The translations under genes were made by a program, and so were the position numbers. Of a DNA stretch of 64,000 nucleotides, positions 1-64,000 are shown piece after piece. The notes below the pieces were generated by a model. The model had not been told where the DNA came from, ran no database searches, and saw only the letters and a list, made by a program, of their open reading frames with translations. Location: the IMG/VR virus record IMGVR_UViG_3300045988_087270, positions 1 through 64,000 of that record. One strand, written 5' to 3'. The stretch comes from a virus. Positions within the stretch are counted from its first letter, which is position 1. Every line of letters starts with the position of its first letter.

Positions 1-33
1 GCTTTTGAAAAAGCTAAGACTAAGGAATAAAAT

Positions 34-258
34 ATGAATGGATTATTATCAATGATTGGCATGCAAACTGAATTGGACTATCTAATAGGCGATTTTCCTG
101 CGTGCTTTGGAGATACATCATTAGCTATTCCTAAAGGTAACATTTCTTCTGATAAGCAGAAGTGTCAGCAAAAGGAGCAGCATGAGTACACCATCAAGGA
201 TATTAAGATTATGGAAGCTTCTAAGAAGGATGCTATTAAAAAAGTACAATCATCGTAA
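34..258 (+). CDS. hypothetical protein
   Basis: ATG ORF of 74 aa on the coding strand; no recognisable motif. Confidence 0.4.
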   Translation: MNGLLSMIGMQTELDYLIGDFPACFGDTSLAIPKGNISSDKQKCQQKEQHEYTIKDIKIMEASKKDAIKKVQSS

Positions 259-270
259 AAAGTAAAGCGT

Positions 271-444
271 ATGGCGCAAGAAGGATGGATATGCCCTAGA
301 TGCGGAAAGGTAAACGCACCTTGGGTAATGCAATGTTCCTGCAATAGGAACACTCAGATATTACCTAAAGTAGGTGCCCCTTATTATGAAGGAGACCAAG
401 CAACGTGTAACATAGAGGATTTGATAGGATTATATTTGGAATAA
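271..444 (+). CDS. small zinc-ribbon protein (57 aa)
   Basis: ATG ORF below the track cutoff; CPRCG...CSCNR cysteine pairs; tightly packed after the upstream gene. Confidence 0.35.
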   Translation: MAQEGWICPRCGKVNAPWVMQCSCNRNTQILPKVGAPYYEGDQATCNIEDLIGLYLE

Positions 445-463
445 AAATAGGGGAGGGTTAAAT

Positions 464-685
464 ATGGCATTTCTTTGTTGTAATCCAGATGGAAAAGAGT
501 TCGTCTTTGCTCAAAAGCCTTATCGTGAAGACATTGGTGATGGTAAGCCTTATTGGGAAATGGATGCAGTTGACTATTGGTGTGAACTGCCCAAAGGACG
601 AATAAAACAATTAATAGGTCATTCTCTTACATGGGAGGATGAACCTGTTGAAAAGAACATTGAAGGTTTAGAGATATGGGTATAA
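464..685 (+). CDS. hypothetical protein, paralog of 2030-2209
   Basis: 73 aa; shares DG-E(F/Y)...AQ(K)P and C-x-(L/I)PKG-IK-LIG--L(T/S)W-DEPVE with the downstream copy. Confidence 0.45.
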   Translation: MAFLCCNPDGKEFVFAQKPYREDIGDGKPYWEMDAVDYWCELPKGRIKQLIGHSLTWEDEPVEKNIEGLEIWV

Positions 686-694
686 AAATAGAAT

Positions 695-856
695 ATGAAT
701 ATAGATGTTTTTGAACTTGTACCAGATAATGACAGACCAAGAAAAGATTGCTATGATTGTTTGGGTTGCCCACATTTAGTTGCTATTAGTGTAGATAGCA
801 AACATAATGCACCTATTGAATGTGATATTGATAGTGAGGATATATTAGAAATATAG
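695..856 (+). CDS. small Cys-rich hypothetical protein (53 aa)
   Basis: ATG ORF with CYDCLGCPH...C motif; ends TAG followed by in-frame TAA TAA. Confidence 0.3.
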   Translation: MNIDVFELVPDNDRPRKDCYDCLGCPHLVAISVDSKHNAPIECDIDSEDILEI

Positions 857-874
857 TAATAAGGAGAATAAGTA

Positions 875-1051
875 ATGAGCAAAGAAAAAGCTATCGAGAA
901 AATACAATATGCTAAAATGCAAGTTGCTTCTGTATATGCATGTTCTGCTATCTTTGATGAAAAGACAAAGGTAATAGAAGGCAGACAGAAAGAACTTGAA
1001 AAAGCGGTTGTCAATTTGCATGATGCACTTAAAGAATTGGAGGATGAATAA
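875..1051 (+). CDS. small hypothetical protein (58 aa)
   Basis: ATG preceded by AAGGAG at 861-866; stop overlaps next start (TAATG). The track minus ORF 751-1014 is probably spurious. Confidence 0.4.
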   Translation: MSKEKAIEKIQYAKMQVASVYACSAIFDEKTKVIEGRQKELEKAVVNLHDALKELEDE

Positions 1052-1383
1052 TGTATAAAATAAATATTAAAGAGTCAATTCTAGAGATTGTCGAAAAGAA
1101 TAATCTAGAAATACTCAAAATAGACTTAATGAATGATGAAGAATCTTTTGTTAGGTCTTATAATAAAGAAAGAAACAAATTTTGTAAAGCTTATACTACC
1201 CTAGAGGACTTAGATTTTGAAGTAGAATCTATCTTTATGAATGATGAGGTTCGTGGTGCAGTATATTGTAGAGATAAAAATACTAAAGAACCAGTATGGA
1301 TAGTATCTTGTGGGGATAAAGGAGGTTCTTGGTGGGAAGTTAATAGAGTTCCGGACTTTTATAAAAATAATTTAAATGGTTAG
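1051..1383 (+). CDS. hypothetical protein
   Basis: 110 aa ORF; ends TAG and is in frame with the next ORF. Confidence 0.45.
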   Translation: MYKINIKESILEIVEKNNLEILKIDLMNDEESFVRSYNKERNKFCKAYTTLEDLDFEVESIFMNDEVRGAVYCRDKNTKEPVWIVSCGDKGGSWWEVNRVPDFYKNNLNG

Positions 1384-1386
1384 AGT

Positions 1387-1797
1387 ATGCAAAAAATTTA
1401 TAAAAAAGATATTAATAAATTAATGCCTATTCTTCAAGCATTAGAAAGAGGCAAGACTATTCAGTTTGCAGTTACTGATAAAGAGTGGGTAGATCTAGAT
1501 TGTAATAAAGATGGGTTATCTCTTGAAACTCTTATAAATAATCCTCAATCTTACCGCATTAAACCAGAAATAAAGTATTATCCATTTGCTAGTGCAAAAG
1601 AATGTTGGCAAGAGATGCTGAAGCATCATCCGTTTGGATGGGTAAAAGACATGGATGGTAATAAATTTATAATTGATACTGTAAATTCAGACGGCAGTAT
1701 TTATGTTGGTGAGGAAGGAACCTATTATTTTAGTGAAGCGCTTGAAAATTATACTTTTGATGATGGTATTCCTTTTGGTGTAAAAAAGGAGAAATAG
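1387..1797 (+). CDS. hypothetical protein
   Basis: 136 aa ORF in the same frame as 1051-1383, separated by a single TAG. Confidence 0.45.
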   Translation: MQKIYKKDINKLMPILQALERGKTIQFAVTDKEWVDLDCNKDGLSLETLINNPQSYRIKPEIKYYPFASAKECWQEMLKHHPFGWVKDMDGNKFIIDTVNSDGSIYVGEEGTYYFSEALENYTFDDGIPFGVKKEK

Positions 1798-1799
1798 TT

Positions 1800-2027
1800 A
1801 TGACAGAAAAAGAATGGGAAAAAGTTCATCTTGGAAGTATAGTCGAGTACAATACAATTAATTGGGAAAGATTACTTTTTGGAGGTTTAATCTATGGTGG
1901 GTATCACGATTTATATAGAACAGAAGTCTTAGGAATACGTGCTGACAAAAAGATATATTGCAAGTTAGATGGTAAGAAAAAGCCAAGATGGTACAACATT
2001 AATAGATTTAAGTTAATAGAGGAATAG
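1800..2027 (+). CDS. hypothetical protein
   Basis: 75 aa ORF. Confidence 0.4.
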   Translation: MTEKEWEKVHLGSIVEYNTINWERLLFGGLIYGGYHDLYRTEVLGIRADKKIYCKLDGKKKPRWYNINRFKLIEE

Positions 2028-2029
2028 TT

Positions 2030-2209
2030 ATGGCATGGGTAGTAGTTGATATGGATGGTACAGAGTATATTTATAATGCACAACCTTCTAGATAAGAAAC
2101 TCGTTTTATGTCGTGCTTTGATTGTATACATATTCCAAAAGGTAGCATCAAGAAGCTCATCGGAAAAGAGTTGTCTTGGAATGATGAGCCAGTAGAACTT
2201 AAAGAATAA
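2030..2209 (+). pseudogene. interrupted paralog of 464-685 (in-frame TAA at 2093-2095)
   Basis: Reads MAWVVVDMDGTEYIYNAQPSR*ETRFMSCFDCIHIPKGSIKKLIGKELSWNDEPVELKE, homologous to the 464-685 product on both sides of the stop. Confidence 0.4.
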
Positions 2210-2210
2210 T

Positions 2211-2510
2211 ATGATATTCTATAGATTTGGTGAAATTCCTGAAGATGAATACTCATCTATATGGAATAATAATGATGAAGTAATAGGTAAAGAAAGTGGT
2301 GTATCTGTTTATGAAGCCCATAAAAATATAAATGGAACATATTCTCCTATTCTTCCATTTCCAACAAATGAGATAGCATTTAATAGTTTTATATATTATA
2401 TAAAATACTTTACTGGCAATAAATATTTAGTAACAGGTGATTTGTTAGATGAAACTGGTACTGATGGTGAACCGTTAATTAAAAATGTAAAAATATTAAA
2501 GAAATTATAG
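2211..2510 (+). CDS. hypothetical protein
   Basis: 99 aa ORF. Confidence 0.45.
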   Translation: MIFYRFGEIPEDEYSSIWNNNDEVIGKESGVSVYEAHKNINGTYSPILPFPTNEIAFNSFIYYIKYFTGNKYLVTGDLLDETGTDGEPLIKNVKILKKL

Positions 2511-2512
2511 TT

Positions 2513-2917
2513 ATGGAAATAGAAAATATAAATAATTATTCAGAAATGTCTATTGAAGACTTAGAAAAGCTTAAAATAAAGCTTTTAAGTCAAAGAGATA
2601 ATTTAGAGAATACTATAGGAGAAATAATAAATAACATAAGAGCTAAAAAACTGCAAGTTAGTAATCACGCTCTTAGAGAACATCCTTACTATAAAAATAA
2701 CACATCTTATCTAAAAGTTGTTATCAATGATGGTACTGGATATACTATAACTAAAATTACTCCTAGTGGTAAATGTATGGGGGTATATCAGTTTAATGCA
2801 GACACTATCGACTTTTTAAAATATTATAAAATCTGCTCTCAGTCTGAGTGGGATAGTGCCATAGATAGACTTAATGTATGGTTTAAAGATACTAGTTTAA
2901 AAATTAAAAAGCTATGA
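2513..2917 (+). CDS. hypothetical protein
   Basis: 134 aa ORF; stop overlaps next start (ATGA). Confidence 0.5.
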   Translation: MEIENINNYSEMSIEDLEKLKIKLLSQRDNLENTIGEIINNIRAKKLQVSNHALREHPYYKNNTSYLKVVINDGTGYTITKITPSGKCMGVYQFNADTIDFLKYYKICSQSEWDSAIDRLNVWFKDTSLKIKKL

Positions 2918-3093
2918 CAGCAGAAGAATGTATGCAACTTATGGTACATGACTTAGTAAAAGGTCATTTATCTGTAGCTGAAATAGCTGATAAATATTGT
3001 GATTGTGCTTCTTCAGAGTTAAGAGATTCATTAATCTCTCAATTAGAAGAACTCAGACGTTTATATAACTATAAAAGAATACTAAGTAAATGA
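2914..3093 (+). CDS. small hypothetical protein (59 aa)
   Basis: ATG ORF below the track cutoff filling the gap; ATGA overlaps with both neighbours. Confidence 0.4.
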   Translation: MTAEECMQLMVHDLVKGHLSVAEIADKYCDCASSELRDSLISQLEELRRLYNYKRILSK

Positions 3094-3329
3094 TTAAAGC
3101 AAAAGACGCAAAAGCTATATCTAGGTCTGCCGTATTAGACCTACATATATTAGATCAAATAAACTTTGCTATAATTAAAGAAGCTAGTAAAGGTAATTAT
3201 GCAGCTTGGATTGGTTCCATACTTCCAACAACTAATGTTGACAAATATTATGATTACCTTAAAGAGTTAGGATTTGAGATTAGTCTTCTTTATAAAGGTG
3301 AACATGGAGTTTATGTAGTTTGGAAATAA
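3090..3329 (+). CDS. hypothetical protein
   Basis: 79 aa ORF. Confidence 0.45.
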   Translation: MIKAKDAKAISRSAVLDLHILDQINFAIIKEASKGNYAAWIGSILPTTNVDKYYDYLKELGFEISLLYKGEHGVYVVWK

Positions 3330-3550
3330 AAATAAAAGATATGGATAGATTTTGGAAATTAGCAACATTTGCATTACTAGTATTTAGTATTAGTATGGTT
3401 ATTGGCAGTAATAACCTTTCGAATCAAATTGAAGAGTTACAAACAACTGTAGATAGACAGGCAAACGCTATTCAGCAACTTGAAAGAGAAAAGAATAATA
3501 CTGAAGTAACTATTCCTCAGTATTTGGATAGTTTGCCTGGTGGTGATTAA
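3320..3550 (+). CDS. small membrane protein
   Basis: 76 aa; hydrophobic helix WKLATFALLVFSISMVIGS then a coiled-coil-like tail. Confidence 0.45.
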   Translation: MEIKIKDMDRFWKLATFALLVFSISMVIGSNNLSNQIEELQTTVDRQANAIQQLEREKNNTEVTIPQYLDSLPGGD

Positions 3551-3658
3551 ATACTATAATATGAATGCAGATATTCAATTTGTAATTCTATTTTTTATTA
3601 TAATAGGAATATTAATTGTTTCTATGACTTTTTTATTATATTATATAAGTTAATTATT

Positions 3659-4282
3659 ATGTATTTAGAAGATAATAGATGGAAAAATTGGCACACCAGA
3701 TGTTCTGATACAGCCATTAAAGAGAACAAAAAAGAAGATACTAAAATAAATACAATATCAGTATCTAAGTTACTTGATTATGCTCATACTGCATTACGTA
3801 ATTGTGAGAATAATAATCTAGATCCTGATAAAGTTCCAGTATTTCTTTCTTTAGGTCGTGATGAAAACTTATATTCTAATGTAAGTTTAGCTATATGTTG
3901 TAGTAGTCAATTAGGTACTTATGTAACTTTAGGCTCTTCAGACTATTATAGAATGTTCTATGTTGCTCCAGATTCTAAACCTGAAGTAGGTGAGTATTGG
4001 AGAAGTAGAGGCATAGGTTATGATTTATCTGGTTTTGTAGTATCTAAACTAGCAGGTGAACGATTAACTAGGTTAGTTAAATATGTACTTAACACAGATG
4101 AACCTCTGTCTCATCTAGATTACAGAGAATATGAACCTAATTGGATTCAATTTAAGTTTCAAAAAGAAGAATTTAATTTAGAGTTGTTGGATAAACTTGC
4201 AAGAGAAAATGAGAATATAGTTAATGAAGCTATATTAAGACAATGTATGATTAATGATTCCGAAAAAGAAACAGATTTATAA
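3659..4282 (+). CDS. hypothetical protein
   Basis: 207 aa ORF. Confidence 0.5.
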   Translation: MYLEDNRWKNWHTRCSDTAIKENKKEDTKINTISVSKLLDYAHTALRNCENNNLDPDKVPVFLSLGRDENLYSNVSLAICCSSQLGTYVTLGSSDYYRMFYVAPDSKPEVGEYWRSRGIGYDLSGFVVSKLAGERLTRLVKYVLNTDEPLSHLDYREYEPNWIQFKFQKEEFNLELLDKLARENENIVNEAILRQCMINDSEKETDL

Positions 4283-4583
4283 TTTCTTTGATGACGGTAA
4301 ATGTTCATCAAGTAGATTATATAAAGCTTATGTAAAGAAAGTAATTCCTTTTAATAAGGCTGATATACATCTAAAAATACATTTAGTAAATAGTGCTCTT
4401 GATTATGATTGGATATGGAATGGAGATACTGATTATTTCGTTGGTTGTTATATTCCTAAGTACGACAATCATCTTATTTGGTTTGCAAGAACTAAATATA
4501 ATACATGGTTTAGTATGGATATTCAATCTAATTGGCAAGGAGGACTATTAGACGTCAATAGAGATGTTCAATTTAGTTTTTAA
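4254..4583 (+). CDS. hypothetical protein
   Basis: 109 aa ORF. Confidence 0.45.
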   Translation: MIPKKKQIYNFFDDGKCSSSRLYKAYVKKVIPFNKADIHLKIHLVNSALDYDWIWNGDTDYFVGCYIPKYDNHLIWFARTKYNTWFSMDIQSNWQGGLLDVNRDVQFSF

Positions 4584-4920
4584 CATTGTAGATCCAATAA
4601 TATTTCAATATTGCTCTTTTAGAGTATTGATATATACTATGTGGGGAAAAGAAGCTGAAGATAAAGTATTTGAAGAATATAAAAAGTTAAGAGCTATAAA
4701 ATAAATATGGAAGAACATATTGATAACTCTATTAAAATAATTGATGATATGTTACACAACATAGACATTCTTATAAATTTATTAAAGTAATTATTAAACA
4801 TTTATTAAAATAAGTAAACAAATTTGGTTGCAAGACGGCAACACTTTTAGTCAAGGTAGTTCTACAACAGTATCTCATCCTGAAGGATTACCGAAAGGTA
4901 TTTATGAAGTAAAACTCTCA

Positions 4921-5076
4921 ATGGCTGGATTTTATTTAAGTAAAATCGCTGAGTCTTTTACGTTTGATTACAAACTGTATGGTCTAAATCAAAAATTTAT
5001 TGATTATGTCTTAAAGACATATGAGAACACTACAGGAAATTTAGGTATTTTGCTTGATGGAATCAAAGGATCTGGT
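4921..5076 (+). CDS. AAA+ ATPase, exon 1 (ends in Walker A ...DGIKGSG)
   Basis: ORF ends ...LDGIKGSGK then stop. Joining GGT(5076) to AAA(6388) gives GIKGSGKTVTAKKL, a complete P-loop. Start uncertain: ATG 4921 or TTG 4828. Confidence 0.6.
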
Positions 5077-5184
5077 AAAATTTAAGCAATTTCAGTAAGC
5101 TTAAATTTTTAAAAATTTTATATTTATTTGGATTTAATAAAATTTCATATATATTATAGTAATATTAATTTTAACTATATAAAT

Positions 5185-6237
5185 ATGAAATTTGTAATTA
5201 ATGAAGAATTAGGAGAAAAAATTAAGACTTTGTACTTAATAGATGGATTAAGCTGTACTAAGATTGGTAAAGAAGTAGGATTATCTACTTCTACTATAAG
5301 TTCATTTCTAAAAAGAAATGGGATTGAAGTAGTTAATAAACAAAACAAATTATTATTTGATCTAGATAAAGATATTATTCCTAAATATGAGCAAGGAATA
5401 AGTTTATCTAAATTAGCTAAAGAGTATCATACTTCTATCCAAACTTTGTCTAGAAAATTAAAAGCTAGAGGAATTGAAATAATTAATCATCAAAATGAAA
5501 CTAAGTTTAATGAACATATCTTCGATGTTATAGATACAGAGGAGAAGGCTTATTGGCTAGGATTTATATTTGCTGATGGTTATATTTCATCAAGAGATAA
5601 TGGTTTTGAACTATCTTTAAAAGGCTCTGATATTGAACACTTACATAAATTTAATAAGTTTATGGAGCATAATAAAGATAATGTCAAATTAGGGGAAGTT
5701 AAGTATAAAGATAAAACTTTTTTAAGGTGTCGCTGGGGAATAGTTAATAAGCACTTATGGAATACTCTAAATAATTTAGGATGTACTCCAAGAAAAAGTT
5801 TAACTCTTCAATTTCCTAATATTTCTGAAGAATTAGAAATTCCTTTTATTAGAGGGTACTTCGACGGAGATGGCTGTTTAAGTTACTATTAGAAGACAAA
5901 AATTATACCAAAAGCTTCATTTTTAGGAACTAGACAATTTTTAGTAAAGATACAAGCAATATTAAATAATTTTAATATAAAAAGTTCTTTAGTAAAAGAT
6001 CCCAGAATGGAAAGTACATTAATATTAAATATATCTTCAACAAATTCTTTAGATTTTTTAGACTTAGTATATAGTAATAGTTCCATTTATTTAGACAGAA
6101 AATATAAAAGATATAAAATTTTTAAAACTTGCCGTTCTAAACAGGAATGTTTAGAATTATTAGCGGGTGAAAACGGGGAAGGCTGTGATGCTAATCCCGT
6201 GGTAAATGAAGATAGTAACGAATCTTCATCACTGTAA
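5185..6237 (+). CDS. LAGLIDADG homing endonuclease (intron-encoded) with in-frame TAG at 5890-5892
   Basis: YWLGFIFADGYISS and RGYFDGDGCLSYY motifs. The product aligns full-length to the HE at 33854-34906 across the TAG; the track splits it into 5128-5892 and 6007-6237 in the same frame. Confidence 0.65.
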
Positions 6238-6344
6238 CGCGTAGAAGTTGAAACTCTTATAAGAGAATATAATACTTCCAAGAGCGCCCGCTCTCCCAAT
6301 CATTTGAATGGAGAAAAAGGTACGCTGAGCTATAACAAATAAGA

Positions 6345-6387
6345 AGTTATAGAAATATAGATAAAAAGCTATATGATAACAATACTG
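6345..6387 (+). repeat. conserved intron 3' terminal element, copy 1 of 3
   Basis: tatagaaatatagataaaaagctatatgataacaatactg; copies at 35016-35058 and 22660-22702 with covarying stem positions. Confidence 0.7.
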
Positions 6388-7275
6388 AAAACAGTCACCG
6401 CAAAGAAACTTTGTAATCATTTACAGCTTCCTGTAATCTTAGTACAATCAATGGGCAATGATACTAATGATAAATTAATAAAATATTTATCTACAGCCAT
6501 TGATTTTGACTGTATCTTCTTCTTTGATGAATATGAGAAAGAATTTAAAGATTCTTCTGATGTTCTTTCTTTTATGGATGGCACTTATAACTCTATTTAC
6601 CGTAAGATATTTTTACTTACTACTAATGAGTTGAATGTAGATTCAAATCTTCTTGGAAGACCTTCTAGAATAAGGTATAAAAAGTCTTTCGGTAATCTTT
6701 CAGAGGAAGTTACTAGAGAATTTCTTAATGACATCTTGGAAGATAAAACTGCTATAGAAAAGGTTATAAAATTAACTCATTCTATGAATATTATTACTAT
6801 AGATTTGATTAAAGCTATAGCAACTGAAATTAATATTCATGGAATAGAGTCTCTTCCTGATATTAAAGAAACCTTTAATATTGAGTTTTCTAGTTTCGCT
6901 TATTTATATAGGGAAATACAACTTAGACATTGTGATTTAAAGTTTACTCCTGAAAATATAGATAATATATTGAAAACTTATAATAAGTATAAGGAACTTA
7001 AAAAGAAAGGTTGGGAGAAGTATTCTGATGAAGAAAAAATGTTCGATGCTAAATGGTCTGCCATATTTAGTGAGGATTATGGTTCTACTATTGAAGATAA
7101 AGAGTTAAAATATCTGAAACCTGGAGACTATTTTGATGATCAGCGTATATTAATGGTAAATGTTAAAGAAAAGTATATAGTAACTATGACTGATTATGGA
7201 TATATTATAATATATTTAATTAATAGTTGCTATTCTGCAAGTAAAGCTACAGGTCTTATAAATTATAAATTATAA
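6388..7275 (+). CDS. AAA+ ATPase, exon 2
   Basis: Begins KTVTAKKL; Walker B FFFDEYE, sensor-1 LLTTN, GRPSRIRY arginine-finger region. Confidence 0.6.
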   Translation, partial: KTVTAKKLCNHLQLPVILVQSMGNDTNDKLIKYLSTAIDFDCIFFFDEYEKEFKDSSDVLSFMDGTYNSIYRKIFLLTTNELNVDSNLLGRPSRIRYKKSFGNLSEEVTREFLNDILEDKTAIEKVIKLTHSMNIITIDLIKAIATEINIHGIESLPDIKETFNIEFSSFAYLYREIQLRHCDLKFTPENIDNILKTYNKYKELKKKGWEKYSDEEKMFDAKWSAIFSEDYGSTIEDKELKYLKPGDYFDDQRILMVNVKEKYIVTMTDYGYIIIYLINSCYSASKATGLINYKL

Positions 7276-7287
7276 AAATAAACACCC

Positions 7288-7330
7288 TTTGGAATTAACA
7301 TCAGTTAATTCTTAGATATTTAATTTTTAT
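7288..7330 (+). terminator. possible intrinsic terminator
   Basis: Hairpin gaattaac-atcag-gttaattc followed by a T-rich tract. Confidence 0.3.
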
Positions 7331-7352
7331 TATTTTAAACATTTACAAATTT

Positions 7353-8906
7353 ATGGAACATTTAGTTCTTATTGGTGTTATTGCAGTTGCTATTATTGTA
7401 CTGCTTGTTATTATTGCTATAATGTATGTTAAGGCTCCTCCTTCGATGGCTTACATTCTTTCAGGTTTTCGTAAGGAGCCACGAGTACTTATCGGGGGTG
7501 GTGGAGTAAAAATTCCTGTACTTGAACGATTGGATAAAGTATATCTTGGTCAAGTAACAGTTGATGTTAAGACTTCACAGCCAGTTCCTACTCATGATTT
7601 CTTAGATGTAATGGTAGATGCTGTATGTAAAGTTAGGGTAAAACCTGATACAGAAGGCACTAGACTTGCAGCTAAGAACTTCTTAAATATGAATTCTGCT
7701 CAGATTGCCGCTCAGGTGAAAGACTCTTTGGAGGGTAATATGCGTGAAGTAGTAGGTTCTCTCGACTTAATTAAGATTAACACTGATAGAGATGCATTCT
7801 CTGATGAAATTCAGAAGAAGGCAGCTCCTGATATGGCTAAGTTAGGTCTTGAAATTTTGTCTTGCAATATTCAGAATATTACTGATGAGAAGGGTTTGAT
7901 ACGTGACTTGGGTGCTGATAATACAGCAGCTATTCAGAAAAATGCTAAGATTACTCGTGCTAATGCTGACAGAGATGTAGCTAAGGCTCAGGCTGAGGCT
8001 GATAATGAGGCTAATGAAGCACGAGTAAAAGCTGATACCATTATTGCTGAACGTAATAATGAATTAGCTATTAAGAAAGCTGAACTGAAGAGATTGTCTG
8101 ATATTAAGAAGGCTGAATCTGATGCTGCATATAAGATTCAGCAGCAGGAGCAGCAGAAGACTATTAATATCAAGACTGTAGATGCTGATATTGAAAAGAC
8201 TCGTAAGGAGCAGATCTTGTCTGAGGAGAAGATTAAGATTAAGCAGAATGAGTATCTTGCAGATGTAAATGCTAAGGCTGATGCTGATAAGTATCAGACA
8301 GAGATTGATGCTCAAGCTGCTTTGGAGAAGCAGAAGCGTGAAGCTGAAGCTGAGGCTTATAAGGCAGAGCAGATTGCTAAAGCTGTAAAGGCTAAGGCTG
8401 AAGCTAGTCGTTATTCTCAGGAGCAAGAAGCAGCAGGTATTCGTGCTAAGGGTGAAGCTGAAGCATACGCTACTCAGCAGACTTTAACTGCTGAAGCTGA
8501 AGGTACTAAGGCTAAACTTTTGGCAGAAGCTGAAGGTGTAAAGGCTAAGGGTCTTGCAGAAGCTGAGGCTATGCAGAAGAAGGCTGAAGCATACAGTAAG
8601 TATGGTTCTATTGCTGTAATTGACATGCTTTCTAAACTTAATGAGAAAGTTCTTCCTGATATGGCTAAGTATATTGCTGAGCCTATGAGTAAGATTGGTA
8701 ATATGACAGTTTATGGAACTAATGGTTCTGAAGCTTCTGGCATTTCTGGTAATGTACCTGCTATTATTAAGCAGACTCGTGACATTGTAAAAGATGCCAC
8801 GGGTGTAGATATGGCAGACATTATGAAGGCTAACACTATTGATGCTAAGGTTAACAAGAATGTTAACGTTAATGGTGACGTAGAGAACACCAATGTAAAT
8901 GTATAA
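7353..8906 (+). CDS. SPFH/band-7 (flotillin-like) membrane protein
   Basis: N-terminal TM helix, SPFH core (GGGVKIPVLERLDKV...VDVKT..), then a long Ala/Glu/Lys-rich coiled-coil region typical of flotillin/YqiK. Confidence 0.75.
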   Translation: MEHLVLIGVIAVAIIVLLVIIAIMYVKAPPSMAYILSGFRKEPRVLIGGGGVKIPVLERLDKVYLGQVTVDVKTSQPVPTHDFLDVMVDAVCKVRVKPDTEGTRLAAKNFLNMNSAQIAAQVKDSLEGNMREVVGSLDLIKINTDRDAFSDEIQKKAAPDMAKLGLEILSCNIQNITDEKGLIRDLGADNTAAIQKNAKITRANADRDVAKAQAEADNEANEARVKADTIIAERNNELAIKKAELKRLSDIKKAESDAAYKIQQQEQQKTINIKTVDADIEKTRKEQILSEEKIKIKQNEYLADVNAKADADKYQTEIDAQAALEKQKREAEAEAYKAEQIAKAVKAKAEASRYSQEQEAAGIRAKGEAEAYATQQTLTAEAEGTKAKLLAEAEGVKAKGLAEAEAMQKKAEAYSKYGSIAVIDMLSKLNEKVLPDMAKYIAEPMSKIGNMTVYGTNGSEASGISGNVPAIIKQTRDIVKDATGVDMADIMKANTIDAKVNKNVNVNGDVENTNVNV

Positions 8907-8920
8907 ACATTAAGTATCGC

Positions 8921-8950
8921 AGAGGGAGGGATAATCTCTCCCTCTTTTTC
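8921..8950 (+). terminator. intrinsic terminator
   Basis: agagggag...ctccctct 8-bp stem followed by TTTTT. Confidence 0.6.
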
Positions 8951-8967
8951 TAACTTTTAAAAATTTT

Positions 8968-11001
8968 ATGGAATACTTAGATTTTAGAAATCTTGTTACA
9001 GAAGCATGTAATAAGATGATTAGAGAGAACAAACATCTTTTCATTCTTGACACTCAAAAAGAGTTTTTATGGATGGCTTATATGGAATCTTTCCCTGAAG
9101 GAGCTGTACGTCAAGAATTTAACTGTGTAAATTGTAAACATTTCATTACTCGCTATGGAGCATTAGTCTCTATAGATGAGAATTATAAAATACATTCTTA
9201 CTGGGAGGATGTTCATGCTGAGGGAATATTTGCTAAAGTTGTAGACAATATGTTACAAGTGCTTAAAAATACTAGAATTAGAAATGCATTTGTTACAGAA
9301 GAGACTACAATGGGTTGTAAATGTAATCAGCAGATACTACCTTCTAAAGAAGTAATTACTTGGAATCATTTTTATGCTACTCCTACAAGTAATTTAATTA
9401 TGGATAAGTCTCAGACTCCAACATTTCGTGCAGGTGCTAAATCTTCACATGATGTATGGGTAAGAACTTTATCTGAAATTAATTATAATTCTGTACAAGC
9501 AGTATTAGACTTAATTGCAGATGATAATCTCTATAGAGGTGATACTTATCTGCGCCAAGTAAGTGCTTTAAAGACTGCTCTTGATATAATAGAGAATAAA
9601 CATTTGGAAGGTTTTGAGTTAGATAATTATGCTTGGATATCCTCTTGTATACTTCCTGATGCTGTAACACATATACTTAATAGTGCTATAGGTCAGCTTC
9701 TTAAAGATATAACTGATACTAACAACATTGAAAGTTCAGTTAAGAAATTTGAAGCTATGGTTGCTCCTTATAATTATAAGAGACCTAAAGGTATTATCGC
9801 CAAAACTCAGGTAGAAAATGCTTATAAAACTGTAGTAGAACTTGGTTATGAAGATTCTTTAGAGAGACGTCATGCTAAAGTAGAAGATATATCTATTGAA
9901 GATGTTATCTTTGTAAATAGAGAAACTCGTAAGAGAATGTTAGGAGGATTTGATTCTCTTATGAACGAAACTTCTAATACTAGCAAAGCTGCTACAGACT
10001 TTGAGAAAACTGCTATTCCAACAACTATGGAAGAGTTTCTTAATAATATTGTTTCTAATGCTAGTAAGCTTGAATTATTCTTTGACAATAAGTTAAATAA
10101 TAATTTAGTAACTCTTACTGCTCCAGTTAATAAAGAAGCTCCTTCTATGTTTAAATGGAATAATGGTTTTGCTTGGGCATATGATGGTAATATCTCTGAT
10201 GCTATTAAACAACGTGTTAAAGAAGTAGGAGGTAAAGTAGATGGTTATATGAGAATTTCTCTCCATTGGTATAATTACGATGATTTGGATTTGCATATGG
10301 AAAGTCCTTATGGACACATTCATTATGGTTATAAAGCAAATCTTCTTGATGTAGATATGAATGCCTGTGGAGGTAGCGTTTCTGCAGAACGTGAGCTTCC
10401 TAAGAAGTTCTCTCGTAATGCTGTAGAAAATATTATTTTCTCAGGAATTCCTAAAGCAGGTAAATATAAAGTATTTGTTAACAACTTCGCTAAAGTTGAG
10501 AATATTGATTTAGGATTTGAAGTAGAGGTAGAACTCAATGGAATTATTCATACTTATGTGTACGATAAAGATGTTCCTGGTAGAGCCAATGTCCCAGTAT
10601 TAGACTTTACTTCTAATGGACGTGAGGTTATCTTTACTAAGGAGTATTTAGGTAGTACTACAGCATCTAAAGAAGTTTGGGGAGTAAAGACTCAGAATTC
10701 TGTTGAAGTATCTGCTATATGCTTATCTCCAAATTACTGGGGAAATAATAAAGTAGGTGCTAAGCACTATTTCTTTATGCTGAAGGATTGTAAGAATCCA
10801 GATGCTGTTCGTGGGTATTTTAATGAGTATCTTAAAGACGAACTCACTAAGAATCATAAGAGAGTATTTGAAGTATTAGCATCTAAGGCTTTAACTCCTT
10901 ATAATGATAATCAGATGAGCGGTCTAGGATTTATAGCTACATCTCGTAACCAAATTATGGTTAGAGTAGATTCAGGTAAAATTTATAAAGTAAACATTTA
11001 A
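8968..11001 (+). CDS. large hypothetical protein (677 aa)
   Basis: Long ORF immediately after the SPFH gene; N-terminal Cys cluster (CVNCKHF...CKC); no family recognised. Confidence 0.55.
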   Translation: MEYLDFRNLVTEACNKMIRENKHLFILDTQKEFLWMAYMESFPEGAVRQEFNCVNCKHFITRYGALVSIDENYKIHSYWEDVHAEGIFAKVVDNMLQVLKNTRIRNAFVTEETTMGCKCNQQILPSKEVITWNHFYATPTSNLIMDKSQTPTFRAGAKSSHDVWVRTLSEINYNSVQAVLDLIADDNLYRGDTYLRQVSALKTALDIIENKHLEGFELDNYAWISSCILPDAVTHILNSAIGQLLKDITDTNNIESSVKKFEAMVAPYNYKRPKGIIAKTQVENAYKTVVELGYEDSLERRHAKVEDISIEDVIFVNRETRKRMLGGFDSLMNETSNTSKAATDFEKTAIPTTMEEFLNNIVSNASKLELFFDNKLNNNLVTLTAPVNKEAPSMFKWNNGFAWAYDGNISDAIKQRVKEVGGKVDGYMRISLHWYNYDDLDLHMESPYGHIHYGYKANLLDVDMNACGGSVSAERELPKKFSRNAVENIIFSGIPKAGKYKVFVNNFAKVENIDLGFEVEVELNGIIHTYVYDKDVPGRANVPVLDFTSNGREVIFTKEYLGSTTASKEVWGVKTQNSVEVSAICLSPNYWGNNKVGAKHYFFMLKDCKNPDAVRGYFNEYLKDELTKNHKRVFEVLASKALTPYNDNQMSGLGFIATSRNQIMVRVDSGKIYKVNI

Positions 11002-11013
11002 TAATTAACAACA

Positions 11014-11382
11014 ATGTACAAAGAAGCATTACAGAAAAAATTACGTTTTAAGACAAACAAGGGTATGATTTCTACAGAAGATTTGTTCGACTTATCTCTG
11101 CAGAATCTTAACACTTTAGCTATTATGCTGGATAAAAAGATCAGTGAGGCTCCTAAGAAGTCTTTCATTGAAGAGCTTTCAGCTGAAGAAAATGATGATG
11201 AACTTTGTTTCAGCATTGTAAAAGATGTAATTAATATTAAATTAAAGGCTCGTAAGGATAACATTGACAAAGCACAGGTTAATGCCCGTAACAAGCGTAT
11301 TGCTGAGCTTATTGCGAAGAAAGAGGATGAAGCTCTTGAGAGTAAATCTATTGAAGAACTTCGCGCTATGATTCAGAATTAA
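11014..11382 (+). CDS. hypothetical protein
   Basis: 122 aa ORF, acidic. Confidence 0.5.
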   Translation: MYKEALQKKLRFKTNKGMISTEDLFDLSLQNLNTLAIMLDKKISEAPKKSFIEELSAEENDDELCFSIVKDVINIKLKARKDNIDKAQVNARNKRIAELIAKKEDEALESKSIEELRAMIQN

Positions 11383-11506
11383 AATTTTTAAGATTTTATT
11401 TTTAGAAAAAAAATTCACAACTATAATAACCTCAGTAATAAGGAATACTTATTGAACGTTGTGAAACGTGAATTATAGTCGTGATTTAAAAGGAAACTCA
11501 ATCTTT

Positions 11507-11542
11507 GAGGGGACTCTACTGGGGAGTTCCCTCTTTTGTTTT
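11507..11542 (+). terminator. intrinsic terminator
   Basis: gaggg...ccctc stem followed by TTTTGTTTT. Confidence 0.5.
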
Positions 11543-11545
11543 ATT

Positions 11546-11767
11546 ATGACTAGCAAATTTAAATTGTATGAAAGAATTGTCTTAGACAATATCGAATTTA
11601 CAATTACTAATATTAGTGTAATTCCACAATGTGCTCAATATATAGATAAAAAATTTGTCTATTTATTTGATTTTAATTATTCTTTAAGTTATGGGGATTA
11701 CAAGATGGAACTTACAGAGACAGAAATAAATAATTTAATTAAAAACAATAAAGTAAACAAAAATTAA
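11546..11767 (+). CDS. hypothetical protein
   Basis: Internal ATG (MTSKFKLYERIV...) of track ORF 11468-11767; the upstream part overlaps the terminator hairpin. Confidence 0.35.
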   Translation: MTSKFKLYERIVLDNIEFTITNISVIPQCAQYIDKKFVYLFDFNYSLSYGDYKMELTETEINNLIKNNKVNKN

Positions 11768-11937
11768 CTTTTATAATTTTATAATTAAATTATATTTATA
11801 ATACAAACGGGTTAGGACTGTTATAGTTACGAATTTCACGATTAACCTGATTCCCAGATGTATATATCTATAAATATACTGACTTTTTTGAAGATTTCAA
11901 CATGAAATTGGAAGGGTCGTACTTACCTTAGTACACA

Positions 11938-11971
11938 GAACCGAGAATTGGGAAGTTCTCGGTTCATTTTT
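11938..11971 (+). terminator. intrinsic terminator
   Basis: gaaccgaga...tctcggttc stem followed by TTTTT. Confidence 0.55.
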
Positions 11972-12046
11972 AAATTTTATTAAAATTATATTTTGAATAA
12001 TAAAATTTAGATTTATAATAGTCAATACGATAAAAAAGAATAAAAA

Positions 12047-12202
12047 ATGAAGAAATTACTTGTACTTAGTGTATTATTTACACTCTTAAGTTGTTCTACT
12101 GGTTCAAATAATTCAGTAAATTCAACTTCAAATGATTCTATTAATGTTGATACTACAGTAGTTGATACTACTGAAGTTGATTCAACTGTATGTCCTGATT
12201 AA
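12047..12202 (+). CDS. small lipoprotein (51 aa)
   Basis: MKKLLVLSVLFTLLSCS signal peptide with lipobox; Ser/Thr/Asp-rich tail; the stop lies inside hairpin gtcctgattaatcaggac. Confidence 0.4.
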   Translation: MKKLLVLSVLFTLLSCSTGSNNSVNSTSNDSINVDTTVVDTTEVDSTVCPD

Positions 12203-12213
12203 TCAGGACTTCC

Positions 12214-12294
12214 GTCTAGATAGCCAAGTGGTCAACGGCAGCAAGCTGTTAACTTGCCCCGAAAGGTTCCTAGGTTCGAATCCTAGTCTAGGCG
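12214..12294 (+). tRNA. type-II tRNA (Ser-like body, G73) with anticodon loop cuGUUaa
   Basis: Acceptor gtctaga/tctaggc, T-arm ctagg-ttcgaat-cctag, 3-bp D-stem with 11-nt D-loop, 12-nt variable arm, anticodon stem gcaag/cttgc; positions 34-36 read GUU. Confidence 0.55.
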
Positions 12295-12302
12295 CAATGA
12301 TA

Positions 12303-12365
12303 TATGCCTCTTATTTCTAAGGTTCATTACCTTCTCGAAAAGAAATGTGTACACAAGAGGCGCCT
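12303..12365 (+). other. structured RNA-like element (7-bp closing stem gcctctt/aagaggc, internal hairpins)
   Basis: Nested stems atttct/agaaat, aagg-ttcatta-cctt (T-arm-like) and palindrome gtgtacac, immediately 5' of the next tRNA. Confidence 0.3.
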
Positions 12366-12442
12366 GGAGTATTAAGCCCTGTTGGTAAGGGAACTAGACT
12401 GTCACTCTAGTAAAACTAAGGGTTCGAGTCCCTTATATTCCG
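12366..12442 (+). tRNA. tRNA-Asp(GUC), non-canonical D-arm
   Basis: Acceptor ggagtat/atattcc (one G-U), anticodon stem ctaga/tctag with loop cuGUCac, T-arm aaggg-ttcgagt-ccctt; the D-stem pairs only ccc/ggg. Confidence 0.5.
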
Positions 12443-12587
12443 CAAATAATGGAGAGCACCTAGCGTTTAACTGGGTAGTTGTTAGAGGTAGCGGTGGCAA
12501 TCCACGAGTATGCCTGATAGCTCAATATATTATTAGAATATGGTCACGATAGTTTGCCCGTCTAATGCCATATTTGCCTTTATTTAA

Positions 12588-12659
12588 GCTTCAATAGCAC
12601 AGTGGTAGTGCAGCATTCTTGTAAAATGCAGGTCGTAGGTTCAAATCCTACTTGAAGCT
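12588..12659 (+). tRNA. tRNA-Thr(UGU)
   Basis: Canonical cloverleaf: acceptor gcttcaa/ttgaagc, D-stem gcac/gtgc, anticodon stem gcatt/aatgc with loop cuUGUaa, T-arm gtagg-ttcaaat-cctac. Confidence 0.8.
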
Positions 12660-12668
12660 CTCTAATAT

Positions 12669-12740
12669 CGTGGGTTGTAGCAGTGGTAGCTTGTTTGTCT
12701 CATAAGCAAACGGTCATCGGTTCGAGTCCGATACCCACAA
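12669..12740 (+). tRNA. tRNA-Met or Ile2 (CAU)
   Basis: Acceptor cgtgggt/acccaca (1:72 C-A mismatch), anticodon loop cuCAUaa, T-arm atcgg-ttcgagt-ccgat. Confidence 0.65.
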
Positions 12741-12746
12741 CAAAAT

Positions 12747-12830
12747 TGTCTAGTATGTGAAGTGGTCAAACATGACTGACTGTAAATCAGCTGCTATTTA
12801 GCTTCGGGAGTTCGAATCTCTCCTAGACAA
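12747..12830 (+). tRNA. tRNA-Tyr(GUA), type II
   Basis: Acceptor tgtctag/ctagaca, anticodon loop cuGUAaa, long variable arm gctatttagc, T-arm gggag-ttcgaat-ctctc. Confidence 0.7.
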
Positions 12831-12850
12831 CTAATTAAAAAATAAATAAT

Positions 12851-13327
12851 ATGGAAAAAACTTTTAATTATCAATCTGATGCAAATTTCTATGATAAAAA
12901 GGATTTTATTATAGCTGTTTTAAAAAGAAAAATAAATAGTTTTAAAGAGTATGATGCTAAAAGAAAAAAGCATTATGCTGGACTAGAACAAAAAATTGGA
13001 GAATTAGAATCCTATATAGATGAATTAGAGAACGGACTTAGTATAGAATCTTTAAGTAATAAAATTCAATCTTTAGAAAATGAGATTGAGAAACAGAATC
13101 TTAAAATTAGAGAGTTAAGAGCTAAAGTTAATATATCTTTATTTGATGATACTAAGTCTTTTAGAGAATTAGAATCTATGGCAAATAATTTAAAAGACTT
13201 TAATAGCATGAAATTAGCTATTAAAGATCTTAGAAAACGGCTTAAAGATAACAAAAAAACTATATCTGATTTAATATATGAATTAACACAAGCTAAACTT
13301 AAAATAAAACAATTAACTGGAGAGTAA
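12851..13327 (+). CDS. coiled-coil hypothetical protein
   Basis: 158 aa; heptad-rich LENE/IEKQNLKIRELRAK. Confidence 0.5.
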   Translation: MEKTFNYQSDANFYDKKDFIIAVLKRKINSFKEYDAKRKKHYAGLEQKIGELESYIDELENGLSIESLSNKIQSLENEIEKQNLKIRELRAKVNISLFDDTKSFRELESMANNLKDFNSMKLAIKDLRKRLKDNKKTISDLIYELTQAKLKIKQLTGE

Positions 13328-13337
13328 TCTCCAATTT

Positions 13338-13411
13338 GGGGCGTCGGCTCAAGTGGTCAGCACCTGCTTTGCACGCAGGCATTCTTAGGAGTTCGAATCT
13401 CCTACGCTCCA
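13338..13411 (+). tRNA. tRNA-Ala(UGC)
   Basis: Acceptor ggggcgt/acgctcc with the G3:U70 identity pair, anticodon stem cctgc/gcagg with loop uuUGCac, T-arm aggag-ttcgaat-ctcct. Confidence 0.8.
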
Positions 13412-13431
13412 CTATTAAATTAAATATTTTT

Positions 13432-13770
13432 ATGAAAATAACTATTGATACAGACAATTTAGAAACATTAAAGTATAAAACTGAAGATGTTCCTATTTTA
13501 ATGAAGACTTTCCAGCAGTTAATGAATAAATTAATGTATGAAGTAATAGGAAATTATTATTCTGTAGATGATGTTCCTAAGGATGCTCCAAAATGGGTAA
13601 AAGAAGAACTACTTAATGTAGGAAAAACCTGTTATGTGGATGGACATATGGATAAAGAATATGTTTTTAAAGGTATCCAAGAAACATTTGAGGATTATTA
13701 TTATATATTAGAAAATAATAATAAAAAAATTTCTTATTCTTCATGCGTTGGAAAGATATCTTATAAATAA
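13432..13770 (+). CDS. hypothetical protein
   Basis: Track ORF 13336-13770 begins inside tRNA-Ala; the real start is probably the internal ATG (MKITIDTDNL...). Confidence 0.5.
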   Translation: MKITIDTDNLETLKYKTEDVPILMKTFQQLMNKLMYEVIGNYYSVDDVPKDAPKWVKEELLNVGKTCYVDGHMDKEYVFKGIQETFEDYYYILENNNKKISYSSCVGKISYK

Positions 13771-13825
13771 TGTAATGATATTTCATATAACATAAAAAGC
13801 TAAATCAGAGTAATTACCTGACTAT

Positions 13826-13853
13826 GGGAGTTTTACTGTTCTCCCGCTTTTTA
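13826..13853 (+). terminator. possible intrinsic terminator
   Basis: gggag...ctccc stem followed by GCTTTTT. Confidence 0.35.
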
Positions 13854-13888
13854 TGTAAATTTTAAACAGTAATTAAAAATAGTACAAT

Positions 13889-14605
13889 ATGAAGAAATTT
13901 AAAGAATGCACCAATGAAGAAATTAAATTAGCTATATCAAATAGCGAAAATTTAAATTAGGTTTGTAAGTAGTTATTATGTACCGATAATACTTACAATA
14001 GAAATAAAATAAGAGATTTTATTAAATCAAATAATTTAAGTATAGCACATTTTAAAACTAGATATTCTAAGGAATCTTACGATAAAAATCCTAAAGTATG
14101 TAAATACTGTGGAAAAATTATTCCTTATGAAAAGCGAGTTAATGATTTTTGCAATCATTCTTGTGCAACTAGTTATAATAATATTGGAGTAGTACGCAAT
14201 AAACCATCTTTACCTACTTATTCACTCTGTTTGAACTGTGGAAAAGAAATTACTAAAGGAAATAAATATTGTAATAATACGTGTAAAGCAGAATATGAAA
14301 GAAAGGAATATATTAAAAGATGGAAAGCAGGGGAAGAATCAGGTATTATTGGAAAAGATAAAATAGCTACAGCAGTAAAAATATATTTGAGAGAAAAATT
14401 TAATAATTCTTGCCAAAAATGTGGGTGGAATTAGGTAAATTATTTCACAGGTTTAGTACCACTGCAAATTCATCATATTGATGGTAACTGTTTAAATAAT
14501 CAAGAATTCAATCTTTAGCTGCTATGTCCTAATTGTCATGCCTTAACGGAAAATTTTGGCTCTAGAAATAAAAATTGTACTAGAATTGATAAAAGAAAAC
14601 GATAA
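13889..14605 (+). CDS. HNH homing endonuclease with four in-frame TAG codons (13958, 13970, 14432, 14516)
   Basis: Single frame from ATG 13889 to TAA 14603-14605. Zn-ribbon pairs (CKYCG, CLNCG, CQKCG) and an intact HNH motif (HHIDGN...NLxLLCPNCHA) lie downstream of the third TAG. The only internal stops are TAG. Confidence 0.55.
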
Positions 14606-15007
14606 TAACAAAGCTCTAAAATACTAGTTACAGGAGCAACGTAACTTATAGGGTGCCTCTCAACGATGCATACTCGCCTATTAGGTGTCGTAGAACCTAC
14701 GAACTGGAATGGTTCGATGTTTTTTGCATTCCTACAGAATCCTAAATAATAAAAATAGAGACCATAAGATTGTCTCTAACAGGGGCAATTTACCTGGGAT
14801 TCTTAATTTTTTAAACTCTCCTCCTAGATACTTTATAAGTTAAACTTTAAATTTGATTTATTATGATGAAAATTTTAAAAAAAACTTTAAAAGCCATTAA
14901 GAAGGGTTGGATTTGGTATGCTAATCAGTATTGTAGATTATACATGCCTCCAATTATTTAATCTTATTATTTAATTTGTAAGTACCAAAGGGGTACTTAC
15001 TGATGTT

Positions 15008-15036
15008 GGGTCGGGCAATAAGCTCGACTTTTTTTG
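15008..15036 (+). terminator. intrinsic terminator
   Basis: ggtcg...cgact stem followed by TTTTTTT; preceded by a perfect 9-bp hairpin at 14978-15000. Confidence 0.5.
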
Positions 15037-15037
15037 T

Positions 15038-15451
15038 TTGTATATATTTTTAAAAATTTTATATATTATGAAAAAATTTAAATTTATATTAATATTATTA
15101 TGTTTTTTATGTACTAAAAGTATTGCTCAAACTATAACTCACGTAACTCTTACTTGTTATCAGCCAGTAAAGAGTCAGTGTAATAAAGAACCATTAGTTA
15201 CAGCTGATGGTTCTAAAATTAACTTGCACCATTTAAAAAGAGGTAGTATTAAGTGGTGTGCAATTTCTCGTGATTTACTCTATTTATTTCCAAAGAATAA
15301 ACCTAAAAAAGTATTTATAGAAGGTTTTGGAATATATGAAGTTAAAGATGTTATGAATAAAAGACATAAACATCGTATTGATATATTAATACATCCAAAG
15401 AACTCTAAACGAATTAGTATAGAACATGTAAAAGTTAAAATTCTTAAATAA
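15038..15451 (+). CDS. secreted protein, possible 3D/DPBB-type lytic transglycosylase
   Basis: Signal peptide MKKFKFILILLCFLCTKSIAQ; VTLTCYQP...TADGSKI...AISRDLL...IEGFGIYEVKDVM resembles the RlpA/3D fold. The family assignment is tentative. Confidence 0.45.
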   Translation: MYIFLKILYIMKKFKFILILLCFLCTKSIAQTITHVTLTCYQPVKSQCNKEPLVTADGSKINLHHLKRGSIKWCAISRDLLYLFPKNKPKKVFIEGFGIYEVKDVMNKRHKHRIDILIHPKNSKRISIEHVKVKILK

Positions 15452-15873
15452 TGTGTTTATATTTACGAGATAAAGTAGAACGCATAGCTACTTCTAATAT
15501 ATATGTATGGAAAGCCCTAATAAGTTATGATGGGCACGGCTATTATTCACCAGTATTTAATTATAGGTACGACTTAGGAGAAACTTATAGATCATACTTA
15601 GATGGAAATAAGAATAGTATATGTGTATCTATGGGACTCCATTCTTTTGGATATAATATAAGTATATTAAGTTCTTATGCTGGAGAATATGAATGTTATG
15701 GAAGTTCATATAATCGTTTTGATATTAAAGAACCTATTGATACTATAGGATTATTCATAATTCCTGAAGGAAGTTATTATTATACTGATGGATATTTTTA
15801 TGCAAGTGATACTTTAAAATTATTAAGAACTCTTCCAATAAATGAATTTTTTAATTATATGATGAACAGATGA
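15451..15873 (+). CDS. hypothetical protein
   Basis: 140 aa, Tyr/Gly-rich. Confidence 0.45.
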   Translation: MCLYLRDKVERIATSNIYVWKALISYDGHGYYSPVFNYRYDLGETYRSYLDGNKNSICVSMGLHSFGYNISILSSYAGEYECYGSSYNRFDIKEPIDTIGLFIIPEGSYYYTDGYFYASDTLKLLRTLPINEFFNYMMNR

Positions 15874-15981
15874 CATTAAAAGAAACTGTAGAATCCTTTG
15901 ATGGTAAAAAGAAAGGGGCTAGTAAGTTAATCTTATTAGTCCCTATTTTTGTATTAGCATTACTAATATTTATTAATTTAA

Positions 15982-16182
15982 ATGGTTAAGTATAAAAAGT
16001 GTGGAGCATTACGAATTAGAATAGATGGTAGTAAATGTATTGTAGTAAATCTTAAATTACCATCTATTACTAGTCGTAGTACTTCATATTTAGATTTTTT
16101 AAGAGAAACTATTTTAGATAGTAATAAGCAAGAGTTTAATAATGCTGTAGAAACAATCTGTACTAGGATTAAATCTTTATAG
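15982..16182 (+). CDS. hypothetical protein
   Basis: 66 aa ORF. Confidence 0.35.
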   Translation: MVKYKKCGALRIRIDGSKCIVVNLKLPSITSRSTSYLDFLRETILDSNKQEFNNAVETICTRIKSL

Positions 16183-16212
16183 TATTATATTATCTTACTT
16201 ATCATAACGCAG

Positions 16213-16431
16213 ATGATTATTAGTAGAAAATTATTAATATTATTAAACATGTTTATTGATTTAACATTAGACAATAACAATATTAATAGAAGATATTTAA
16301 TAGCCGTAGATGATATTTCCTTAATAGAAGAGGTTGGTGAAAGCTCTTATGTTATATTAAAAGGTGGAAGCTGCTTATCTGTGAAGGAATCTATTGATTA
16401 TATAAAATCTTTATTAGACAATGTCAAATGA
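16213..16431 (+). CDS. hypothetical protein
   Basis: 72 aa ORF. Confidence 0.4.
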   Translation: MIISRKLLILLNMFIDLTLDNNNINRRYLIAVDDISLIEEVGESSYVILKGGSCLSVKESIDYIKSLLDNVK

Positions 16432-16645
16432 AAAAGTAAAAATTGATTTTGGATGTGGAACTTCACTTATTCCAGGATCTTTCCTGATTTTATTGATAGC
16501 TAAAGTTCTTTTACATTCAGATATCTCGTGGTGGATTGTTTTTAGTCCACTCTTAATAGGAATAGGACTTATAATTATATTATGTATTATATGGTTAATT
16601 TTATATTGTATGACTGATGGAAGATATAACAGATATCATAAGTGA
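16421..16645 (+). CDS. small membrane protein
   Basis: Two hydrophobic helices. Confidence 0.4.
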   Translation: MSNEKVKIDFGCGTSLIPGSFLILLIAKVLLHSDISWWIVFSPLLIGIGLIIILCIIWLILYCMTDGRYNRYHK

Positions 16646-16681
16646 CCTAGATGATTATTGGAATGATCTAGAAGCAGACTA

Positions 16682-16867
16682 TTGGAATTCTTTAGAAAAA
16701 GAAGGACTATGAATACAGATATTTTTGAGATAAAAGCAGATAAAGCCTGGGAAACATTAATTACAGAATCTCCTATATATCTATTAATGTCTAGTAGAGA
16801 GTTAGAAAAATGTAAAAACTTTTTTATCCTAGGATATTATACAGCAATTAGAGATTCTCACTTATGA
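16682..16867 (+). CDS. hypothetical protein
   Basis: 61 aa ORF. Confidence 0.35.
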   Translation: MEFFRKRRTMNTDIFEIKADKAWETLITESPIYLLMSSRELEKCKNFFILGYYTAIRDSHL

Positions 16868-17091
16868 ATTATCAAAAAGCTAGTCAAGTATCTTTATTAG
16901 TAGAATTAATTAACTCTTCTGAAATAGTGTCTAAAGAATATTCTGAAGCACGTATACCAGAAGATTTAATTTCTAATATAAAGATATTATGTATAAAAGA
17001 TAGTAGTTTTAGAAGAAGTTTCTATAATATAATGCAGAAACTTGGAAAGAAATATTTAGATATTTATATAAATACATTATCAGAGTTATGA
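16864..17091 (+). CDS. hypothetical protein
   Basis: 75 aa; ATGA overlap. Confidence 0.4.
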   Translation: MNYQKASQVSLLVELINSSEIVSKEYSEARIPEDLISNIKILCIKDSSFRRSFYNIMQKLGKKYLDIYINTLSEL

Positions 17092-17585
17092 ACTTAATTT
17101 GGTTAAAATTAATAAAGCGAATCTTAACTCATAAGTATTATGTTGCTAAATATTGCTTTCAAATAGGACTATATTGGCAAGGTATTACTCATGATTTATC
17201 TAAATTTAGTTTCACAGAATTTTCAGGAGCTAAAGAAAGATATGATTTCCAATATAATAAAACCGCACTTACTTGTAGTAAAGTCCGAGACTTAACTACA
17301 GGAAAAATTTTAGAAATTAAGATAGATAATCCTGAAGTAATTAGTGATAAACCTCTATTAATTCTTGATGATTTATGTGATGGTGGAGGGACCTTCTGCG
17401 GTATTGCTAAAGCATTTAATGCTTTAGGTGTTCCTAAAGAACGCTTAAATATTGCAGTTACTCATATGGTAAATCCTAAAGGTATAGAAAATCTATCTAA
17501 CAATTTTAATAAAGTTTGGTTTACTAATTCTTACAAAGATTGGGATAATCTTCCTAAGAATGTTACAATGATTAAGGTTGTCTAA
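17088..17585 (+). CDS. phosphoribosyltransferase (type I PRTase)
   Basis: PRPP-binding motif PLLILDDLCDGGGT. Confidence 0.6.
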   Translation: MNLIWLKLIKRILTHKYYVAKYCFQIGLYWQGITHDLSKFSFTEFSGAKERYDFQYNKTALTCSKVRDLTTGKILEIKIDNPEVISDKPLLILDDLCDGGGTFCGIAKAFNALGVPKERLNIAVTHMVNPKGIENLSNNFNKVWFTNSYKDWDNLPKNVTMIKVV

Positions 17586-17726
17586 TGTATATTTTAGGAC
17601 TTATTATAACTATTGTTTTGGTAATAATTATAATTGATCCAAGATTAGATATTACAGATAATCAATGTATATTATGGTATTCAAATTTTGAAGGTGAACG
17701 TTGTTATTTAATACTTTGGAATAAAA

Positions 17727-18053
17727 ATGATCATTATAAATAAAGATGAATTAAATTCCGACCTAGTTCATGATATCAATTTAGAGTTAGAAGCATTATT
17801 TACAGATAATAGAACTTGGGAAATTAGTTCTAGTACTGGAAATTTAGACGATGCTTCAGATGTACGAATTGTTATTAAAGGTGTGGGACATTGTTATATT
17901 TCCACAATAGGTGATACTGAAGAGTATGTTAGAGATTTATTAAATAGCTATAGAAAAGCTCATAATTTTGATACTTTTTGTATGTCTACAACGTATTTTG
18001 ATCCTGAAAAGAACGGAATAGTATTTGAATATGCGGATTACATATCTTTATAA
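17727..18053 (+). CDS. hypothetical protein
   Basis: 108 aa ORF. Confidence 0.45.
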   Translation: MIIINKDELNSDLVHDINLELEALFTDNRTWEISSSTGNLDDASDVRIVIKGVGHCYISTIGDTEEYVRDLLNSYRKAHNFDTFCMSTTYFDPEKNGIVFEYADYISL

Positions 18054-18055
18054 TC

Positions 18056-18469
18056 ATGTTACAGATTTATACTGACGGTGCTTATAAATCTTCTATTGAC
18101 CAAGGAGGTATTGGAATAGTGTGGATGAAAGATGATAAAGTATTTAAAAAATACTCCAAAGGCTTTAAACATACTACTAATAATAAAATGGAATTAATTG
18201 CAATGTTATGTGCTTTTAAATCTATTAAAACCCCAATGGATGAAATAGAATTTATAAGTGATAGTCAATATGTATTAGGATGTCTTACTATGGGTTGGAA
18301 GAAAAAGAAAAATGTAGAACTCTGGAATATTTTAGATAAAGAATATGAGAGAGTTAAATCTTTAGTAAAAAATATTAAATTTACCCACGTTAGAGGACAT
18401 CAAGATTGTTTTGGTAATAATTTAGCGGATGAGTTAGCTAGTAATGCTAGCTTAGAATTATTAGAGTGA
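18056..18469 (+). CDS. rnhA: ribonuclease H (type 1)
   Basis: IYTDGA...NNKMELIA...SDSQYV...HVRGHQ...NNLADELA catalytic residues in order. Confidence 0.7.
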   Translation: MLQIYTDGAYKSSIDQGGIGIVWMKDDKVFKKYSKGFKHTTNNKMELIAMLCAFKSIKTPMDEIEFISDSQYVLGCLTMGWKKKKNVELWNILDKEYERVKSLVKNIKFTHVRGHQDCFGNNLADELASNASLELLE

Positions 18470-18687
18470 TGCATTTAGTTTTATCAATAATAATTGTTTT
18501 TGCTTGTATAGCTATTTATGTTGGATCTGCATTTGCTGTTATAGATAAATGGACTAAAAATGATGTTTCTTTTAATATAGTATCAATATTAATATTAGTA
18601 TGTCCAATTATAAATACATTATTAGCGTTGTATTATGGTTATCCTGAGTTTAAAGAAACTTTAAGTAAAATTTTTAAAAATAATTAA
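18466..18687 (+). CDS. small membrane protein
   Basis: Two TM helices. Confidence 0.4.
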   Translation: MMHLVLSIIIVFACIAIYVGSAFAVIDKWTKNDVSFNIVSILILVCPIINTLLALYYGYPEFKETLSKIFKNN

Positions 18688-18689
18688 TT

Positions 18690-18869
18690 ATGGCTAAAGA
18701 AATTGTAAAAGTAACAGTAGACACTATTACTATTTATCGTACTACTGGAGGTAAAATTGCGGTAAAACGTAGTGATAGATTAAAACCAAGTAGATATTTC
18801 GATGATATTAAAGCTGCTCGTAAGTATGCTGACGAGCACTTTGAAGGTAATGTCTCAGAGTCTCTCTAA
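18690..18869 (+). CDS. small hypothetical protein (59 aa)
   Basis: ATG ORF below the track cutoff immediately after the previous stop. Confidence 0.35.
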   Translation: MAKEIVKVTVDTITIYRTTGGKIAVKRSDRLKPSRYFDDIKAARKYADEHFEGNVSESL

Positions 18870-19145
18870 GACATTTTCATTTCTAGAGTGATAAATTACT
18901 CATGATTCTATATTTAGAAGTTTGTAGGCTATTCTAGACATGTCTATGACTAAATTATGGTATTTACTTAGATAATTTTAATATTACACAGATGATAAAT
19001 TTTCTTTTAATTTTCAATTCTAGTTAAAATGAAGTATAAAGCAAAGCTTGAAAGACTTCGTCAGAAGCAGGTATGGTGGGATAAGCTTCCTCAATCAGTA
19101 AAGAATGCAACAACAAGACCTGGTGGTATTGGATCAAAGTAATCT

Positions 19146-19463
19146 ATGATAATCAAAGAATCTGATTTTGAATTAAAATCTTCAACAAGTGATGAAAGTT
19201 GCCCTCATTGGGATTTATATATTATAAAGACCATTAATGCTAAATCTAAAACTAGAGAGTCTAGAGAGGAACTTACCTTAGTAGGATATGGATTAACCTT
19301 ATCTGGAGCTATGGCATCAATTGCTAGATATAGAGTAGCTAAAGCTAATCCTGAAAAGGCTTTAACTATGCAGCAATATTTAGATTCCTATACAAAAGAA
19401 CTTCATAGATTATACGACATTGTAGGGGAAACTCCTAACAATACTACTTTGATGGAGGAATGA
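19146..19463 (+). CDS. hypothetical protein
   Basis: 105 aa. Confidence 0.45.
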   Translation: MIIKESDFELKSSTSDESCPHWDLYIIKTINAKSKTRESREELTLVGYGLTLSGAMASIARYRVAKANPEKALTMQQYLDSYTKELHRLYDIVGETPNNTTLMEE

Positions 19464-19729
19464 TTAAATCAATTCCTATAACTACTTGGAGAGACGAACA
19501 TCATAGAGACGTTACAGTTTCTAAGATGTTCGTCTATGAACTTACAGCATATGCTCACTATAAAGATAGAAAAGAGTTGTTAGGTAGTAAGTTTATATCT
19601 TCGAGTAACCCTCTTAAAGAGAGAGTACAAGTTACTAAAAAGATTGGGTATAGAATTATAAAATCCATTGATTTAGTATCAGCTCCTCTAGATTATATTA
19701 TTAATAATTCTAAATTTAAAAAATTATGA
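19460..19729 (+). CDS. hypothetical protein
   Basis: 89 aa; ATGA overlap. Confidence 0.45.
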   Translation: MIKSIPITTWRDEHHRDVTVSKMFVYELTAYAHYKDRKELLGSKFISSSNPLKERVQVTKKIGYRIIKSIDLVSAPLDYIINNSKFKKL

Positions 19730-20148
19730 CAAACGCTAAGCAGAAATTCGTAGATTACAGAGAAGGTAGTTTTATAGACTTTGAAGGTAAAGATCATTAC
19801 TTTGTAGTATGTGCTGTTCTTAAAGAGAATACTATACTTGGAAATCTTACTAGAATTCTTAGTTTTGGAGTATCTTTCTGTAATCCGGTAGATAAACATA
19901 ATAATGAACTTGGTAAGAAGATTGCTTATGGTAAGAGTGTTAGTGATAGAAATACTAATGTATTAATGGGCAGAGCAGGACTTCTAAATATTGATACTGT
20001 AAAATACATACTCGATAATGAAGTTAATCATGTAAAACAATATCCTGAGCAGTATAGTGTGGCATATGCTAAAGCTAAAGAAAAATATGAAAAAACTAAA
20101 GCTTTAGTCCAAAAAACAGCTTTATATAATAAAGTAGTAGCAGATTAA
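19726..20148 (+). CDS. hypothetical protein
   Basis: 140 aa. Confidence 0.5.
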   Translation: MTNAKQKFVDYREGSFIDFEGKDHYFVVCAVLKENTILGNLTRILSFGVSFCNPVDKHNNELGKKIAYGKSVSDRNTNVLMGRAGLLNIDTVKYILDNEVNHVKQYPEQYSVAYAKAKEKYEKTKALVQKTALYNKVVAD

Positions 20149-20480
20149 TGAAACTTTTAGATAGAATAATTTTAATATTAATTCTAATTACTATAATAGG
20201 GGCTACTATCTTTTTATATAGAGGATTTAAACCTACTACTGTAATGCCTACAGATACGTTAGAAAGAAAAATAGACTCATTAAATAGTAAGAAAGATTCT
20301 ATTAAAGTTAATATCAATAAGTGTGATACTGCTATCTACTATAATAAAACTATCTATGTTAAAGAGAAGGACAATATTATTAGGCAGTCTCCTGATAGCG
20401 ACATGCAGTTTTTCACAAACTACATTCGAGAAGTCGGGAGAAAACTTCTTATTGACACCGTATCAATTAAAAATAACTAA
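20148..20480 (+). CDS. membrane-anchored hypothetical protein
   Basis: N-terminal TM helix LLDRIILILILITIIGATIFLY. Confidence 0.4.
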   Translation: MKLLDRIILILILITIIGATIFLYRGFKPTTVMPTDTLERKIDSLNSKKDSIKVNINKCDTAIYYNKTIYVKEKDNIIRQSPDSDMQFFTNYIREVGRKLLIDTVSIKNN

Positions 20481-20721
20481 TCTTATTTTTAATGAGCATA
20501 AATATTTACTAGTAAATGATAGTCTACAAAAAATTCAAATAAATAACTACAAATCTTTAGTAAATACATTGGATAGTACACTAACATATAAAGATTATCA
20601 AATAAAAATTCAATCTGATAAAAATAAAGAATTGTATATACAAAATAAAAAATTATCAAAATTGAATTATTTATTTGGAGGTATAAGTATATTATCTATA
20701 ATATGTGCTCTAATACATTAG
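20356..20721 (+). CDS. putative lipoprotein / membrane protein
   Basis: MLKRRTILLGSLLIATCSFSQ signal with lipobox, C-terminal TM helix. Overlaps the previous ORF by ~125 nt in another frame. Confidence 0.35.
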   Translation: MLKRRTILLGSLLIATCSFSQTTFEKSGENFLLTPYQLKITNLIFNEHKYLLVNDSLQKIQINNYKSLVNTLDSTLTYKDYQIKIQSDKNKELYIQNKKLSKLNYLFGGISILSIICALIH

Positions 20722-20929
20722 ATACCTACATAAAGGATACTGATGGCAAGAAATTTAAATTTCCAGATAGAGATTGTAAGAATTGTAAAAGATATAAATG
20801 CTTAGTAAATATGGACATGCTTAAATGTAATTTTGCTAAGTATGGATGCAGAAATTATAATCCTAGATAACTAAAATTACTAAAAATTGATAAATAATAT
20901 TTACGCCTTGAAAAAGGATTACCATATTA

Positions 20930-21268
20930 TTGCGGAAATTTATTTATCAATTAATGGTTGTTTATAGTAAATTACTTGAGAAATTTAATGATAGCTTAGG
21001 CTATGTAATATATGTATTCGAATTGTTAGATAATGAGGATAAGCTTAGAGAAAAAACTAAATATCTTATGTGTACTCAACCTCCTAATTGGAGTGCTGCT
21101 ACTATAAATTATGGGGATATTGGTTATCTTGAAGTGAAGCCTGTAATAGCAGGAATAGATGAATGGTACGATGGGGACACACAACAGAAATACAGATATA
21201 ATAATGTCTGGTTTATTAAGTTTGTCCCTCAAAGACCTAAAAACGTAGATGATATAATAATACAATAA
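20930..21268 (+). CDS. hypothetical protein
   Basis: 112 aa. Confidence 0.45.
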   Translation: MRKFIYQLMVVYSKLLEKFNDSLGYVIYVFELLDNEDKLREKTKYLMCTQPPNWSAATINYGDIGYLEVKPVIAGIDEWYDGDTQQKYRYNNVWFIKFVPQRPKNVDDIIIQ

Positions 21269-21284
21269 ATAATCTTTAAGATTT

Positions 21285-22271
21285 ATGACAACAGTTTTAG
21301 GTGATAAACTCAATAAAGCTTTTGAAGCTAAGAATAATGATGTAGAAACATTTCTCTGGAAAGGTTCCAGAAAAATTGTAAATGGTGAACGCGTTCAGTC
21401 TTCTATGAAAATGGTAGATATGACTGAGGAAGAATTACGTAATGCATATAAACATTGTGAATCAATGCTTTATAGTGACAACTATGAAAATCCTGGACGA
21501 CGAGTTTTGTTGGAACAGATTGAAGACCAAAGAACTCGCTGCAACGCTGAGTTATTTTTGATTTGGTTATTATATCCAGGTGAAGGTAGTACTAGACAAG
21601 GTATTGTAAGAACTAGTTTCTTTAATATGCTTAATCAACAAATTACTGCTCAAGCAGAACAGTTTGCTAAAGAGAATGCAGAAAGTGGAGAAGGCGAAAC
21701 AAATGTTAGTGCTATTGCAGAAACTCTTTTTAAAGAGTGGACTCTTAATGATATTATGAATAGTGATGAAGATTCATTTACTATGTTTGCTTCGTTGCCT
21801 TTATATATCGTTAGAGAAGCTTGTTTGTCTGCTTTAGGTAAATGTGTTCGTAAACACATTACTCTTACATTTATTACTGAGCTTGGATTGTGGTTTACAC
21901 GTTCTGAGTTATTGGAATTAAACAAGAAAGACGAGAATGGGCGTTTAGTAGATAGAATTAAGCAAGTTGCTGAACTTCTAAATATTAAACTGAGAGATCC
22001 TAAGAATCCTGAAGACAAGAAAGGTCTTGTTTTAAAAATTGATGATAGAAAAGGCTTAACTCTAAAAGAGTTTAGTGCAATGCTTACATTCCGTAAGGAT
22101 AAATATGATAAGCGTTATAATGATCTGACTAAAGTACAATTAGAAACCTTAAGAGATAAAGTTTTACTGCATCTTGAAAATAAGGTTAGATGGCAAGCTT
22201 CAGAATGGGAGAAGCGTATTAAACAAATTAAAGCAGTAGCTAAATATAATGGCTACAAACTCTCTGATTGA
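21285..22271 (+). CDS. hypothetical protein
   Basis: 328 aa, no motif recognised. Confidence 0.5.
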   Translation: MTTVLGDKLNKAFEAKNNDVETFLWKGSRKIVNGERVQSSMKMVDMTEEELRNAYKHCESMLYSDNYENPGRRVLLEQIEDQRTRCNAELFLIWLLYPGEGSTRQGIVRTSFFNMLNQQITAQAEQFAKENAESGEGETNVSAIAETLFKEWTLNDIMNSDEDSFTMFASLPLYIVREACLSALGKCVRKHITLTFITELGLWFTRSELLELNKKDENGRLVDRIKQVAELLNIKLRDPKNPEDKKGLVLKIDDRKGLTLKEFSAMLTFRKDKYDKRYNDLTKVQLETLRDKVLLHLENKVRWQASEWEKRIKQIKAVAKYNGYKLSD

Positions 22272-22380
22272 GGGAGAATTATTTCATAAAATCACTAGAG
22301 ATGAGCGACAAGAAGAGTGTCGTAGAAAATGGATAAAAAATCGTTGCGTTGGAACAATAGTTGCATCCACGGGATTTGGT
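22249..22380 (+). CDS. SF2 DEAH-box helicase, exon 1 (ends ...VASTGFG)
   Basis: The reading frame ends in the first half of Walker A. Joining GGT(22380) to AAA(22703) gives STGFGKS followed by motif Ia IIVPTETLQKQW. Confidence 0.6.
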
Positions 22381-22702
22381 ACTGTAAAAGCGGGTCATAT
22401 ACCCGTTAATTACGATGCCGTTCCGATAGAGGAATCTTCGGAATTATTATCGAGCAAAATCGGTGGAAGCCCTATAGAGGGTAATACCGAGGTAATAGAA
22501 GAAATTAAAGAATCTTCTACACCGTACAGCATAGAGAATGAACCTAATGAATAGTCTAGTTATTAACTAGACTATTTTTATTAGAATATAATTTCTCCAC
22601 GAGTGTTCGATGCCCCAACTGAAATAAGTGGGTAAAAATTTATGCGGGGCTTATTAGTAATAGTAAGAAGTATAGATAAAAAGCTATACGATAACAAGAC
22701 CG
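22381..22702 (+). mobile_element. ORF-less self-splicing intron (probable group I) at GGT^AAA of the helicase P-loop
   Basis: 322 nt; exon ends in U and intron ends in G; 3' ~45 nt homologous to the other two introns of this family; internal palindromic hairpin tagtctagtt/aactagacta. Confidence 0.6.
22660..22702 (+). repeat. conserved intron 3' terminal element, copy 3 of 3
   Basis: agtatagataaaaagctatacgataacaagaccg; stem gtatag/ctatac covaries with the other copies. Confidence 0.7.
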
Positions 22703-23860
22703 AAATCCAGAATAGGACTAAACTGTATTAAAACAGTGCTAAAACATTTTCCACAATATCGAGTACTAATAATTGTACCAACAGAAACTTTACAAAAGCA
22801 ATGGTATGGACATATAGACTCTAATGGATTAGGATTAAATTGTGATGTACAAATAATAAACACTGTAATAAAACATCCTGCCAAATATGATCTTTTAGTA
22901 CTGGATGAAGCTCATAGATATGCAGCTGAGACTTTTGTAAGATTATTTGAAGTAGTAAAATACCAATTTATCTTAGGTCTTACAGCTACTTTTGAGCGTC
23001 TTGATGGTAGGGATAAAATATTAGCACAATATTGTCCAGTAATTGATACTATTGATATTAATACTTGTCTTGCAAATGGTTGGGTTAGTCCATATAAAGA
23101 ATATCTAGTCTTAGTAAATGTTGATAATTTAGAAGAATATGAAAAAATAAATAAAGAATTCATTTCTCATTTTGAATTCTTCGGATTCTCTTGGGAGTTA
23201 GTTAATAAATTAGCTGGTCCTATGGGTTGGCGAAATAAACTACTCCTAAGAGATTCTATGTGTAGTGACCCTAACAAAAAATCTGAAGTATTACAAAGTA
23301 TAAATTATCATGCTATCAGATTTTGGGCTACTATGCACGAAAAGAAAGCTTTCATAAATAATCACCCAAAGAAAATTGAAATAGTAAAGAAAATTATAGA
23401 AGCTAGGAAGGATAAAAAAATAATAACTTTTGCCAATAATATTAAAATGGCAGAAAAAATTCCTAATGCTACTGTATATTCCAGTAGAACTTCTAAAAAA
23501 AGAAGTGCTACAGCTATTGAAGATTTTAACTCTGGAAAAATAACTTTATTATCTACAGTAAAAAAAGCTGATGAAGGGCTTGATGTGAAAGGTCTTTCTG
23601 TAGCTATTATATTTGGATTAGATAGCTCGACTACTAGAGCTTGTCAACGAAGAGGAAGATCGATTCGATTTGAACAAGGTAAGACAGCAGAAATATTCAA
23701 TATAGTATTGAATAGGACTCAAGAAACTAAGTGGTTTTATGATTCTCATAAAGGAGATTCTTTTATAACTATAGACGAATCAGAATTGGATAAAGTGTTA
23801 CAAGGTAAAGACTTTACTCCAGGTGAAAAGATAGTTCCTAAATTTGATTTTAGATTCTGA
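22703..23860 (+). CDS. SF2 DEAH-box helicase, exon 2
   Basis: Motif Ia PTETL, motif II LVLDEAH, motif III LTATFER, motif VI QRRGRSIR. Confidence 0.65.
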   Translation, partial: KSRIGLNCIKTVLKHFPQYRVLIIVPTETLQKQWYGHIDSNGLGLNCDVQIINTVIKHPAKYDLLVLDEAHRYAAETFVRLFEVVKYQFILGLTATFERLDGRDKILAQYCPVIDTIDINTCLANGWVSPYKEYLVLVNVDNLEEYEKINKEFISHFEFFGFSWELVNKLAGPMGWRNKLLLRDSMCSDPNKKSEVLQSINYHAIRFWATMHEKKAFINNHPKKIEIVKKIIEARKDKKIITFANNIKMAEKIPNATVYSSRTSKKRSATAIEDFNSGKITLLSTVKKADEGLDVKGLSVAIIFGLDSSTTRACQRRGRSIRFEQGKTAEIFNIVLNRTQETKWFYDSHKGDSFITIDESELDKVLQGKDFTPGEKIVPKFDFRF

Positions 23861-23938
23861 ATCTATGTATTAATATCGCTCTGAAAAGAGATTAGCTTAA
23901 TTACAGTATGGAAGATTTTTAATTATCCGAATTACTGT

Positions 23939-24550
23939 ATGTTTGATTTAAACATTGATGAAGAAATAACAATTTTAGAAAAATATAATATTACTCCTAC
24001 TGAATTATTTGTTGTTAAAGCTATAAATGCTTATATAGAAGATTATTCAGAAGATTATCTTCGTAGATATTTAGCTATTGATAAAAAATATGTAGGAAGT
24101 CTTATAGATGTACTTAAATCTTTACAAGATAAGGGTCTTATCCTTAAAAGCTATAAAATTATTCCAGGAATGAAACTAGTTCCTGAAGAGATACCATTTA
24201 ATAAGAACTTTCTAAAATGTTTAGCTAAGAGTTCCTTTGAAATGGGAAAAGAACTTAGAGAACATTATCCTAGATTTAGAAACATTAATGGATGCTTAAC
24301 TAGTATGCTAGGTGTTTCTAAAAAGTTTAATAGTCTTGAAGATGCTTATAGAACTTATGGAAAGAAAATCCATTGGAATGAAGAACTTCATAAAAAGATT
24401 ATTGATTTACTAGATTGGGAAGCTAATACTGATAATGGTATTATTAATTACAGCTTAGCTACATTTATTGTAGATGAAAAATGGGAAGATCTTGAAGCTT
24501 TAAAGAATGGAGACACTGGAATGGATTGTAATACTGTTACAACTTTGTGA
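23939..24550 (+). CDS. hypothetical protein
   Basis: 203 aa. Confidence 0.5.
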   Translation: MFDLNIDEEITILEKYNITPTELFVVKAINAYIEDYSEDYLRRYLAIDKKYVGSLIDVLKSLQDKGLILKSYKIIPGMKLVPEEIPFNKNFLKCLAKSSFEMGKELREHYPRFRNINGCLTSMLGVSKKFNSLEDAYRTYGKKIHWNEELHKKIIDLLDWEANTDNGIINYSLATFIVDEKWEDLEALKNGDTGMDCNTVTTL

Positions 24551-25617
24551 GTTTAGAAAGTTTTAAGAAAGAAGTAGAAAACGGTAGATTAGGAAGAAAC
24601 CATGGATTGAGCATAGGCTTATCTAAACTAGAAGAAATAACTGGAGGACTTACTAAAAGTACCTTTACATTGTTGTTTGCTAGTTCAGGAATTGGTAAAA
24701 GTTCTGCAGCATTATATTCATATGTTTATATTCCATTAAAAGAGCATCTAGAAGATGGTAAAATTAAGATTATTTTCTTTGCTCTTGAGATGAAAGAATC
24801 CTTTATTATAGCTAAACTATTAAGTACGTATTTGTATGATACTTATCATATTAGAATATCTGCTAAACAGATACTTTCTATAGGTAAAGATTATACCTTA
24901 CCAGATGATATATATGAATATGTAAAATTAGGATATGAATGGCTAGAAAAAGTATATAAAAATTTAATTATATTTGATGGTGCTCATACTTCTGATAAGG
25001 TAATATCTGAAATTATGCAGGTTCTTAAAGAAGAGGGCACTTTTGAAGATGGTCATTATACTCCTAATAATCCTGAACAAACTGTTTTAGCTGTAATTGA
25101 CCATGCAGGACTTTTAGTACCTGCTAATGGACGCACTAAAAAAGGAGAGATTGATGAATGTGCTAATAAACTTGTAGTTGTTAGAAATAAAACTGATTTG
25201 TCTATTCTTTTCATTATGCAATCTAATAGAAGTGTAGCTAATATGGAAAGAAAGAAAAATGAAGCATTCATGGAACCAATGGTTGAGGATATCAAAGAAA
25301 CTGGTACTCCAAGTGAAGCAGCAGAATTGATTCTAGCTGTCTATAATCCTCAAGTTGATAAACGTTCTTCTTATAGAGGATATCAAGTAAAAGAAATGGG
25401 TTATAGATTCAGAAGTATTCTTGTATTAAAATCAAGATATGGAGAAAATCAAGTAGCTGATTGTTGTTTCTTTGATGGCATGGTAAATAAATGGGTAGAA
25501 TTACCTCCACCTTCCGAGATTTATGATTATTCTAAATACCGAGCTACAGATAATAATAATTTAACAGATAATATTGAAGATGAAAAAGTAAAAAGTAAAT
25601 TAGACTATAGTTTATGA
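24547..25617 (+). CDS. DnaB-like replicative helicase (RecA-fold C-terminal domain)
   Basis: Walker A SSGIGKSS, Walker B AVIDHAGLL, QSNR motif. Confidence 0.55.
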   Translation: MSLESFKKEVENGRLGRNHGLSIGLSKLEEITGGLTKSTFTLLFASSGIGKSSAALYSYVYIPLKEHLEDGKIKIIFFALEMKESFIIAKLLSTYLYDTYHIRISAKQILSIGKDYTLPDDIYEYVKLGYEWLEKVYKNLIIFDGAHTSDKVISEIMQVLKEEGTFEDGHYTPNNPEQTVLAVIDHAGLLVPANGRTKKGEIDECANKLVVVRNKTDLSILFIMQSNRSVANMERKKNEAFMEPMVEDIKETGTPSEAAELILAVYNPQVDKRSSYRGYQVKEMGYRFRSILVLKSRYGENQVADCCFFDGMVNKWVELPPPSEIYDYSKYRATDNNNLTDNIEDEKVKSKLDYSL

Positions 25618-26369
25618 TTATTGGTTTAGCAGGTTTGAGTGGTACCGGAAAAAGCACTTCTTTGCGTTATTTAGATTATAAATCAACATTTATTATTAGT
25701 TGTACTAATAAGCAACTTCAAATTCCTGGATTTAGACGTAAGTACAAGAAAGCTGAAGTTGTAAATAAAAAGCCAGTTGGAAATTGGCTCGTATCTAATG
25801 ATTATACTACTATTGGTAAGTGGTTGAAAATTATTGATAAATTACGCCCTGATATTAAGACAGTAGTTGTAGATGATGCTAACTATTGTCTTTCAAATAA
25901 TATAATGGATTCTGCACTTGAAAAAGGTTGGGATAAACACGTTGTGTTTGCTAAGAATTACTATGATTTAATCATGGAAGCTAGTGAACTGCGTGAAGAT
26001 CTTAATGTAGTATTCATTAGTCATATTATTAATGCTGGTACTGATCTCGATGAACATTGGCAGTTATATTCTAGTGGTAAAATGTTGGATAGAACCGTAA
26101 ATATTGATGGTTTATTTTCTTATATTTTATATACTGAACGCCAGGTTGATGATGATGGCAATATTAGTTATTTCTTTAGAACTAAAACCAACGGTAATGA
26201 TACTTGCCGTAGTGTTGATGGATGTTTTAAAGATAAATTGATTGAACCTAATATGCAAAAGGTTTTAGATACTATCCATAACTTTGAGTATGGTGAGGAA
26301 GAAGAAGAAATCGCAGATGACAATAATGAAACCAATAATGATGACAATATTTTAAATGAAGCTAATTAA
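25614..26369 (+). CDS. P-loop ATPase (RecA/Sak4-like), acidic C-terminus
   Basis: GLAGLSGTGKST Walker A, VVVDDANY Walker B. Confidence 0.5.
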   Translation: MIIGLAGLSGTGKSTSLRYLDYKSTFIISCTNKQLQIPGFRRKYKKAEVVNKKPVGNWLVSNDYTTIGKWLKIIDKLRPDIKTVVVDDANYCLSNNIMDSALEKGWDKHVVFAKNYYDLIMEASELREDLNVVFISHIINAGTDLDEHWQLYSSGKMLDRTVNIDGLFSYILYTERQVDDDGNISYFFRTKTNGNDTCRSVDGCFKDKLIEPNMQKVLDTIHNFEYGEEEEEIADDNNETNNDDNILNEAN

Positions 26370-26961
26370 AATGACAATTAAGTCCGAGTGGCTTAATGAA
26401 GAAACTGGAGAAGTTTTTACTGATACACGTGAATTGAAGGATGATTCTGTAAAGAAGCCGTCTACTCGTAAATCTTCTTCTAAAAAGAAAGATTCAGAAG
26501 TAGATGATACAAATCCTAATCCACTATTAATTCTTGAGGAGAATAAGTATATTCTTAATAGGGCTGCTGTTGAGGCTCTTGGTGTAGAACCAGGAGATAA
26601 GGTAGACATTAAACAGCAGAAACTTAATAAAAAGGAATGCTTAGTTATCGGAGCTGCTGAAACATTTGGTACGCAGTCAGGTAATAAATTAACTCAGAAG
26701 AATGCAGTTTCATATAGAGGAAAGAATAACCAGAACCTTGCTGAGCATGGTAATGAGTTTACTTTTACTCCACATCCTAAAATTGATGGATTGTTTATAT
26801 TAACAGGTAATCGAGAGCCTGAGATTAAAGAAGATGTGGTTCCTGAAGCAGAGGATATTGCATCAGAAGATGAATTAGATGACGAAATGGCTAGTCTTAT
26901 TGACGGCAACGCAGATGATACAGAAATCTCAGATAATGATTTTAATTTCGATAATCTTTAA
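26356..26961 (+). CDS. acidic hypothetical protein
   Basis: 201 aa, Asp/Glu-rich C-terminus. Confidence 0.45.
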   Translation: MKLIKMTIKSEWLNEETGEVFTDTRELKDDSVKKPSTRKSSSKKKDSEVDDTNPNPLLILEENKYILNRAAVEALGVEPGDKVDIKQQKLNKKECLVIGAAETFGTQSGNKLTQKNAVSYRGKNNQNLAEHGNEFTFTPHPKIDGLFILTGNREPEIKEDVVPEAEDIASEDELDDEMASLIDGNADDTEISDNDFNFDNL

Positions 26962-26973
26962 TAATATAGCAAT

Positions 26974-27744
26974 ATGAATTTGAATTTTGGTGGTCTTGGT
27001 GATATTAATCCTACAAGTAAGAAAGGTCTTCGTCCTTATGGAATTTATCTCGTTCAGTTAAAAAATGTAGAAGTTAAGGAAGGTCAAGGTAAGCAAGACC
27101 CTACTACAACTTGGAAATCTCTCGTACTTCATTTTGAAGGAGAAAAAGGAACTTATCAAGAATCATTGTTTTATCCTAATGAAAATTCTGCTAAAAGATA
27201 TGAGGGTAAGAGAAAGGATTCTAAGGGTGTAGAATTTCCTTATGTACTTCCTTCAGCGTTTGAACAGCTTAAGGGTTTTATGCTTCATATTATAACAGTA
27301 GTAGGAGGTGATAAGGCTAAAGAATTGTTTGTGACTAAAGCTCCTACTTGTAAGAGTACTGACCAATTTATGCAACTTTTCCAGGCAGTATTGACTAAGT
27401 ATTGTATGAAAAAAGATTTCTACTTAAAGCTTAGTGGTCGTAAGGAAAAGAAAAAGGATGAAAAGGGAGTAATGAAGGAGACTGGTAATGTATTTGCTAA
27501 GATTCCTGATATTGGAGCTATTAATAGTGATGGACAGTTCTATATCCGTGATAATTTTGCTAGTTTAGAGGAAGATAAATTGTCATTCTCTAGTTATGAA
27601 ATTAAACAGAAAGAGGATATGGAGAAGCGTAAGCCTACTACTCCTGTGCCAGCAGCTGATTCAGAAGAGGCTAAATCTATCGACTCTACTGAGGGCAAGG
27701 AGGCTCAAGATGAAGACTTCGACGCTATGCTGGCAGATATGTAG
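26974..27744 (+). CDS. putative ssDNA-binding protein
   Basis: Position in the replication module; acidic C-terminal tail EDFDAMLADM like phage SSBs. The call rests on little evidence. Confidence 0.35.
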   Translation: MNLNFGGLGDINPTSKKGLRPYGIYLVQLKNVEVKEGQGKQDPTTTWKSLVLHFEGEKGTYQESLFYPNENSAKRYEGKRKDSKGVEFPYVLPSAFEQLKGFMLHIITVVGGDKAKELFVTKAPTCKSTDQFMQLFQAVLTKYCMKKDFYLKLSGRKEKKKDEKGVMKETGNVFAKIPDIGAINSDGQFYIRDNFASLEEDKLSFSSYEIKQKEDMEKRKPTTPVPAADSEEAKSIDSTEGKEAQDEDFDAMLADM

Positions 27745-27767
27745 TAATTACAAAGTAAGTAGTTTTT

Positions 27768-28778
27768 ATGGAATTAGATTTTTCTTATAAACCAGACATT
27801 ACTAAGGACTACTTACTTAAATATAACACAGAGGAAGCCTATATGGAATATTATCTTGGAGTAAAAGTTTCAAAAAAATTAATTTGTAATCCTTTACGTA
27901 AAGATAAAAATCCTACGGCTTCCTTTTTTCGTAACTCTAAAGGAGAACTTATATTCCATGATTTTAATGGAAGCTTTTATGGAAACTTTATATCTGTAGT
28001 TATGACTAAATATGCTTGTAAATACCATCAAGCATTAGACATTATAGCTAAAGATTTTGGCTTATTAAAAGGACCAAATAATTATCATTCTGTAATACAA
28101 TCAAGTATTTCGTTCGTTAAAACTAATGAGCCAGCAGATATACGAGTAGAAATAAAAGATTTTTCAGAAGATGAATTAAAATGGTGGGGTAAGCAAGGAG
28201 TTTCTTTAGAATTACTAAATAAATATAAAGTATATTCTTGTCGTACTGTATTTTTAAATGGTAATATTCAAACTATAAAGACCAAAGATAACTTTATCTT
28301 CGGGTATTATGGTGGAACAATGAAAGGTAAAGAATTGTGGAGAATTTATTATCCTAAACGTAAGGAATATAGATTTCTAACAAATTGGCCCTCTAAAAAG
28401 GTTCAAGGTTATAGTCAGTTACCTAAAAAAGGTAATTTATTAGTTATAACTAAAAGTATGAAGGATACTATGTGTTTAAGAGGTTTAGGTGTAACAGCTT
28501 GTGCTCCAAATAGTGAGACACAATGGTTATCTGAAAATATGTTAAGTGATTTAAAAGGAAGATTTACTTATATAGTAACTTTTTATGATAATGATAGACC
28601 TGGAATGTTTAATATGGCTAAGATAAGAAGAAATCATCCAGAATTACTTTATTTCTTTATACCTCATAAATTCAAAGTAAAAGATATAAGTGATTTTTAT
28701 AAAAAATATGGTCGACAGAATACTTTAAAATTTATAAAGTATTATATAAAAAAATTAAGTAACTATGTCAAAAAGTAA
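27768..28778 (+). CDS. DNA primase (TOPRIM domain)
   Basis: LLVITKSMKDTMCLRGLGV...TFYDNDRPG TOPRIM acidic motifs. Confidence 0.55.
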   Translation: MELDFSYKPDITKDYLLKYNTEEAYMEYYLGVKVSKKLICNPLRKDKNPTASFFRNSKGELIFHDFNGSFYGNFISVVMTKYACKYHQALDIIAKDFGLLKGPNNYHSVIQSSISFVKTNEPADIRVEIKDFSEDELKWWGKQGVSLELLNKYKVYSCRTVFLNGNIQTIKTKDNFIFGYYGGTMKGKELWRIYYPKRKEYRFLTNWPSKKVQGYSQLPKKGNLLVITKSMKDTMCLRGLGVTACAPNSETQWLSENMLSDLKGRFTYIVTFYDNDRPGMFNMAKIRRNHPELLYFFIPHKFKVKDISDFYKKYGRQNTLKFIKYYIKKLSNYVKK

Positions 28779-28824
28779 TTAGAATCTGAATACTGCTATT
28801 AGGATAACATATAAGAACGGCGAT

Positions 28825-29334
28825 GTGCACGATTATTCATCTATAGAAGAATGCTCTGAAAAAACTAAGATAAGTCAAGCAGCTCTTAAAATTAGATGTA
28901 ATAAATCTGGAAAAATGGCTGATGGCACTTTATATGAATGGATAGATAGTCATACTAAGAAAAGTTATCAAGCTAAAAAGTCTAGAAATAAAGGAAGTGC
29001 ATGGGAAGCAGATATAATTCATCATCTTAGAGATATGGGATATACTGAGTGCGTAAGTGCTAGAGGAGAAAGTAAGTTTACAGACAATAATAAAGTTGAT
29101 ATAATTGATAGGTCTGGAAAATTACCTATAAATATTCAAGCAAAACATACTGCTAATACTCCAGCATATTTTAAGATAGAAGATGCTTGTCCATATAAGG
29201 ATAAGTCATTTGTATTATGCTGGAAGAAAGCTCCGACAGAAGGTAGTGTTAGTCCAGGAGCAATAGCAATGGTTCCTATGGATTTCTTTTATACCTTATT
29301 AGAATGTTATTCTAAAAGTAATAATTTAATATGA
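28825..29334 (+). CDS. hypothetical protein
   Basis: 169 aa. Confidence 0.5.
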   Translation: MHDYSSIEECSEKTKISQAALKIRCNKSGKMADGTLYEWIDSHTKKSYQAKKSRNKGSAWEADIIHHLRDMGYTECVSARGESKFTDNNKVDIIDRSGKLPINIQAKHTANTPAYFKIEDACPYKDKSFVLCWKKAPTEGSVSPGAIAMVPMDFFYTLLECYSKSNNLI

Positions 29335-29519
29335 GAGAGCTATTAATCTTAGGAGTAATAGATTTTATAATAAGTACAATATTAATTTTACTTAAGATTT
29401 TTGGAATATTATTATGGAGTTGGGTAACATTAGCAGTGATAATATTTTTATCACTTCCAATCGCCATGATGATAATATTTATTATTATAATGATAATTAT
29501 ATACAACAATACCAAATGA
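29331..29519 (+). CDS. small membrane protein
   Basis: Two long hydrophobic helices. Confidence 0.4.
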   Translation: MRELLILGVIDFIISTILILLKIFGILLWSWVTLAVIIFLSLPIAMMIIFIIIMIIIYNNTK

Positions 29520-29761
29520 ATAATTATATTTTTGCAATTTGTCAGAGTAACAAAAATAAACTTCATAAGTTAACTGCCTCTTCATATGAAGAAGCTGTTG
29601 AAAAGGCTAAAGAAGAAATTGATAAGTACTTAAATTTAGATGATGATACATATGCTATTCTTGATAATAATGATAGCTGGATAAATATCAGAGCTGAATT
29701 GGCTAAGAAAGGTATTGGGATAACATATATAAGAGACATTGAAGAATTATTTAATCTATGA
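29516..29761 (+). CDS. hypothetical protein
   Basis: Internal ATG (MNNYIFAICQ...) of track ORF 29414-29761 avoids the overlap with the membrane-protein ORF. Confidence 0.4.
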   Translation: MNNYIFAICQSNKNKLHKLTASSYEEAVEKAKEEIDKYLNLDDDTYAILDNNDSWINIRAELAKKGIGITYIRDIEELFNL

Positions 29762-30294
29762 AATTAAGAATTGGTCTAGATTTAGATGATACATTAAATG
29801 AGTTTATGAATCCGTATTTAAAAAGATTTGGGTATCCTAAGTCTGATGGAGAAATAACAAAAAATGTACAACGAGTTTTAATAAAAGACAGAGAATGGTG
29901 GATAAATCTTCCAATAAAAAATAAAATAAACTTTATACCTGAATTATATTGTACTAAAAGAGTATGTAATAAAGATTATAGTAAAACATGGTTAAAGAAT
30001 AATGGGTATCCCAATAGACCTATCTATCAAATTTTGTATCAGCGTGCTAATAAAGCTCGATATATAAAAGGTAGAGTTGATATTTTTATTGACGATTCTG
30101 TTAGTAATTTTATTCAGATGAATTTAGCAGGATTACCTTGCTTATTAATAGCTTCTGAGTCTAATGAGAAATGGGGTCCTTATGGTAAGATTTATAGTTT
30201 AGATAAAGAAGAGATAGAATATGGGTATGAATGTATAAAAGAGTCGGAAGACTTTAATAATTATTTACGTGAAATTAAGTCAAATTTCTATTAA
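29758..30294 (+). CDS. HAD-family phosphatase (5'-nucleotidase-like)
   Basis: N-terminal DxDxT motif GLDLDDTL. Confidence 0.5.
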   Translation: MKLRIGLDLDDTLNEFMNPYLKRFGYPKSDGEITKNVQRVLIKDREWWINLPIKNKINFIPELYCTKRVCNKDYSKTWLKNNGYPNRPIYQILYQRANKARYIKGRVDIFIDDSVSNFIQMNLAGLPCLLIASESNEKWGPYGKIYSLDKEEIEYGYECIKESEDFNNYLREIKSNFY

Positions 30295-31315
30295 ACCTCT
30301 AATAGAGACTTTAAGAGTTGAAGATATTGATGACAATACTTATTTCTCAGAAAAGTATAATAATTATATCTCAAACTCTAGATTATCTAAGATAAATCCA
30401 GATCAAGATGGTTCTCCAACAGAGTTCTTTGATAATTGGGGTAAGACTAAGTTAAATACAACTAGCTTGGAATTTGGTAGTTGGTTACATACTCTAGTTT
30501 TACAACCTAATGACTTCTTTCTAACAAACGTTAGCAGACCTACTGCTAAAATGGGGTCAATGGCAGATTATATTTATAAGAAAACACAAGGTGTCAATGT
30601 TACTAATGATATTATATTAGAAGCATCTGATAAATGTGATTATTATAAAGATAAAATGTCAGATAAAAAAATAGAAAAAGTATTAGCAGACTGCACTCAG
30701 TACTGGTATGATAGAAAAGCTTTTGAAAAAGAAAATAATGATACTAGAACACCAATATTTACAGATCCTAAAAATCATGCTAAACTGAAAGTCTGTCTAG
30801 AATCTTTAGATAGTGATACACAAATTCAATCTTTACTAAACCCTGAAGGATTACTAGAACAACCAATTATTGGTAATGAGATAGCTTTCCTTATAGATGT
30901 TTTAGTAGAGGCTCCAGAGCATAAACCTTTTATACTAAAAATTAAGTCAAAACTTGATAATTATAGTATAGATAAAGAAGAAGGAATAATCACTGTAAAT
31001 GATTTAAAAACCACAGGAGATTTGATAAATAATTTTGCTAAAGGAGCTCTTATTAAATATCACTATTATAGAGAAATGGCTTTATATAGTTGGTTATTAA
31101 CTATGGCTGCTAAGAAGAATTATAACATTGAGAATCCTAAAATTAGAAGTAATTTCTTAGTAGTAGAAACTATTCCAAATTTTAATACTAAAGTAGTTCC
31201 TATGACTAGAGAACTTTTTAATAAAGGATTTAAAGAGTTTACTTATCTTCTTAAATTAGTAGCATTCTATTGTATGCATGGTTATGAGGGATTCGGAATT
31301 ACTCAAGAGACCTGA
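30269..31315 (+). CDS. hypothetical protein (possible nuclease)
   Basis: 348 aa; no firm motif. Confidence 0.45.
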   Translation: MKLSQISIKPLIETLRVEDIDDNTYFSEKYNNYISNSRLSKINPDQDGSPTEFFDNWGKTKLNTTSLEFGSWLHTLVLQPNDFFLTNVSRPTAKMGSMADYIYKKTQGVNVTNDIILEASDKCDYYKDKMSDKKIEKVLADCTQYWYDRKAFEKENNDTRTPIFTDPKNHAKLKVCLESLDSDTQIQSLLNPEGLLEQPIIGNEIAFLIDVLVEAPEHKPFILKIKSKLDNYSIDKEEGIITVNDLKTTGDLINNFAKGALIKYHYYREMALYSWLLTMAAKKNYNIENPKIRSNFLVVETIPNFNTKVVPMTRELFNKGFKEFTYLLKLVAFYCMHGYEGFGITQET

Positions 31316-31637
31316 TTATACTAAACTTTCTGATTTATATCGTAAATACTTTAGTTTAGGGTCTTTAGGGGAAAGTATAAATTTAAAATTTGCACTTATA
31401 TCATTACTTGGATATATGGTAAATTCTATGAAGAAGAAAAAACCTGGAACTACTTATTATGAAGTAACTGCTAAATTAGCAGAAAAAACAGGTCTTGATG
31501 AAGATACAATACAAGCTATTGCTATTATCACTGAGGATTTTTCATATGGATGTACTGATTTTCCAACATTTGGTGTGCAACCAAAAGATATGCCAACAAA
31601 AATAAGAGAATTAATGGGAAAATTTCTTCCATTCTAA
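31278..31637 (+). CDS. hypothetical protein
   Basis: 119 aa. Confidence 0.45.
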   Translation: MVMRDSELLKRPDYTKLSDLYRKYFSLGSLGESINLKFALISLLGYMVNSMKKKKPGTTYYEVTAKLAEKTGLDEDTIQAIAIITEDFSYGCTDFPTFGVQPKDMPTKIRELMGKFLPF

Positions 31638-31745
31638 AAAAATTAATTTTTTTATAATTTTCTTTTTGGAGGCAAGAAATATAGATTATATTAGCATTAC
31701 AAAGATTAAGAGAAATATCGCAGATGATTTTGATAATAAGAATTA

Positions 31746-32411
31746 ATGTTAATATATTTTTTGAAAATGAGTGAAATTTTTAATTTTAAGAGTTTTGAAG
31801 TAAGTGCAGAAACAAAGGAAGCAGCAGTAGCACAGGTAGAGAAAGAGAATTTCCATATTAATGGTGATGCAACACAGGCATGGAAGAAGTTCCATGAGAA
31901 GAATGCTAAAGTAACTTCTAATGATGAGAAGGAATTTAAGCTGGAGTATTTGAAGAAAAAGACTAAGAATGCTCCTGGTAGTGGTTTTATTGTAACTCTT
32001 TCTAGTGCTGTTGTAAGTACACGTGAGCGTCCTTGGAAGGTTGTTGATATTAAGACTGAGGGTAAGCGTGATACTCAGAAGAAGTTTGATTTGGTAGACC
32101 ACGATACAAAGGAAGTACTGAAGACTTTGAAGTCTGAGCGTGTAAAGAACGAAAAGGCTGGTGAGCCAATTCTTGATAAGGATGGTAACGATACTGGTCG
32201 TGTTGAACCAGATACAAAGGTTATTCGTCCTACTAAGACCGCAGCTAAGGAAATGGCTAAGGAACTTATTAAGAAGGGCTTTAAAGGTCAGATCGATATC
32301 GTTCAGGGTAAGGAGTCTATTGGTTCTGACCCAGTAGTAGCTACTGTAACTTATACTCCATCTAAGAGTACTAAGAATGGTCGCTATATGTTCTTTGGTT
32401 TGGAATTTTAA
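31746..32411 (+). CDS. Lys/Glu-rich hypothetical protein
   Basis: 221 aa; followed by a tandem 17-nt repeat and a terminator. Confidence 0.5.
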   Translation: MLIYFLKMSEIFNFKSFEVSAETKEAAVAQVEKENFHINGDATQAWKKFHEKNAKVTSNDEKEFKLEYLKKKTKNAPGSGFIVTLSSAVVSTRERPWKVVDIKTEGKRDTQKKFDLVDHDTKEVLKTLKSERVKNEKAGEPILDKDGNDTGRVEPDTKVIRPTKTAAKEMAKELIKKGFKGQIDIVQGKESIGSDPVVATVTYTPSKSTKNGRYMFFGLEF

Positions 32412-32446
32412 TTACATTCATAATTTTAATTACATTCATAATTTTT
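32408..32446 (+). repeat. tandem direct repeat (2 x aattacattcataattt)
   Basis: Exact duplication straddling the stop codon. Confidence 0.5.
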
Positions 32447-32452
32447 AAAGTA

Positions 32453-32486
32453 AGGCAGGTGCTCGTGAGAGTATCTGCCTTTTTTA
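32453..32486 (+). terminator. intrinsic terminator
   Basis: aggcag...ctgcct stem followed by TTTTTT. Confidence 0.55.
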
Positions 32487-32559
32487 ATTTTAGATATCTT
32501 TATTTTACTAGATACTTTTATTTATAAAGGCGTAACAGCTATCTAATTTTTAAAAAAGT

Positions 32560-33786
32560 ATGAAACAAACAACAAAATCTTCTTATATTAAGTTCTTCAA
32601 TGATGCAATTAATAATAATCGTTCTTTAAAAGATCAATGTATTATATCAGAAAAAAATATAAATACTGTATATATGACAATGAAAAATCTTAGAAAGAAA
32701 GAAAATAAAGATGAAGATGATAAGAAGATATTGGAATTATATGACAGACTAAAGAATACTAAGAAAAAAGAAGTAAAAAAAGATACAGATAATGCTTCTA
32801 ATACTTGGGAAATAAGAGACGAAGAGACTGGTAAAATTACTGGATATAAGTTTGAGATTTTCAGAAGAAATAAGCCCGCAATCACAGGAGTCTTTACTAG
32901 AAACGAAATGAATAGTGTATATAGAATGTATACCTATTACGGTTCTGGTTTAACCCAGCAGATTGTCAGCAGATATTTCCCAGACTATTCTCTTATTGAC
33001 TTTAAAAGAATTTTACGAGCTTTTAATATTACTAAAGCATCCTCTCCATTTGCTCCTCATATGTATGAAGAATATACTGAGGATGAATTAAAAGAAATGC
33101 ATCTTAGAGAAAAAGAAAATGATTTCTTAAAAAGAATAGAGAAAGATGAAGTAAAGGATTTAAGAGCTTTAGTTACTAAGTTGACTAAGAAAACTTCTAA
33201 GTCTTTAAATAAGGAACTTATAGAAACTACTATTAAAAATACAGTAAAGGATTATAAAGAACTTCCAGTAAATATTAATAATAAAGAAACAAAATATCCT
33301 GATTTAATTATATGGTTATCTGATTTACATATCGGAGCTTATAATGCTAAGTATAGTAGTTTTGTACAGTTACCTTCTTATGATGTTCCAGAAATTAAAT
33401 CTAGATTATCTAGAATTGTAGAATCTTTTGTTGGACAAGAATATCATTCTGTATATGTAGTTAATCTTGGAGATTCTATTGATGGGTTCAATAAAGAAAC
33501 TACTAGAGGAGGTCATGAACTTCCTGAGATTCTTGATAATAAAGAAATTAGTGAAGCATTTATAGAATGTATGATGGAGTTCTTTGCTACTCTTACAGTA
33601 AAAGTAAAAAGCAAAGATTTTAATTATCTTTCTATAGGAGAATCTAATCATGGTGGGGATTTTGAATGGTTAAATCAAAAACTTTTAGCTGCGTATTTAA
33701 CTAAATATAATGTTAAGAGTTATATTAGTAATTATCCTATTGATAACTTTATTATTGGAGATCATCAATTCCTGTATGCTCACGGT
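32560..33786 (+). CDS. calcineurin-like metallophosphoesterase, exon 1 (ends ...FLYAHG)
   Basis: DLHIG, LGDSIDG and ESNHG motifs. The frame stops right after GGT(33786). Joining to AAA(35059) continues KDNNSQ... with the downstream GDLH and GHTK motifs. Confidence 0.55.
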
Positions 33787-33853
33787 AGAGTTTTGTAATA
33801 AATTTTAACATATTTTAATTATTATATTTCCGTGGAAGAGTTATAATACTCTC

Positions 33854-34906
33854 ATGGAAATATTAAATAATTTTTTAAATTCAGAATTAAAGCTAACTGC
33901 TTTTTGTAAAGCTAATAAAGTTAGCCGAGATTATTTAGAGCAATTATTAAAAGATAATAGCTATTCTTATAGTGTATATTTAACGGGTATAACTATTAAG
34001 AATTTAAATTTAGCTATAAAAGATTATATTAATTCTGATGCAGGATTACGTGCTTCCGCTATAAAATATAATATTGGAACACAAACTTTAAAAGCTCATT
34101 TAGTAACTTTAAATCTTTATAATCCTAATAAAAAGGGTAAAAAAGAAAAATCTTACAATGAACATTTTTTTGACAGTATAGACACTGAAGAAAAAGCTTA
34201 TTGGTTAGGATTTATATTTGCTGATGGTTATATTTATAGTTCCCCTCTAGATACATCCAAAGAAAGGATAGATTGGAACTTTGAACTATGTGCTAAAGGG
34301 GATGACAAAGAACATATGGAAAAATTTGCAAAAGCTATTGGATACAATAAAGAATTACATGTTACTAAAGCTGATAAATATGGACATACTAGATGTAGAG
34401 TATGTTTATCCAGTGAAATTTTATGGAAACAACTAAATTCTTTAGGATGTACTCCTAGAAAGAGTTTAACATTAAAATTTCCTGATGAAAGTATTTTTAA
34501 ATCCAAAGATTTAATTAGACATTTCATTAGAGGTTATTTTGATGGTGATGGATGTATTAGCTATGCTAATAAAGAACATACTATTCCAGTATATCAAATA
34601 CTTGGAACTAAAGAGTTTTTAAAGGTTATTATAAGTTATTTAAATATAGAAGAAACTTTATTTCATAATCATAATAATAAAAAAGAAGTTACTATGTATA
34701 TACAGGCTTCTAATAGAAAGGCTATGTATGTATTACATAAATTATATGATAATTGCTCAATCTATTTAAATAGAAAATATGAAAGATTTATTTATTTTTG
34801 CCGTATATTTGAGAAATCAAATATGTTAAAACAAACCAATATCGGTGAAAGCTGTGATGCTAATACCGAGATAACTACAGAAACTAAAGAGTCTGCAGCA
34901 TCGTAG
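33854..34906 (+). CDS. LAGLIDADG homing endonuclease (intron-encoded, intact)
   Basis: YWLGFIFADGYIYSS and RGYFDGDGCISYA motifs; full-length homolog of the HE at 5185-6237. Confidence 0.7.
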   Translation: MEILNNFLNSELKLTAFCKANKVSRDYLEQLLKDNSYSYSVYLTGITIKNLNLAIKDYINSDAGLRASAIKYNIGTQTLKAHLVTLNLYNPNKKGKKEKSYNEHFFDSIDTEEKAYWLGFIFADGYIYSSPLDTSKERIDWNFELCAKGDDKEHMEKFAKAIGYNKELHVTKADKYGHTRCRVCLSSEILWKQLNSLGCTPRKSLTLKFPDESIFKSKDLIRHFIRGYFDGDGCISYANKEHTIPVYQILGTKEFLKVIISYLNIEETLFHNHNNKKEVTMYIQASNRKAMYVLHKLYDNCSIYLNRKYERFIYFCRIFEKSNMLKQTNIGESCDANTEITTETKESAAS

Positions 34907-35015
34907 AGCGTAGAACTTGAACCTGAGAAATCAGAATAAAATAGTTCCAAGAGTGGTTTGCCCTCAGCACGTAAAGGTGGAGGTGAATATGTACGCCGAG
35001 CTATAGTAAATAAGA

Positions 35016-35058
35016 AACTATAGAAATACAGATAAAAAGCTGTATGATAACAAAACTG
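35016..35058 (+). repeat. conserved intron 3' terminal element, copy 2 of 3
   Basis: ctatagaaatacagataaaaagctgtatgataacaaaactg. Confidence 0.7.
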
Positions 35059-35358
35059 AAAGATAATAATTCTCAAACTAGACAATTTCCTCTTACTTTA
35101 AATCCTCAGACTGAATTATTCTTTGCTAATTATATAGCAGAAAAAGGTATATGTAGTCCTCATATTTATGTAGTAAAAGGTGATTTACATAATTATGCTT
35201 ATACTACTGGTAAACAGTTTGATTATATTTCAGTAGGTAGTATGTATGGTAGTAGTAATTATATTACAGCTAACTTTGGACATACTAAATGGAGTATTAA
35301 TTATACTATTGTAAAAGATAAAGATATTTTGATGGGAACTATTAAAGGAAATAATTAA
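35059..35358 (+). CDS. calcineurin-like metallophosphoesterase, exon 2
   Basis: Begins KDNNSQ...; carries the VVKGDLH and FGHTKW phosphoesterase motifs. The track ORF 35044 includes 15 nt of intron. Confidence 0.55.
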   Translation, partial: KDNNSQTRQFPLTLNPQTELFFANYIAEKGICSPHIYVVKGDLHNYAYTTGKQFDYISVGSMYGSSNYITANFGHTKWSINYTIVKDKDILMGTIKGNN

Positions 35359-35627
35359 TGAGAGACATAAGACTCCCAGAAACATCTGATAAATTTATAG
35401 ATGTTTCTGATATAACTGAGAATATTTCTGGTATTATTTTAGCATATAAATATAATAAACCAGTTGGATTCATTGCGTATGATGATGAAAATAAAGAATG
35501 GGAATATTTTGATGATATCACTATAGATTGTAGTTATAAATGTAATGAAAATTTAACAAAATTACTAAAAGCTATAATGTCAAGTAATTATGCAGATAGT
35601 TTTAAATTAGTCGATTTTGGAAAATGA
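35358..35627 (+). CDS. hypothetical protein, tandem paralog family member 1
   Basis: Shares ID..ITxN..GIIxAYK...VG.I.Y.....W.YF.D with 35624-35908 and 36515-36751. Confidence 0.5.
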   Translation: MRDIRLPETSDKFIDVSDITENISGIILAYKYNKPVGFIAYDDENKEWEYFDDITIDCSYKCNENLTKLLKAIMSSNYADSFKLVDFGK

Positions 35628-35908
35628 AATATATTACTATTCCTAAAAGTAGTGAACTCACTATAGACTTAGCAGCTATTACTAATAATTATAAAGGTAT
35701 AATTATCGCTTATAAAGAAGGTATGGCTGTAGGAAGCATTTCATATTGTTCAGATACCGATCTGTGGTATTTTTGTGACAATATAGATTATGAGCAATTT
35801 GAAACATGTAAAGGTACATTATTAGAATTAATCAATGAATTAATAGATACTAAACATATAGCAGATAATTTTAGATTATTAGAATTTTATACTAACGACA
35901 ATGATTAG
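35624..35908 (+). CDS. hypothetical protein, tandem paralog family member 2
   Basis: See previous entry. Confidence 0.5.
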   Translation: MKYITIPKSSELTIDLAAITNNYKGIIIAYKEGMAVGSISYCSDTDLWYFCDNIDYEQFETCKGTLLELINELIDTKHIADNFRLLEFYTNDND

Positions 35909-36521
35909 CAGAGAAGACGTTTTACAGGAAGCTTTACATAAGTGTTTTGTAGAAATGTATAAATGGGCACAGCCTTCTATAGATTTGGATGAGCTTATTA
36001 AGAATGGATTTAAAGACACTAAAGAAGATCCATTATATGCTAGACATTATTTATCTCAAGATAATTTTAAATATATCAGAGATACTTATATGTATGCATA
36101 TGGTATTAAAGATACTTGGGATGATACTTTTGAATTATTAATTAAGCAACTCTTAGAAGGAGGTATAGAAGATGACTATAAAGAAGCTACTCCTGATAGA
36201 CCTGCTTATAGAGATTATAAGAAAGTTCTTCCATTAAAAGAAGTTATTTCTTGTCCAGGAGAAGTTAATACTATTATTGATTATATAAAGAAATGTCAAA
36301 ACTTTTATAAAGGACATTGTTATGAAACTAATCAGTTCTCTTGTAGTATTGCATTAGGTCCTAGTCCTAATTGTAATGCAAAACATGTTACAGAATATTG
36401 GCATAGCCATGGAAAGCCAGAGTTTAAAATAGTAGAATATAATCTCTCAGATGTTATTTACAGAGATGGAGACTTTGAAGAAGTATCTGATGAAGAATTT
36501 CTCGCTACATTAAAATGGTAA
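35901..36521 (+). CDS. hypothetical protein
   Basis: 206 aa. Confidence 0.5.
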   Translation: MISREDVLQEALHKCFVEMYKWAQPSIDLDELIKNGFKDTKEDPLYARHYLSQDNFKYIRDTYMYAYGIKDTWDDTFELLIKQLLEGGIEDDYKEATPDRPAYRDYKKVLPLKEVISCPGEVNTIIDYIKKCQNFYKGHCYETNQFSCSIALGPSPNCNAKHVTEYWHSHGKPEFKIVEYNLSDVIYRDGDFEEVSDEEFLATLKW

Positions 36522-36751
36522 CTAATGACATTACTAAAGATAACAAAACACTACTTATCTGCTATAAAAATTCATATCCCTGTGGGCAAATATTATATAA
36601 CGGGAGTAAGTGGATATATATTACTAGTGTAGATATAAATAAAATTAATTATGCGGAAGATACTCCTCATAATTTAGTACAAAAATTATTAGATAAAGAA
36701 ATTATTGATAACATAATGTTTTTCACATACAATGGAGAGAATGCCAACTGA
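36515..36751 (+). CDS. hypothetical protein, paralog family member 3
   Basis: ITKDNKTLLICYKNSYPCGQILYNGSKWIY matches the family pattern. Confidence 0.45.
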   Translation: MVTNDITKDNKTLLICYKNSYPCGQILYNGSKWIYITSVDINKINYAEDTPHNLVQKLLDKEIIDNIMFFTYNGENAN

Positions 36752-37526
36752 ATTTACTTTAGAAGAAGTATTAGAAGGAAAAGCTACTAGTATTAAAGGT
36801 AAAGATTATCTTCCTACTAGGGGATATATTGAGCCTTTCTTAGAAAGAGTTCAAAAATTAACTTCTGATATTAGAGTACATGTAAAATTACCTGATCAAA
36901 TCACTTATAATAAAAATGGTGATATAGATACTGCTGATTTAACTTTTAATAGAGTATGGTTGGAAGCAGTATTACCAAACGAATATCAATATGCTAATCA
37001 TCAGCAAGTAATTGGTATGGTATATGGTCTAGATACTAGAAAAGCTGTTGTAAAAATGTATTCAGGTGCTTTAAATTCTGCATGTACGAACCTTTGTGTG
37101 TTTAATCCAGATAGTTTAGTAGTTAATGAAATAGAACCAGAGACTCCTATTGACTTTAAACCAATTATAAGACTTGTAGAGCAAACCACAGAGATAGGAG
37201 TTACTCTCAGACGTTTTGCAGAAACAGATTTTGACTATACCAATAAAAGTTTTGTAAACGAACATTTGGGTAGATGGATTCGTAACTGTATGTCTGAATC
37301 TGTTGATAATGGTTTTGGTAAAGTAAAATTAGCTACATCAACTCCTATTGATGCTTATAAATTATTATTTGATAAAAAAGATAGCCCATATCTTATATCA
37401 GATGATAACGCAAATATGTTTACTGTATACAATGCATTCACTCAAATTATAACTGATTCTATGAAAAAGGATATTATGAATCAGGTTGAGAAAACTTTAT
37501 TAGTAAACAGCATTTTAACTTTGTAA
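36732..37526 (+). CDS. hypothetical protein
   Basis: 264 aa. Confidence 0.5.
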   Translation: MERMPTEFTLEEVLEGKATSIKGKDYLPTRGYIEPFLERVQKLTSDIRVHVKLPDQITYNKNGDIDTADLTFNRVWLEAVLPNEYQYANHQQVIGMVYGLDTRKAVVKMYSGALNSACTNLCVFNPDSLVVNEIEPETPIDFKPIIRLVEQTTEIGVTLRRFAETDFDYTNKSFVNEHLGRWIRNCMSESVDNGFGKVKLATSTPIDAYKLLFDKKDSPYLISDDNANMFTVYNAFTQIITDSMKKDIMNQVEKTLLVNSILTL

Positions 37527-37623
37527 ATAATATTTTGAAATAACTATATAAGCACTATATTATTAGTTCAGTACTAGTATTATAGTGCTTATTTCGTAGA
37601 TGATTTAAAATGTTAATTTATAA

Positions 37624-39363
37624 ATGTTATTTATGGTAATAAAGAGAGACGGAAGTAAAGAAGAGTTTAACAGAAACAAAATTAGAGATGCTGTATTAAA
37701 AGCTTTTGGAGTTACCCAAAATTCTAATAAGACAATGGACGAAGATATTTACAGAGCAGTTACTGAAATAACTAATTCTGTAGTAGAGACTGAAGATCAA
37801 TCTATTGAAGATATTCAAGACCAAATTGAAGAACTTTTAATGGATTTAGGATATCACGACGTAGCTAAAAAATATATTCTATATCGTAAAGAACGTGAAG
37901 ATATTAGGAATCATGCTACTAGAGATATTGAATTTATTCATAATTTTGTAAAATCTGATAATACTGCTAATGCTACTATTGACGACAATAGTAATGTAGG
38001 AACTAAAGGTATTGGAGTATTAAACGCTGAAATACATAAAGTCGATAATAAACTTACTAATACAGAATGGTGGGAAAGTTTTGTAAAGAAGAGAGACCCT
38101 AACTTTAATATAAAAGTTATGAGGAATGATTTTAAAACTATTTTATATCCTCATGATTCATCTTCTCAAGTAGGAGAACCATATTGTATGGCAGCTTCTA
38201 TGTATCCTTTCTTGTTGTCTGGATTAGAGAAATTAGGAGGTAAATCAGCAGTTCCAAAGAACCTTGATTCACTCTGTGGTATTTATGTAAATCTAAACTT
38301 TGCATTAGCTTCTGAAATTAAAGGAGCAGTAGCTACTCCTGAGTTTCTGATGTATATGGATTATTTCTGTAGAAAAGAATGGGGAAATAATTATTATCTT
38401 AAACCAAGTGTAAGAATAACTACAGATTACTGTATAAAACAGAAAACTATTGGTAGTCAAATTGATCAATATTTCCAACAAGTAACTTATTCTATTAATC
38501 AAATAGCTGGAGCTAGAGGAATGCAGTCTCCATTTACAAATTTTTCATTCTTCGATAAATATTTCTTTGAAGGTATGTTTGGAGAATTTGTATTTCCAGA
38601 TGGAACAAAGCCAGAATGGAATTCTACTAATTGGTTACAAAGACGTTATTTACATTGGTTAAACCAAGAAAGATTAAAATGTATTTTAACATACCCTGTA
38701 TGTAGCTATGCTTGCTTAACAGATAAGGAAGGTAATTTTAAAGATTTAGATACTTTCCATTTTATATGCAATGAATATGCTCAAGGAAATTCTTTCTTTA
38801 CTTATTTATCTCGTAGCGTAGATAGTTTAAGTTCATGTTGTCGTTTACAGAATGCAGTACAGGAAAATACATTTAATACTACTAATGGTCAAATAGGTGT
38901 AATGACTGGTAGTAAGAATGTCATCACTCTTAATTTAAATAGAATTATTCAGGATTGGCAGCATACTTGGTCTGATTATAAAGACCATATTGATGTTAAT
39001 ACCAATAGATGCTGTTTCCCAGTAGATTGGATTACACATAAAGATTTCCAAGAAGGAATTAAGAAATATATAGAAAATATTCTTGAAAGAGTTTATTTGT
39101 ATCAATATGCTTATAACGACTTAATGCATTGGTGCAAAGACCATCATTTATATGCTGCTTATGATGCTGGTTTTATTAATCTTGATAAGCAGTATTTAAC
39201 TATTGGAATTAATGGCTTAAATCAGGCTGCTGAATACTTAGGAATGGAATGTAATAATAATATTTATTATAAGACATTCTGTAGATTAATATTCAGTACC
39301 ATAAAAGAGCAGAATAAGAAACATAAAACTAAAACAGCTCAATTTAATACTGAACAAGTGCCT
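37624..39363 (+). CDS. nrdD: anaerobic ribonucleoside-triphosphate reductase NrdD, exon 1
   Basis: N-terminal ATP-cone (VIKRDGSKEEFNRNKIRDAVLKAF); large class III RNR body; ends ...FNTEQVP. The ORF continues only 10 codons into the intron before a stop. Confidence 0.7.
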
Positions 39364-40625
39364 AGACGTGTGGGCACTATAAATCTCTTTTAATTGACTC
39401 GAAACTCCTTAAATTAAGGACAACGAGGGGCAAGCAATAATTATTATAATTATGGGCAGCCTGAGAGACTAAATAAAGAGAATTTTAAATAAATTTATTT
39501 AAAGTATATAATAGTCCGAACTCTATGGTAACATAGAGAGAGAAAATCGAAGAATTTTCTCCGTTAATAATATAATATACAAAATAATTTTGATTCCCGA
39601 GGATGAGGGTCTATAATTGTTCTATAACAGTAAATATAAAAATTATAGTTTATGGAACAAAAATTAGACATTTTAAAAGTAAGAAATTTAGTAAAAGAAA
39701 AAAGAGTAAGAAAAAGAATACCAGATGAATGTACCTGTGAAGTATGCGGAAGTACTAAAGGAGAAGGGAAACTTAGAAGATTCAATGATTATATAGTTTG
39801 TGAAAAACACTATGACCAATTAAATAAATATGGTAAAATCACCGATACTTCTAAAAGAAAACACAAAAAGCCTTTAGAAAAATGTAGTATTTGTGGAGGT
39901 TTAAAAATGGCTTCTTTTGAAGGAACCCCATATTGTCGTAAACATTATATCCAAATAACTAGGCATGGGGTTATTAGAGATAGAACTATCTATGATGCTA
40001 ACGAATATGTTATTCATGAAGATTATGTAGAAGTAAAATGTTTTGATAAAAATGGTAATTATAAAGCTAGCACCAAAGTTGACTTAGAATTTTTACCTGA
40101 TATTAAAAAACATAAAATCTATATAAGAAAAAGTGGTATTAAAGAATATGCAGCATTTTCAGGAATAGAAAATGAAGAAGGTTCTGGTAAAAAATACTTT
40201 GTACATAGATATATAATGCATCTTCACGATAAAAAATATAATATTGATGAAGTAGTAGACCATATCAATGGGGATTCTTTAGATAATAGGATTTCAAATC
40301 TTAGAGTTTGTACTCAAAAAGAAAATTCTTATAATAACAGAGGAACAAAATTAAATCAAAAAATTAAAGGAGTAAACTGGCTTAAAGTAAATAAAAAATG
40401 GACGGCTAGAATAATGTACAATTATAAAAGTATACATCTTGGAAATTATTTTACTTATGCTGAAGCTGTATTAGCTAGAATAAAAAAAGAACAAGAATTA
40501 TTTGGTGAATATGGTCCTAACAAAGATTTATATTATATTATTAATCATCCTTCGCCAATAGAGGAATTAAATAAAATATTAGAAATTCCTTCTATAGAAG
40601 GAGCGTAACAGAATGGCAGAAAGCG
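39364..40625 (+). mobile_element. group I intron 1 of nrdD with HNH-AP2 endonuclease ORF
   Basis: P1: exon gtgcct pairs with IGS gggcac at 39373-39378. R-like gagagacta, S-like aagtatataatagtccgaac, P9 hairpin ctatggtaacatagag. Ends ...gtaacagaatG. Splicing gives FNTEQVP|AESASVKLY. Confidence 0.7.
39652..40608 (+). CDS. HNH-AP2 homing endonuclease (intron-encoded)
   Basis: HNH_3 motif VDHINGDSLDNRISNLRVCTQKEN, AP2-like KGVNWLKVNKKWTARI...; paralog of 42035-42805. Confidence 0.65.
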   Translation: MEQKLDILKVRNLVKEKRVRKRIPDECTCEVCGSTKGEGKLRRFNDYIVCEKHYDQLNKYGKITDTSKRKHKKPLEKCSICGGLKMASFEGTPYCRKHYIQITRHGVIRDRTIYDANEYVIHEDYVEVKCFDKNGNYKASTKVDLEFLPDIKKHKIYIRKSGIKEYAAFSGIENEEGSGKKYFVHRYIMHLHDKKYNIDEVVDHINGDSLDNRISNLRVCTQKENSYNNRGTKLNQKIKGVNWLKVNKKWTARIMYNYKSIHLGNYFTYAEAVLARIKKEQELFGEYGPNKDLYYIINHPSPIEELNKILEIPSIEGA

Positions 40626-40674
40626 CTTCAGTAAAACTTTATAATAGAGATAAGAAGGATGGGTAGACTCAATG
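40626..40674 (+). CDS. nrdD: NrdD exon 2 (49-nt mini-exon, AESASVKLYNRDKKDG)
   Basis: Matches the conserved class III RNR segment AES.S..(F/L)...DK; flanked by intron ends ...cagaatG and 5' exon-end U with IGS gcccat at 40684-40689. Confidence 0.6.
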
Positions 40675-41406
40675 CCCATGTAAAACTCTTACTGATTGAC
40701 TTGGAAGTCCGGTGTGGCGACAGGGCGCAAGCTGTAGCATTTTATATGTTACTTGCAGCGTGAACGACTGAGTGTAAGAGACTTATAAGGATAATATGTG
40801 AATATTGCTACTTATAGGTATGCGACAGTCTGAACTATACAAAGTATAGAGAGAATTCGAAGAAATTCTCCATTTATTTAGTGGGACAATTTTTTATTTT
40901 GACCCAGGGATAAAAATGGTTATATTAGTACCAGATAATAAAATATTAATTTAAACTAATTTTAATTGTATGGATACTAAAATTTGTAGCAAATGTGGAA
41001 GAGAACTTCCACTAGACCGTTTTGAATCTGGAAGAAATCAATGTAGAGATTGTCGTAATGCTAGACGCAGAAAATTAAGACAGGAGCATCCTGAAAAACA
41101 TAGATAGGAAGCTTCTAAAAGGCAAGAAGAGCAAACTAAATGGTTATATTCTCTAAAAAAGAAATGTTTAATATGTGGTGAAACTGAACCAGTATGTTTG
41201 GATTTTCATCATAAAGATCCTAATGAAAAAGATTTTACTATAGGTAAACATAGAAATAAAAGTAAAGAGAATTTAATGAAAGAGATAGAAAAATGTGTTT
41301 GTGTTTGCGCTAATTGTCATAGAAAAATTCATGCTGGTATTATTAATCTAGAAGATTACCTGAATAAATCATTTCCTCAAAGCCCAGAGGAAAGCGTAAC
41401 AGAATG
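40675..41406 (+). mobile_element. group I intron 2 of nrdD with HNH endonuclease ORF
   Basis: P1: exon atgggt pairs with gcccat. R-like gtgaacgactgag, S-like gcgacagtctgaac, P9-like hairpin ctatacaaagtatag. The 3' end gcgtaacagaatG is identical to intron 1. Confidence 0.65.
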
Positions 41407-41407
41407 A
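40970..41407 (+). CDS. HNH endonuclease with in-frame TAG at 41105-41107
   Basis: CSKCGRELPLDRF...CRDC zinc ribbon, then TAG, then CLICGE...CANCHRKIH HNH motif in the same frame. The terminal TGA uses the first nucleotide of exon 3. Confidence 0.55.
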
Positions 41408-41745
41408 CTGGGTTCCTACAGACACTAATCTGTATGCTAGTTATATATTTAAACCTAATGATACACATATAAGTATACTTGATAAAATTATACTTCATAG
41501 TTCTGAGTTCGCTGCTGATGAATTAGATGGAGGTTCTGCTTGTCATCTTAATTTATCTGAACATTTGAGTCAGAAACAATATGAGTATTTACTTAAATTT
41601 ATGGCTAAAGTAGGTTGTAAATATGCTACTTTTAATATTCCTAATTGTGAATGTGAAGAGTGCCATTTTATAGCAAAACAGCCGTTTAGTAAATGTCCTA
41701 AATGTGGCAGTACTCATGTAAGTCTATGGGATAGAATTATTGGGT
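41407..41745 (+). CDS. nrdD: NrdD exon 3 (Zn ribbon plus start of glycyl-radical motif, ends ...WDRIIG)
   Basis: YWVPTDTNLYASYIFKPND...CECEECHF...CPKCGSTHV..RIIG matches the NrdD C-terminus (T4-like CPKCGST...RITGY). Confidence 0.65.
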
Positions 41746-42809
41746 GAACGTAAACGCCCCACATAATAGTAATATTATGTAGTAAACGCAGAATATGCTG
41801 GAAACCCCTTAGAGCCTAAGTATACTTGAAATATTTTCAAGGATGAACAAGTCTTAGGATTGGGCAATCAGCAGACATATAAATTGTTAATTTATGTTAA
41901 AGTGTTAAGATTTATACAAGTCTTGTATATACTTAACATATATAAAATTTATGGGTCTCAGAGACTACCAATGCGCAACCTATGGGTTGATAGTATAGTC
42001 CACTCCCTTATTATTAACATAATTATTTAACAATATGAGAAAAATAACAGAAGAACGCTTTTGTGAAGTATGTGGAGTATCATCAAAATTTAAAAAAGTT
42101 AGTTTTAATAAACTTTCTGGAAAAATACTATGTGAAAAACATATGGGACAATTTAGAAGATTTGGGGAATTTAAAGATACTAATTCAAGAGGAGTATTTG
42201 ATGATAATGAAATTAGATTAAAAGATAATTTTGCGGAAATAGATACTTATGATTCTCATGGAAATATTATGGAGACATTTATTCTAGATATAGATGATGT
42301 TCCAAAATTAAAGGGTCATAAATGGAGAACTGTTTATAAAAATAATAAACCTTATTTATTTACAGGAAACCAGAAAAAAGAACGTATCTATTTTCATAGA
42401 TTGGTACTTCCTACTGATAAACAAGTTGACCATATTAGTGGAGATACTCATGATAATAGAAAATGTAATCTTAGAGAAGTAACTATCCAAGAAAATATGT
42501 TAAACCTACAAAAGAAATCTAATAATACTTCGGGTATTCGGGGGGTATCTTTTGATAAAAAACGAAATAGATGGAAAACTGATTTTACTTTTCAAAAACA
42601 ACGTTATTATTTAATGGATAGGAACCTAAAAGAAGAAGCCGTTTATCAAAGGTATCTTTGTGAGAAATTAGTATTAAAAAATTTTCGGAATGAAGCTAAT
42701 GATGCTCTGTATAATTCTTATATTGATAAAATTTCAGAGGAACGTAAAGCTGAAATAAAAAAGTATGTTATTAATAAATTAAATATCTCGAAAGAGAGGG
42801 TATAAAAGG
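41746..42809 (+). mobile_element. group I intron 3 of nrdD with HNH-AP2 endonuclease ORF
   Basis: R ctcagagactacc and S gatagtatagtcc boxes at ~41960-42000; intron ends in G. Splicing restores RIIG|YLTKISNWSAARQLE, the glycyl-radical consensus. Confidence 0.65.
42035..42805 (+). CDS. HNH-AP2 homing endonuclease (intron-encoded)
   Basis: VDHISGDTHDNRKCNLREVTIQENM HNH motif, GIRGVSFDKKRNRWKT AP2-like; paralog of 39652-40608. Confidence 0.65.
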   Translation: MRKITEERFCEVCGVSSKFKKVSFNKLSGKILCEKHMGQFRRFGEFKDTNSRGVFDDNEIRLKDNFAEIDTYDSHGNIMETFILDIDDVPKLKGHKWRTVYKNNKPYLFTGNQKKERIYFHRLVLPTDKQVDHISGDTHDNRKCNLREVTIQENMLNLQKKSNNTSGIRGVSFDKKRNRWKTDFTFQKQRYYLMDRNLKEEAVYQRYLCEKLVLKNFRNEANDALYNSYIDKISEERKAEIKKYVINKLNISKERV

Positions 42810-42910
42810 ATTTAACAAAGATTTCTAATTGGAGTGCTGCTAGACAACTAGAAGGTAGTACTAGAAGTAGAAAGAATAAATTAGAAATTAATATAGAATT
42901 AGCACAATGA
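42810..42910 (+). CDS. nrdD: NrdD exon 4 (C-terminal glycyl-radical tail)
   Basis: (G)YLTKISNWSAARQLEGSTRSRKNK...; the stop overlaps the thioredoxin start. Confidence 0.6.
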
Positions 42911-43170
42911 AAAAAATATTAAAATTTGAAGCAGAATGGTGTGGACAATGTAAAGCTTTAGCACCTATTTTAAAAAGAGTATTAGAAAATCATACTGATA
43001 TTACTTTAACTACAGTAGACATAGAAATTGAAGAGGAAACTACTCTTAGATATAATATTAGAAATCTTCCAACTCTTGTGTTTATAAAAGATGATATAGA
43101 AGTAGGAAGAACTTCTGGAGTTTTAACTACTGATATGCTTGAGAACAAAATTAAAGAGTTCTATGCTTAA
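42907..43170 (+). CDS. thioredoxin/glutaredoxin-like redoxin
   Basis: WCGQC active site; sits between nrdD and nrdG. Confidence 0.65.
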   Translation: MKKILKFEAEWCGQCKALAPILKRVLENHTDITLTTVDIEIEEETTLRYNIRNLPTLVFIKDDIEVGRTSGVLTTDMLENKIKEFYA

Positions 43171-43639
43171 ATATGTTGATACAGCTGTTACTTTTGCAGA
43201 ATTTCCTAATGAAGTTTCTCTGTGTATTAACATCAGTGGTTGCCCTTGTTGCTGCGATGGCTGCCACTCACCTTATTTGTCAAAAGATATTGGAGAAGTA
43301 CTATCATTGGAACGACTTCAAGAATTAATTGAATCTAATAAAGGAATTACATTAGTAGGATTTATGGGAGGGGATTCTGACCCAAAAGAAATAAATAAAT
43401 TAGCTAAATGGGTTAGAGAAAATTACCCTGAATTACATATCGGATGGTATAGTGGTAAACAATTACTAGCTGATAATGATATAGATATTGATAATTTTGA
43501 TTATATTAAACTTGGTCCTTATATGAAACAATTTGGACCATTAAATAATCCAAATACTAATCAAAAATTTTATAAGATAGATAGAAATGCCCATATAATG
43601 ATATGGTGTACTGATATATTTTGGAAGGAGGCTGAATAA
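43139..43639 (+). CDS. nrdG: anaerobic RNR activating protein NrdG (radical SAM)
   Basis: NISGCPCCCDGCHSP cysteine cluster; adjacent to nrdD. The real start may be the ATG at 43163. Confidence 0.6.
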   Translation: MRTKLKSSMLKYVDTAVTFAEFPNEVSLCINISGCPCCCDGCHSPYLSKDIGEVLSLERLQELIESNKGITLVGFMGGDSDPKEINKLAKWVRENYPELHIGWYSGKQLLADNDIDIDNFDYIKLGPYMKQFGPLNNPNTNQKFYKIDRNAHIMIWCTDIFWKEAE

Positions 43640-43651
43640 GCCTCCTTTTTT
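43626..43651 (+). terminator. intrinsic terminator
   Basis: ggaggc-tgaataa-gcctcc followed by TTTTTT, spanning the nrdG stop. Confidence 0.6.
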
Positions 43652-43815
43652 AGTTTTTATGGAATGTGCAATTTTAAATTACGGTGTAGGAAGTGTTGAT
43701 TTAGTGACAGTTCCAGATGATATTGATGATGTAGAAGTTTATTTATATGATGTTTTTGGTTATAGAGAAGATGAAATAGAATTTATGATTAAAGAAGGTA
43801 AAATTAATGTAAAAG

Positions 43816-44211
43816 ATGATAGAACCTAAACGAATAAATAATTTAGAATTTAAGGTCGCTACCTATCTTTTAAAAAATCCTCCTGAAATTAAAGCTTATC
43901 ATATAAATAGATACATGCCTAATTGTTATTATGGTCACGAATCTGATTTTATAAAAATAGATAATGATTGGTATAGAGACCCAAACTTTTCTTGGCATAA
44001 ATTACATAAGAGTTGCTTTAAAAATTCAGAAACTTGTTATGCCATAGCTAGTTTTGAATATAATAAACATGAAGGAGTTTATGAATTTACGTGGATAGGT
44101 GAAAGACCTTTAGATTTAACAGAACAAGAAGAAAAAGATTTTAAAGAATTGATTATTTATGGTTTTAATAAATTAAATCATGGAAGTGACGAAAGTAAGC
44201 CAGATTACTGA
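43816..44211 (+). CDS. hypothetical protein
   Basis: 131 aa. Confidence 0.45.
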   Translation: MIEPKRINNLEFKVATYLLKNPPEIKAYHINRYMPNCYYGHESDFIKIDNDWYRDPNFSWHKLHKSCFKNSETCYAIASFEYNKHEGVYEFTWIGERPLDLTEQEEKDFKELIIYGFNKLNHGSDESKPDY

Positions 44212-44395
44212 CAGTCTTAAAAAATACACATATAGTGGTAAAGACTCTGACTATATAACCATTACAGAATGGACTAATGGAGAAGGATATGATATTGATA
44301 TTAATGGTAAATTAATAACTTTATCTGATGATGAACTAGAAGCTATTAACTATTTAACATTAGTAATGCGCTTCGAAAACAAAAATAATGGATGA
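44180..44395 (+). CDS. hypothetical protein
   Basis: 71 aa. Confidence 0.35.
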   Translation: MEVTKVSQITDSLKKYTYSGKDSDYITITEWTNGEGYDIDINGKLITLSDDELEAINYLTLVMRFENKNNG

Positions 44396-44547
44396 TATAA
44401 TTGTATTAGACTATTCCAATGGTGAGGTTTATATTTATACCTTACCTAGATTAAATATGTATGATAGTGAGATAGAGACTTGGCTAGGTTATATGGATTT
44501 TAACCTAGACGATATAAGTTGGATGGTTAATAAAAATATCACAATTA

Positions 44548-44988
44548 ATGATGAAAGAAAGTAAGACAGAGTTAGAACAAAAAATTGATACCGCTATTGA
44601 ATTATTTAGAAAAGATTCTAATATTACTTTTTTGGAAATAGCTAAATTAGTTAAAGCAGCAATACTTAATAATAAACATTCCGAGAACCCAGTTTCTGAA
44701 CTAGAAGTTTTACAGAAAATGGCTAAAGAGCGTGAAAAAGCTATAGCTATCTATGATAAAGCAGGTCGGAATGATTTAGCTCTTAAAGAAACTAAAGAAC
44801 TTGGCTATATTCGAGGAATGATACCTAAAGAACCTTCAGAGCAAGAGATTGAAGAACTTATTGCTGAATTAATGGAAGCAACAACTCTTACTATTAAAGA
44901 TACTAAAGATGTTATTGCAGATGTTCAACGTACATTCCCTACTGCTCAGAAGAGTACTATTGTTAAAATATTTAAATCTTTATTGTAA
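44548..44988 (+). CDS. GatB/YqeY-domain protein
   Basis: 146 aa with the characteristic pattern (KD.NITFLEIAKLVKAAILN...KER..AI.IY.KAGR.DLA..E..EL..I....P). Confidence 0.55.
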   Translation: MMKESKTELEQKIDTAIELFRKDSNITFLEIAKLVKAAILNNKHSENPVSELEVLQKMAKEREKAIAIYDKAGRNDLALKETKELGYIRGMIPKEPSEQEIEELIAELMEATTLTIKDTKDVIADVQRTFPTAQKSTIVKIFKSLL

Positions 44989-45305
44989 TGAAGTTATACG
45001 GAAAATTTGATGGTGAAGCTATTACTGACATTTCTTATAATTTGAAAGCTTTTGAAGAGTATGATGATGTTTATTATACTACTAAAGAAGCTGTATCAAT
45101 GTATAATGTTTATACATCTTGGGAAGAAAATTTAGATGCAGATTGGCTTCCTTATAATTGTACTATCGTAGAAGATGAAATATTTTTCAAAGATGGTGAA
45201 TATTATTATGAAGGAGAGGAGCCTGATAATTGGTCAGCAAGAGGTGAACGAACATTTGAATATAAAGAAGGTAAGTTAGTAAAACAACAGTTTAAACCAT
45301 ATTAA
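44988..45305 (+). CDS. hypothetical protein
   Basis: 105 aa. Confidence 0.45.
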   Translation: MKLYGKFDGEAITDISYNLKAFEEYDDVYYTTKEAVSMYNVYTSWEENLDADWLPYNCTIVEDEIFFKDGEYYYEGEEPDNWSARGERTFEYKEGKLVKQQFKPY

Positions 45306-45306
45306 T

Positions 45307-45636
45307 ATGTATTTTGTATATCAGAAACAAATAAATGTAGCTAGTAAACAGAACTACGATGTAGATTCTATAGTAGAATGGTTTAAGGAGCTTATAGATC
45401 AAGATGATATTAAAGAAAATTATGGAGAAGATGTTACTGCATCAGACATAGTATATGATATTTTCTGCGAATCTGATTCTTGGTATGATGAGTTCATACA
45501 ACATTTTGAGCTAGAAGAAGAAGTAACAGACAATATGACTATTGACGATTTATCTGAACAAATAAGAGAAGTAGCAGAAGATAAATTAATAGATTACTAT
45601 ACTAAATATTTAGAAGAATTAAAATTAGCAAAATGA
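45307..45636 (+). CDS. acidic hypothetical protein
   Basis: 109 aa. Confidence 0.45.
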   Translation: MYFVYQKQINVASKQNYDVDSIVEWFKELIDQDDIKENYGEDVTASDIVYDIFCESDSWYDEFIQHFELEEEVTDNMTIDDLSEQIREVAEDKLIDYYTKYLEELKLAK

Positions 45637-45920
45637 TAGATTTAACATGGCGTGAAATTCGACAGGTATTTGTCGAAGAAGATACTCTTTACTCAGCTTT
45701 ACTTTATGTATATCGTACTTATATAGGAAATGAAGACGATGACATAAATGAAATTATTGAAGGCATTCAAGACCATATAGAAAATTATATAGAGGAATTA
45801 ATTAAAGAAGCTTCTCCTTATGATTATTCTAATGGTGATATAGATTATGAAGATATTACAGAGTTAATTATCAAAGATGAATTCTTAGAGAAATTTAAAG
45901 AGTGGTATTTGAATGACTAA
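45633..45920 (+). CDS. acidic hypothetical protein
   Basis: 95 aa. Confidence 0.45.
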   Translation: MIDLTWREIRQVFVEEDTLYSALLYVYRTYIGNEDDDINEIIEGIQDHIENYIEELIKEASPYDYSNGDIDYEDITELIIKDEFLEKFKEWYLND

Positions 45921-46614
45921 AATATTAATAATCCCGGATTTGCATGGAAGAACATTTTGGAAAGAACCATGCGATAATTGGGAAGGTAAAATTATATTCT
46001 TAGGAGATTATCACGATCCTTATGGAGAATATGTAGATGGAGAACCTGATAAATCAGAATCTTTAACTAATCTTAGAGAATTAGCTGCTTTTGTAGAGAC
46101 TAGACGTAAGATTTCTGATGTTATATGCCTATTAGGTAATCACGATCTTGCTTATTTCAATGGAAACGGTAAATGTAGATTTGATTACTGGCAACAGAAA
46201 AAAGTAAAAAAATTAATTAGGAGTTTAAGTCCACAATTATATTACATATATGAAGATTTAACTACGCAAGAGCCTTATAAATACTTATTTTCTCATGCAG
46301 GTATTACTCAAGATTGGCTAGATTATAATAATCTGGAATTAAAAGACTTAGACAATATAGATATAACTAATCTTAGTCCATTAGACCAAATTCCGTATTC
46401 TAGAGGAGGTCATAATAAATATGGTTCTTGTGTTTGGAATGATTTAAATGATTTTCAATTACAAGCTCCATATAAAGATTATTATCAAATATTCGGACAT
46501 ACTTGGGGAGGTAGAACTAAACCTCTAATTACAGATAAGTATGCTATGTTAGATTGTTGTAAACCATTTGTATTAAATACAGAAACTAAACAAATTGTAC
46601 CATGGATATTATAA
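45913..46614 (+). CDS. metallophosphoesterase (Ser/Thr phosphatase-like)
   Basis: IPDLHGR, GDYHDPYG and LLGNHD motifs. Confidence 0.6.
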   Translation: MTKILIIPDLHGRTFWKEPCDNWEGKIIFLGDYHDPYGEYVDGEPDKSESLTNLRELAAFVETRRKISDVICLLGNHDLAYFNGNGKCRFDYWQQKKVKKLIRSLSPQLYYIYEDLTTQEPYKYLFSHAGITQDWLDYNNLELKDLDNIDITNLSPLDQIPYSRGGHNKYGSCVWNDLNDFQLQAPYKDYYQIFGHTWGGRTKPLITDKYAMLDCCKPFVLNTETKQIVPWIL

Positions 46615-46853
46615 AACTTCCATATACTTCTTATCTTGAACTTAGTGTAAAAGATTTTTCAGAGTTTATACAAAATGAACTCTTAGAGGAAAATGTTCCT
46701 AAAGATAGTTGGCATGATGACATAGGTGATAATATTTATTATTACTTAGAAAGATACTTTATAAAAAAAGATATAAAATATGATGAGCATATTAATGAAG
46801 AGTTGCTAGATTTATTATGTGAAAGTATTTGGGAATATTTAAATTTGCTCTAA
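46602..46853 (+). CDS. hypothetical protein
   Basis: 83 aa. Confidence 0.4.
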   Translation: MDIIKLPYTSYLELSVKDFSEFIQNELLEENVPKDSWHDDIGDNIYYYLERYFIKKDIKYDEHINEELLDLLCESIWEYLNLL

Positions 46854-46856
46854 AGA

Positions 46857-47105
46857 ATGGAAATTAAATTCATAGAAACTTTAAAGATAGATACTTCTGA
46901 ATATTGGAATTGGATTAAAAGTTTATTTCCTTCAACATTATCTAATGAAGAAGTATTTGATAAATGGATGCCAGAGGCTCGCATTTATACTTACAGATTT
47001 TTAAAATTACGAGGTTATAAAAATAATAATCCTTTAGATTCTGGTTTAAAAGAAGTTATAGACGATGTAGCACAATATATAACTAAATTATCTTTAAAAT
47101 CATGA
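46857..47105 (+). CDS. hypothetical protein
   Basis: 82 aa. Confidence 0.4.
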   Translation: MEIKFIETLKIDTSEYWNWIKSLFPSTLSNEEVFDKWMPEARIYTYRFLKLRGYKNNNPLDSGLKEVIDDVAQYITKLSLKS

Positions 47106-47371
47106 AAATTTCATATCAATATCTCACAACAGATGAACTAGATGTAAGTATTAAAGACATATTTGATTATATTAAATTCTTACATACTGATTCAGATATG
47201 TCTATTAAGTCTCCTCTATCTTATGTAGAAGAATGGGAGTTAAATAAAGAAGAAATTATTCAAGCTTTATATGGTACTCAAGTATATGAGGAAATTTGTC
47301 CACGTTTTTATAGAACACTAGAAGAAAAATTATTACCTTATTTAAGACGTGCTGATGGAGAACCCTCTTAG
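47102..47371 (+). CDS. hypothetical protein
   Basis: 89 aa. Confidence 0.4.
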   Translation: MKISYQYLTTDELDVSIKDIFDYIKFLHTDSDMSIKSPLSYVEEWELNKEEIIQALYGTQVYEEICPRFYRTLEEKLLPYLRRADGEPS

Positions 47372-47765
47372 AACATGGTGGAAGGTTAGGAAATGGTTTA
47401 GAATTCCTAAACCTTCCATTTATTTTGGACCTATAATATCAGGGCTACCTTGTAGACTTCCTAATAAATGGATTGAGTTACATAGTTATGACGTTACTTG
47501 GAAAGATAAATATGATAGTCCTAGATTTGAATTTACTCCTCAAATAAATTTAGAATTATTTAAGAAATATCAATTATTATTAACTTTTCAAACTAATAAT
47601 AACGATGTATATTGGGAGACAATCTTAGATATAATTTATTATAATAAATCTCTTAAAGAAGCTATAAATAAAAATACTTGGGAAAATTGTAATAAAGAAA
47701 AGATAAACGCTTTTACTAAAGGGTTTCTTACTCCAAAAGGAGAAAAGTTATATTTATATGGGTAG
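47349..47765 (+). CDS. hypothetical protein
   Basis: 138 aa. Confidence 0.45.
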   Translation: MLMENPLRTWWKVRKWFRIPKPSIYFGPIISGLPCRLPNKWIELHSYDVTWKDKYDSPRFEFTPQINLELFKKYQLLLTFQTNNNDVYWETILDIIYYNKSLKEAINKNTWENCNKEKINAFTKGFLTPKGEKLYLYG

Positions 47766-49227
47766 TGATTTCGTTTGTATAGATAATTTCGATGGGTCTC
47801 TAGAAAGACCTAATATGATAGATAATCCTTTTGTAAAAGGAAATAATTGGTTAAGATTTATTGAAGAAGAAAAACAAATAACATTAGGAGAAGAACAATT
47901 ACAAGTATTGCACGATATAATTGATATTATATTAGATAATTTCAAACAAAAAGACTTTTTAAATCCTATAAATTTAGGAGGAGCTGCTGGTTGTGGTAAG
48001 TCGCTTTGCACTAGCTTTCTCTTAGAGTGGATAAACACTAAAGGATTCCCTGTAAAATTATGTGCTCCCACTCATAAAGCAGCTCTAGTACTTAAAAAGT
48101 ATAATGATTATGATGCAACTACTCTACATAGTATGTTAGCATTATCTCCTAAAGTAGATATTCTTAAACTGGATATCAGAGAATTAAGATTCTTTGCTAC
48201 TAATGATAAAAAAATGTCTATACCATATGATGGGATTATCATCTGTGATGAAGCATCTATGGTAAGTAGCGATTTATATGATTTATTAGTAGAAAAATGT
48301 AGCTTAATGGGTACTATGATTATCTTTTGTGATGATTATGCTCAGTTAAATCCAGTAAAAGAAGATAAACAATCAAAAGTCTTTAGATGTAAACATCAAT
48401 TTAGATTGACTAAAATATACAGACAATCTGAAAAAAGTGGTCTTAAAGACATTTTACAGACACTTAGAGAGTCTCCAATACATCAATGGGATAACTGTGA
48501 AGGTGAGGATGGAAGTCTCTTTGTAGAGTCTAATTTAGAAAATTTTTGTAGAAAAGCAGTTTCGGAATTTAAATATGAGATAGAAGCTAAAGATATATTA
48601 CATACAAAAATTCTAGCTTATACTAATAATCGTGTAAATAACTATAATAAAGCTATTCATAAACTTTTATGGAATGATGATAATTTTCTTCATAAAGGAG
48701 AAATTTTAATGGCTTATGAGAATTTCAAAAAAGATGGTTATGAAGTAACTAATTCTATGGATTATATAGTGGAAGAATTTATTCCTACTATTATTAAAGT
48801 TCCATACTATACTAGTTGTAAAGGATATTTAGTTAAACTATATGATGAATATAGCAATACCTCTTTTGAAATTCCACTATTAGCTCCAGAAGAATGTAAT
48901 GAAGATTTAGCTATAGTTATAGAAACTATAAGAACTGAAGCAATAAATTCTCAAGGATACGATAGAAAAAAGAAATGGGGAATATATTATGATTTAATGG
49001 GAAGTTTTTGTACATCTAAAGATCTATTTACTGATGGTAGATGTATAAGAAAAGCTACTTTTAAATACGGGTATGCTATTACTACTCACCGTTCTCAAGG
49101 GTCTTCTTATGATAATGTATTTATAGATATGAAAGATATCTTTAGAGCTAAAGATAAAGAGACTCTTAGACAATTACAATATGTAAGTATGTCTAGAACT
49201 AGAAATGATATAACTATGCTATTATGA
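47758..49227 (+). CDS. Dda/RecD-like SF1 DNA helicase
   Basis: Walker A GGAAGCGKS, motif II IICDEASMV, motif VI ITTHRSQGSSYD. Confidence 0.65.
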   Translation: MGSDFVCIDNFDGSLERPNMIDNPFVKGNNWLRFIEEEKQITLGEEQLQVLHDIIDIILDNFKQKDFLNPINLGGAAGCGKSLCTSFLLEWINTKGFPVKLCAPTHKAALVLKKYNDYDATTLHSMLALSPKVDILKLDIRELRFFATNDKKMSIPYDGIIICDEASMVSSDLYDLLVEKCSLMGTMIIFCDDYAQLNPVKEDKQSKVFRCKHQFRLTKIYRQSEKSGLKDILQTLRESPIHQWDNCEGEDGSLFVESNLENFCRKAVSEFKYEIEAKDILHTKILAYTNNRVNNYNKAIHKLLWNDDNFLHKGEILMAYENFKKDGYEVTNSMDYIVEEFIPTIIKVPYYTSCKGYLVKLYDEYSNTSFEIPLLAPEECNEDLAIVIETIRTEAINSQGYDRKKKWGIYYDLMGSFCTSKDLFTDGRCIRKATFKYGYAITTHRSQGSSYDNVFIDMKDIFRAKDKETLRQLQYVSMSRTRNDITMLL

Positions 49228-49493
49228 TTGATGTATTATTGATTCATAATAATCCAGCATTAGTAGAATTGTTTAAAAACTCCTATAATGGAGAAGCTTT
49301 TTTACAATTCTTAGATAGAGGTTCTAAAGTAGAACGTAGTAAAGCTTATAAGATACAACAAGAATGGGGTAGTAATCAAACTCCATTTGCATTAGTTAAA
49401 AAAGATGATAAGGTTATTAAAGCCTTTTATGCAGAAGATAAAGATAATGTAATTTCTAAATTAATATCTTATTTAAATGAGCACAACTATTAA
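49224..49493 (+). CDS. hypothetical protein
   Basis: 89 aa. Confidence 0.4.
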   Translation: MIDVLLIHNNPALVELFKNSYNGEAFLQFLDRGSKVERSKAYKIQQEWGSNQTPFALVKKDDKVIKAFYAEDKDNVISKLISYLNEHNY

Positions 49494-49971
49494 TATTCCA
49501 GTAATTAATAAATCTAGTAATGAACTTCCTAAGTATGCACATAAAGGTGATGCAGGTTTTGATCTCAGAGCTAATGTAGAAGAAATTAAAAATGATAATT
49601 ATTTGTTTAATGCTATTAAATTTAATGCTACTACAATAATTCTTAATCCTGGAGGTAGAGTACTTATTCCAACAGGTTTATATATGGCAATTCCTGAAGG
49701 TTATGAGCTTCAAATTCGTCCTCGTAGTGGTTTGGCTTTGAAATACGGTATTACCGTAGTAAATACTCCAGGAACAATCGATTCAACTTATAGAGGTAAT
49801 ATTGGAGTTATTCTTAAAAATGATGGTACTGAGCCTTTTATAATTGAACAAGGTGATAGAATTGCACAAGGAGTACTTAATAAAGTAGAAGAGGCTAATC
49901 TTATAGAAACAGATTCTTTGGATGAGACAGATAGATCTGATAGTGGTTATGGTAAGTCTGGAGTAAAGTGA
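49477..49971 (+). CDS. dut: dUTP pyrophosphatase
   Basis: GDAGFDL, RPRSGLALKYG, GTIDSTYRG and the C-terminal SDSGYG motif. Confidence 0.75.
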   Translation: MSTTINIPVINKSSNELPKYAHKGDAGFDLRANVEEIKNDNYLFNAIKFNATTIILNPGGRVLIPTGLYMAIPEGYELQIRPRSGLALKYGITVVNTPGTIDSTYRGNIGVILKNDGTEPFIIEQGDRIAQGVLNKVEEANLIETDSLDETDRSDSGYGKSGVK

Positions 49972-50270
49972 TAAGTAAAGAAAGATTTTGTGATTCCTTG
50001 AGAGATATTTTACATTACCAAAGAGAACTAGATAAACTCGAAAATACTTTAGGTTGTGTAATATGTGAATCATCTATATGTGAATCTGTAACTTTTATTA
50101 TAACTAGTTTAATAAGAACTTTAGCTAATGATGATTCTGAAACTAGAGATGATATTGAATGGTGGCTATATGAAGATGTAGAAAAAGAATGGGTTATAGA
50201 TGGAGAACTTATAAAAGTAAAAACTCCTGAACAATTTTATGATGCTTTAAAGAAATTGAATCGTGTCTGA
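49968..50270 (+). CDS. hypothetical protein
   Basis: 100 aa. Confidence 0.45.
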   Translation: MISKERFCDSLRDILHYQRELDKLENTLGCVICESSICESVTFIITSLIRTLANDDSETRDDIEWWLYEDVEKEWVIDGELIKVKTPEQFYDALKKLNRV

Positions 50271-51504
50271 CTTATTTGAAAAAGAATTTCAAACAAATGC
50301 TTATTTAGTATCTAAAGATGCTAAAGGTAAAGTTAGATGTGTAAGACTATGGTATGAGTGGAGTGATTCCGCTCATGCCTATCTTATTAAAAGACAGTCT
50401 TGGCAATTAAATGGTAAAAGACTGGACCATCCAGATATTCCTATAAAGAAAGGATTAGTCAGTAGAACTCTTAGGGAACAAACTCAACTTCAGTTTAACT
50501 CTAAACTTAAAGAATATAAAGATAAAGGTTATAAAGAAGTTGAAGAAGATCCTGATAATAAAGATGAAAAAATAATTTTAAATTTTCTTCCTGAGTATAA
50601 TACTGACTCTTATAACCATATTAAACCTATGTTGGCTAAACAAGAGAAAAAAGTTATTAAACGAGAAATATTTGATAATGAATGGTTAGCTAGTAGGAAA
50701 ATTAATGGATTAAGATGTTGCTTTTATTGGGATGGTAAGCATATTAAAACTTACTCAAGAGGTGGGGAAAATTATGATTTATCTACCCAACATTTAACTA
50801 AACATCCAATTTTAATAGAAATTTTTAAAAAATTTCCAACATTAGTATTAGATTCAGAATTATATAAACATGGAAAATCTTTGCAACAAATATCTGGAGC
50901 AGCCAGATTAGAAAGAAATGTAGTAGATTGTGATTGGTTAGAAATTTATTGTTATGATTGTTTCTTTACCAATAAAATGGGAGTTCCTGCAAAACAACGT
51001 GAGTTATTTCTTATAAAACTATTTAAAAGTTATAACATATATGGGTTTAATCCTATTAGAGAATGGAAACAAGGAGAACTTCAAATACAATTAGTACCTC
51101 AAGTAAAAGTATCAGGTTGGGAAAACATTGAAAAATTACATAATAAATATGTTTCTGAAGGATTTGAGGGTGTTGTATTAAGAGATCCTGATAAGCCTTA
51201 TAAGCCAAATTCTAGAGGTAATCAAATGATAAAAGTAAAACATTACTTAGATGCTACTTATAAAGTTATCGACTATGAATTAGGATTACGAGGTTCAGAG
51301 GATATGACTTTTATTTTACAAATGCCTAATGGGAAAACTTTTAAAGCAAGTCCAATGGGAGATAGAGCTATAAAAGCTGATTATGTCGAAAATTTTGATA
51401 AAAAATATAAAAATCATTTAGGGGATTGTAAATATTTTGAAATATCCGATAGTGGAATTCCTTGTCAGCCAAAATTCACAGTATTTAGGTTTGATTTAGA
51501 ATAA
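50263..51504 (+). CDS. ATP-dependent DNA ligase
   Basis: Motif I KINGLR, LDSELY, EGVVLR and MIKVK motifs in order. Confidence 0.65.
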   Translation: MSDLFEKEFQTNAYLVSKDAKGKVRCVRLWYEWSDSAHAYLIKRQSWQLNGKRLDHPDIPIKKGLVSRTLREQTQLQFNSKLKEYKDKGYKEVEEDPDNKDEKIILNFLPEYNTDSYNHIKPMLAKQEKKVIKREIFDNEWLASRKINGLRCCFYWDGKHIKTYSRGGENYDLSTQHLTKHPILIEIFKKFPTLVLDSELYKHGKSLQQISGAARLERNVVDCDWLEIYCYDCFFTNKMGVPAKQRELFLIKLFKSYNIYGFNPIREWKQGELQIQLVPQVKVSGWENIEKLHNKYVSEGFEGVVLRDPDKPYKPNSRGNQMIKVKHYLDATYKVIDYELGLRGSEDMTFILQMPNGKTFKASPMGDRAIKADYVENFDKKYKNHLGDCKYFEISDSGIPCQPKFTVFRFDLE

Positions 51505-51593
51505 TACTAAAATTTTACTAAAAATATCTAGACTAATTATTTTTAATAGACTATATTGATACTATTAATTAAAATGTTAAAATATTTTTAGTA

Positions 51594-52799
51594 ATGACAA
51601 AAAAGGAAAAATTTATTACTCAAGCAATTGAAAAATTTGGTGGCAAATTTGATTATTCTAAAGTAACAGATATTAATAATAAAGAAATAGATAAAATTAC
51701 AATTATATGTCCTATACATGGTGAATTTGAGACTACTCCTAAGTCATTTTTAATATCTAAATATGGTTGTAAAAAATGTGCTAATCAACAAAAAGGAAAA
51801 CATTATCGAACAGATAAAAATAATTTAAGTTCTGTTGATACACATATTCCACATATAGAAAATCCTATTATATCAAAATCTTTAGTCGTGGGTACTGTAT
51901 ACTGTTTTATTAATAGTATTAATGGTAAAAAATATATTGGAGAAACAGTAAAAAAAGATTATACTGATAGATTTAATGAACATAGAAGTAAAAGTGAAAG
52001 AGGAGTAGTAACTTATTTCTATAATGCTATCAGAAAATATGGATGGGATGCTTTTAATAAATATATCCTATACCAAACTGAACCATATAAAGATACTGAA
52101 GAGAATAGAAAAAAATTAAATGATATTGTAAATAAAAAAGAGATTGAATTTATTAATAAATACAACACTACAAATCCTAATTTTGGCTATAATTTAACAA
52201 AAGGAGGAGACGGAGTTTTAGGTTACCATTTTTCTAAAGAAACCAGAGAAAAAATGAGTAAATCTCATCAAGGGGAAAAACATTGGAATTATGGTAAAAG
52301 AAATAAAGGTAAATCTAGAACAATTTTACAATTTGATTTAGATGGAAATTATATAGCAGAGTTTCCATCTATGGCAGAAATTACACGACAATTAGGATAT
52401 AGAGCTAATAATGTATGTAGATGTTGTAATAATTTAATAGATTCTTATATGGGATATATTTGGGTACGAAAAGATGATTATTATGAAGGCTATATTCAAA
52501 AATACAAATCAAGAGCAAAATGTAAATCTAATGATAAAGAAGTTTTACAATATACTTTTTTAGGAGATTATGTAGCTTCCTATATAAGTTGTGCAGAAGC
52601 AAAAAGAACTTTAAAAATGGGATATAGCCCTTCAGGAGCTGCTTCTGGAACTGATTTTTCAGCAGGAGGTTATATATGGATATATAAAAAAGATTTTACA
52701 GAAGATTTATTAAAAGAAAAATTAGAGCTTGTAAAAAGTAGCCGCAGTTATAAAAAAATTGTGAGTAATCTTAAACAATCTTGCTCTAATATACAATAA
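51594..52799 (+). CDS. GIY-YIG homing endonuclease (free-standing, Seg/I-TevI-like)
   Basis: GTVYCF...KKYIGET...RFNEH GIY-YIG core followed by NUMOD-like repeats (ETREKMSKSHQGEKHWNYGK). Confidence 0.6.
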   Translation: MTKKEKFITQAIEKFGGKFDYSKVTDINNKEIDKITIICPIHGEFETTPKSFLISKYGCKKCANQQKGKHYRTDKNNLSSVDTHIPHIENPIISKSLVVGTVYCFINSINGKKYIGETVKKDYTDRFNEHRSKSERGVVTYFYNAIRKYGWDAFNKYILYQTEPYKDTEENRKKLNDIVNKKEIEFINKYNTTNPNFGYNLTKGGDGVLGYHFSKETREKMSKSHQGEKHWNYGKRNKGKSRTILQFDLDGNYIAEFPSMAEITRQLGYRANNVCRCCNNLIDSYMGYIWVRKDDYYEGYIQKYKSRAKCKSNDKEVLQYTFLGDYVASYISCAEAKRTLKMGYSPSGAASGTDFSAGGYIWIYKKDFTEDLLKEKLELVKSSRSYKKIVSNLKQSCSNIQ

Positions 52800-52810
52800 T
52801 TTAATTATAT

Positions 52811-53500
52811 ATGACGAAAATTTGTGCACTAAGTGACCTACATGGTCATCTACCAAAAATTGAACCTTGTGAGTTAGTATTAATAGCAGGAGATATTGTT
52901 CCTTTAAATATTCAATTTGATAATACTGCATCTACCTTATGGTTTTTAGATGAGTTTACAAAATGGATTGATTCTCTTTCTTGTGATGAAGTTATTATGA
53001 TTGCAGGTAATCACGATAAACTTATAGAAAGAGCTTCTTTTATAATTCATGCAGTAGAATCTAAAACTGATTTTAAACTTACATATTTGTCAGGAACTAC
53101 TTATGAATATGTGGCTAGGAATCTTGAACATTATAAAATATATGGCTCTCCTTTCTGTCATAAGTTTGGTAACTGGGCATTTATGCAAAATGAAGAATGG
53201 TTAAAAGGTTATTATGATAATATTCCAGAAGATACTGATATAATTTTAACTCACGATACTCCAATGTTAGGAGATTTAGATTTATTACCTCCTAGTCAAT
53301 GGAATCCAAAAGCTATTCATGCTGGAGGTAGATCTTTAGCAAATGCTATTTGTAGAGTGCAGCCTAGATATGTATTTTGTGGGCATTTACATACTTGTAA
53401 AGATAAATATTTAAAATTAGATAATACAGAGATATATAACGTATCTATATTAGATAATGAATATAAAGAGATTTATAAACCATTATATTTAGACATCTAA
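52811..53500 (+). CDS. metallophosphoesterase
   Basis: SDLHGH, AGDIV, GNHD and GHLH motifs. Confidence 0.6.
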   Translation: MTKICALSDLHGHLPKIEPCELVLIAGDIVPLNIQFDNTASTLWFLDEFTKWIDSLSCDEVIMIAGNHDKLIERASFIIHAVESKTDFKLTYLSGTTYEYVARNLEHYKIYGSPFCHKFGNWAFMQNEEWLKGYYDNIPEDTDIILTHDTPMLGDLDLLPPSQWNPKAIHAGGRSLANAICRVQPRYVFCGHLHTCKDKYLKLDNTEIYNVSILDNEYKEIYKPLYLDI

Positions 53501-53501
53501 A

Positions 53502-53837
53502 ATGAAAGACGTAATAGCTAATGAAAAATTACCATACATTCCGGAGACCTTTACTCTTGGGTGTCATACCTTCAAAGTACAATTATATAAAGAATTATAC
53601 GACGATAATGACCCATTATATGGACAATTTGATTATGATGAACAGGTCATTAGAATCAGAATATTTAAAGATAATGGTAAGCCTTTATCAAGAGAATGTA
53701 TTCTTAATACATATTATCATGAACTTTTCCACACCTTTAACTATCTGTGGAATACTGGAAGCGATGAATCGCTTGCTAGTACTTTTGCAATATTAATGTG
53801 TGAATATGAAACAACTAGAAAATATGCCAAAAAGTAA
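53502..53837 (+). CDS. hypothetical protein with HExxH motif
   Basis: YYHELFH suggests a small metallopeptidase-like fold. The overlapping track ORF 53521-53796 in another frame is rejected. Confidence 0.4.
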   Translation: MKDVIANEKLPYIPETFTLGCHTFKVQLYKELYDDNDPLYGQFDYDEQVIRIRIFKDNGKPLSRECILNTYYHELFHTFNYLWNTGSDESLASTFAILMCEYETTRKYAKK

Positions 53838-54141
53838 AATACAAGTTCCAAAAGTAGTAACAGAGAGAAAACCTAAAACAAAATATGTTTCCCCTCTTAA
53901 AGATTATACAGTATCTTATGATGCGGTAATTAAGATTAAACAAACTAGTCTTCAGCCAATAATACCTTCTAAGGTTAGAGCAGATAAAAGAAAATTTGTA
54001 GGAAAACTTCCTGAAGAAGTTTCCAAACAATTAGCAAAACTTATATCAGAAGCTATTAAATTTTCATGTTCTTTTTGTACTGAAGTAATTTCTGTAGATA
54101 ATATAAAATTTGACCAAACTTTAATAAAAGAAGACCAATGA
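53800..54141 (+). CDS. hypothetical protein
   Basis: 113 aa. Confidence 0.4.
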   Translation: MNMKQLENMPKSKIQVPKVVTERKPKTKYVSPLKDYTVSYDAVIKIKQTSLQPIIPSKVRADKRKFVGKLPEEVSKQLAKLISEAIKFSCSFCTEVISVDNIKFDQTLIKEDQ

Positions 54142-54482
54142 TTTATTTTATTATAGCGGATACTAATTTCGGCTCTCATGTAGAACAAATATCTACTGAT
54201 TTTAATAAATTAAGAGAAAATTTTCCTGATGAGGTAATCTATACTACAGATTATATGAATGTAGATGATACTTTGTATAATATAATAGATTATTCCAATA
54301 TGCCATATAAACCTTATGATGGTACTGAGATAACTAATTGCTACTTATATCGTGATAAATTTTATGAGTGCGATGAAGATTTGCCAGAAGAATTAGATCC
54401 AGATGAATATATGTGTACCTATTATAGAACTTATACAAAAGGTATTCTAACTTCAACATGGCATAAAGATGGCTGGGTATAA
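54138..54482 (+). CDS. hypothetical protein
   Basis: 114 aa. Confidence 0.45.
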   Translation: MIYFIIADTNFGSHVEQISTDFNKLRENFPDEVIYTTDYMNVDDTLYNIIDYSNMPYKPYDGTEITNCYLYRDKFYECDEDLPEELDPDEYMCTYYRTYTKGILTSTWHKDGWV

Positions 54483-55293
54483 TTTAATCACAGACGATAG
54501 TGAAGCATTACAAGCTTATTTAAATAACATTACTCATTCTACTCCACTATCTTTAGAAGAAGAAAAAGAATGTGCTGATACTGGAAATTGGGAGAAATTA
54601 GTAAATGCTAATTTAAAGTTTGTAGTAACTGTAGCTAAAAAGTTTCAGAATAAAGGACTACCTTTATCTGATCTAATAGCTGAAGGAAATGTAGGTCTTA
54701 TTCATGCTAGCCACTTATATAAAAGTGAATATAATGTTAAATTTATAACTTATGCTGTATGGCATATAAATGAAGCTATTCGTAGAGCTATTCATTATAA
54801 AGCAGATACTGTTAGAGTTCCTGTAAGTCAAAAACTTACTTATAACAAAGCTGCTAAAGTTATAAATAAATATTGGCAAACTGAAGATAGACCTCCATCA
54901 GATGAAGAGTTAGAAGAAGCTACTGGTAAAACTATGAAACAAATTAATGGAGCTATAAATGCTAAAAAAATATGTATGTCTTTAGACACTCCATTAGGTA
55001 GTAATGATGATGACGGAGATTCTACTTTAGTAGATATTGTTAAAAATAATAATAGTCCTTTAGCTGACAATGATATAGAACAGTCTTATAAAACAAAAGT
55101 TATAAATAAAGTTTTAAATGGATTATCCAATAAGGAACATGATATAATAATGTTATGTTATGGATTTACTGGTCAGGAATATACTCCTGAGCTTATATCT
55201 CCTTTATTTGGATGTACGCCAGAACGTATAAGACAAATTAGAAAAGAGGCAATTAAAAAATTAAGAAAGAAAAAAATTCTTAAAAATGTTTAA
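54469..55293 (+). CDS. sigma-70 family RNA polymerase sigma factor
   Basis: Region 2 (KFQNKGLPLSDLIAEGNVGLIHA...FITYAVWHINEAIRRAI) and region 4 HTH (ISPLFGCTPERIRQIRKEAIKKLR). Confidence 0.65.
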   Translation: MAGYNLITDDSEALQAYLNNITHSTPLSLEEEKECADTGNWEKLVNANLKFVVTVAKKFQNKGLPLSDLIAEGNVGLIHASHLYKSEYNVKFITYAVWHINEAIRRAIHYKADTVRVPVSQKLTYNKAAKVINKYWQTEDRPPSDEELEEATGKTMKQINGAINAKKICMSLDTPLGSNDDDGDSTLVDIVKNNNSPLADNDIEQSYKTKVINKVLNGLSNKEHDIIMLCYGFTGQEYTPELISPLFGCTPERIRQIRKEAIKKLRKKKILKNV

Positions 55294-56711
55294 ATGATTT
55301 ATTTAGTTACCAAAGCTAAAACTTTATTTAAATCTTCTAAATATGAATGTATTTCCATAGAGAAAAGTAAAGAAATTATTAATTCTATGGGAAAAATTAG
55401 AGGGTTAGATACTGAAACTAGGGGATTAAATCCTCATACTAAAGCATTATTAACTGTTCAGATAGGTACTAAAGAAAATCAAGTAGTAATTGATTGTACT
55501 ACTATAAATATTTTGGAATATAAAAATATATTAGAAGATTCCGATATTTTATACATCTTAGCTAATGCTAAATTTGATACCCAATTCTTCTTTAAACATA
55601 ATATTATATTATCTAAAGTATGGGATGTAATGTTAGCTGAAAAAGTTAGATATTTGGGATATCCTAAAGGTAGTTTTCATGCTGACTTACAGACCCTTGA
55701 ATATAAGTATCTTAATAAACATATGGATAAAACTGTTAGGGGTAAAATTACTAAAGTTGGTCTAATTGAAGAAGTAATAGTTTATGCAGCTAATGATGTA
55801 GTAGATTTGGAAGATTTAATGAATGCTCAAATAAAAGCTTTAGAAAAAGAAGATTTGGTAAAGGCAGTACAATTAGAGAATAGATTTGTTATTCCATTGG
55901 CTTATATGGAATGGTGCGGAGTAAAATTAAACGTAGAAAAATGGAAAGCTAAAATGGTAAAAGATGCTAAACGTTTAAAAATTGCTCTAAATAAATTAAA
56001 TGATTGGGTAATAGAACATTATGGAAATGACTCTAGATTTACTAAGGTAGATTTACAAGGAGATTTATTTTCAGGATTTAATACTGACCCACAGTGTACT
56101 ATAAATTGGAATAGTGGAACTCAAGTAATTCCATTATTTAAAGCTATTGGAATAAATACTTCTACTATAGATAGTAAAACAAAGAAATTAAAAGATTCTG
56201 TAGATGCTAAATTATTAAAGCCTCAAGCTAAGGATTTTGAAATTCTTCCTATTTATCTAGATTATAAGGAAGCTCAAAAAGTATGTTCTACTTATGGACA
56301 AAACTGGTTAGACCAAATAAATCCAGAAACTGGTAGAGTATATACTAAGTTTAATCAGTTAGGTACTAATACTGCTAGAATATCTAGTGGCGGAAAAGAT
56401 AAAAATGCTAAAATAGAATATGTAAATTTTCTCAATCTTCCAGCAGACCCAGAAACTAGAAGTTGTTTTATTGCAGAGAAAGGTAATTCTTGGATTTCAA
56501 TAGACTACTCAGGGCAAGAAAGTTTCATTATGGCTTCTATTTCTAATGATAAAGCTTTAATACATGAATTAATGGAGGGAAGTGGGGATTTACACTCTCT
56601 AACTGCTTATATGAGTTATCCTGATCAAATACCAAGAGATACAAAAATAACAGAAATTAAAGAAAAATATCACCATCTTAGACAAGAAGCTAAAGGCATA
56701 GAATTTGCCAT
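55294..56711 (+). CDS. family A DNA polymerase, exon 1
   Basis: 3'-5' exo motifs (LDTETRGL, YAANDV), pol motif A IDYSGQESF, DLHSLTA, motif B start RQEAKGIEFAI; the ORF stops 2 codons into the intron. Confidence 0.7.
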
Positions 56712-56983
56712 TAATCCTTAAATTATTACAATTTTGTGGCACTCTATGGAAACATAGAGAATAAAAAATTGGGTGAATTGCAGGAACTTAAGGAAAATCT
56801 GCAGCCAAGCCAACCTTTAACAAAGTTGGAAGGTTCAACGACTAACTCTTGAAACTTCGTAAGAAGAATATAATAGAGACACGAGCGCCCAACACCTAAA
56901 CTATAAAGTAAGGTGATGAAATAGTCTAGCCTATATGGTAACATATAGAGCCTTGGATAAAGAGCCAAGGGTTAATACACGCG
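56712..56983 (+). mobile_element. ORF-less group I intron (td/IA2-like) in polA
   Basis: P1: exon gccat pairs with IGS gtggc at 56736-56740. P gaattgcagg, Q aatctgcagccaag, R gttcaacgactaac, S aaatagtctagcc, P9 hairpin ctatatggtaacatatag. Ends in G. Splicing gives AKGIEFAI|NYGGDF. Confidence 0.75.
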
Positions 56984-57452
56984 AAATTATGGTGGTGATT
57001 TTAATACTATTCACCGAAACAAAGGCATCTCTATAGAGGAAGCTAAAAAGATATATGAAAATTATATGTCAGGTTTCTCAGGATTAGCTAAATATCAAGA
57101 ATATTGTAGGAAAATAGTCATGGAAAAAGGCTATATACTTCTAAATCCTATAAGCAAATATAGAGCACATATATATGATTTTGAGTCTCTACGTTCAATG
57201 CAAGAAAAAATGCAAGATAGAGAATTTTGGAAGTATTATAGAGAAATGAAACGAGAATCTCCTAATTGTGATACAGTACAAGAAGTACGAGATTTCTTTA
57301 AGAAAAAAGGTGAGTGTGAAAGGAATAGTATAAATTATAGAATACAGCATACTGGAGCTTTATGTTATAAAGTAAGTATGATTTATTTCTTTAGATGGAT
57401 AGTAGAAAATAATCTTTTTAATAAGGTTTTAATTACTATTACCCCCTACGAT
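56984..57452 (+). CDS. family A DNA polymerase, exon 2
   Basis: Completes motif B (NYGG...EEAKKIYENYMSGFSGLAKY) and continues to ...KVLITITPYD. Confidence 0.65.
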
Positions 57453-58317
57453 AAATAATCTTGTCGTAGTAAAACGATGTTAATTGCTTGGAACTCCTAA
57501 AGATTTAATTACTAAATTATTGAAATAATAAACCAGTAAAAATATTAAATATGATTTTACCTCAGTTAAAAGAAATGGACAATAAGCAGCTTTATAATTT
57601 TACAAGAGAACAAACTCAAGTATTTCTAACAGGACTGCTAGGTGATGGATGTATATCTACTACAAATAGTGGTAGTTATATTTATACTACAAATTGTAAG
57701 CATCTTGAATATTTAGAATTTAAAAAGAAATTATTAGGTAAAGGAAATATTAGACTCCAAGAAAGAAATGGCTATAGTCAAACTCCTATATATACTATGT
57801 ATGGGGGAGCTTACCCAGAATTATTTGAGTTTAAAGAATTTACTGTTCAAGATGTTATTGAAAACTTAGATTTACTTGGGTTAGCATTATGGTTTTACGA
57901 TGATGGTAGCCTTCATAAAAGAGATTTACATTATAATTTAAATACTCAAAAGTTCCCAAAGTATATACAAGAAGGAATTTTTATTCCATGGTTTGATTCC
58001 TTAGGCATTAAAGCTAATTTAAGACATGATACAAAAAGAGGAAAAGAATTGTATTATTTAGGAATTAATAAATATGAAGGAGCTAATATTATTAGTGAAA
58101 TACTATCACGTTATCCATTAGATTGTTACTCTTATAAATTATGGAGTTCAGAGACTATCCTGAAATGGAGTAAGCTGCAAGAGCAGGTGAAAAGCATCGA
58201 TGAAAATCTTACTAATAGGCAATTAGCTTATAAGTGGAGGTTTTTATAAGATATAGTCCGAACCTATATGAAAGTATAGGAGAATATATGGAATCGATAT
58301 ATTCGTAACAATATATG
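57453..58317 (+). mobile_element. group I intron in polA with LAGLIDADG ORF
   Basis: P1: exon acgat pairs with IGS gtcgt at 57464-57468. 3' S box aagatatagtccgaacc and P9 hairpin cctatatgaaagtatagg (GAAA loop). Ends ...tatatG. Splicing gives ...TPYD|EINCEAP.... Confidence 0.65.
57551..58249 (+). CDS. LAGLIDADG homing endonuclease (intron-encoded)
   Basis: LTGLLGDGCIS and LALWFYDDGSL dodecapeptide motifs. Confidence 0.7.
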   Translation: MILPQLKEMDNKQLYNFTREQTQVFLTGLLGDGCISTTNSGSYIYTTNCKHLEYLEFKKKLLGKGNIRLQERNGYSQTPIYTMYGGAYPELFEFKEFTVQDVIENLDLLGLALWFYDDGSLHKRDLHYNLNTQKFPKYIQEGIFIPWFDSLGIKANLRHDTKRGKELYYLGINKYEGANIISEILSRYPLDCYSYKLWSSETILKWSKLQEQVKSIDENLTNRQLAYKWRFL

Positions 58318-58479
58318 GAGATTAATTGCGAAGCACCTATAGAAATAGCTGAAAAAGTAGCTACTAGACTTCACGCTATCATGGTTAGAGCTGGAGAGAT
58401 ATTCTGTACTAGATGTAAGTTAGATGCAGATATTTCTAGATGTAAAGATGGAACACTACCTAATTACTGGATTCATTAA
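58318..58479 (+). CDS. family A DNA polymerase, exon 3 (C-terminus)
   Basis: EINCEAPIEIAEKVATRLHAIMVRAGE...GTLPNYWIH* aligns to the PolI/T7 C-terminal region ending in the conserved His. Confidence 0.6.
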   Translation, partial: EINCEAPIEIAEKVATRLHAIMVRAGEIFCTRCKLDADISRCKDGTLPNYWIH

Positions 58480-58480
58480 A

Positions 58481-58714
58481 ATGGAAATAACTTACATTGG
58501 TAACGACTATTCACTATATATCGACGGCAAAGAATTCGTTGATATAGATTACGACAAACAAAAAGAAATTTGTCATAAATTAGTAGATAAAGTTTCCGAA
58601 GGAGTTTTACAAAGATTTGTAGAAATTGCTTGCACTGGAATGGGTGAGTATGAACAATTAGATTATTGTGAAACTCATGGAGAATTTGTTGATAAATATG
58701 TAATAAACATATGA
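58481..58714 (+). CDS. hypothetical protein
   Basis: Internal ATG (MEITYIGNDY...) of track ORF 58424-58714, which otherwise overlaps polA exon 3. Confidence 0.4.
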   Translation: MEITYIGNDYSLYIDGKEFVDIDYDKQKEICHKLVDKVSEGVLQRFVEIACTGMGEYEQLDYCETHGEFVDKYVINI

Positions 58715-58856
58715 CATTTATTATAACTAATAAAGATGGTTCTAGAACTCAATATTCTAACCATTATGAAGAAGATGACGAAATGGAAGTAGATGCTGCA
58801 TGGGATGATGTATATGCAACATTCCCTGAAGCTGATTATATTGAGCGATTTTAATT

Positions 58857-59072
58857 ATGACTAGTAATTCACCAACGTTGATGCAATCTGAAGAGAGATT
58901 TTTAGATAATCTTAACACAGATATTCCTTTGGAAGAAAAAGATTATACAATATGTTTTTGTATAAGTAAACAAATTTCTACAACTGATATTGAAGATATT
59001 TGTAGATCTTTACAAAATCAATTTTTAGATGAAGGGTGGAGCATTGATGATTTTGATTTAGAAGAAGAATGA
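58857..59072 (+). CDS. acidic hypothetical protein
   Basis: 71 aa. Confidence 0.4.
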   Translation: MTSNSPTLMQSEERFLDNLNTDIPLEEKDYTICFCISKQISTTDIEDICRSLQNQFLDEGWSIDDFDLEEE

Positions 59073-59151
59073 GTAAATTAATTATATGTATAAGTATACC
59101 TACATTAGGTATCCAATAATTTTATAATAATTATAAAGATATATCCTTTAT

Positions 59152-59946
59152 ATGGTAGATAATTTTAATATATTTGCTCCTTGGTTTGATAATCTCTCAG
59201 ACCAAGGAGATTTTTACTTTGTACAAGTAATACAAAGAAAAAAAGAATGTAATATAGGTAGTAATAATAATGTAATTAAAGATTATCATTTCTTTGATAA
59301 AAAATCTTTTTTAAATAAGAAAGAAGAAATAATTACATTATGTAAAACTTTTAATGCTAGAGCATATTTTTGGATAAACCCTAGAAATTGTAAACAAGTA
59401 CAATACGAGATAATTAGAGAGGCTCTAGAAGCTATAGAATGTAATTCTAAAAAGTTATTTAAATGTGTCTCTAAATCAATAGGTCAGAGAAGAAATACTG
59501 ATTATAAATCTAAATGGATATTAGATTTTGATACTAAAGATTGGAATCTTATAAATAACTATTTAGATTTAGTTAGGGAATGTAGACCTTACACAAATAT
59601 AATATTATACTATGTTCCTACAGTAAATGGCATTCATGTAATTACTCTGGGATTTGACTTAGAGCAATTTAAACAAAAAGTAGCTATAGCTAAACTAGAT
59701 AATATAGATATACACAAAGATAATCCATCAGTATTATATTATGATGATATTACAAGAGCTTCTGATAATTTAAATAATACTGTAAAAATTGATAAGGATA
59801 CTCTTTTAAAGTTAATTAGAAACTCTGAGAAATTATCAACATTAGAAGAGTGGGGAGTAGATAATTGGATAAATTATGGTGAAGCCATGCAATATTTGGA
59901 TGATTCACCTGATGAAGTGTTACTTAAACAATATTTAGATGATTGA
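59152..59946 (+). CDS. hypothetical protein
   Basis: 264 aa. Confidence 0.5.
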   Translation: MVDNFNIFAPWFDNLSDQGDFYFVQVIQRKKECNIGSNNNVIKDYHFFDKKSFLNKKEEIITLCKTFNARAYFWINPRNCKQVQYEIIREALEAIECNSKKLFKCVSKSIGQRRNTDYKSKWILDFDTKDWNLINNYLDLVRECRPYTNIILYYVPTVNGIHVITLGFDLEQFKQKVAIAKLDNIDIHKDNPSVLYYDDITRASDNLNNTVKIDKDTLLKLIRNSEKLSTLEEWGVDNWINYGEAMQYLDDSPDEVLLKQYLDD

Positions 59947-60454
59947 TTTTGAAACTAAAAAAGTACTGTTCATTGATTTGGACAGTACTTTAATTAAGAC
60001 TATCTCAGGTAAAACATTTCCTGAAGACATTAGTGATTTTAGAATACAACTTCCTGTATTAAATAAAATAATAGAGAAGATGCCTAATCTTAAAAGATTC
60101 CTTATAGTAACTAATCAAGGTGGTTTAAAAAGTACTACAGCCGAGTGGGATTTTAAAGCTAAATTATATTCTATAGAGTATTTTTGTAATACGTATTTAG
60201 ATAATAGGCTTTCTAATTATAGCTGTTCTGATAGTATGTATTGTTCTTCTATGGACAAAACAAATCCCTATAGAAAACCCAATACTGCAATGCTAGAAAG
60301 TTTATCTGGAGAATGGAATATAAAATCTAAAGATGAATGTATTATGATAGGAGATGCTTCTGGCAAACCTGGAGATTTTTCAGATTCAGATAAGAAGTGT
60401 GCTGAGAATTTTGGCATAGACTATATTGATATTAGAGACTTTTTAGAATTATGA
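59939..60454 (+). CDS. HAD-family phosphatase (polynucleotide 3'-phosphatase-like)
   Basis: DxDxT motif FIDLDSTLIKT, VTNQGG, MIGDASGKPGD. Confidence 0.55.
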   Translation: MIDFETKKVLFIDLDSTLIKTISGKTFPEDISDFRIQLPVLNKIIEKMPNLKRFLIVTNQGGLKSTTAEWDFKAKLYSIEYFCNTYLDNRLSNYSCSDSMYCSSMDKTNPYRKPNTAMLESLSGEWNIKSKDECIMIGDASGKPGDFSDSDKKCAENFGIDYIDIRDFLEL

Positions 60455-60825
60455 AATTAAGATTAGACGAATATTATTATATACTTAATGCTGATTATGG
60501 ATTAGAAGAAATAGAAGACTATATGCCTGAGGATATAGCAGACAAATATTTAGAATTTTGTAAATCCCATAATTCAGATGAAGTAGATGATTATTTAAAA
60601 AGATTATATTCGTATATACAGGTAATAAATCTAGAATATACTATTCTTGATATTGATTCAGAAAAAGGTTATACTGAATACAAGGCAATTATAAAAGTTA
60701 ATAATAAGTATTATTCTTTTAATTATTATCAAAGTCCATATTGGAATTTTGAAGACGAGGTAGATGCAGATAAAGATTTAATAGAAGTATTTCCAAAAGA
60801 AGTAACTACAGTTATATATGTATAA
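60451..60825 (+). CDS. hypothetical protein
   Basis: 124 aa. Confidence 0.45.
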   Translation: MKLRLDEYYYILNADYGLEEIEDYMPEDIADKYLEFCKSHNSDEVDDYLKRLYSYIQVINLEYTILDIDSEKGYTEYKAIIKVNNKYYSFNYYQSPYWNFEDEVDADKDLIEVFPKEVTTVIYV

Positions 60826-60867
60826 GAGATAAAAATATTGTTAGACAATTTTTTAAAACGACAAAAA

Positions 60868-61314
60868 ATGAAGAAAATTTTTATTTTTCTAGTAGCTATG
60901 GCGTGCTTAACGTCTTGTAAAGAACAGTTTTCTAATGGAGAACGTGTTGGTACTGTAACTAAGTTTAGTAAAGCAGGAGTTTTCTGGGATTCATGGGATG
61001 GGTTACTTAATGTTACCCAAACTGGTATGAATTCTAGTGGAGAACCATTTGCTTTTTCAATGGATAATGATCGTAATGACCAACAAAAACTTATTAATAC
61101 TTTAATTAAAGCTCAGGTAGAAGGTTGGAAAGTTAAGATTAAATATCACCAAGTTTGGGGATGCAAAAATGTGTTTAAAAATAGAGGAGAGAGTGATTAC
61201 TTTGTAGATGATGTAATTATTCTTGATAAGAACTTCTCAAAAATTGGAGATATTGTAAAGGGAACTAATAAAACAGCTCCTCATGACACATTATATGTAA
61301 AAATAGTTAAGTAA
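60868..61314 (+). CDS. lipoprotein
   Basis: MKKIFIFLVAMACLTSC signal with lipobox; the track ORF starts 30 nt upstream. Confidence 0.5.
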   Translation: MKKIFIFLVAMACLTSCKEQFSNGERVGTVTKFSKAGVFWDSWDGLLNVTQTGMNSSGEPFAFSMDNDRNDQQKLINTLIKAQVEGWKVKIKYHQVWGCKNVFKNRGESDYFVDDVIILDKNFSKIGDIVKGTNKTAPHDTLYVKIVK

Positions 61315-61315
61315 T

Positions 61316-62191
61316 ATGAAATTAATTAAACAAAGTTTTCAACTTGTAGACCAAAAAGGTTTTACTTTAAGAGACATTTATAAACATATTGAGTATTGTG
61401 CCCGTATTAGTTACAAGAGTCAAGAAAAGATTACAGATACCTCTTATAAGAAGTTTGTAATTATGTTAAAATCTAGAGGGCACGATAGACCTCTTGAGTT
61501 TGGAACTGTGCATCTTAAAATGAGCAGTCCCCAATTTGATGCTTTACAAATGCTTCTTATTAAAAATAAAGTTTATAATGATTGCTGGATTAAATATAAC
61601 GTTATAGATACAGAGAAGGAAAGCATTTGTTATATAACTACTAATTATAGATACTATATGGAATTATGTAGATATGACAGGGGAGTTTCTGAATACTTAG
61701 ATCCCTCTGATAATCCACTCTATCCTAGGAGATATACAGTTCACATGATTCTTGATCGTGGAGTTATGGATGAGTTCAGAACTCACGTAGGATTGTCTCA
61801 CTTAGCTGAAAGCACGCGGTATTGCAACTATTCTAAAGACAAGTTTAATAATGAGGTTACTTTTGTTATTCCAAGTTGGTGTAACTCTCTCATAGAGGGG
61901 TCTAAACAAGAATACTCTCCATTTGAAATAAATGGGGATGAAGTGGAATTTATGAATGCGTTACAAAACGCCCAAAATTCCTACTTATCTCTTTTAAAGA
62001 TGGGTTGGACTCCTCAGCAAGCTCGTTCTGTACTTCCTCTAGGAATTAAGTCTGAACTTATTTCCTGTGGATTTGAAGACGCATGGAAGAATTTCTTCTA
62101 TCGTAGAGATGCCCCTGATGCCCATCCTATGGCACAAGAAATAGCTAAACCAATGCACCAAAAATTCATTGAATTAATTAAAATGGGATGA
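61316..62191 (+). CDS. thyX: flavin-dependent thymidylate synthase ThyX
   Basis: ThyX motif RTHVGLSHLAESTRY (RHRxxSxxxxSxR). Confidence 0.7.
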   Translation: MKLIKQSFQLVDQKGFTLRDIYKHIEYCARISYKSQEKITDTSYKKFVIMLKSRGHDRPLEFGTVHLKMSSPQFDALQMLLIKNKVYNDCWIKYNVIDTEKESICYITTNYRYYMELCRYDRGVSEYLDPSDNPLYPRRYTVHMILDRGVMDEFRTHVGLSHLAESTRYCNYSKDKFNNEVTFVIPSWCNSLIEGSKQEYSPFEINGDEVEFMNALQNAQNSYLSLLKMGWTPQQARSVLPLGIKSELISCGFEDAWKNFFYRRDAPDAHPMAQEIAKPMHQKFIELIKMG

Positions 62192-62430
62192 TTATCTTAA
62201 TTATAATATACATAGCATCAATTATAGGGGCTATAATAAGTATTAGATACGATGATATCATATTTAATAAGAAACCTTGGACATTATTTTTAGTATTTTT
62301 TCCAGGAGCTAATACAGGTCTATTTATATTAGAATTATTTTTCCAATTATCATTATTGTTTGATATGATTACACAATTAGATTTAGATGAAAAATTTTAT
62401 AAATTAATTAGATTAGGACGAAAAGAATGA
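62188..62430 (+). CDS. small membrane protein
   Basis: Two TM helices. Confidence 0.4.
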   Translation: MIILIIIYIASIIGAIISIRYDDIIFNKKPWTLFLVFFPGANTGLFILELFFQLSLLFDMITQLDLDEKFYKLIRLGRKE

Positions 62431-62636
62431 ACCAATTAATTCCTGTTAGTTTATCATATAAAATAAGACCTTTTGATGCCATGGATGGACTATCTTCGGA
62501 CGCATCCTATAACATTCTGCCAGAATTCAATGGAGTTACTGCGGTATATTCTAATAGAAAAACTAATATAGATATTTTAGGAGCTAATAAAAATAGCTTC
62601 GATAAATCTTTAACAATATTTTATATTAATGTATAG
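62427..62636 (+). CDS. hypothetical protein
   Basis: 69 aa. Confidence 0.35.
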   Translation: MNQLIPVSLSYKIRPFDAMDGLSSDASYNILPEFNGVTAVYSNRKTNIDILGANKNSFDKSLTIFYINV

Positions 62637-63711
62637 TAATACAATACAAGCTAGAATAGAAGCAACATTAAAAGAATTATATAAAGTACATGATACTGTA
62701 TTTAAACCAGCAGTTATGTATGCTATGTATAGTAATATACGTGCTTATTTTATAATATTAGATAAGAATAATAAAGCACAACTTTTAAATGCTTTTAATC
62801 CTAGAGTAGTAAAACATAAAGATAAATTAGAATTAGACAATGTAACTGAAAGTCCTCGTATTTATCAAGAATATTTTATAAAAGAATTTTCTGATAATGT
62901 AGATTATGGTATTTATATTGACGAAGATGAAATAGGTCATTATTTTACAGCATATGGAGAAGTTCAAATATTCAGTACTTATATTCAAGTAAATTATAAC
63001 GATTATAAGCAGGCTGAAAAACTTTTAGAATTTGTAAAACCATTACCTGAGGATACTGATAAAATTGTAACTTACGATTTAGTGGTATCTACTAATACAG
63101 GATTTAGTACTACAGAATGTACAAGTTCTAGAAATATTGATATTGATGTAAAAAAGAACTACAATGATGATTTACCTTATGATAAATATAAAGAATTCTG
63201 TGAAAAAGACGGTTCTGGTTTAGCTCTAATGTACGGAATTGCTGGAAGTGGAAAGACGAGCCTCATAAAAAAGCTTATTTATGACTGTTCTGATACTAAT
63301 TTCTATATAATGGATTTTTCTATGTTACAAAATATAGTTTCAGGACAATTTTTATCTTTTCTTTTAGGATTAAAGAATGCTGTAATCATAATGGAAGATT
63401 GTGAGTATATATTAAAACGTAGAGATACTCATGAGAATCCGCTGATTAATTCTCTTTTAAATATTACAGATGGATTAGTTGGTGATGCTTTAAATATACG
63501 ATTTTTATGTACTTTTAACGCAGCATTAACAGATATAGATGAGGCTTTATTAAGACCTGGAAGACTCAAAGTAAAATATGAGTTTAAAGCCTTAAATAAA
63601 GATAAAACTAAAGCTATATGTGGAGATGATAAAGCTGAAACTTTAGCAGAAATTTATAACAGAGATATAATAGATTTCAATAAAAAAGAAAAAAGAAAGA
63701 TTGGTTTTTAA
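62629..63711 (+). CDS. AAA ATPase
   Basis: Walker A GIAGSGKTS, Walker B IIMEDCEYIL, second region of homology ALLRPGRLKVKYEF. Confidence 0.6.
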   Translation: MYSNTIQARIEATLKELYKVHDTVFKPAVMYAMYSNIRAYFIILDKNNKAQLLNAFNPRVVKHKDKLELDNVTESPRIYQEYFIKEFSDNVDYGIYIDEDEIGHYFTAYGEVQIFSTYIQVNYNDYKQAEKLLEFVKPLPEDTDKIVTYDLVVSTNTGFSTTECTSSRNIDIDVKKNYNDDLPYDKYKEFCEKDGSGLALMYGIAGSGKTSLIKKLIYDCSDTNFYIMDFSMLQNIVSGQFLSFLLGLKNAVIIMEDCEYILKRRDTHENPLINSLLNITDGLVGDALNIRFLCTFNAALTDIDEALLRPGRLKVKYEFKALNKDKTKAICGDDKAETLAEIYNRDIIDFNKKEKRKIGF

Positions 63712-63910
63712 ATTATCAGATAAGGAGTGTCAAGCAGCTAAAGAGTTTATAAAAGAACATAATAAGCAGTGTGACACTCCTTATTCAGGAGCTAATGGTT
63801 GTCCAAAATTTAGTTATATATTTTCACCTTTTGGACTAGGTACTTTTGTAGGAATAAGATGTAATGTTTGTAAGAATGAAAAGGATATAACTGATATTGA
63901 TACATGGTAA
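63701..63910 (+). CDS. small Cys-rich hypothetical protein
   Basis: 69 aa with CxxC pairs. Confidence 0.4.
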   Translation: MVFKLSDKECQAAKEFIKEHNKQCDTPYSGANGCPKFSYIFSPFGLGTFVGIRCNVCKNEKDITDIDTW

Positions 63911-64000
63911 TAATAGGAATTTCTGGAAAAGCTACTTCAGGTAAAGACACTATAGCTAATTATTATAGTAGATTTAGTAAAGCGCATTGTACTACTTTAC

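Follow-up and report, generated by a model that had tools for sequence, protein, structure and literature searches.

A group I intron with a LAGLIDADG reading frame interrupts the Walker A codons of a gut-phage AAA ATPase gene

We analyze an interrupted AAA ATPase gene in a 64,000-nt stretch of viral DNA (positions 1 to 64,000 of IMG/VR record IMGVR_UViG_3300045988_087270; hereafter, "the window") and find the interval 5077-6387 to be a well-supported group I intron that divides this gut-phage gene within its Walker A codons. Intronless alleles are contiguous at the exact junction, the insert ends in a covarying group I fold, and an intron of the same family occupies the homologous codon of a crAss-like phage; on these three grounds, the original prediction of an intron in this gene is upheld. 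Very probably, the element is a mobile, T4 td-like group I intron that lies between the Gly and Lys codons of Walker A and spreads by homing, with an in-frame TAG in its endonuclease gene that is likely read as sense. Among phage mobile elements it is of an ordinary, already familiar type.

Results

Exon junction and uninterrupted alleles

When position 5076 is joined to 6388, 1311 nt drop out, the frame is kept and the exons together encode GIKGSGKT, just as a Walker A motif split at GGT^AAA had suggested; the proposed length is also right, with T at 5076 and G at 6387. The spliced product has 378 aa, and the Pfam AAA domain (PF00004; residues 74-179, E 1.4e-9) spans the junction. FFFDEYE (Walker B), LLTTN (sensor 1) and GRPSRIRY, all expected 3' of the join, are present in the spliced protein, and the contiguous Walker A, Walker B and sensor 1 of an AAA ATPase are found only after splicing. 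The downstream reading frame (6373-7275) begins MITIL and continues KTVTAKKL, with the K at 6388 lying 15 nt past its ATG as described. The upstream frame, said to stop directly after GIKGSGK, does end in those residues but reads one further Ile codon (..GIKGSGKI) before the TAA at 5083-5085. A gene start at 4921 is too far downstream, as homologues begin MGKQIW or MSKQIW at the position equivalent to 4810.

More than 100 uninterrupted homologues of 383-384 aa cover 100% of the spliced product at 85-97% identity; they read DGIKG[ST]GKTVTAK, and the alignment has no gap where the exons join. At the DNA level, GGTAAAACAG is contiguous in intronless alleles and gene order is conserved. Two of these alleles (L003 and L004) read CTGGTAAAACAG unbroken and have the same order as the window, namely AAA, Band_7/flotillin and DUF8224. 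The predicted ligated exon sequence from 5076 to 6388 is ..GGATCTGGT joined to AAAACAGTC.., and the uninterrupted site in an intronless allele, the putative endonuclease target, is GGAATCAAAGGAACTGGTAAAACAGTTACCGC. Because the intron and exon 2 both begin AAAA, the DNA alone allows the boundary to shift by up to 4 nt. Group I introns follow an exon that ends in U (a wobble with a guide G), have G as their last base and fold around a P3/P7 pseudoknot core; among the possible boundaries, only 5076/5077 with 6387/6388 combines U(-1) with omega-G.

The allele also shows possible signs of decay. The ancestral start codon at 4810-4812 is ATA in the window and ATG in L003 and L004, and a relative (MT835492.1) has a 134-nt deletion that takes the 3' end of the intron, splice site included, plus the first 20 nt of exon 2. 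One could therefore suppose that the intron is real and this copy is a late relic of the homing cycle, with an endonuclease pseudogene killed by its TAG (see below) and an ATPase allele losing its ATG. We consider this possible but on the unlikely side. A TTG at 4828, 6 codons past the lost ATG, is the first usable start. Apart from its start codon, the spliced ATPase carries no lesion, and its identity to intact homologues is 97%. Alleles that lack the intron, that contain it and that have suffered the deletion are all found at 92-97% identity.

Table 1. Features of the interrupted ATPase gene and its intron, in window coordinates
Feature	Positions	Strand	Description
Exon 1, AAA ATPase	4828..5076	+	Ends ..GGA TCT GGT (G-S-G of Walker A); homologue starts
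Group I intron, 1311 nt	5077..6387	+	U5076 before the 5' splice site; last base G6387 (omega-G); intronless alleles; covariation
Intron 5' end	5077..5110	+	AA may pair with UU 6129-6130 (P1 extension / P10 alternative)
Local hairpin AAAUUUAAGC..GCUUAAAUUU	within 5077..5110	+	Putative base of expanded P1 loop
LAGLIDADG homing-endonuclease ORF, 350 codons	5185..6237	+	In P1 loop; PF14528, HTH_23, HTH_38
In-frame TAG	5890..5892	+	Within second LAGLIDADG domain; aligns with Asn of intact homologues
Internal guide sequence (IGS) GCCG (P1)	6131..6134	+	G6131-U5076 wobble, C6132-G5075, C6133-G5074, G6134-U5073
P2 hairpin UUCUAAACA-GGAA-UGUUUAGAA	6135..6156	+	Helices 1+2; compensatory changes in 9/9 pairs
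P3 5' strand AGCGGGU	6162..6168	+	Pairs with 6286-6292; compensatory 6/6, 93% paired
P4 (6174-6178/6195-6199) around P5 (6181-6192)	6174..6199	+	Helices 5+6; resembles T4 td P4/P5
P6 hairpin AUGAAGAU..AUCUUCAU	6206..6229	+	Helices 7-9; every pair compensatory, 93-97% paired
P7 5' strand GCGUA	6239..6243	+	Helix 10; pairs with 6321-6325 and crosses P3 (pseudoknot); 97% paired
P7.1 (GAAGU/ACUUC) around P7.2 (CUCUU-AU-AAGAG)	6244..6278	+	Between P7 and P3'; helix 11
P3 3' strand GCCCGCU	6286..6292	+	Partner of 6162-6168; covariation
P8 hairpin	6293..6313	+	Helix 12; compensatory 5/5 pairs
P7 3' strand UACGC	6321..6325	+	Partner of 6239-6243
P9 (6330-6352) and P9.1 (6355-6374, invariant loop GAUAAAAAGC)	6330..6374	+	Helices 13+14, 97-100% paired
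Exon 2, AAA ATPase	6388..7275	+	Starts AAA ACA (Walker A K-T); through Walker B, sensor 1 and C-terminal domain

Ribozyme fold

Across 50 relatives, strong covariation supports a group I fold made up of an IGS, P2-P9.1 and a P3/P7 pseudoknot (Table 1). RNAalifold on these 50 family members finds compensatory changes in 34 of 37 predicted pairs. In a hand-drawn structure of 59 pairs that includes the P3/P7 pseudoknot, 90.7% of cells are paired versus 32-43% in slid controls, 51 pairs have compensatory changes, and the covariation score is 0.693 versus at most 0.15 in controls; none of 500 shuffles matched the observed pairing and covariation values. The domain is conserved at two other loci, as had been noticed, but it is larger than the ~150 nt first described, the core measuring ~260 nt from about 6129.

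Individual elements show how this conservation is distributed. Every one of the 46 aligned 3' domains keeps the omega-G, and the guide GCC, directly 5' of P2, is present in 31 of 45 aligned members. Members with the guide GCGA follow exons that end UCGU or UUGU, and joining their exons gives a conserved ..YDHDE junction. Only 4 bp of P1 (two G-C and two G.U) involve the exon, and P1 extensions analogous to the one suggested here occur in relatives (AAAU/AUUU in L119, AAUA/UAUU in the crAss-like phage cr6_1). For the middle pair of P7, G6241-C6323 in the window, 25 sequences have G-C and 23 have A-U. P7.1 pairs 6244-6248 with 6274-6278, with compensatory changes in 4 of 4 tested pairs, and P7.2 (6254-6265) is found in about half of the family. 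A copy with 96% identity (L085) has just 4 of its 52 differences inside the 263-nt core, all of them structure-neutral: in P4, G6177A and C6196T together change G-C to A-U, and in P3, G6286A converts U.G to U-A. The ribozyme core is clearly under structural selection, which speaks against a decaying copy.

Rfam reported no group I match (RF00028, Intron_gpI) over the whole window at the gathering score or in the intron regions at E<=10. This says little, since T4 td, a canonical group I intron, goes undetected in the same RF00028 search; the model lacks sensitivity either for this class of intron or for introns with an ORF.

We find it very hard to explain the locus without splicing, that is, by a free-standing endonuclease cassette that split the ATPase into two separately translated pieces or inactivated it. 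Such a cassette would fit the three ORFs that gene callers report, the downstream ORF's own ATG at 6373 and the lack of an Rfam intron, but not the ~260-nt group I fold at the end of the insert, in which every helix covaries, nor insert boundaries that follow the U/omega-G rule. The split within GxxGxGK^T would leave neither half a P-loop, both exons are kept at 97% protein identity, and an ORF-less copy of 322 nt in a helicase P-loop is left unexplained by an endonuclease cassette.

Other intervening elements are extremely improbable. An intein is fused in frame to both exteins and has Hint blocks; a group II intron is a six-domain RNA with a domain V and usually an RT/maturase ORF. In the window, the reading frame that enters from exon 1 meets a stop 3 codons into the insert, the ORF has its own start, a different arrangement from that of an intein, and Pfam finds no Hint or intein domain. 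There is likewise no reverse transcriptase domain, no group II family reported by Rfam and no transposase of an IStron-like chimera, and the fold is that of group I. An intein would have precedent, as inteins are common in the P-loops of replication ATPases and crAss-like phages carry them (PMC7886860; PMC4760082). We rejected the intein, the group II intron and the free-standing cassette, each on the grounds set out above.

The endonuclease gene and its in-frame TAG

The intron had been predicted to carry a LAGLIDADG ORF, and its product indeed matches PF14528 (E 1.7e-10), with a weak additional match to PF14527. It contains two LAGLIDADG motifs, LGFIFADG and IRGYFDGDG, as well as two HTH domains at the N-terminus, and its last ~35 codons double as IGS-P6. 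Intact ORFs at the same place in another intron of the window (intron 3) and in cr6_1 are 41-45% identical to it.

An in-frame TAG in this ORF is absent from the original prediction. Under the standard code, it interrupts the reading frame and would leave a 235-aa product; with TAG read as an amino acid, the frame would be open throughout. This TAG is common to the window, MT835492.1 and L085, which diverge from one another by 4-8%, and in all three it is the sole defect in 350 codons, with no frameshift and no other stop. For a dead gene, dN/dS is expected to be ~1; here it is 0.08 upstream of the TAG and 0.35 downstream, the downstream value coming from 19 substitutions.

Recoding was seen only in the late minus-strand block of MT835492.1, whose genes can be read through only if TAG is translated (ORFs of 150 aa or more then total 19,296 aa, versus 2,209 aa otherwise), and most of its large late proteins contain 16-128 in-frame TAGs. 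In the early region of the window, 11 ORFs of at least 100 codons terminate in TAG and ORF totals barely change under TAG or TGA recoding; we therefore rejected recoding within the window and take the early region to use the standard code. No suppressor tRNA was present among 6 tRNAs of the window or 5 tRNAs in the 121 kb of MT835492.1.

A decaying copy would account for a TAG placed within the second LAGLIDADG domain, for early ORFs that stop at TAG and for tRNA sets with no suppressor, and the loss of the ORF from intron 2, a member of the same family, gives it a parallel. It sits poorly with a TAG that is the only defect across three diverged genomes, with dN/dS values well short of those of a dead gene, and with a lineage that recodes TAG in its late genes. 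From the shared lone TAG, the late recoding of the relative and the two dN/dS values, the endonuclease is probably still made and not dead, and the TAG is most likely decoded as sense during late-gene recoding and would not be disabling. The presence/absence polymorphism among alleles of 85-97% identity is consistent with homing.

The intron family in the window and in other viruses

A covariance model of the 3' domain scores 134 bits at 6234-6387, 122 at 34903-35058 and 109 at 22524-22702, with a more distant fourth copy scoring 74 bits at 56835-56983. The two further family members of the original prediction are thus found, but its total of three introns is too low: we count at least six of group I in the window, and at least five other genes in it are split (a helicase, a phosphoesterase, NrdD and PolA, the last twice). 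Intron 2 is the ORF-less member in the helicase P-loop, and intron 3 carries an intact LAGLIDADG ORF.

The family motif occurs in at least 120 viral contigs, often inserted at GK^[ST]. With the ORF-less member as query, blastn finds 3' cores of 68-81% identity in Staphylococcus, Streptococcus, Clostridioides and Bacillus phages, so the ribozyme family spans phages of Bacteroidota and Firmicutes. A generic search for 5' splice sites, based on guide complementarity and an open joined frame, was set aside because the 3-4-nt guide gave many false candidates; it was useful only where a Walker A motif or the distinct guide GCGA narrowed the choice. As for the phage itself, tblastn of a capsid-like protein of MT835492.1 against annotated phages (INPHARED) matched only two unannotated records, and membership in the Zeta group of crAss-like phages is a guess from genome size, intron density and recoding.

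Comparison with known introns

The T4 td intron belongs to group IA2 and carries I-TevI (GIY-YIG). Like the intron described here, it breaks a phage protein gene at a conserved site and bears an endonuclease ORF, and its elements come in the same order (IGS before P2, P3, P4-P6, P7, P7.1/P7.2, P3', P8, P7', P9 and beyond). The guide and the end of the exon almost match (GCCU with GGGU in td, GCCG with UGGU here), and P4/P5 is recognisably similar (AAACGGGGAA..AAUCCCGUGCUAAAU versus AAACGGGGAA..AAUCCCGUGGUAAAU); the local similarity covers IGS-P2-P3-P4-P5. The ORFs differ in position: that of td follows the P6 region, between the P3-P6 and P7-P9 halves, whereas the ORF in the window occupies the P1 loop and extends into IGS-P6. 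A td-like (IA2) layout, with P7.1/P7.2 between P7 and P3', is assigned by architecture and local similarity only, since the family covariance model of the 3' domain (R1) does not match T4 td at E<=1; at the sequence level, the two are not close relatives.

In cr6_1 (NC_055894, Suoliviridae, crAss-like), an intron of the same ribozyme family, with IGS UGCCG, P2-P9.1 and a GAUAAAAAGC..GAUAACAA tail, splits a homologous ATPase gene (31% identity, E 1e-17) between the equivalent two codons, GGT^AAG. A LAGLIDADG ORF of the same kind, 45% identical and annotated as an intron-encoded endonuclease, sits at the same place. The host phage lineage is different, contigs of the lineage studied here reaching ~180 kb, and the ORF in the window has the in-frame TAG and two extra N-terminal HTH domains. 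The ATPase of the window is a homologue of the split cr6_1 ATPase and probably corresponds to the crAss-like ATP_43b. The intron survey in Yutin 2021 (PMC7886860) lists ATP_43b among the intron-bearing genes of Delta-group crAss-like phages; in that part of the paper, introns are recognised from endonuclease domains only, without RNA structure or an exact junction. The introns of the Firmicute phages differ in host genes and endonucleases, and these matches are mostly unannotated or labelled hypothetical protein or homing endonuclease.

Discussion

The following sequence of events would account for these observations. Transcription of the ATPase gene would run through the intron, and the exon end ..UGGU would base-pair ~1 kb downstream with GCCG, the guide at 6131-6134. 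Guanosine would be bound by the P3-P9 core with its P3/P7 pseudoknot. Two transesterifications would then cut the intron loose after G6387 and join GGU to AAA, so that the complete ATPase with its GIKGSGKT motif is restored. The LAGLIDADG protein, whose gene lies in the expanded P1 loop, may cut intronless alleles across GGT-AAA, and repair of a cut allele would copy the intron in. Homing of this kind would explain why close relatives are found with and without the intron in the ATPase gene.

We also raise, as a speculative and rather unlikely extension, that the RNA sets the choice of site, through a fixed GCC guide, a P1 extension/P10 that matches AA and repeated colonisation of GGU^AA, and that late TAG recoding gates the endonuclease. 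If so, a single ribozyme lineage would have settled most often between the G and K of Walker A motifs in P-loop NTPases that are not related to one another (AAA ATPase, SF2 helicase and others), it could reverse-splice wherever GGU^AA occurs and gain or adjust its endonucleases later, and the TAG would confine homing to late infection.

For annotation, the locus is a case in which gene callers give an essential-looking ATPase as two fragments and an endonuclease, and the exact junction restores the 378-aa protein. The family is well aligned, extends over at least 120 viral contigs and is missed by the Rfam group I model; a better covariance model for annotating phages could be built from it. 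The locus also illustrates the homing cycle clearly, in a lineage of gut phages that is abundant and uncultured, together with an ORF-less copy in a second gene, and the ~35-codon overlap of the endonuclease ORF with IGS-P6 and its TAG codon bear on how expression of the endonuclease may be coupled to splicing and to the code switch.

The ATPase gene and its intron-free relatives

Of 1355 matches to the spliced protein, the best 120 are uninterrupted ATPases of 383-384 aa, 85-97% identical to the query over its whole length, that read DGIKG[ST]GKTVTAKELCN and align without gaps at the junction (alignment A1). Two contigs encoding such ATPases share the gene order of the window (AAA, Band_7/flotillin protein, DUF8224) and have contiguous DNA at the junction (..GGAACTGGTAAAACAGTTACC..); the 1311 nt are thus an insert that some close relatives carry and others lack. 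Contigs with near-identical ATPases reach 172-182 kb. Because intron and exon 2 both begin AAAA, the DNA alone fixes the boundary only to within 4 nt, and a U before the 5' site together with a G at the 3' end is found only with 5076/5077 and 6387/6388.

With T5076 joined to A6388, 1311 nt are removed, the frame is kept and GIKGSGKT is restored, followed by FFFDEYE (Walker B), LLTTN (sensor 1) and GRPSRIRY. Pfam AAA (PF00004) covers residues 74-179 of the spliced product, spanning the junction at 83/84 (E 1.4e-9). The original prediction, that a GGT/AAA join restores a Walker A motif, is thus confirmed. Its account of the ORF ends holds downstream, where the ORF from ATG 6373 reads MITIL-KTVTAKKL.. 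with the Lys codon 15 nt on, at 6388; the upstream ORF, said to stop directly after GIKGSGK, in fact ends ..GIKGSGKI-TAA, with its stop at 5085. The gene start proposed at ATG 4921 has to be moved: homologues begin with MGKQIW or MSKQIW 37 codons upstream, the ATG of intron-free relatives is ATA (4810-4812) in the window, and the first usable start there is TTG at 4828. Directly downstream, 7353-8906 encodes a 517-aa Band_7/SPFH-flotillin protein, whose position is kept in the intron-free contigs.

By blastn, the same arrangement was found in the crAss-like phage cr6_1 (NC_055894, Suoliviridae), in which a 96-aa ORF ending ..GTKGTG is followed by an annotated intron-encoded endonuclease and an annotated ATPase ORF starting KTVMAK. 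The split, at GGT/AAG, falls at the same codon boundary of the homologous ATPase (31% identity, E 1e-17). Yutin et al. 2021 (PMC7886860) count the ATPase gene ATP_43b among those with introns in Delta-group crAss-like phages; the ATPase of the window probably corresponds to it.

Introns of the window and elements of the ATPase intron (window coordinates)
Feature	Position	Description
Intron 1	5077-6387	AAA ATPase, GSG/KT, GGT/AAA
LAGLIDADG ORF of intron 1	5185-6237	in-frame TAG at 5890-5892
P2		in drawn structure
P3	6162-6168 with 6286-6292
P4	6174-6178 with 6195-6199
P5		in drawn structure
P6	6206-6229
P7	6239-6243 with 6321-6325
P7.1	6244-6248 with 6274-6278
P8	6293-6313
P9	6330-6352
P9.1	6355-6374
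Intron 2	22381-22702	SF2 helicase, GFG/KS (ASTGFG/KSRIG), site 22380/22703; 322 nt, ORF-less
Intron 3	33787-35058	phosphoesterase-like protein, AHG/KD (..YAHG/KDNN), site 33786/35059; 1272 nt
LAGLIDADG ORF of intron 3	33854-34906	intact, 350 aa
NrdD locus	39394 to beyond 40608	HNH endonuclease ORF 39652-40608
First polymerase intron	56719-56981	apparent
Second polymerase intron	~57459-58318	apparent; LAGLIDADG_2 ORF 57551-58249

A covarying group I fold

The family pattern GATAAAAAGCNNNNNGATAACAA, drawn from the conserved intron tail, matches at least 120 viral contigs, and members of the ribozyme family are also found in phages of Staphylococcus, Streptococcus, Clostridioides and Bacillus; the family is not detected by Rfam's model. 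RNAalifold, run on an alignment of 50 diverse members (the three window copies and cr6_1 among them), predicts 37 pairs, 34 of them with compensatory double changes. We drew a full group I structure by hand on this alignment and scored it against slid partners and shuffles. In the drawn structure P7 crosses P3, giving the usual group I pseudoknot. Standard pairs fill 90.7% of 2840 cells and the covariation score is 0.693; sliding the partners by 1-3 columns lowers these values to 32-43% and to 0.15 or less. Compensatory changes occur in 51 of 59 pairs, and none of the observed measures is reached in any of 500 shuffles. At the middle of P7, 25 sequences pair G with C and 23 pair A with U. A structurally conserved 3' domain shared with two other loci had been proposed, and both the sharing and, through this covariation, the structural conservation stand; the ~150 nt proposed correspond to the 3' half of the core, which measures ~260 nt.

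The copy in the IMG/VR contig L085 (96% identical) differs at 52 positions, only 4 of them within the 263-nt core. G6177A and C6196T form a compensatory change of one P4 pair, G6286A turns a P3 U.G into U-A, and T6340C lies in the P9 loop; all four are neutral for the fold.

Read by eye, the phage T4 td intron has the order P7, P7.1/P7.2, P3', P8, P7' of the window intron, and its stretch from the internal guide sequence (IGS) through P2-P3-P4-P5, GCCU..AAACGGGGAA..AAUCCCGUGCUAAAU, has the counterpart GCCG..AAACGGGGAA..AAUCCCGUGGUAAAU. The GCCG (6131-6134) lies directly 5' of P2, the same place as the td guide, and is predicted to pair with the exon end UGGU through the splice-site G.U, two G-C pairs and one more G.U. 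Of 45 aligned members, 31 have GCC as guide. For the three members whose guide is GCGA (L030, L046, L053), UCGU or UUGU is the candidate exon end, and joins there all yield the same ..YDHDE.. protein junction; guide and exon therefore co-vary. Several members have pairing between the start of the intron and the nucleotides immediately 5' of the guide: AAAU with AUUU in the 255-nt intron of contig L119, AAUA with UAUU in cr6_1 and AA with UU in the window. These intron nucleotides are similar to the beginning of exon 2, which would be expected if P10 took the place of that portion of P1 once the first step is complete.

Since the guide lies ~1 kb downstream of the 5' splice site, the endonuclease ORF sits in the P1 loop. 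Its final ~35 codons (6131-6237) double as IGS, P2, the 5' strand of P3, P4, P5 and P6, with the stop codon immediately before P7, which is why three endonucleases have the peptide ..CRS..LL..GEGCDAN.. in common and why the ORF-less intron 2 retains the same sequence.

The endonuclease and its in-frame TAG

The predicted LAGLIDADG ORF is present, with two HTH domains and two LAGLIDADG motifs, and shares 41-45% identity with its intact counterparts in intron 3 and cr6_1; the correction to be added is its in-frame TAG, at a position where these ORFs have Asn. Most enzymes encoded by phage group I introns are of the GIY-YIG, HNH, PD-(D/E)xK or EDxHD type (PMC3984707, a review), so the LAGLIDADG ORF is a less usual choice, although the family itself is not new.

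The TAG is common to the window, its close relative MT835492.1 and L085, and could possibly mark a recently inactivated gene; no further stop or frameshift was found in the ORF in any of the three. Between window and L085, dN/dS is 0.08 upstream of the TAG (19.5 synonymous and 6.5 non-synonymous changes) and 0.35 downstream, before the RNA overlap (8 and 11). The window covers only a standard-code, plus-strand early region, in which 11 long ORFs end in TAG. The late-gene block of MT835492.1 (~61-121 kb, minus strand; pieces L127-L129) is readable only with TAG as sense: ORFs of at least 150 aa amount to 19,296 aa, versus 2,209 aa in the standard code, most large proteins have 16-128 in-frame TAGs, and giant proteins reach 3401 aa. 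This block matches the passages of PMC7886860 that describe code switching in crAss-like phages. No suppressor tRNA was found in 121 kb of MT835492.1. On these sequences, we lean somewhat towards an endonuclease that is still functional, its TAG being decoded late in infection. Six tRNA genes (Asn, Asp, Thr, Met, Tyr, Ala) lie at 12214-13412 of the window, the Thr gene being absent from MT835492.1.

Signs of decay are the ATA start codon of the window and, in the MT835492.1 intron copy (L001 2836-2837, ~5871), a 134-nt deletion from P7.1/P7.2 to 20 nt into exon 2 that removes the 3' splice site and KTVTAKK. As deposited, this allele could not splice and would lack the P-loop Lys-Thr; its record bears the label UNVERIFIED, and the deletion could be an assembly error.

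Insertion sites and further introns

All three close window copies occupy a GGT/AAA site. Intron 2, which splits a helicase Walker A motif, has an MFE z-score of -8.2 and scores 109 bits with R1, a covariance model built from the family 3' domain; the helicase exon-1 frame continues 58 codons into it, through remnants of the endonuclease C-terminus. In intron 3 the start codon of the endonuclease lies within a hairpin, UUUCCGUG..CAUGGAAA, which may control translation of the enzyme. Of the 102 non-redundant 3' exons from the viral contigs listed, 34 start with K and 23 with K[ST]; exon 2 starts with AA in 18 of 31 aligned members with guide GCC versus 2 of 14 with other guides. Such a pattern is expected of elements homing to conserved motifs, and would also fit spread into GGU/AA sites by reverse splicing, for which a 4-6-nt requirement has been discussed (PMC3984707).

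The family A DNA polymerase gene apparently has two group I introns: Pfam model positions 30-217 and then 219-333 are matched across the first, whose 3' domain scores 74 bits with R1, and the second has a td-like P7 (AGACUAU/AUAGUC). The NrdD (anaerobic ribonucleotide reductase) ORF ends at Pfam model position 414 of 562 and is followed by a group I-like core, GAGACUAAAU..AUAGUCC, and then the HNH ORF, paralleling the T4 nrdD (sunY) intron. A further strong family member (107 bits) lies in MT835492.1 (L127, 26413-26599); the syntenic place in the window, 24303-24404, has only a weak R1 match (E 0.25), which suggests that intron content varies between the two.

Conclusions

The 1311-nt insert is an intron that splits the AAA ATPase gene, as originally found, and it belongs to group I; we infer its splicing and homing, which would follow the usual course of mobile group I introns. 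The analysis is most useful for its by-products: the exact junctions, the covariation-backed family alignment that Rfam's model misses and the TAG in the endonuclease. TAG recoding, intron richness and the length of the contigs with near-identical ATPases agree with the Zeta group, whose genomes (145-192 kb) have up to 14 introns in the passages of Yutin et al. (PMC7886860) that describe it. The intron adds a new, well-characterised member to a known class, and its phage group has been reported before to be rich in introns.

Follow-up and report, generated by a model that had tools for sequence, protein, structure and literature searches.

A LAGLIDADG homing endonuclease gene carried by a group I-like intron of a gut phage is very probably intact, with the TAG at its codon 236 decoded as glutamine by a phage-encoded tRNA(CUA) and with the late gene arm of the phage using genetic code 15. 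The gene lies in a 64,000-nucleotide stretch of the IMG/VR virus record IMGVR_UViG_3300045988_087270 (positions 1 to 64,000), referred to here as the window.

RESULTS

Gene content and relatives of the window

GC content of the window is ~29%, and nearly all of its genes lie on the + strand. In a crude set of nonoverlapping ORFs called under the standard bacterial code (code 11), ORFs cover 90% of the window and end in 66 TAA, 35 TGA, and 17 TAG codons. Genes of replication and nucleotide metabolism were recognized by family searches: a Dda-like helicase, DNA polymerase fragments, NrdD, a DNA ligase, an exonuclease, and an ATPase. We predict that the window represents the early (replication) arm, in standard code, of a gut phage of ~120 to 180 kb that is distantly crAss-like.

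The nearest public record, MT835492.1, is an unannotated 121.6-kb phage scaffold from human feces. It is ~93% identical to the window and collinear with it, the differences being mostly indels of mobile elements, and it is evidently partial because relatives span 169 to 181 kb. The nearest named relatives of the late-arm capsid protein are crAss-like phages (22 to 26% identity); named Crassvirales are only remote kin of this lineage, whose putative membership in the order was judged from the capsid match.

A LAGLIDADG nuclease gene with a single in-frame TAG

The gene and its TAG are as follows.

5185 to 6237, + strand: LAGLIDADG homing endonuclease gene of 350 codons, with two helix-turn-helix (HTH) repeats followed by two LAGLIDADG motifs (YWLGFIFADGYI and FIRGYFDGDGCL), as seen by translation and Pfam
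5890 to 5892, + strand: in-frame TAG at codon 236, predicted to be read as Gln in the late code and located in a variable loop just past the second LAGLIDADG helix
Predicted residues spanning codon 236 with TAG as Gln: GDGCLSYYQKTKIIPK (LSYY-Q-KTK context)

The product matches Pfam LAGLIDADG_3 above the cutoff (E = 1.7e-10) in addition to its N-terminal HTH domains, and the gene terminates with a TAA at 6235. Its two LAGLIDADG helices, each with one catalytic acidic residue, place it among the double-motif monomeric enzymes of this class, and both motifs are near-invariant in the family alignment. At E ≤ 1e-10 the protein has 7,240 homologs, many of them full length (~350 amino acids). As the first-pass annotation had reported, the TAG at 5890 to 5892 is the only in-frame stop among the 350 codons. 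That annotation had also aligned the gene to an intact paralog elsewhere in the window, residue by residue through the TAG. The alignment does pass straight through the TAG (293 residues, 42% identity, E = 5e-64), but it contains 25 gap positions and is not residue by residue.

The TAG at 5890 is kept at loci L001, L005/L006, L007, L013, and L017 while codons beside it differ (e.g., TAC to TAT and AAG ACA to AGA GCT). Four other independent DNA copies keep it (MT835492, two metagenome contigs, and an ENA scaffold), as do the IMG/VR contigs of L013 and L017. Retention at a dS of 0.1 to 0.28 is by itself no evidence of selection for the TAG. In four independent copies, the 114 codons 3′ of the TAG contained no further stop and no frameshift. 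The dN/dS ratio, calculated from small counts, was 0.04 to 0.09 on the 5′ side of the TAG and 0.3 to 0.66 on the 3′ side; the weaker constraint on the 3′ side matches the C-terminal half being more variable than the N-terminal half across the whole family, intact members included. Judged by its reading frame and substitution pattern, the gene is intact and under selection on both sides of the TAG. The MT835492 copy carries a 38-bp deletion near its 5′ end. Since the TAG falls in a length-variable loop, this site alone cannot show which amino acid is inserted.

The nuclease gene lies in a group I-like intron of an ATPase gene

The ATPase gene is divided as follows.

4828 to 5076, + strand: exon 1 of an AAA-type ATPase gene; its 3′ end, GGA TCT GGT, encodes G-S-G of the Walker A motif
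5077 to 6387, + strand: group I-like intron of 1,311 nucleotides; the last nucleotide is U in the 5′ exon and G in the intron
6388 to 7275, + strand: exon 2 of the ATPase gene, beginning AAA ACA GTC (K-T-V)
Insertion site in the intronless ATPase gene: GGATCTGGT^AAAACAGTCACC, the predicted cleavage substrate of the LAGLIDADG enzyme

The intron interrupts the Walker A motif (GSGK|T), and its excision restores the ATPase reading frame; the spliced product reads GIKGSGK-TVTAKK across the junction and matches phrog_2376 (ATPase) continuously over residues 3 to 303. The proposal that the nuclease gene is intron encoded was borne out by ten close relatives in which the ATPase gene is uninterrupted and to which 4828 to 5076, joined to 6388 to 7275, aligns gap free. 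These ten lack the intron exactly at the junction, while five others have either the intron or an ORF-less remnant of it. At L010 and L023, a derivative of 327 or 328 nucleotides has lost most of the nuclease ORF and kept the intron ends, and this ORF-less form has a folding z score of −4.6 against shuffled controls. An AAAA ambiguity at the boundaries allows five registers, among which only GGU^AAAA...CUG^AAAA gives a U at the end of the exon and a G at the end of the intron.

A structured core was located at 6162 to 6376 on the + strand, with the terminal G at 6387. Its helices, named by analogy with group I introns, are as follows.

6162 to 6169, + strand: P3, 5′ strand
6173 to 6200, + strand: P4/P5
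6201 to 6233, + strand: P6
6239 to 6243, + strand: P7, 5′ strand
6244 to 6278, + strand: P7.1-like element
6285 to 6292, + strand: P3, 3′ strand
6293 to 6313, + strand: P8
6321 to 6325, + strand: P7, 3′ strand
6330 to 6352 and 6355 to 6374, + strand: two P9-type hairpins

The order P3-P4/5-P6-P7-(P7.1)-P3′-P8-P7′-P9 agrees with that of a group I core carrying a P7.1-type insertion. In a five-sequence alignment representing three intron paralogs, the 69 core pairs were 97.9% paired, compared with 28 to 45% when the partners were slid. Compensatory changes occur in 28 of the 69, and P3 covaries in 7 of its 8 pairs. The candidate 5-bp P7 is invariant in this alignment and so has no covariation support, and the helix names were assigned in this analysis. 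A candidate guide, AUUCAGU, pairs with ACUGG but sets U opposite U at the splice site, and no G partner for a P1 U·G wobble at the 5′ splice site was found by inspection. The last ~25 codons of the nuclease ORF (6162 to 6234) overlap P3 through P6; with a covarying hairpin upstream (6134 to 6157), the overlap of the ORF with structured RNA reaches ~34 codons. The Rfam group I model RF00028 matched neither the intron nor its ORF-less 327-nucleotide version at E ≤ 10, nor the whole window at the gathering threshold and at E ≤ 0.5. Assignment to an intron class therefore rests on boundaries, topology, and covariation, and we refer to the intron at 5077 to 6387 as group I-like, short of a proven group I intron, with self-splicing as a putative property.

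One further member of this intron family is present in the window.

33787 to 35058, + strand: second intron of the family, 1,272 nucleotides, in the exonuclease gene; insertion context GGT^AAA, as in the first intron

The second intron carries the paralogous LAGLIDADG gene (33854 to 34906), which has no internal TAG and terminates with TAG. Its 3′ core is homologous to that of the first intron, with compensatory changes, and MT835492 lacks it at a precise junction. A third intron with the same 3′ core was found in MT835492.

The late arm of close relatives is recoded

Between 63.7 and 121.5 kb, the genes of MT835492 run on the minus strand. ORFs of ≥100 amino acids covered 0 to 28% of this late arm under the standard code but ~100% with TAG as a sense codon, and reading TAA or TGA as sense gave no comparable gain there. 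The 29 resulting ORFs contain 605 in-frame TAGs in 19,078 codons (3.2%), and all end in TAA or TGA. The capsid region fetched from eight close IMG/VR relatives behaved in the same way in 8 of 8 cases, with coverage of 0.14 to 0.23 under the standard code and 0.69 to 0.88 with TAG as sense. Among 72 distant loci (58 to 62% capsid identity), 65 were standard code and 7 were TAG recoded. At the level of predicted reading frames, these data establish that the late arm is recoded (code 15) in relatives ~93% identical to the window. The window stops ~0.9 kb short of the late arm, and the recoding was therefore out of sight of the first-pass annotation. As both the late arm and a suppressor tRNA are missing from the window, we infer its recoding from these relatives.

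The lineage encodes a tRNA with a CUA anticodon

The tRNA genes of the window form one cluster.

12214 to 13412, + strand: six tRNA genes (Asn, Asp, Thr, Met, Tyr, and Ala; ARAGORN and Rfam), none with a CUA anticodon

A suppressor tRNA, which the first-pass annotation had named as a check on TAG translation, is thus missing from the window's own set, but a tRNA(CUA) is present in six relatives. It is 72 to 74 nucleotides long, has the anticodon loop CU-CUA-AA and a clean cloverleaf, lies on the late-gene strand, and scores 63.6 bits against the Rfam tRNA model. In the relatives it lies on the strand opposite to the window genes, ~13 kb upstream of the site that corresponds to the window start. 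Within IMG/VR, exactly six contigs carry it, and each belongs to this lineage. No tRNA(CUA) was found in the window or MT835492, where relaxed ARAGORN settings gave noise only; in the tRNA arrays adjoining a 677-amino-acid gene in 16 relatives; in the next upstream block; in the late-arm loci; or in four close relatives within the 10 kb examined. On the contig IMGVR_UViG_3300045988_076860, we found the TAG-bearing LAGLIDADG intron (L017), the tRNA(CUA) (L190), and a recoded late arm (L100); a single genome, ~94% identical to the window, thus combines all three features. The genome of the window phage probably has a recoded arm and a tRNA(CUA) of its own.

In-frame stops in nuclease genes are all TAG

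Two other nuclease genes of the window carry in-frame TAGs.

13889 to 14605, + strand: HNH homing endonuclease gene with in-frame TAGs at 13958, 13970, 14432, and 14516, ending in TAATAA
40970 to 41407, + strand: HNH endonuclease gene with one in-frame TAG at 41105, located in a 2-kb insertion in the nrdD gene

The gene at 13889 lies within a 1.27-kb insertion that is missing from MT835492. All three TAG-bearing nuclease genes (5185, 13889, and 40970) terminate in TAA or TGA, and no in-frame TAA, TGA, or frameshift was detected in them. We verified each of the six in-frame stops reported earlier for homing endonuclease genes (5890, the four in 13889 to 14605, and 41105); six of six are TAG. 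Given the codon content of these genes, a random one-step nonsense mutation would yield TAG in 15 to 17% of cases, and the probability of six of six is ~1 to 3e-5. Internal TAGs were found in three of the seven nuclease genes of the window; the other four (33854, 39652, 42035, and 51594) have none, so recoding is not general to these genes. TAG-bearing members of the HNH family also occur in other contigs, with six TAGs in P0158, three in P0121, and two in P0173. A local search of the fetched loci for further HNH homologs returned too few for use.

TAG corresponds to glutamine

Q, E, and K accounted for 18%, 16%, and 11%, respectively, of the residues aligned with 84 TAG sites in late genes; the background frequency of Q was 3.6%. 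The substitution profile of these 84 sites fit Gln best (lnL of −217, versus −240 for Glu) in a test that used relatives translated strictly under code 11.

The closest database homologs of the HNH gene at 13889 to 14605 have Q at all four of its TAG positions, and several of these Qs are themselves TAG codons. This residue check is partly circular, as the database gene caller had put Q for TAG in P0121, P0158, and P0173, and it was therefore replaced by the strict code 11 profile test and a check at the codon level. In P0141, an HNH homolog free of TAG, sites 24 and 210 are CAG and CAA, respectively. CAA is also the codon at site 210 in P0158 and P0173, within the motif NLQLLCPNCH, where the gene at 13889 to 14605 has TAG. 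P0173 carries a TAG within the invariant PLQIHHIDG motif, at a codon that is CAA in the others.

Codon usage points the same way. The MT835492 late arm contains 353 CAA, 73 CAG, and 605 TAG codons of the Gln type, and early nonnuclease genes contain 283 CAA and 129 CAG. CAG makes up 7% of Gln-type codons in the late arm versus 31% in the early arm, a pattern that would fit TAG having displaced most CAG in late genes; the nuclease genes, like the late genes, are CAG poor. The amino acid composition of early versus late proteins was ambiguous as a guide to the meaning of TAG. Profile and codon evidence together establish glutamine as the predicted reading of TAG in relatives ~93% identical to the window.

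Pyrrolysine decoding goes with pylS, pylBCD, and sparse UAG codons in specific enzymes; the 3.2% of TAG among late codons and the Gln-type substitution profile argue against it here. The ARAGORN label "tRNA-Pyl" denotes the CUA anticodon only.

Ordinary early genes stop at TAG

TAG is a real terminator of ~13 early ORFs. The first-pass annotation had pointed to ordinary genes whose TAG is closely followed by an in-frame TAA, as expected under amber read-through. Such pairs exist (854 to 859 and 27742 to 27747), but back-up stops are not enriched after TAG-ended ORFs (Mann-Whitney P = 0.48; Fisher P = 0.46), and the next TAA or TGA follows at a median of 7 codons after TAG, 8 after TAA, and 4.5 after TGA. 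Neither back-up-stop enrichment nor a suppressor tRNA is found within the window, and rejecting TAG translation on these two tests, as had been proposed, would therefore wrongly discard a correct idea.

Candidate read-through genes at 1051 to 1803, 1800 to 2531, and 15982 to 16431 were rejected, being adjacent separate genes in relatives. At 1381 and 16180, TAG acts as a true stop, and the ORF halves on its two sides are separate or in different frames in relatives. With the TAG-joined ordinary pairs (1051/1387, 1800/2211, and 15982/16213) separate, the sense TAGs of the early arm are confined to mobile nuclease genes. Recoding is limited to late genes and some nuclease genes.

DISCUSSION

Alternative readings of the in-frame TAG

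The earlier idea that this TAG is translated and is not a pseudogene lesion is supported, with a correction: leaky amber read-through gives way to code 15 reassignment by a phage suppressor tRNA. Intron nucleases often decay, the MT835492 copy has its 38-bp deletion, and little of the ORF is left at L010 and L023, all of which would suit a decaying pseudogene with the TAG as an ordinary inactivating nonsense mutation. That account is nevertheless extremely improbable, given stops that are TAG in six of six cases (P ~1e-5) where mixed stop types and frameshifts are not seen, retention of the TAG across copies, 114 clean codons downstream, dN/dS below 1, and a lineage that demonstrably translates TAG. 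We consider it very improbable that host near-cognate tRNAs leak through a true stop to give a minor extended product with no reassignment. No suppressor tRNA is present in the window and TAG terminates early ORFs there, in keeping with such leakage, but relatives have a dedicated tRNA(CUA), neither a downstream read-through signal nor a back-up-stop pattern is seen, and a codon that makes up 3.2% of the relatives' late codons cannot be served by leaky read-through. Two products might instead be made, with a stop at codon 235 giving an N-terminal DNA-binding or maturase-like factor (two HTH repeats and one LAGLIDADG domain, of hypothetical activity) and the full nuclease following later. The much stronger constraint before the TAG (dN/dS of 0.04 to 0.09) and the position of the TAG exactly between the second LAGLIDADG helix and the DNA-binding sheet of the second domain would favor this, yet family-wide C-terminal variability accounts for the asymmetry in constraint and the four TAGs of the gene at 13889 are dispersed from codon 24 onward, which does not suit such a design; we regard two products as improbable.

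Decoding as glutamine, our preferred reading, leaves room for different views of why the TAGs are there. Before the tRNA(CUA) became active, ribosomes would stop at codon 235 and the product would lack the second half of the nuclease; once TAG decoding was on, as the 600-odd TAGs of the structural genes require, the full 350-residue enzyme would be made. The HNH genes at 13889 and 40970 would have the same dependence. Recoding is probably late in time, the full-length nuclease is presumably confined to late infection by its need for the suppressor, and the resulting delay in nuclease synthesis may be of biological relevance. The TAGs may still have no regulatory role: CAG-to-TAG changes would be tolerated in genes not needed early, and selfish nuclease genes would gain TAGs by drift or by import from other recoded phages. 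We see a considerable chance, somewhat short of even, that this is so. Only three of the seven nuclease genes have TAGs, the LAGLIDADG gene has just one and in a variable loop, many HNH members in other contigs bear TAGs, and the nuclease genes share the CAG poverty of late genes. Drift of this kind and gating are hard to separate, as both predict no full-length enzyme before suppression, and the statistically preferential recoding of the Agate intron nuclease (10.1101/2021.08.26.457843) suggests more than drift in that phage group. It is possible, though unlikely, that selection keeps the TAGs as an expression lock that permits DNA cleavage only when the suppressor tRNA is present. Such a lock would place cleavage late in infection or in cells coinfected by a phage that shares the code; early replication would be protected, homing or competitor exclusion would be limited to code-compatible relatives, and an intron that moved into a standard-code phage would be silent.

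Implications for annotation and gene timing

Annotation under code 15 should treat the gene at 5185 to 6237 and both HNH genes as intact rather than as pseudogenes or fragments. Public databases disagree on this point, with some entries ending the protein at the TAG (e.g., the P0005 cluster, 363 members) and others silently putting Q. A stop codon anomaly in a few mobile genes can reveal a recoded genome whose recoded arm lies outside the sequence at hand. The example described here strengthens the idea that code switching can time single genes outside late operons.

Comparison with known systems

In phage T4, the group IA2 introns of td, nrdB, and sunY carry I-TevI, I-TevII, and I-TevIII, whose synthesis is delayed relative to the host gene by late promoters and by RNA structure that masks the ribosome binding site; the enzymes are of the GIY-YIG or HNH type. 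As in the window, the T4 introns occupy nucleotide metabolism or replication genes, and their ORFs are looped out and partly overlap the core; like the candidate core here, they have a P7.1-type insertion between P7 and P3′. In contrast to T4, the delay here would come from the genetic code, the enzyme is a LAGLIDADG nuclease, and the intron is unseen by the Rfam group I model. In E. coli supE, a weak host mutation, tRNA-Gln(CUA) puts Gln at UAG. A CUA-anticodon tRNA would likewise insert Gln here, but as the product of a phage gene that would allow hundreds of sense TAGs to be decoded efficiently.

Reassignment of TAG to Gln is known from the late genes of crAss-like and other gut phages, with or without a detectable suppressor tRNA (PMC7886860; 10.1101/2021.08.26.457843), and TAG-to-Gln peptides were confirmed by proteomics in other crAss-like phages (Peters 2022, PMC9523058). 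Dual-coded code 15 gut phages (Ivanova 2014; PMC7886860; 10.1101/2021.08.26.457843) resemble the present lineage in pairing a standard-code replication arm with a TAG-rich arm of structural genes on the other strand, in the alignment of TAG with Gln, in a phage tRNA(CUA), in low GC (~29%), and in their human gut origin. The difference is that recoded codons here are also found within the standard-code arm, and there only in mobile nuclease genes.

Zeta crAss-like genomes are 145 to 192 kb and intron rich, with forward replication genes and a reverse structural block (PMC7886860 and PMC12386605), a layout that matches the lineage of the window. One of them, OLWB01000021, has PolB intron ORFs with TGA (Yutin 2021, Fig. 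7c, PMC7886860). As here, introns and alternative coding meet in one gene of a large, intron-rich crAss-like phage; in OLWB01000021, both the host gene and the intron ORFs are TGA recoded, whereas in the window the ATPase exons are standard and only the intron ORF has a TAG.

The closest parallel in kind comes from the Agate phages, in which a group I intron endonuclease in an early gene is TGA recoded (Borges 2021, 10.1101/2021.08.26.457843) and the authors infer that in-frame stops block the nuclease until late infection (10.1101/2021.08.26.457843). There, too, an intron nuclease in an early standard-code gene carries the recoded stop of the phage. The Agate case involves TGA read as Trp, another clade, and another nuclease, while ours involves TAG read as Gln in a LAGLIDADG gene and two HNH genes. 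The TAG/LAGLIDADG example joins this single published TGA case of a selfish early-gene intron nuclease written in the late code. The phenomenon is already published; what is new here is the TAG codon, the LAGLIDADG and HNH enzymes, and the different lineage.

The nuclease reading frame overlaps the intron RNA core

Members of the phage intron family were located at the following positions, of which the third lies in a relative's locus (L002):

window 5077-6387, intron in the ATPase gene
window 33787-35058, intron in the exonuclease gene
L002:26330-26599, family member in a relative

The family is strongly supported by covariation, and its helices follow a group I-like order. The Rfam Intron_gpI model returned no match to these group I-like introns, even at an E value of ≤10 for the ATPase-gene intron and its version lacking the open reading frame (ORF) and at ≤0.5 across the whole window. 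Both window introns sit in the same exon context, GGT^AAA (Gly-Lys), although the genes that they interrupt are unrelated.

In the ATPase-gene intron, the LAGLIDADG nuclease ORF runs into the structured RNA:

window 6120-6237, 3′ end of the LAGLIDADG nuclease ORF
window 6162-6233, P3 to P6 of the intron core

The core RNA (the 5′ strand of P3, P4/P5, and P6) shares positions 6162-6234 with the final ~25 LAGLIDADG codons, and inclusion of the hairpin at 6134-6157 upstream of P3 extends the overlap with structured RNA to ~34 codons; the TAA stop of the ORF lies in the junction immediately 5′ of P7. The C-terminal peptide motif of the LAGLIDADG family, CRS..E..ELL....GE.CD.N, is strongly conserved, and because the 3′ end of the ORF doubles as intron core, this constraint may come from RNA structure as much as from protein function.

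Relatives carry a derivative of the same intron (equivalent to window 5077-6387) without the nuclease ORF:

L010:7060-7386, ORF-less intron, 327 nt
L023:2637-2964, ORF-less intron, 328 nt

Both copies retain the first 57 nt, the final ~120 nt of the nuclease-coding sequence, and 150 nt at the 3′ end. The derivative looks like a natural minimal intron left once the nuclease was lost. In MT835492, 38 bp are deleted from the LAGLIDADG gene directly after the ATG (L001:4714-4731; window 5199-5236), which shifts the frame. A TTG immediately downstream of the deletion, in the original frame, could serve as a point of translation restart, and the remainder of the gene is intact, TAG included.

HNH insertions absent from MT835492

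Two blocks carrying TAG-bearing HNH genes are missing from MT835492:

window 13338-14609, tRNA-Ala(UGC) gene followed by a 1.27-kb block
window 39360-41408, 2-kb insertion interrupting nrdD (37624-39393)

The 1.27-kb block includes an ORF at 13432-13770 and the HNH gene. Since MT835492 lacks the block and has a tRNA-Ala(UGC) of different sequence at the equivalent spot, the comparison suggests that 13338-14609 is a nuclease-linked cassette that displaced a resident tRNA gene. Two tandem HNH genes lie in the nrdD insertion, of which the first (39652-40608) is fully in the standard code and the second (40970-41407) contains a TAG.

Gene calling and glutamine codon usage

TAG-bearing nuclease genes are handled inconsistently in the public protein collection (P0121, P0158, and P0173 versus P0004 and P0005): some entries, called under code 11, stop short at the TAG, and others, called under code 15, give Q for it. 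Residue counts at TAG sites can therefore be circular. CAG makes up 4 of the 47 CAA and CAG codons in seven nuclease genes (those starting at 5185, 13889, 33854, 39652, 40970, 42035, and 51594), compared with 129/412 in the other early genes and 73/426 in the late arm. The nuclease genes thus resemble the CAG-poor late arm, which could reflect a late-code history or simply a lower GC content of the mobile genes.

Unusual tRNAs and tmRNA

Several RNA genes were found in relatives:

L089:12038-12373, tmRNA of close relatives; equivalent position in L008, L009, L011, L013, L017, L019, L020, and L023
L089:3396-3480 and 5486-5558, a tRNA-like gene (85 nt) and a tRNA gene (73 nt); homologues in L088, L091, L092, L095, L096, L098, and L180-L190

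The tmRNA has homologues of window genes at ~4.3 kb on one side and the ATPase gene on the other. Its Rfam score of 48.9 bits is slightly over the gathering score of 47, and it encodes the tag peptide ARVINMTPVSYAIAA; ARAGORN and Rfam found no tmRNA in the window or MT835492. The 85-nt and 73-nt genes both map upstream of the window-equivalent region. The 73-nt tRNA has a 6-nt anticodon loop whose sequence depends on the genome (CGTAGA, CGTAAA, or CGTTGA), and the 85-nt gene has the ochre-type anticodon UUA; if the latter acted as an ochre suppressor, it would conflict with the TAA terminators universal among the late genes. The window itself encodes one atypical tRNA:

window 12214-12295, tRNA called as Asn(GUU), 82 nt, long variable arm

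Its shape is type II, which is normally that of Ser, Leu, and Tyr tRNAs.

Follow-up and report, generated by a model that had tools for sequence, protein, structure and literature searches.

A covarying terminal hairpin in three predicted group I introns of a phage genome

Three genes in a 64,000-nt stretch of gut-phage DNA (IMG/VR record IMGVR_UViG_3300045988_087270, positions 1 to 64,000; hereafter the window) carry inserts that end in the same short hairpin, whose stem changes its letters while keeping its pairs. We read this hairpin as the last stem-loop, of the P9.1 or P9.2 type, of three mobile group I introns, a reading to which we give a probability of about 0.9 and in which the loop and the adjoining tail would dock elsewhere in the intron. 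The original prediction had named neither the class of intron nor the helix; the hairpin is the last peripheral one, located after P9. The finding is correct but commonplace for so well-known a kind of RNA.

The hairpin and its three copies

Re-reading the window sequence recovered three hairpins with an identical loop and a shared end, all on the + strand, exactly where they had been reported. Copy 1, read from the sequence, is a 6-bp stem, ATATAG-ATAAAAAG-CTATAT, at 6355-6374, and its loop in RNA letters is AUAAAAAG. Copy 2, GTATAG-ATAAAAAG-CTATAC (GUAUAG / CUAUAC as RNA), lies at 22670-22689, and copy 3, ATACAG-ATAAAAAG-CTGTAT (AUACAG / CUGUAU as RNA), at 35026-35045; both are given by the sequence and by minimum-energy folding. 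The 3' tail of copy 1, GAUAACAAUACUG at 6375-6387, finishes with the terminal G (ωG) at 6387, directly after which lies the 3' splice site of intron 1. The corresponding tails with their ωG occupy 22690-22702 and 35046-35058 (+ strand), and the arrangement 3' of every hairpin is GATAACAA, four variable bases and G (3/3 copies). The block from loop to tail is present at three places in the window, against 0 in 100 shuffles, and the copies are also similar over ~150 nt upstream of the hairpins.

The claim that positions 6238-6387 form a shared intron 3' domain agrees with the family covariance model R1, built from alignment A1, which places this domain, from the P7 5' strand to the terminal G, at 6233-6387. 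The stem differences are pairing-preserving substitutions, as had been proposed, with two true double changes that keep Watson-Crick pairing: relative to copy 1, the first pair of copy 2 goes from A-U to G-C, and the fourth pair of copy 3 from U-A to C-G.

Covariation among relatives

Covariation among three window copies is by itself thin evidence, and larger samples decide. Relatives were collected by sequence-anchored scans (at least 120 loci), and related sequences inflate the resulting counts, which are not numbers of independent events. The first homologue set was selected on 6/6 pairing, which makes it circular for the hairpin helix, yet it displays great stem diversity: among its 52 relatives, five of the six hairpin pairs change on both sides. 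The second set was recruited only through P7.1, P3' and the P7 3' strand, without the hairpin. Among the matches listed, it comprises 136 usable unique sequences, 134 of them with a loop of the form A[UC]AA[AU]AA[AG], and all six pairs are formed in 130 of these 134 independently recruited relatives; when arms are swapped between introns, only 7.5% remain fully paired. Full pairing is also found in 90 of the 94 relatives absent from the first set. In a first count, the independently recruited set contained 81 distinct stems; three relatives have A-U in place of the closing G-C pair. The stem covariation thus holds in more homologues, the check that accompanied the original prediction.

Stem cells outside Watson-Crick pairing in the independently recruited set are G·U in 42 cases and A·C in 1, an excess indicating that the + strand RNA is what folds. 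This bears out the claim that the region acts as RNA structure, and specifies that it is the transcribed + strand that forms it. Pairing is the sole constraint on the stem, which accounts for its free covariation. The loop AUAAAAAG and the tail, GAUAACA in most relatives, are nearly invariant, and for this reason covariation cannot reveal their contacts.

Three introns, their host genes and their boundaries

All three inserts (+ strand) interrupt recognisable genes. Intron 1 (5077-6387; R1 143 bits on 6233-6387) lies in an AAA-type ATPase gene with exons 4828-5076 and 6388-7275. Intron 2 (22381-22702; R1 124 bits) is an ORF-less element of 322 nt in an SF2 helicase gene with exons 22249-22380 and 22703-23860, while intron 3 (33787-35058; R1 133 bits) resides in a calcineurin-like phosphoesterase gene with exons 32560-33786 and 35059-35358. 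Intron 1 splits the Walker A motif GSG|KT, intron 2 the Walker A motif GFG|KS and intron 3 the sequence YAHG|KDN; excision in silico restores GIKGSGKT, STGFGKS and YAHGKDN, respectively, each in frame. Furthermore, the Pfam domain AAA (PF00004) runs across the junction of the spliced ATPase, and ResIII/DEAD across that of the spliced helicase. The insertion site, GGT|AAA (Gly|Lys), is common to all three (5074-5079, 22378-22383 and 33784-33789), and in 3/3 copies the last base of the intron is a G directly before the exon.

The closest public genome, MT835492.1, is an unannotated 121.6-kb phage from human faeces that carries the phosphoesterase gene without intron 3, the DNA match being restricted to the exons. 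The spliced phosphoesterase protein of the window aligns with that of MT835492.1 in one contiguous match of 98.1% identity. The empty site reads CACGGA|AAAGAC, compared with CACGGT[intron]AAAGAT in the window, so that the last base of the 5' exon is U in the intron-bearing allele and A in the intron-less one. This natural allele indicates that the boundaries of intron 3 are right and that its exons are joined as predicted, within an ambiguity of one base that arises because the insert and exon 2 both begin with A. Genes interrupted by the copies, motifs restored by their removal and an allele that lacks the insert together sustain the description of a shared intron. Next to the empty site, the two alleles are also unlike in the first ~12 nt of exon 2 (GACTCGAGAAAT vs GATAATAATTCT), which may be a co-conversion tract.

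MT835492.1 carries intron 1 as well, and its helicase intron contains an endonuclease ORF, which intron 2 of the window lacks. Two other kinds of intervening element were considered and rejected: a group II intron, since a GUGYG 5' end and domain V/VI are both lacking and the last base is G, and an intein, since the inserts contain stop codons. The three inserts are, as judged from their sequences, group I introns, and their splicing is predicted.

Group I fold of the family

The full fold was drawn by hand on copy 1 and counted on 37 diverse cores (alignment A2; 62 pairs). In these 37 cores, 92.7% of cells are paired under the full model, against 65.9% after shuffling and 32-42% with slid partners. 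All helix coordinates below refer to intron 1, + strand, unless another copy is named.

P1 joins the internal guide sequence GCCG (6131-6134) to the exon end UGGU (5073-5076), with a U·G pair at the splice site. The same guide occurs in intron 2 (22417-22420, + strand), where it faces UGGU, and in intron 3 (34800-34803, + strand), where it faces CGGU. P1 is short (4-5 bp), and the U at position -1 stands opposite the guide G in all three copies; TGCCG is kept in most of the 37 aligned cores. P10, read from the sequence, is weak, with 1-5 possible pairs between UU, U or UUUUU upstream of GCCG and the exon AAA. P2 (6135-6156) is 70-78% paired in A2, in a variable region with imperfect alignment, and the P4-P5 hairpin (6174-6199), which has AA internal loops (J4/5 and J5/4), is 83.7% paired; the lower scores of P2 and P4/P5 (70-84%) are mainly attributable to one subclade that aligns badly.

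The remaining core helices score higher. P3 (6163-6169 with 6285-6291), which forms a pseudoknot with P7, is 96.9% paired in A2 and shows double-sided changes at 7/7 pairs across the 37 cores. P6 (6206-6229) is 97.6% paired, with 7/7 pairs covarying, and P8 (6293-6313) is 92-94% paired, with 4/4 pairs covarying. P7 consists of a 5' strand (A, a bulged C and GCGUA; 6237-6243) and the 3' strand UACGCU (6321-6326); it is 100% paired in A2, its G-C and C-G pairs are invariant (37/37), its middle pair is GC in 19 and AU in 18 of the 37 cores, and the pair across the one-base bulge covaries as AU (18), GC (11) and CG (8). On the strength of this secondary structure, P7 is proposed as the guanosine-binding helix. 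P7.1 (6244-6278) comprises a 5-bp proximal stem, an invariant internal loop, UGAAN / AAUAUAAU, and an optional distal hairpin; it is 100% paired, with covariation at 4/5 pairs.

The order of elements 3' of the P7 3' strand is the P9.0 bases, P9, a GAA linker, the terminal hairpin and the tail. P9.0 pairs AG (6328-6329) with CU (6385-6386), immediately ahead of the terminal G, and so connects J7/9 with the bases that precede ωG. Its two pairs are formed in 52/52 and 44/52 relatives, and both together in 85%, compared with 51% after shuffling. The P9 hairpin, CUAUAAC / GUUAUAG (6330-6352), found in the minimum-energy fold, is 97-99% paired, and 6/7 of its pairs covary in A1 and 5/7 in A2. The terminal hairpin is paired in 100% of the A2 cells (37 cores) and is followed by GAUAACAA, a further 2-4 bases, the closing dinucleotide of P9.0 and ωG. 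Minimum-energy folding recovers both P9 and the terminal hairpin in 4/4 window introns to which it was applied.

Proposed role of the hairpin and alternative explanations

At the level of secondary structure, P9.0 closes a small three-way junction, with P9 and the terminal hairpin as its arms, and this junction brings ωG next to P7, the proposed guanosine-binding helix, where ωG would take part in the second step of splicing. The stem is most likely a sequence-free strut. By analogy, the invariant A-rich loop AUAAAAAG, and perhaps the tail GAUAACAA, may make A-minor contacts with the equally invariant internal loop of P7.1 (AAUAUAAU) or with the core; such docking would hold the 3' domain in place, present the terminal G to the active site and stabilise that site for exon ligation. 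The model for this is the cryo-EM structure of the C. albicans mtLSU intron (PMC12088405), in which A-minor contacts of P9.1 and P7ext steady the active site.

The loop and tail might instead be a platform for a protein cofactor, either an intron-encoded maturase or a host factor, with a stem that just presents the loop. The near-invariance of loop and tail, with which nothing was found to covary, is compatible with this idea, and LAGLIDADG proteins can serve as maturases (PMC3984707). However, both persist in copy 2, which lacks an ORF, and in relatives whose ORFs differ in type or position; for example, the ORFs end just before the hairpin at three loci (L035, L099, L107) and lie in P7.1 at two others (L079, L114). 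A loop kept across ORF types and positions is not tied to one encoded protein, and the contacts that P9.1 makes in the solved IA-type intron are A-minor contacts between RNA and RNA (PMC12088405). We therefore regard a protein platform as unlikely.

Still less probable, to the point of being hard to credit, is a hairpin that works as DNA, namely as a subterminal hairpin for a transposase or endonuclease, like the end of an IS200/IS605 element or an IStron. DNA hairpins covary too, and in IStrons the final P9.x hairpin of a group I intron is directly followed by an IS element (PMC4227781); yet in the window no transposase ORF is located 3' of the hairpin, only 13 nt separate the hairpin from the next exon, the ratio of G·U to A·C cells given above is a strand-specific RNA signature, and the hairpin sits within the junction closed by P9.0 beside ωG. 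Finally, recent descent from duplicated DNA with two changes by chance, or a terminator for the endonuclease gene, which might be entertained because the three window copies display no more than two double changes, is refuted by the pairing counts in both homologue sets, including the contrast between the independently recruited relatives and the swapped arms, while there is no U-run 3' of the stem and the hairpin is kept in ORF-less introns.

Endonuclease genes, mobility and choice of site

The introns are mobile elements, and their presence differs between the window phage and its closest relative. Introns 1 and 3 encode LAGLIDADG proteins, with the motifs LGFIFADGY and IRGYFDGDGC in both ORFs, and these ORFs sit between the 5' splice site and the guide GCCG. 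That of intron 1 (5185-6237, + strand), which extends from the P1 loop through P2-P6, matches Pfam LAGLIDADG_3 (1.7e-10) and HTH domains; that of intron 3 (33854-34906, + strand; LAGLIDADG_3 3.6e-07), which lies in the P1 loop and overlaps P2-P6, is intact and encodes 350 aa. The ORF of intron 1 has an in-frame TAG at 5890-5892 and is probably decaying. Recoding of TAG was rejected: the window contains no suppressor tRNA, and TAG ends 4/46 long frames, so that a decaying ORF is more likely than recoding. The six tRNA genes at 12214-13412 of the window are for Asn, Asp, Thr, Met, Tyr and Ala, with no suppressor among them. Several stages of the homing cycle are found together: an intact ORF (intron 3), an ORF bearing a TAG (intron 1), a lost ORF (intron 2) and an empty site (MT835492.1).

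Regarding the choice of site, two of the three window introns are inserted in Walker A motifs. Among the matches listed for the independently recruited set, the first 3'-exon codon is Lys in 36 of 132 relatives, and the 3' exon starts with Lys-Ser/Thr in 24 of 132. Judged by its base pairing, the conserved guide GCCG would fit GGU| sites. In the literature on Walker A targeting, and likewise on Twort P9.1 contacts, nothing specific was found.

Curated models, sister introns and the wider family

The Rfam scan of the whole window returned no group I intron match in 64 kb, and RF00028 gave no match at E<=10 on copies 1 and 2 scanned alone, even as short stretches. Control scans with RF00028 scored 64-101 bits for three Twort introns and 40 bits for T4 td. 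Scans of ~400-nt stretches with the same model recovered two other introns of the window above the gathering score. These two were lost from the whole-window scan to speed filters, and a negative whole-window Rfam scan is therefore unreliable for group I introns.

One of them, in the DNA polymerase gene (56718-56983, + strand), scores 91.9 bits with RF00028 (56718-56948) and 83.6 bits with R1 (E 9e-19). This sister intron shares P7.1, P9, a terminal hairpin (CCUUGG-AUAAAGAG-CCAAGG) and the tail, and it keeps the usual P7, GACUA/UAGUC. The other, near 39.4 kb (39354-39590), scores 51.9 bits with RF00028 when scanned alone. A second DNA polymerase intron at about 57460-58313 (R1 E 0.0045) contains a LAGLIDADG ORF at 57551-58249. 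At least six group I introns are thus present in the 64-kb window. Two Twort introns align with R1 as well (E 1.6e-4 and 1.7e-3), over P7, P9, the terminal hairpin and the tail.

On the evidence of their aligned sequences, the three copies represent a group I clade whose P7 has changed to GCRUA/UAYGC. The Rfam model omits the P7 pairing (PMC2238919), and the failure of Rfam to detect the three copies probably stems from this omission combined with the altered P7. Their subgroup is described as 'IA-like' only. A broader proposal, which we consider speculative and rather improbable, is that they belong to a large phage-borne IA-like clade, unseen by the curated Rfam model, whose choice of site is partly guided by RNA through reverse splicing. 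If this were true, the clade would be marked by the GCRUA/UAYGC P7, by a single P7.1 whose internal loop is invariant, and by an L9.1 loop and tail that are likewise invariant. In that event, the conserved guide GCCG would limit the clade to GGU| sites, which would account for the invasion of three unrelated genes of one genome at GGT|AAA and for the roughly one-fifth of relatives that lie at Walker A Gly|Lys-Ser/Thr codons, and insertion sites would be partly RNA-guided rather than purely endonuclease-guided.

Consequences for annotation and further loci

Introns of this kind are missed by standard tools, and ORF callers then report gene fragments. Almost all long ORFs of the window are on the + strand. 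In copies 1 and 3, the 3' arm of the hairpin and the tail create an ATG (cuAUGAUAACAA; 6373 and 35044) in frame with exon 2, so that ORF callers open a separate 'gene' within the intron (6373-7275 and 35044-35358). A covariance model of these introns would correct the gene models of many gut-phage genomes.

Further loci display other arrangements. In Streptococcus phage Javan355 (MK448738.1; L122, 2540-2709), R1 finds an unannotated intron of the same family with 123.6 bits, and the annotation of the tape-measure gene of this phage consists of two CDS that flank a 'homing endonuclease'. At another locus (L050), two introns of the family are only about 20 nt apart. In the clade of L041 (L041, L066, L075 and L106), an intein-like C-terminus (...THN|CD) is located immediately upstream of the intron core, so that one gene seems to hold an intein and an intron side by side.

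Comparison with known systems

The Twort orf142 introns (IA2; crystal structure 1Y0Q) resemble the window introns in being phage-borne, in interrupting protein-coding genes and in ending with a terminal G. The design of their 3' region is also alike, with P7' UAGUC-UGAAC, P9, a GAAG linker, a terminal hairpin GAUAGG...CUAUUC and the tail GUAACAUAAUUG, although P7 is GACUA/UAGUC in Twort and GCRUA/UAYGC in the three-copy family. Twort has both P7.1 and P7.2, with a AGUAGGGUCAAGUGACUCGAAA motif, and a terminal loop AGUAACGAA, in agreement with the database sequence; unlike Twort, the family has a single extended P7.1 and the loop AUAAAAAG. The pair P7.1 plus P7.2, an IA2 trait, is absent from alignments A1 and A2, in which one helix stands between P7 and P3'.

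In IA2 introns, a motif of the GAACAA/GAAUAA type comes after P9.0, P9.1 and P9.2 (PMC4227781), and the family likewise has the IA2-type extended domain 9 (P9.0, P9 and a further P9.x) with a GAAYAA-type tail. Judged from sequence and predicted fold, it departs from textbook IA2 introns by its one extended P7.1, its changed P7 and its different terminal loop. The position of the window hairpin corresponds to P9.1 in Twort and to P9.2 in T4 td and IStrons. Post-hairpin motifs in introns of the td and IStron type are GAACGA, GAACAA and GAAUAA (PMC4227781); that of T4 td, GAACAUAAUG, is comparable to GAUAACAA of the window family. T4 td differs in having three hairpins after P7', where the window family has two, and its ORF encodes a GIY-YIG enzyme, whereas introns 1 and 3 carry LAGLIDADG ORFs in the P1 loop. 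In Clostridioides IStrons, an IS element follows the last hairpin; the window introns have none. The likeness of the phage family to the C. albicans mtLSU intron, which belongs to a mitochondrial rRNA, is by analogy (PMC12088405).

In human-gut crAss-like phages, group I introns are reported to crowd core replication genes, among them those for ATPase and polymerase, the introns having been detected through endonuclease protein domains (Yutin et al. 2021, PMC7886860). Relatives of the 3' domain occur in the crAss-like genomes cr118_1 and cr6_1. A dense population of group I introns in gut phages has thus already been reported, and the three copies described here add new members to it.

Follow-up and report, generated by a model that had tools for sequence, protein, structure and literature searches.

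The tRNA gene at positions 12214..12294 (+ strand) of the window, as we call the whole 64,000-nt stretch of viral DNA analysed here, combines the anticodon of asparagine with a long-variable-arm (class II) body, and we consider it probable that it is a functional tRNA-Asn that arose from a tRNA-Tyr through a switch of identity. According to this explanation, the core (D arm, A26, variable arm and T loop) would be that of a class II tRNA-Tyr of bacterial or phage origin; the identity would have been switched by A36 to U (turning GUA into GUU) together with A73 to G, and the acceptor ends of an ordinary tRNA-Asn may have been recombined in as well. The gene would be transcribed together with the Asn-Asp-Thr-Met-Tyr-Ala array and then processed, the CCA being added by host enzymes; the host asparaginyl-tRNA synthetase (AsnRS) would charge the product, tRNA(GUU), with Asn. 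In this phage of 29% GC, where AAU and AAC codons are very abundant, the charged molecule would decode them as Asn. The gene, its structure, its conservation with covariation, the Tyr-type scaffold and the strict coupling of positions 36 and 73 are observed; Asn charging, expression and a benefit to the phage are inferred.

The gene was located by two programs in the same register. ARAGORN reports a tRNA-Asn(GTT) at 12214-12295 with a score of 119.4, and the Rfam tRNA model RF00005 matches 12214-12294 at 51.8 bits (E=1.5e-9; gathering score 29); with these scores and the four covarying helices described below, tRNA(GUU) belongs to the RF00005 family. An earlier note on this DNA had described a well-folding cloverleaf with a cuGUUaa loop, for which no other fold with a canonical anticodon could be found, and had proposed ARAGORN as a check. 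Both programs agree with that description, neither offers another register or isotype, and the ARAGORN run returns the standard isotype Asn. A shifted register and an intron were also considered for 12214-12294, and rejected.

The molecule is an 81-nt class II-type cloverleaf without encoded CCA. Its acceptor stem has 7 bp (12214-12220 with 12287-12293, including U2.G71), U8 A9 and A26 are present as read from the sequence, and the D arm (12223..12239, +) shows, in class II style, a 3-bp stem GCC/GGC, with A13/C22 unpaired, and an 11-nt loop AAGUGGUCAAC that is identical in the phage tRNA-Tyr L346 and in the Tyr allele of L002. The anticodon stem is GCAAG/CUUGC, and the loop CUGUUAA carries the anticodon GTT (12248..12250, +; Asn, reading AAU/AAC), the same in 13/13 family sequences. 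The 12-nt variable (V) arm CCCGAAAGGUUC (12258..12269, +) is made up of two C-G pairs closing GAAA, then UU, then C48; it shows no variation in the family and equals the V arm of phage tRNA-Tyr(GUA). The T arm, CUAGG-UUCGAAU-CCUAG, has a 5-bp stem, the acceptor/T geometry is the standard 7/5, and the discriminator is G73 (12294, +), a position occupied by A73 in all Tyr genes with the same scaffold. The long variable region, the G73 and the 3-bp D stem listed in the earlier note are all there, and the molecule departs from structural class I tRNA-Asn, with its 4-5-nt variable loop and 4-bp D stem. A thermodynamic fold of the bare sequence yields the acceptor and T arms only (z = -1.9), and the structure was judged by covariation rather than by this fold.

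Concerning the genomic setting, the gene is the first of six tRNA genes that ARAGORN calls in the window; they lie at 12.2-13.4 kb on the + strand, each is also matched by Rfam, and their order is Asn(GTT), Asp(GTC), Thr(TGT), Met(CAT), Tyr(GTA) and Ala(TGC). Next in the array is tRNA-Asp(GUC) with an enlarged variable region (12367..12441, +; 77 nt according to ARAGORN, 12366-12443), followed by tRNA-Thr(UGU) (12588..12659, +), tRNA-Met(CAU) (12669..12740, +), the phage's own class II tRNA-Tyr(GUA, A73) (12747..12830, +) and tRNA-Ala(UGC) (13338..13411, +), the final array tRNA within the window. The own tRNA-Tyr and the Asn gene have GUCUAG, UA and the D loop AAGUGGUCAA in common. A small ORF with a lipoprotein-like signal (…LLSC…) at 12047..12202 (+) ends 12 nt upstream of the tRNA, and the flank is conserved in relatives. 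The window has a GC content of 28-33%, all its ORFs of at least 150 aa lie on the + strand, and among its genes are those for phage replication (helicases, DNA polymerase, ligase, an NrdD-like reductase and homing endonucleases). The tRNA region is 94% identical to MT835492, an unannotated 121.6-kb "Bacteriophage sp." from human faeces. The neighbouring ORFs encode, among others, a protein that is SPFH/flotillin-like, an AAA protein and a conserved product of 677 aa with no known function; Pfam and PHROGs scans of these neighbours returned no tRNA-related function, and blastn of tRNA(GUU) against all complete E. coli genomes returned no match.

The gene is conserved, always with the anticodon GTT, in about 28 related IMG/VR contigs, and a search with the anticodon loop and V arm added family members from more distant phages (L207, L354-L360). 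Covariation was tested on 13 distinct sequences, over the cloverleaf and the 2-bp V stem, with 500 shuffles and slid controls. Standard pairs occupy 99.3% of cells, and in 12 of the 22 pairs, distributed over the acceptor, D, anticodon and T stems, both sides have changed; none of the shuffles (0/500) equals the observed pairing and covariation, and the slid controls drop to 19-46% paired. Invariant in the 13 sequences are the anticodon, G73, U8, A9, A26, most of the D loop, the T loop, the whole V arm and the G1-C72 pair. The 12214-12294 tRNA is a selected gene and not a chance match, and the pairing, the covariation and the invariant positions rule out a pseudogene or a chance cloverleaf.

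The array itself has a history of rearrangement. The L014 locus holds a hybrid with an Asn 5' part and a Tyr 3' part, joined at a common AAGTGGTCAA block, and L025 a hybrid of a class I Asn 5' part and a Tyr 3' part, joined at a common GGGAGTTCGA block; in both the intervening genes are lost and the stems mismatched, and the anticodon stem is itself a mosaic in the tRNA-Tyr alleles of the clade. These comparisons indicate that the tRNA array is recombinogenic, which, together with the two hybrids and an A10/C25 mismatch in two family alleles, might suggest that the window's gene is a decaying or non-functional product of tRNA-gene recombination. We regard this as hardly credible, in view of its perfect cloverleaf, the almost complete pairing, the compensatory changes in four helices and the tertiary-interaction positions, all of which are invariant across lineages from different samples.

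To which acceptor family the body belongs was addressed by several independent lines of comparison, and these identify it as Tyr-type, not Ser-type. Among about 1,600 phage tRNAs parsed with ARAGORN, the variable region of tRNA-Ser measures 15-23 nt in 75/77 and 12 nt in none, while tRNA-Tyr spans 10-20 nt, with a mode of 12-14, and tRNA-Leu has mostly 12-16 nt. The V arm of tRNA(GUU), with one unpaired nucleotide, a 2-bp stem, a tetraloop, UU and C48, has the tRNA-Tyr layout and matches the phage's own tRNA-Tyr; in tRNA-Ser the two Us are paired. E. coli tRNA-Tyr has the Tyr layout as well. Set against general descriptions of the two arms, tRNA(GUU) falls outside that of Ser (about 15 nt or more, 4-7 bp, at most one unpaired 3' nucleotide) and within that of Tyr (about 11-14 nt, 2-3 bp, two unpaired nucleotides before N48). 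From the remaining Tyr characters GUA and A73 are absent, G34 and U35 being kept, A36 replaced by U and position 73 being G; from the remaining Ser characters G73 and G1-C72 are present, but G2-C71 and an overall resemblance to Ser are not. The pair 2-71 is C-G, U.G or U-A in the family and G-C in 0/13, whereas G1-C72 and G2-C71 are both conserved in bacterial tRNA-Ser (PMC9976931). Pair 11-24 is not conserved in the family, with C-G in 7/13, including the window, and U-A in 6/13.

Genuine tRNA-Tyr genes with the same scaffold exist. By blastn against annotated phage tRNAs, the best matches of long coverage are to the tRNA-Tyr of Felix O1-like phages, and the tRNA-Tyr of Erwinia phage phiEa21-4 (EU710883 22655-22737) carries the V arm CCCGAAAGGUU. 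A scan of IMG/VR with CTGTAAA-N5-CCCGAAAGGTT gave 20 loci, in 18 of which ARAGORN calls a tRNA-Tyr(GUA) with this V arm, with A73 and an encoded CCA in every one; the same scan with CTGTTAA also gave 20 loci, all of them tRNA(GUU) with G73. After removal of duplicates, the exact V arm CCCGAAAGGUU(C) occurs in 13 distinct tRNA(GUU) and 10 distinct tRNA-Tyr(GUA) genes, and on this shared scaffold the coupling is strict, U36 going with G73 in 13/13 and A36 with A73 in 10/10. The window tRNA and tRNA-Tyr L346 align without gaps and are identical at 61/81 positions; 18 of the differences lie in stems, and the only unpaired ones are at 36 (A to U) and 73 (A to G).

Profile HMMs, built from independent phage tRNAs with the window's clade excluded and with controls that sort correctly, give 23.5 bits for the Tyr profile (14.9 with the anticodon masked), 20.5 for class I Asn (12.8 masked), 11.7 for Ser (8.2 masked) and 4.8 for Leu (4.8 masked). 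Tyr leads class I Asn by a small margin, and Ser lies clearly below both. Global pairwise identity of the clade tRNAs, at 0.64-0.70 to the own tRNA-Tyr versus 0.60-0.68 to Ala, Thr, Gly and Asp, was dropped as evidence in favour of the position-wise comparison and the profile scores; because it barely separates Tyr from the others, the case for a Tyr origin is built on the V arm and on the nucleotides outside the stems.

The earlier note had seen a chimera of a Ser-type body and an Asn anticodon. The mosaic nature holds, as a class II molecule with a V arm and an Asn anticodon, and the chimeric look is a fair description, with acceptor ends that resemble the clade's ordinary tRNA-Asn allele next to a core of class II. 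The Ser-type body has to be abandoned, given the 12-nt V region, the 2-bp stem, the 2-71 pair that is never G-C, the low Ser profile and the identical V arm in genuine phage tRNA-Tyr genes. G73 is no specific pointer to Ser, because it is also the discriminator of tRNA-Asn (PMC9976931).

Should SerRS nevertheless charge the molecule through its V arm and G73, Ser would be placed at AAU/AAC codons. SerRS ignores the anticodon, and G73, G1-C72, the 3-bp D stem and, in the window's gene though not throughout its family, C11-G24 are as in bacterial tRNA-Ser (PMC9976931); G73, G1-C72 and C11-G24 count against the explanation we prefer. Charging with Ser is nonetheless very improbable, since the 12-nt region and 2-bp stem contrast with the arms of nearly all phage tRNA-Ser, the two unpaired U 3' of the V stem follow the Tyr-type layout, 2-71 is never G-C, the Ser profile is the lowest of the three relevant ones, AAY codons stand at conserved Asn positions, and an ordinary tRNA-Asn takes the slot in the related contig L020. 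A 2-bp arm would make a poor SerRS substrate because this enzyme depends on V-arm length and orientation, and the V stem of tRNA-Tyr reportedly had to be lengthened for Ser charging, in work by Himeno et al. in 1990. Loss of function of yeast tRNA-Ser upon deletion of a single V-arm base pair (PMC6827378) likewise counts against Ser.

Which amino acid the molecule would carry can be approached through the known identity elements. In bacteria, Asn identity is set by all three bases of the anticodon together with G73, and it is transplantable to another tRNA (PMC9976931). Both elements, G34 U35 U36 and G73, are present in tRNA(GUU) with no variation in the 13 sequences, and charging by AsnRS would be expected because its recognition sites, the anticodon and G73, lie at the two tips of the L, away from the core. 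Bacterial TyrRS depends critically on A73 and U35 and also makes use of the long variable region (PMC9976931, PMC6310243), G73 being an antideterminant for TyrRS and also for LeuRS (PMC9976931). The positions that separate the GUU from the GUA genes, 36 and 73, are therefore exactly those expected to turn TyrRS off and AsnRS on.

A tRNA that had kept Tyr identity, or that had a dual Tyr/Asn identity, would bring some Tyr to Asn codons. The whole Tyr-type core is retained, with G34, U35 and the V arm, which are determinants of bacterial TyrRS (PMC9976931, PMC6310243), and residual tyrosylation is conceivable on these grounds. This reading is improbable, because G73 is found in every GUU gene and A73, a major Tyr determinant, in every GUA gene of the shared scaffold, and the strict 36/73 coupling is the product expected from selection for a clean switch. 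Class IIb synthetases approach the tRNA from the variable-loop side, and given this approach the V arm might hinder AsnRS.

It should be noted that bacteria also have an indirect route to Asn-tRNA, through ND-AspRS and GatCAB, in which U1-A72 is needed and G1-C72 is an antideterminant for amidation (PMC9976931); tRNA(GUU) has G1-C72 instead of U1-A72, which is relevant only if the host is without AsnRS. A rather improbable reading is that partial charging by TyrRS or SerRS, or charging by ND-AspRS with an Asp that cannot be amidated, serves to insert Tyr, Ser or Asp deliberately at AAY codons, or that the tRNA stays uncharged as a decoy for defence nucleases. In favour of decoding as Asn, AAY codons encode the Asn residues that are conserved between the phage protein and T. 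maritima NrdD, within the stretches TIDxNxNV, TYSxNQ, SPxTNF and FNxEQVP. The proposal of the earlier note that Ser could be inserted at AAY is at odds with these codons and with a V arm that is not Ser-type, while the evidence speaks neither for nor against the decoy that the note also mentioned. The same note had held that its reading would fall if the tRNA were annotated as Asn in related phages, and this is essentially what is seen, ARAGORN calling Asn in all relatives and hundreds of GenBank phage records labelling long-V-arm GUU tRNAs as tRNA-Asn.

Returning to the functional tRNA-Asn that we favour, the demand for it is visible in the codon usage. Asn makes up 6.7% of residues, AAT and AAC being used at 58.7 and 8.7 per 1000 codons; the use of TAT and GAT is comparably heavy, in line with the array's Tyr and Asp tRNAs. 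The stops (TAA 43, TGA 20, TAG 8) fit the standard code together with the ORF density; stop-codon recoding was considered and rejected, stop use being ordinary.

Further evidence for the function comes from the exchange of alleles in the clade. In L020, where the neighbouring 677-aa protein is 93% identical to that of the window, an ordinary 73-nt class I tRNA-Asn lies within the same flanks as the window's V-arm gene, and the two alleles have the acceptor-stem ends in common (GYCUAGR … GGC-G73). Contigs of the clade carry the V-arm or the class I tRNA-Asn, never both together, and in L356-L360 the V-arm form is the only tRNA-Asn of arrays that cover up to eleven amino acids. The swap in L020, the mutual exclusion and the L356-L360 arrays are genetic evidence for a functional equivalence of the V-arm tRNA(GUU) and ordinary tRNA-Asn. 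The V-arm gene may have originated through point mutations in a duplicate of a tRNA-Tyr gene, through recombination, or through a combination of the two.

Long V arms on tRNA(GUU) are not confined to this clade. IMG/VR was surveyed with a pattern of a GUU anticodon loop and a standard T arm at class II distance, which selects long arms and biases frequencies, and this yielded at least 113 distinct tRNA(GUU) with variable regions of 10-24 nt, in at least 57 clusters at 80% identity. Among the matches listed, 102 could be parsed by motif; of these, 92 have G73 and 62 have U1-A72, which is the pair usually found in bacterial tRNA-Asn; the cores of the phage members listed are Asn-like, Tyr-like or Ser-like, and a long-arm and a normal tRNA(GUU) stand side by side in 34/110 listed loci. 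The 12214-12294 tRNA fits this set (GUU, a variable region of at least 10 nt, the mostly found G73, a phage tRNA array), within which sequence comparison makes it the Tyr-scaffold variant. Members occur in cultured phages too: the family of Proteus phage PM135, T5-like Salmonella/Escherichia phages and Klebsiella T4-like phages matched 533 GenBank phage records, with tRNA-Asn wherever annotated, and that of Escherichia phage 4MG and of GAP31 is annotated tRNA-Asn as well; the tRNA-Asn of T5 itself is normal. Applied to 596 Gb of cellular genomes, the same pattern gave 13 such tRNAs among the first 120 matches listed, the rest being mostly pattern noise; most of the 13 lie in dense tRNA arrays or are archaeal genes (three) with an intron-like insertion 3' of the anticodon. 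V-arm tRNA-Asn is, on these surveys, a recurrent form, here mainly of phages, and is already labelled Asn in databases; our literature search found no paper on V-arm tRNA-Asn in phages.

Why the V arm is there at all could be explained if the class II core were kept or selected as a poor substrate, or a decoy, for host tRNA-targeting nucleases, so that AAY codons would still be translated once the host's tRNA-Asn had been cleaved. The window array holds both Asn(GUU) and Thr(UGU), the number of sequences and clusters just given points to a long-arm tRNA(GUU) that arose many times, cellular genomes seldom contain such tRNAs except in dense tRNA arrays, and the side-by-side pairs of long and normal forms suggest non-redundancy. 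We still think this unlikely, if worth keeping in mind, as the specificity of AriB has been mapped to the anticodon stem-loop rather than to the V region, and the V arm could be a mere neutral legacy of the Tyr ancestor. Such a putative role is plausible and would be compatible with the switch from Tyr to Asn, addressing the presence of the arm.

Taken as the tRNA-Asn we propose, the molecule would be a natural tRNA-Asn on a class II scaffold, outside the textbook restriction of the V arm, which reviews give as tRNA-Ser, tRNA-Leu, bacterial tRNA-Tyr and tRNA-Sec only (PMC7609411, PMC4033280). It offers a clean comparative record of an identity switch, in which 36 and 73 change together and the other unpaired nucleotides of the Tyr scaffold are kept, and the Asn identity set is probably portable to a class II core. 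That isotype-checking pipelines would flag such genes is thereby explained, and phage tRNA arrays appear as sites of tRNA-gene recombination and remoulding. The long-V-arm tRNA(GUU) recurs across many phage lineages, cultured phages of E. coli, Salmonella and Klebsiella among them, often beside a normal tRNA-Asn, and its V arm could be neutral or could help to evade tRNA-cleaving defence systems.

Among known molecules, the class II tRNA-Tyr(GUA) of L346 and phiEa21-4 has the same U8-A9, 3-bp D stem, 11-nt D loop, A26, loop CUGUxAA, V arm CCCGAAAGGUU(C), T loop and total length, and differs in A36 and A73, where tRNA(GUU) has U36 and G73, no encoded CCA and other stem sequences. Class I tRNA-Asn (L020, phage T5) shares CUGUUAA, G73, G1-C72 and most of the acceptor stem, and the L020 allele also the genomic slot and flanks, but combines a D stem of 4 bp with a short D loop and a variable loop of 5 nt. 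The tRNA-Asn of the PM135/T5-like phages, the Klebsiella T4-like phages, 4MG and Cronobacter phage GAP31 likewise combine GUU and G73 in phage arrays, with variable regions of 13-17 nt and sequences unrelated to the window's tRNA: the PM135 type has an Asn-like 4-bp D arm with an inserted hairpin and the 4MG type a Ser-like D arm, whereas the core of the window family is Tyr-type. Bacterial tRNA-Ser agrees in G73, G1-C72, the 3-bp D stem and the C11-G24 of the window's gene, a pair that varies in the family, and differs in a V stem of 5 bp or more, against 2 bp and two unpaired U, and in a G-C pair at 2-71.

A V arm with a class I anticodon is also found in the nematode nev-tRNAs and the bacterial allo-tRNAs (PMC3333845, PMC4033280, PMC5389517). 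These mistranslate, retaining the identity of Leu or Ser, and the acceptor/T geometry of allo-tRNAs is 8/4 or 9/3; the window tRNA is 7/5, its discriminator has changed with the anticodon, and its identity set fits the anticodon. A further parallel is alloacceptor remolding, or anticodon-shift evolution, known from mitochondria and Drosophila, where the body is likewise nearer to another acceptor family than to tRNAs of the same anticodon, an example being the yeast mitochondrial tRNA-Thr derived from tRNA-His (PMC4783518, PMC3923123, PMC3113583). Compared with those cases, the window tRNA lies in a phage array, and its putative remolding crosses from class II to class I through a switch at two positions, 36 and 73.

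A Ser-type body does occur in some phage tRNA(GUU) genes, at the surveyed locus L109 (IMGVR_UViG_3300021387_000463, 6795-6883) and also at L096, L117, L151 and L169. The L109 gene combines G73, a G1-C72 pair, a GCC/GGC D stem and the D loop GAGUGGUUUAA with a variable arm whose 6 bp stem is flanked by one unpaired nucleotide on either side, and it scores 36.1 bits with the phage Ser profile (32.3 with the anticodon masked) versus 17.0 with that of class I Asn. An ordinary tRNA-Asn gene is located at a distance of 287 nt. Concerning the insertion of Ser at AAY codons, which the earlier note had considered for the long-arm tRNA(GUU) of the window, L109-like Ser-type genes are better candidates than the window gene. 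In a cultured E. coli phage, Escherichia phage 4MG, an 86 nt gene annotated as tRNA-Asn (KF550303 61200-61285; 291-376 of locus L213) has an acceptor stem almost the same as that of the T5 tRNA-Asn, namely GGUUCUU/AGGAACC followed by G73 and CCA, together with a 17 nt variable region and a Ser-like D arm; its highest-scoring profile is Ser, with 25.1 bits.

Long-variable-arm tRNA(GUU) genes are accompanied by a normal-length tRNA(GUU) in 34 of the 110 IMG/VR loci (L093-L211, among the matches listed), often in tandem with a spacing of 80-100 nt, which suggests that the two forms are non-redundant. As parsed by ARAGORN across loci L001-L213, a sample skewed by the selection of loci for long-arm Asn, variable regions of at least 10 nt are also shown by a minority of phage tRNA-Cys (13/35) and of Met, Thr, Ile, Lys, Asp and His tRNAs, and about one third of tRNA-Leu present a short variable region of 4-6 nt.

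In one relative of the window phage a canonical, 73 nt tRNA-Asn (L020:3250-3322) occupies exactly the slot, and has exactly the flanks, of the window's long-arm gene, and a neighbouring 677-aa protein is 93% identical between the two phages; comparison of the two Asn genes looks like a cassette-like allelic replacement within the acceptor-stem ends. Two close relatives carry instead hybrid genes with a Tyr 3' part, joined in L014 (9249-9333) to a variable-arm Asn 5' part at AAGTGGTCAA, and in L025 (9248-9322) to a class I Asn 5' part at GGGAGTTCGA. In both, the Asp, Thr and Met tRNAs are gone and the hybrid stems are mismatched. These hybrids could be products of tRNA-gene recombination or assembly artefacts.

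The tRNA array of the window is directly preceded by the gene of the 677-aa protein (8968-11001), a member of PHROG 1735, whose function is unknown, with no match in Pfam; the protein is conserved, at 33-39% identity, in numerous large phages of varied environmental origin. Further downstream, the alignment of an NrdD-like ORF (37624-39393) with Thermotoga maritima NrdD ends at the last residues of the ORF, corresponding to residue 505 of 651, hence the C-terminal glycyl-radical part is absent from it. This part may be located in the following ORF (39652-40608); NrdD may be encoded by a split or interrupted gene. Between the ligase-like and polymerase-like genes lies an ORF (51594-52799) for a homing endonuclease of the GIY-YIG/HNH type, and the polymerase region (54469-56721) likewise appears as two neighbouring ORFs.

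As for other RNA genes, ARAGORN predicts a tmRNA in a close relative (L012:10155-10484, tag ARVINMTPAYQAAA) and none within the window. A Plastid-ycf2 5'UTR Rfam match at 12588-12660 (-), on the strand opposite tRNA-Thr and below threshold (38.2 bits versus a gathering score of 65.7), is almost certainly a chance match derived from tRNA. The tRNA-Asp(GUC) gene (12366-12443), which is conserved throughout the clade, measures 77 nt, has a variable region expanded to about 8 nt and scores weakly in Rfam (36.9 bits); the tRNA-Gly(UCC) of relatives has 78 nt. The window tRNA-Tyr (12747-12830) shows an A27/C43 mismatch, and the anticodon stem of this tRNA varies among close relatives, being non-complementary in L001, as if it were a mosaic. 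The first pair of the window tRNA-Tyr is U1-A72, in place of the G1-C72 usual in bacterial tRNA-Tyr.
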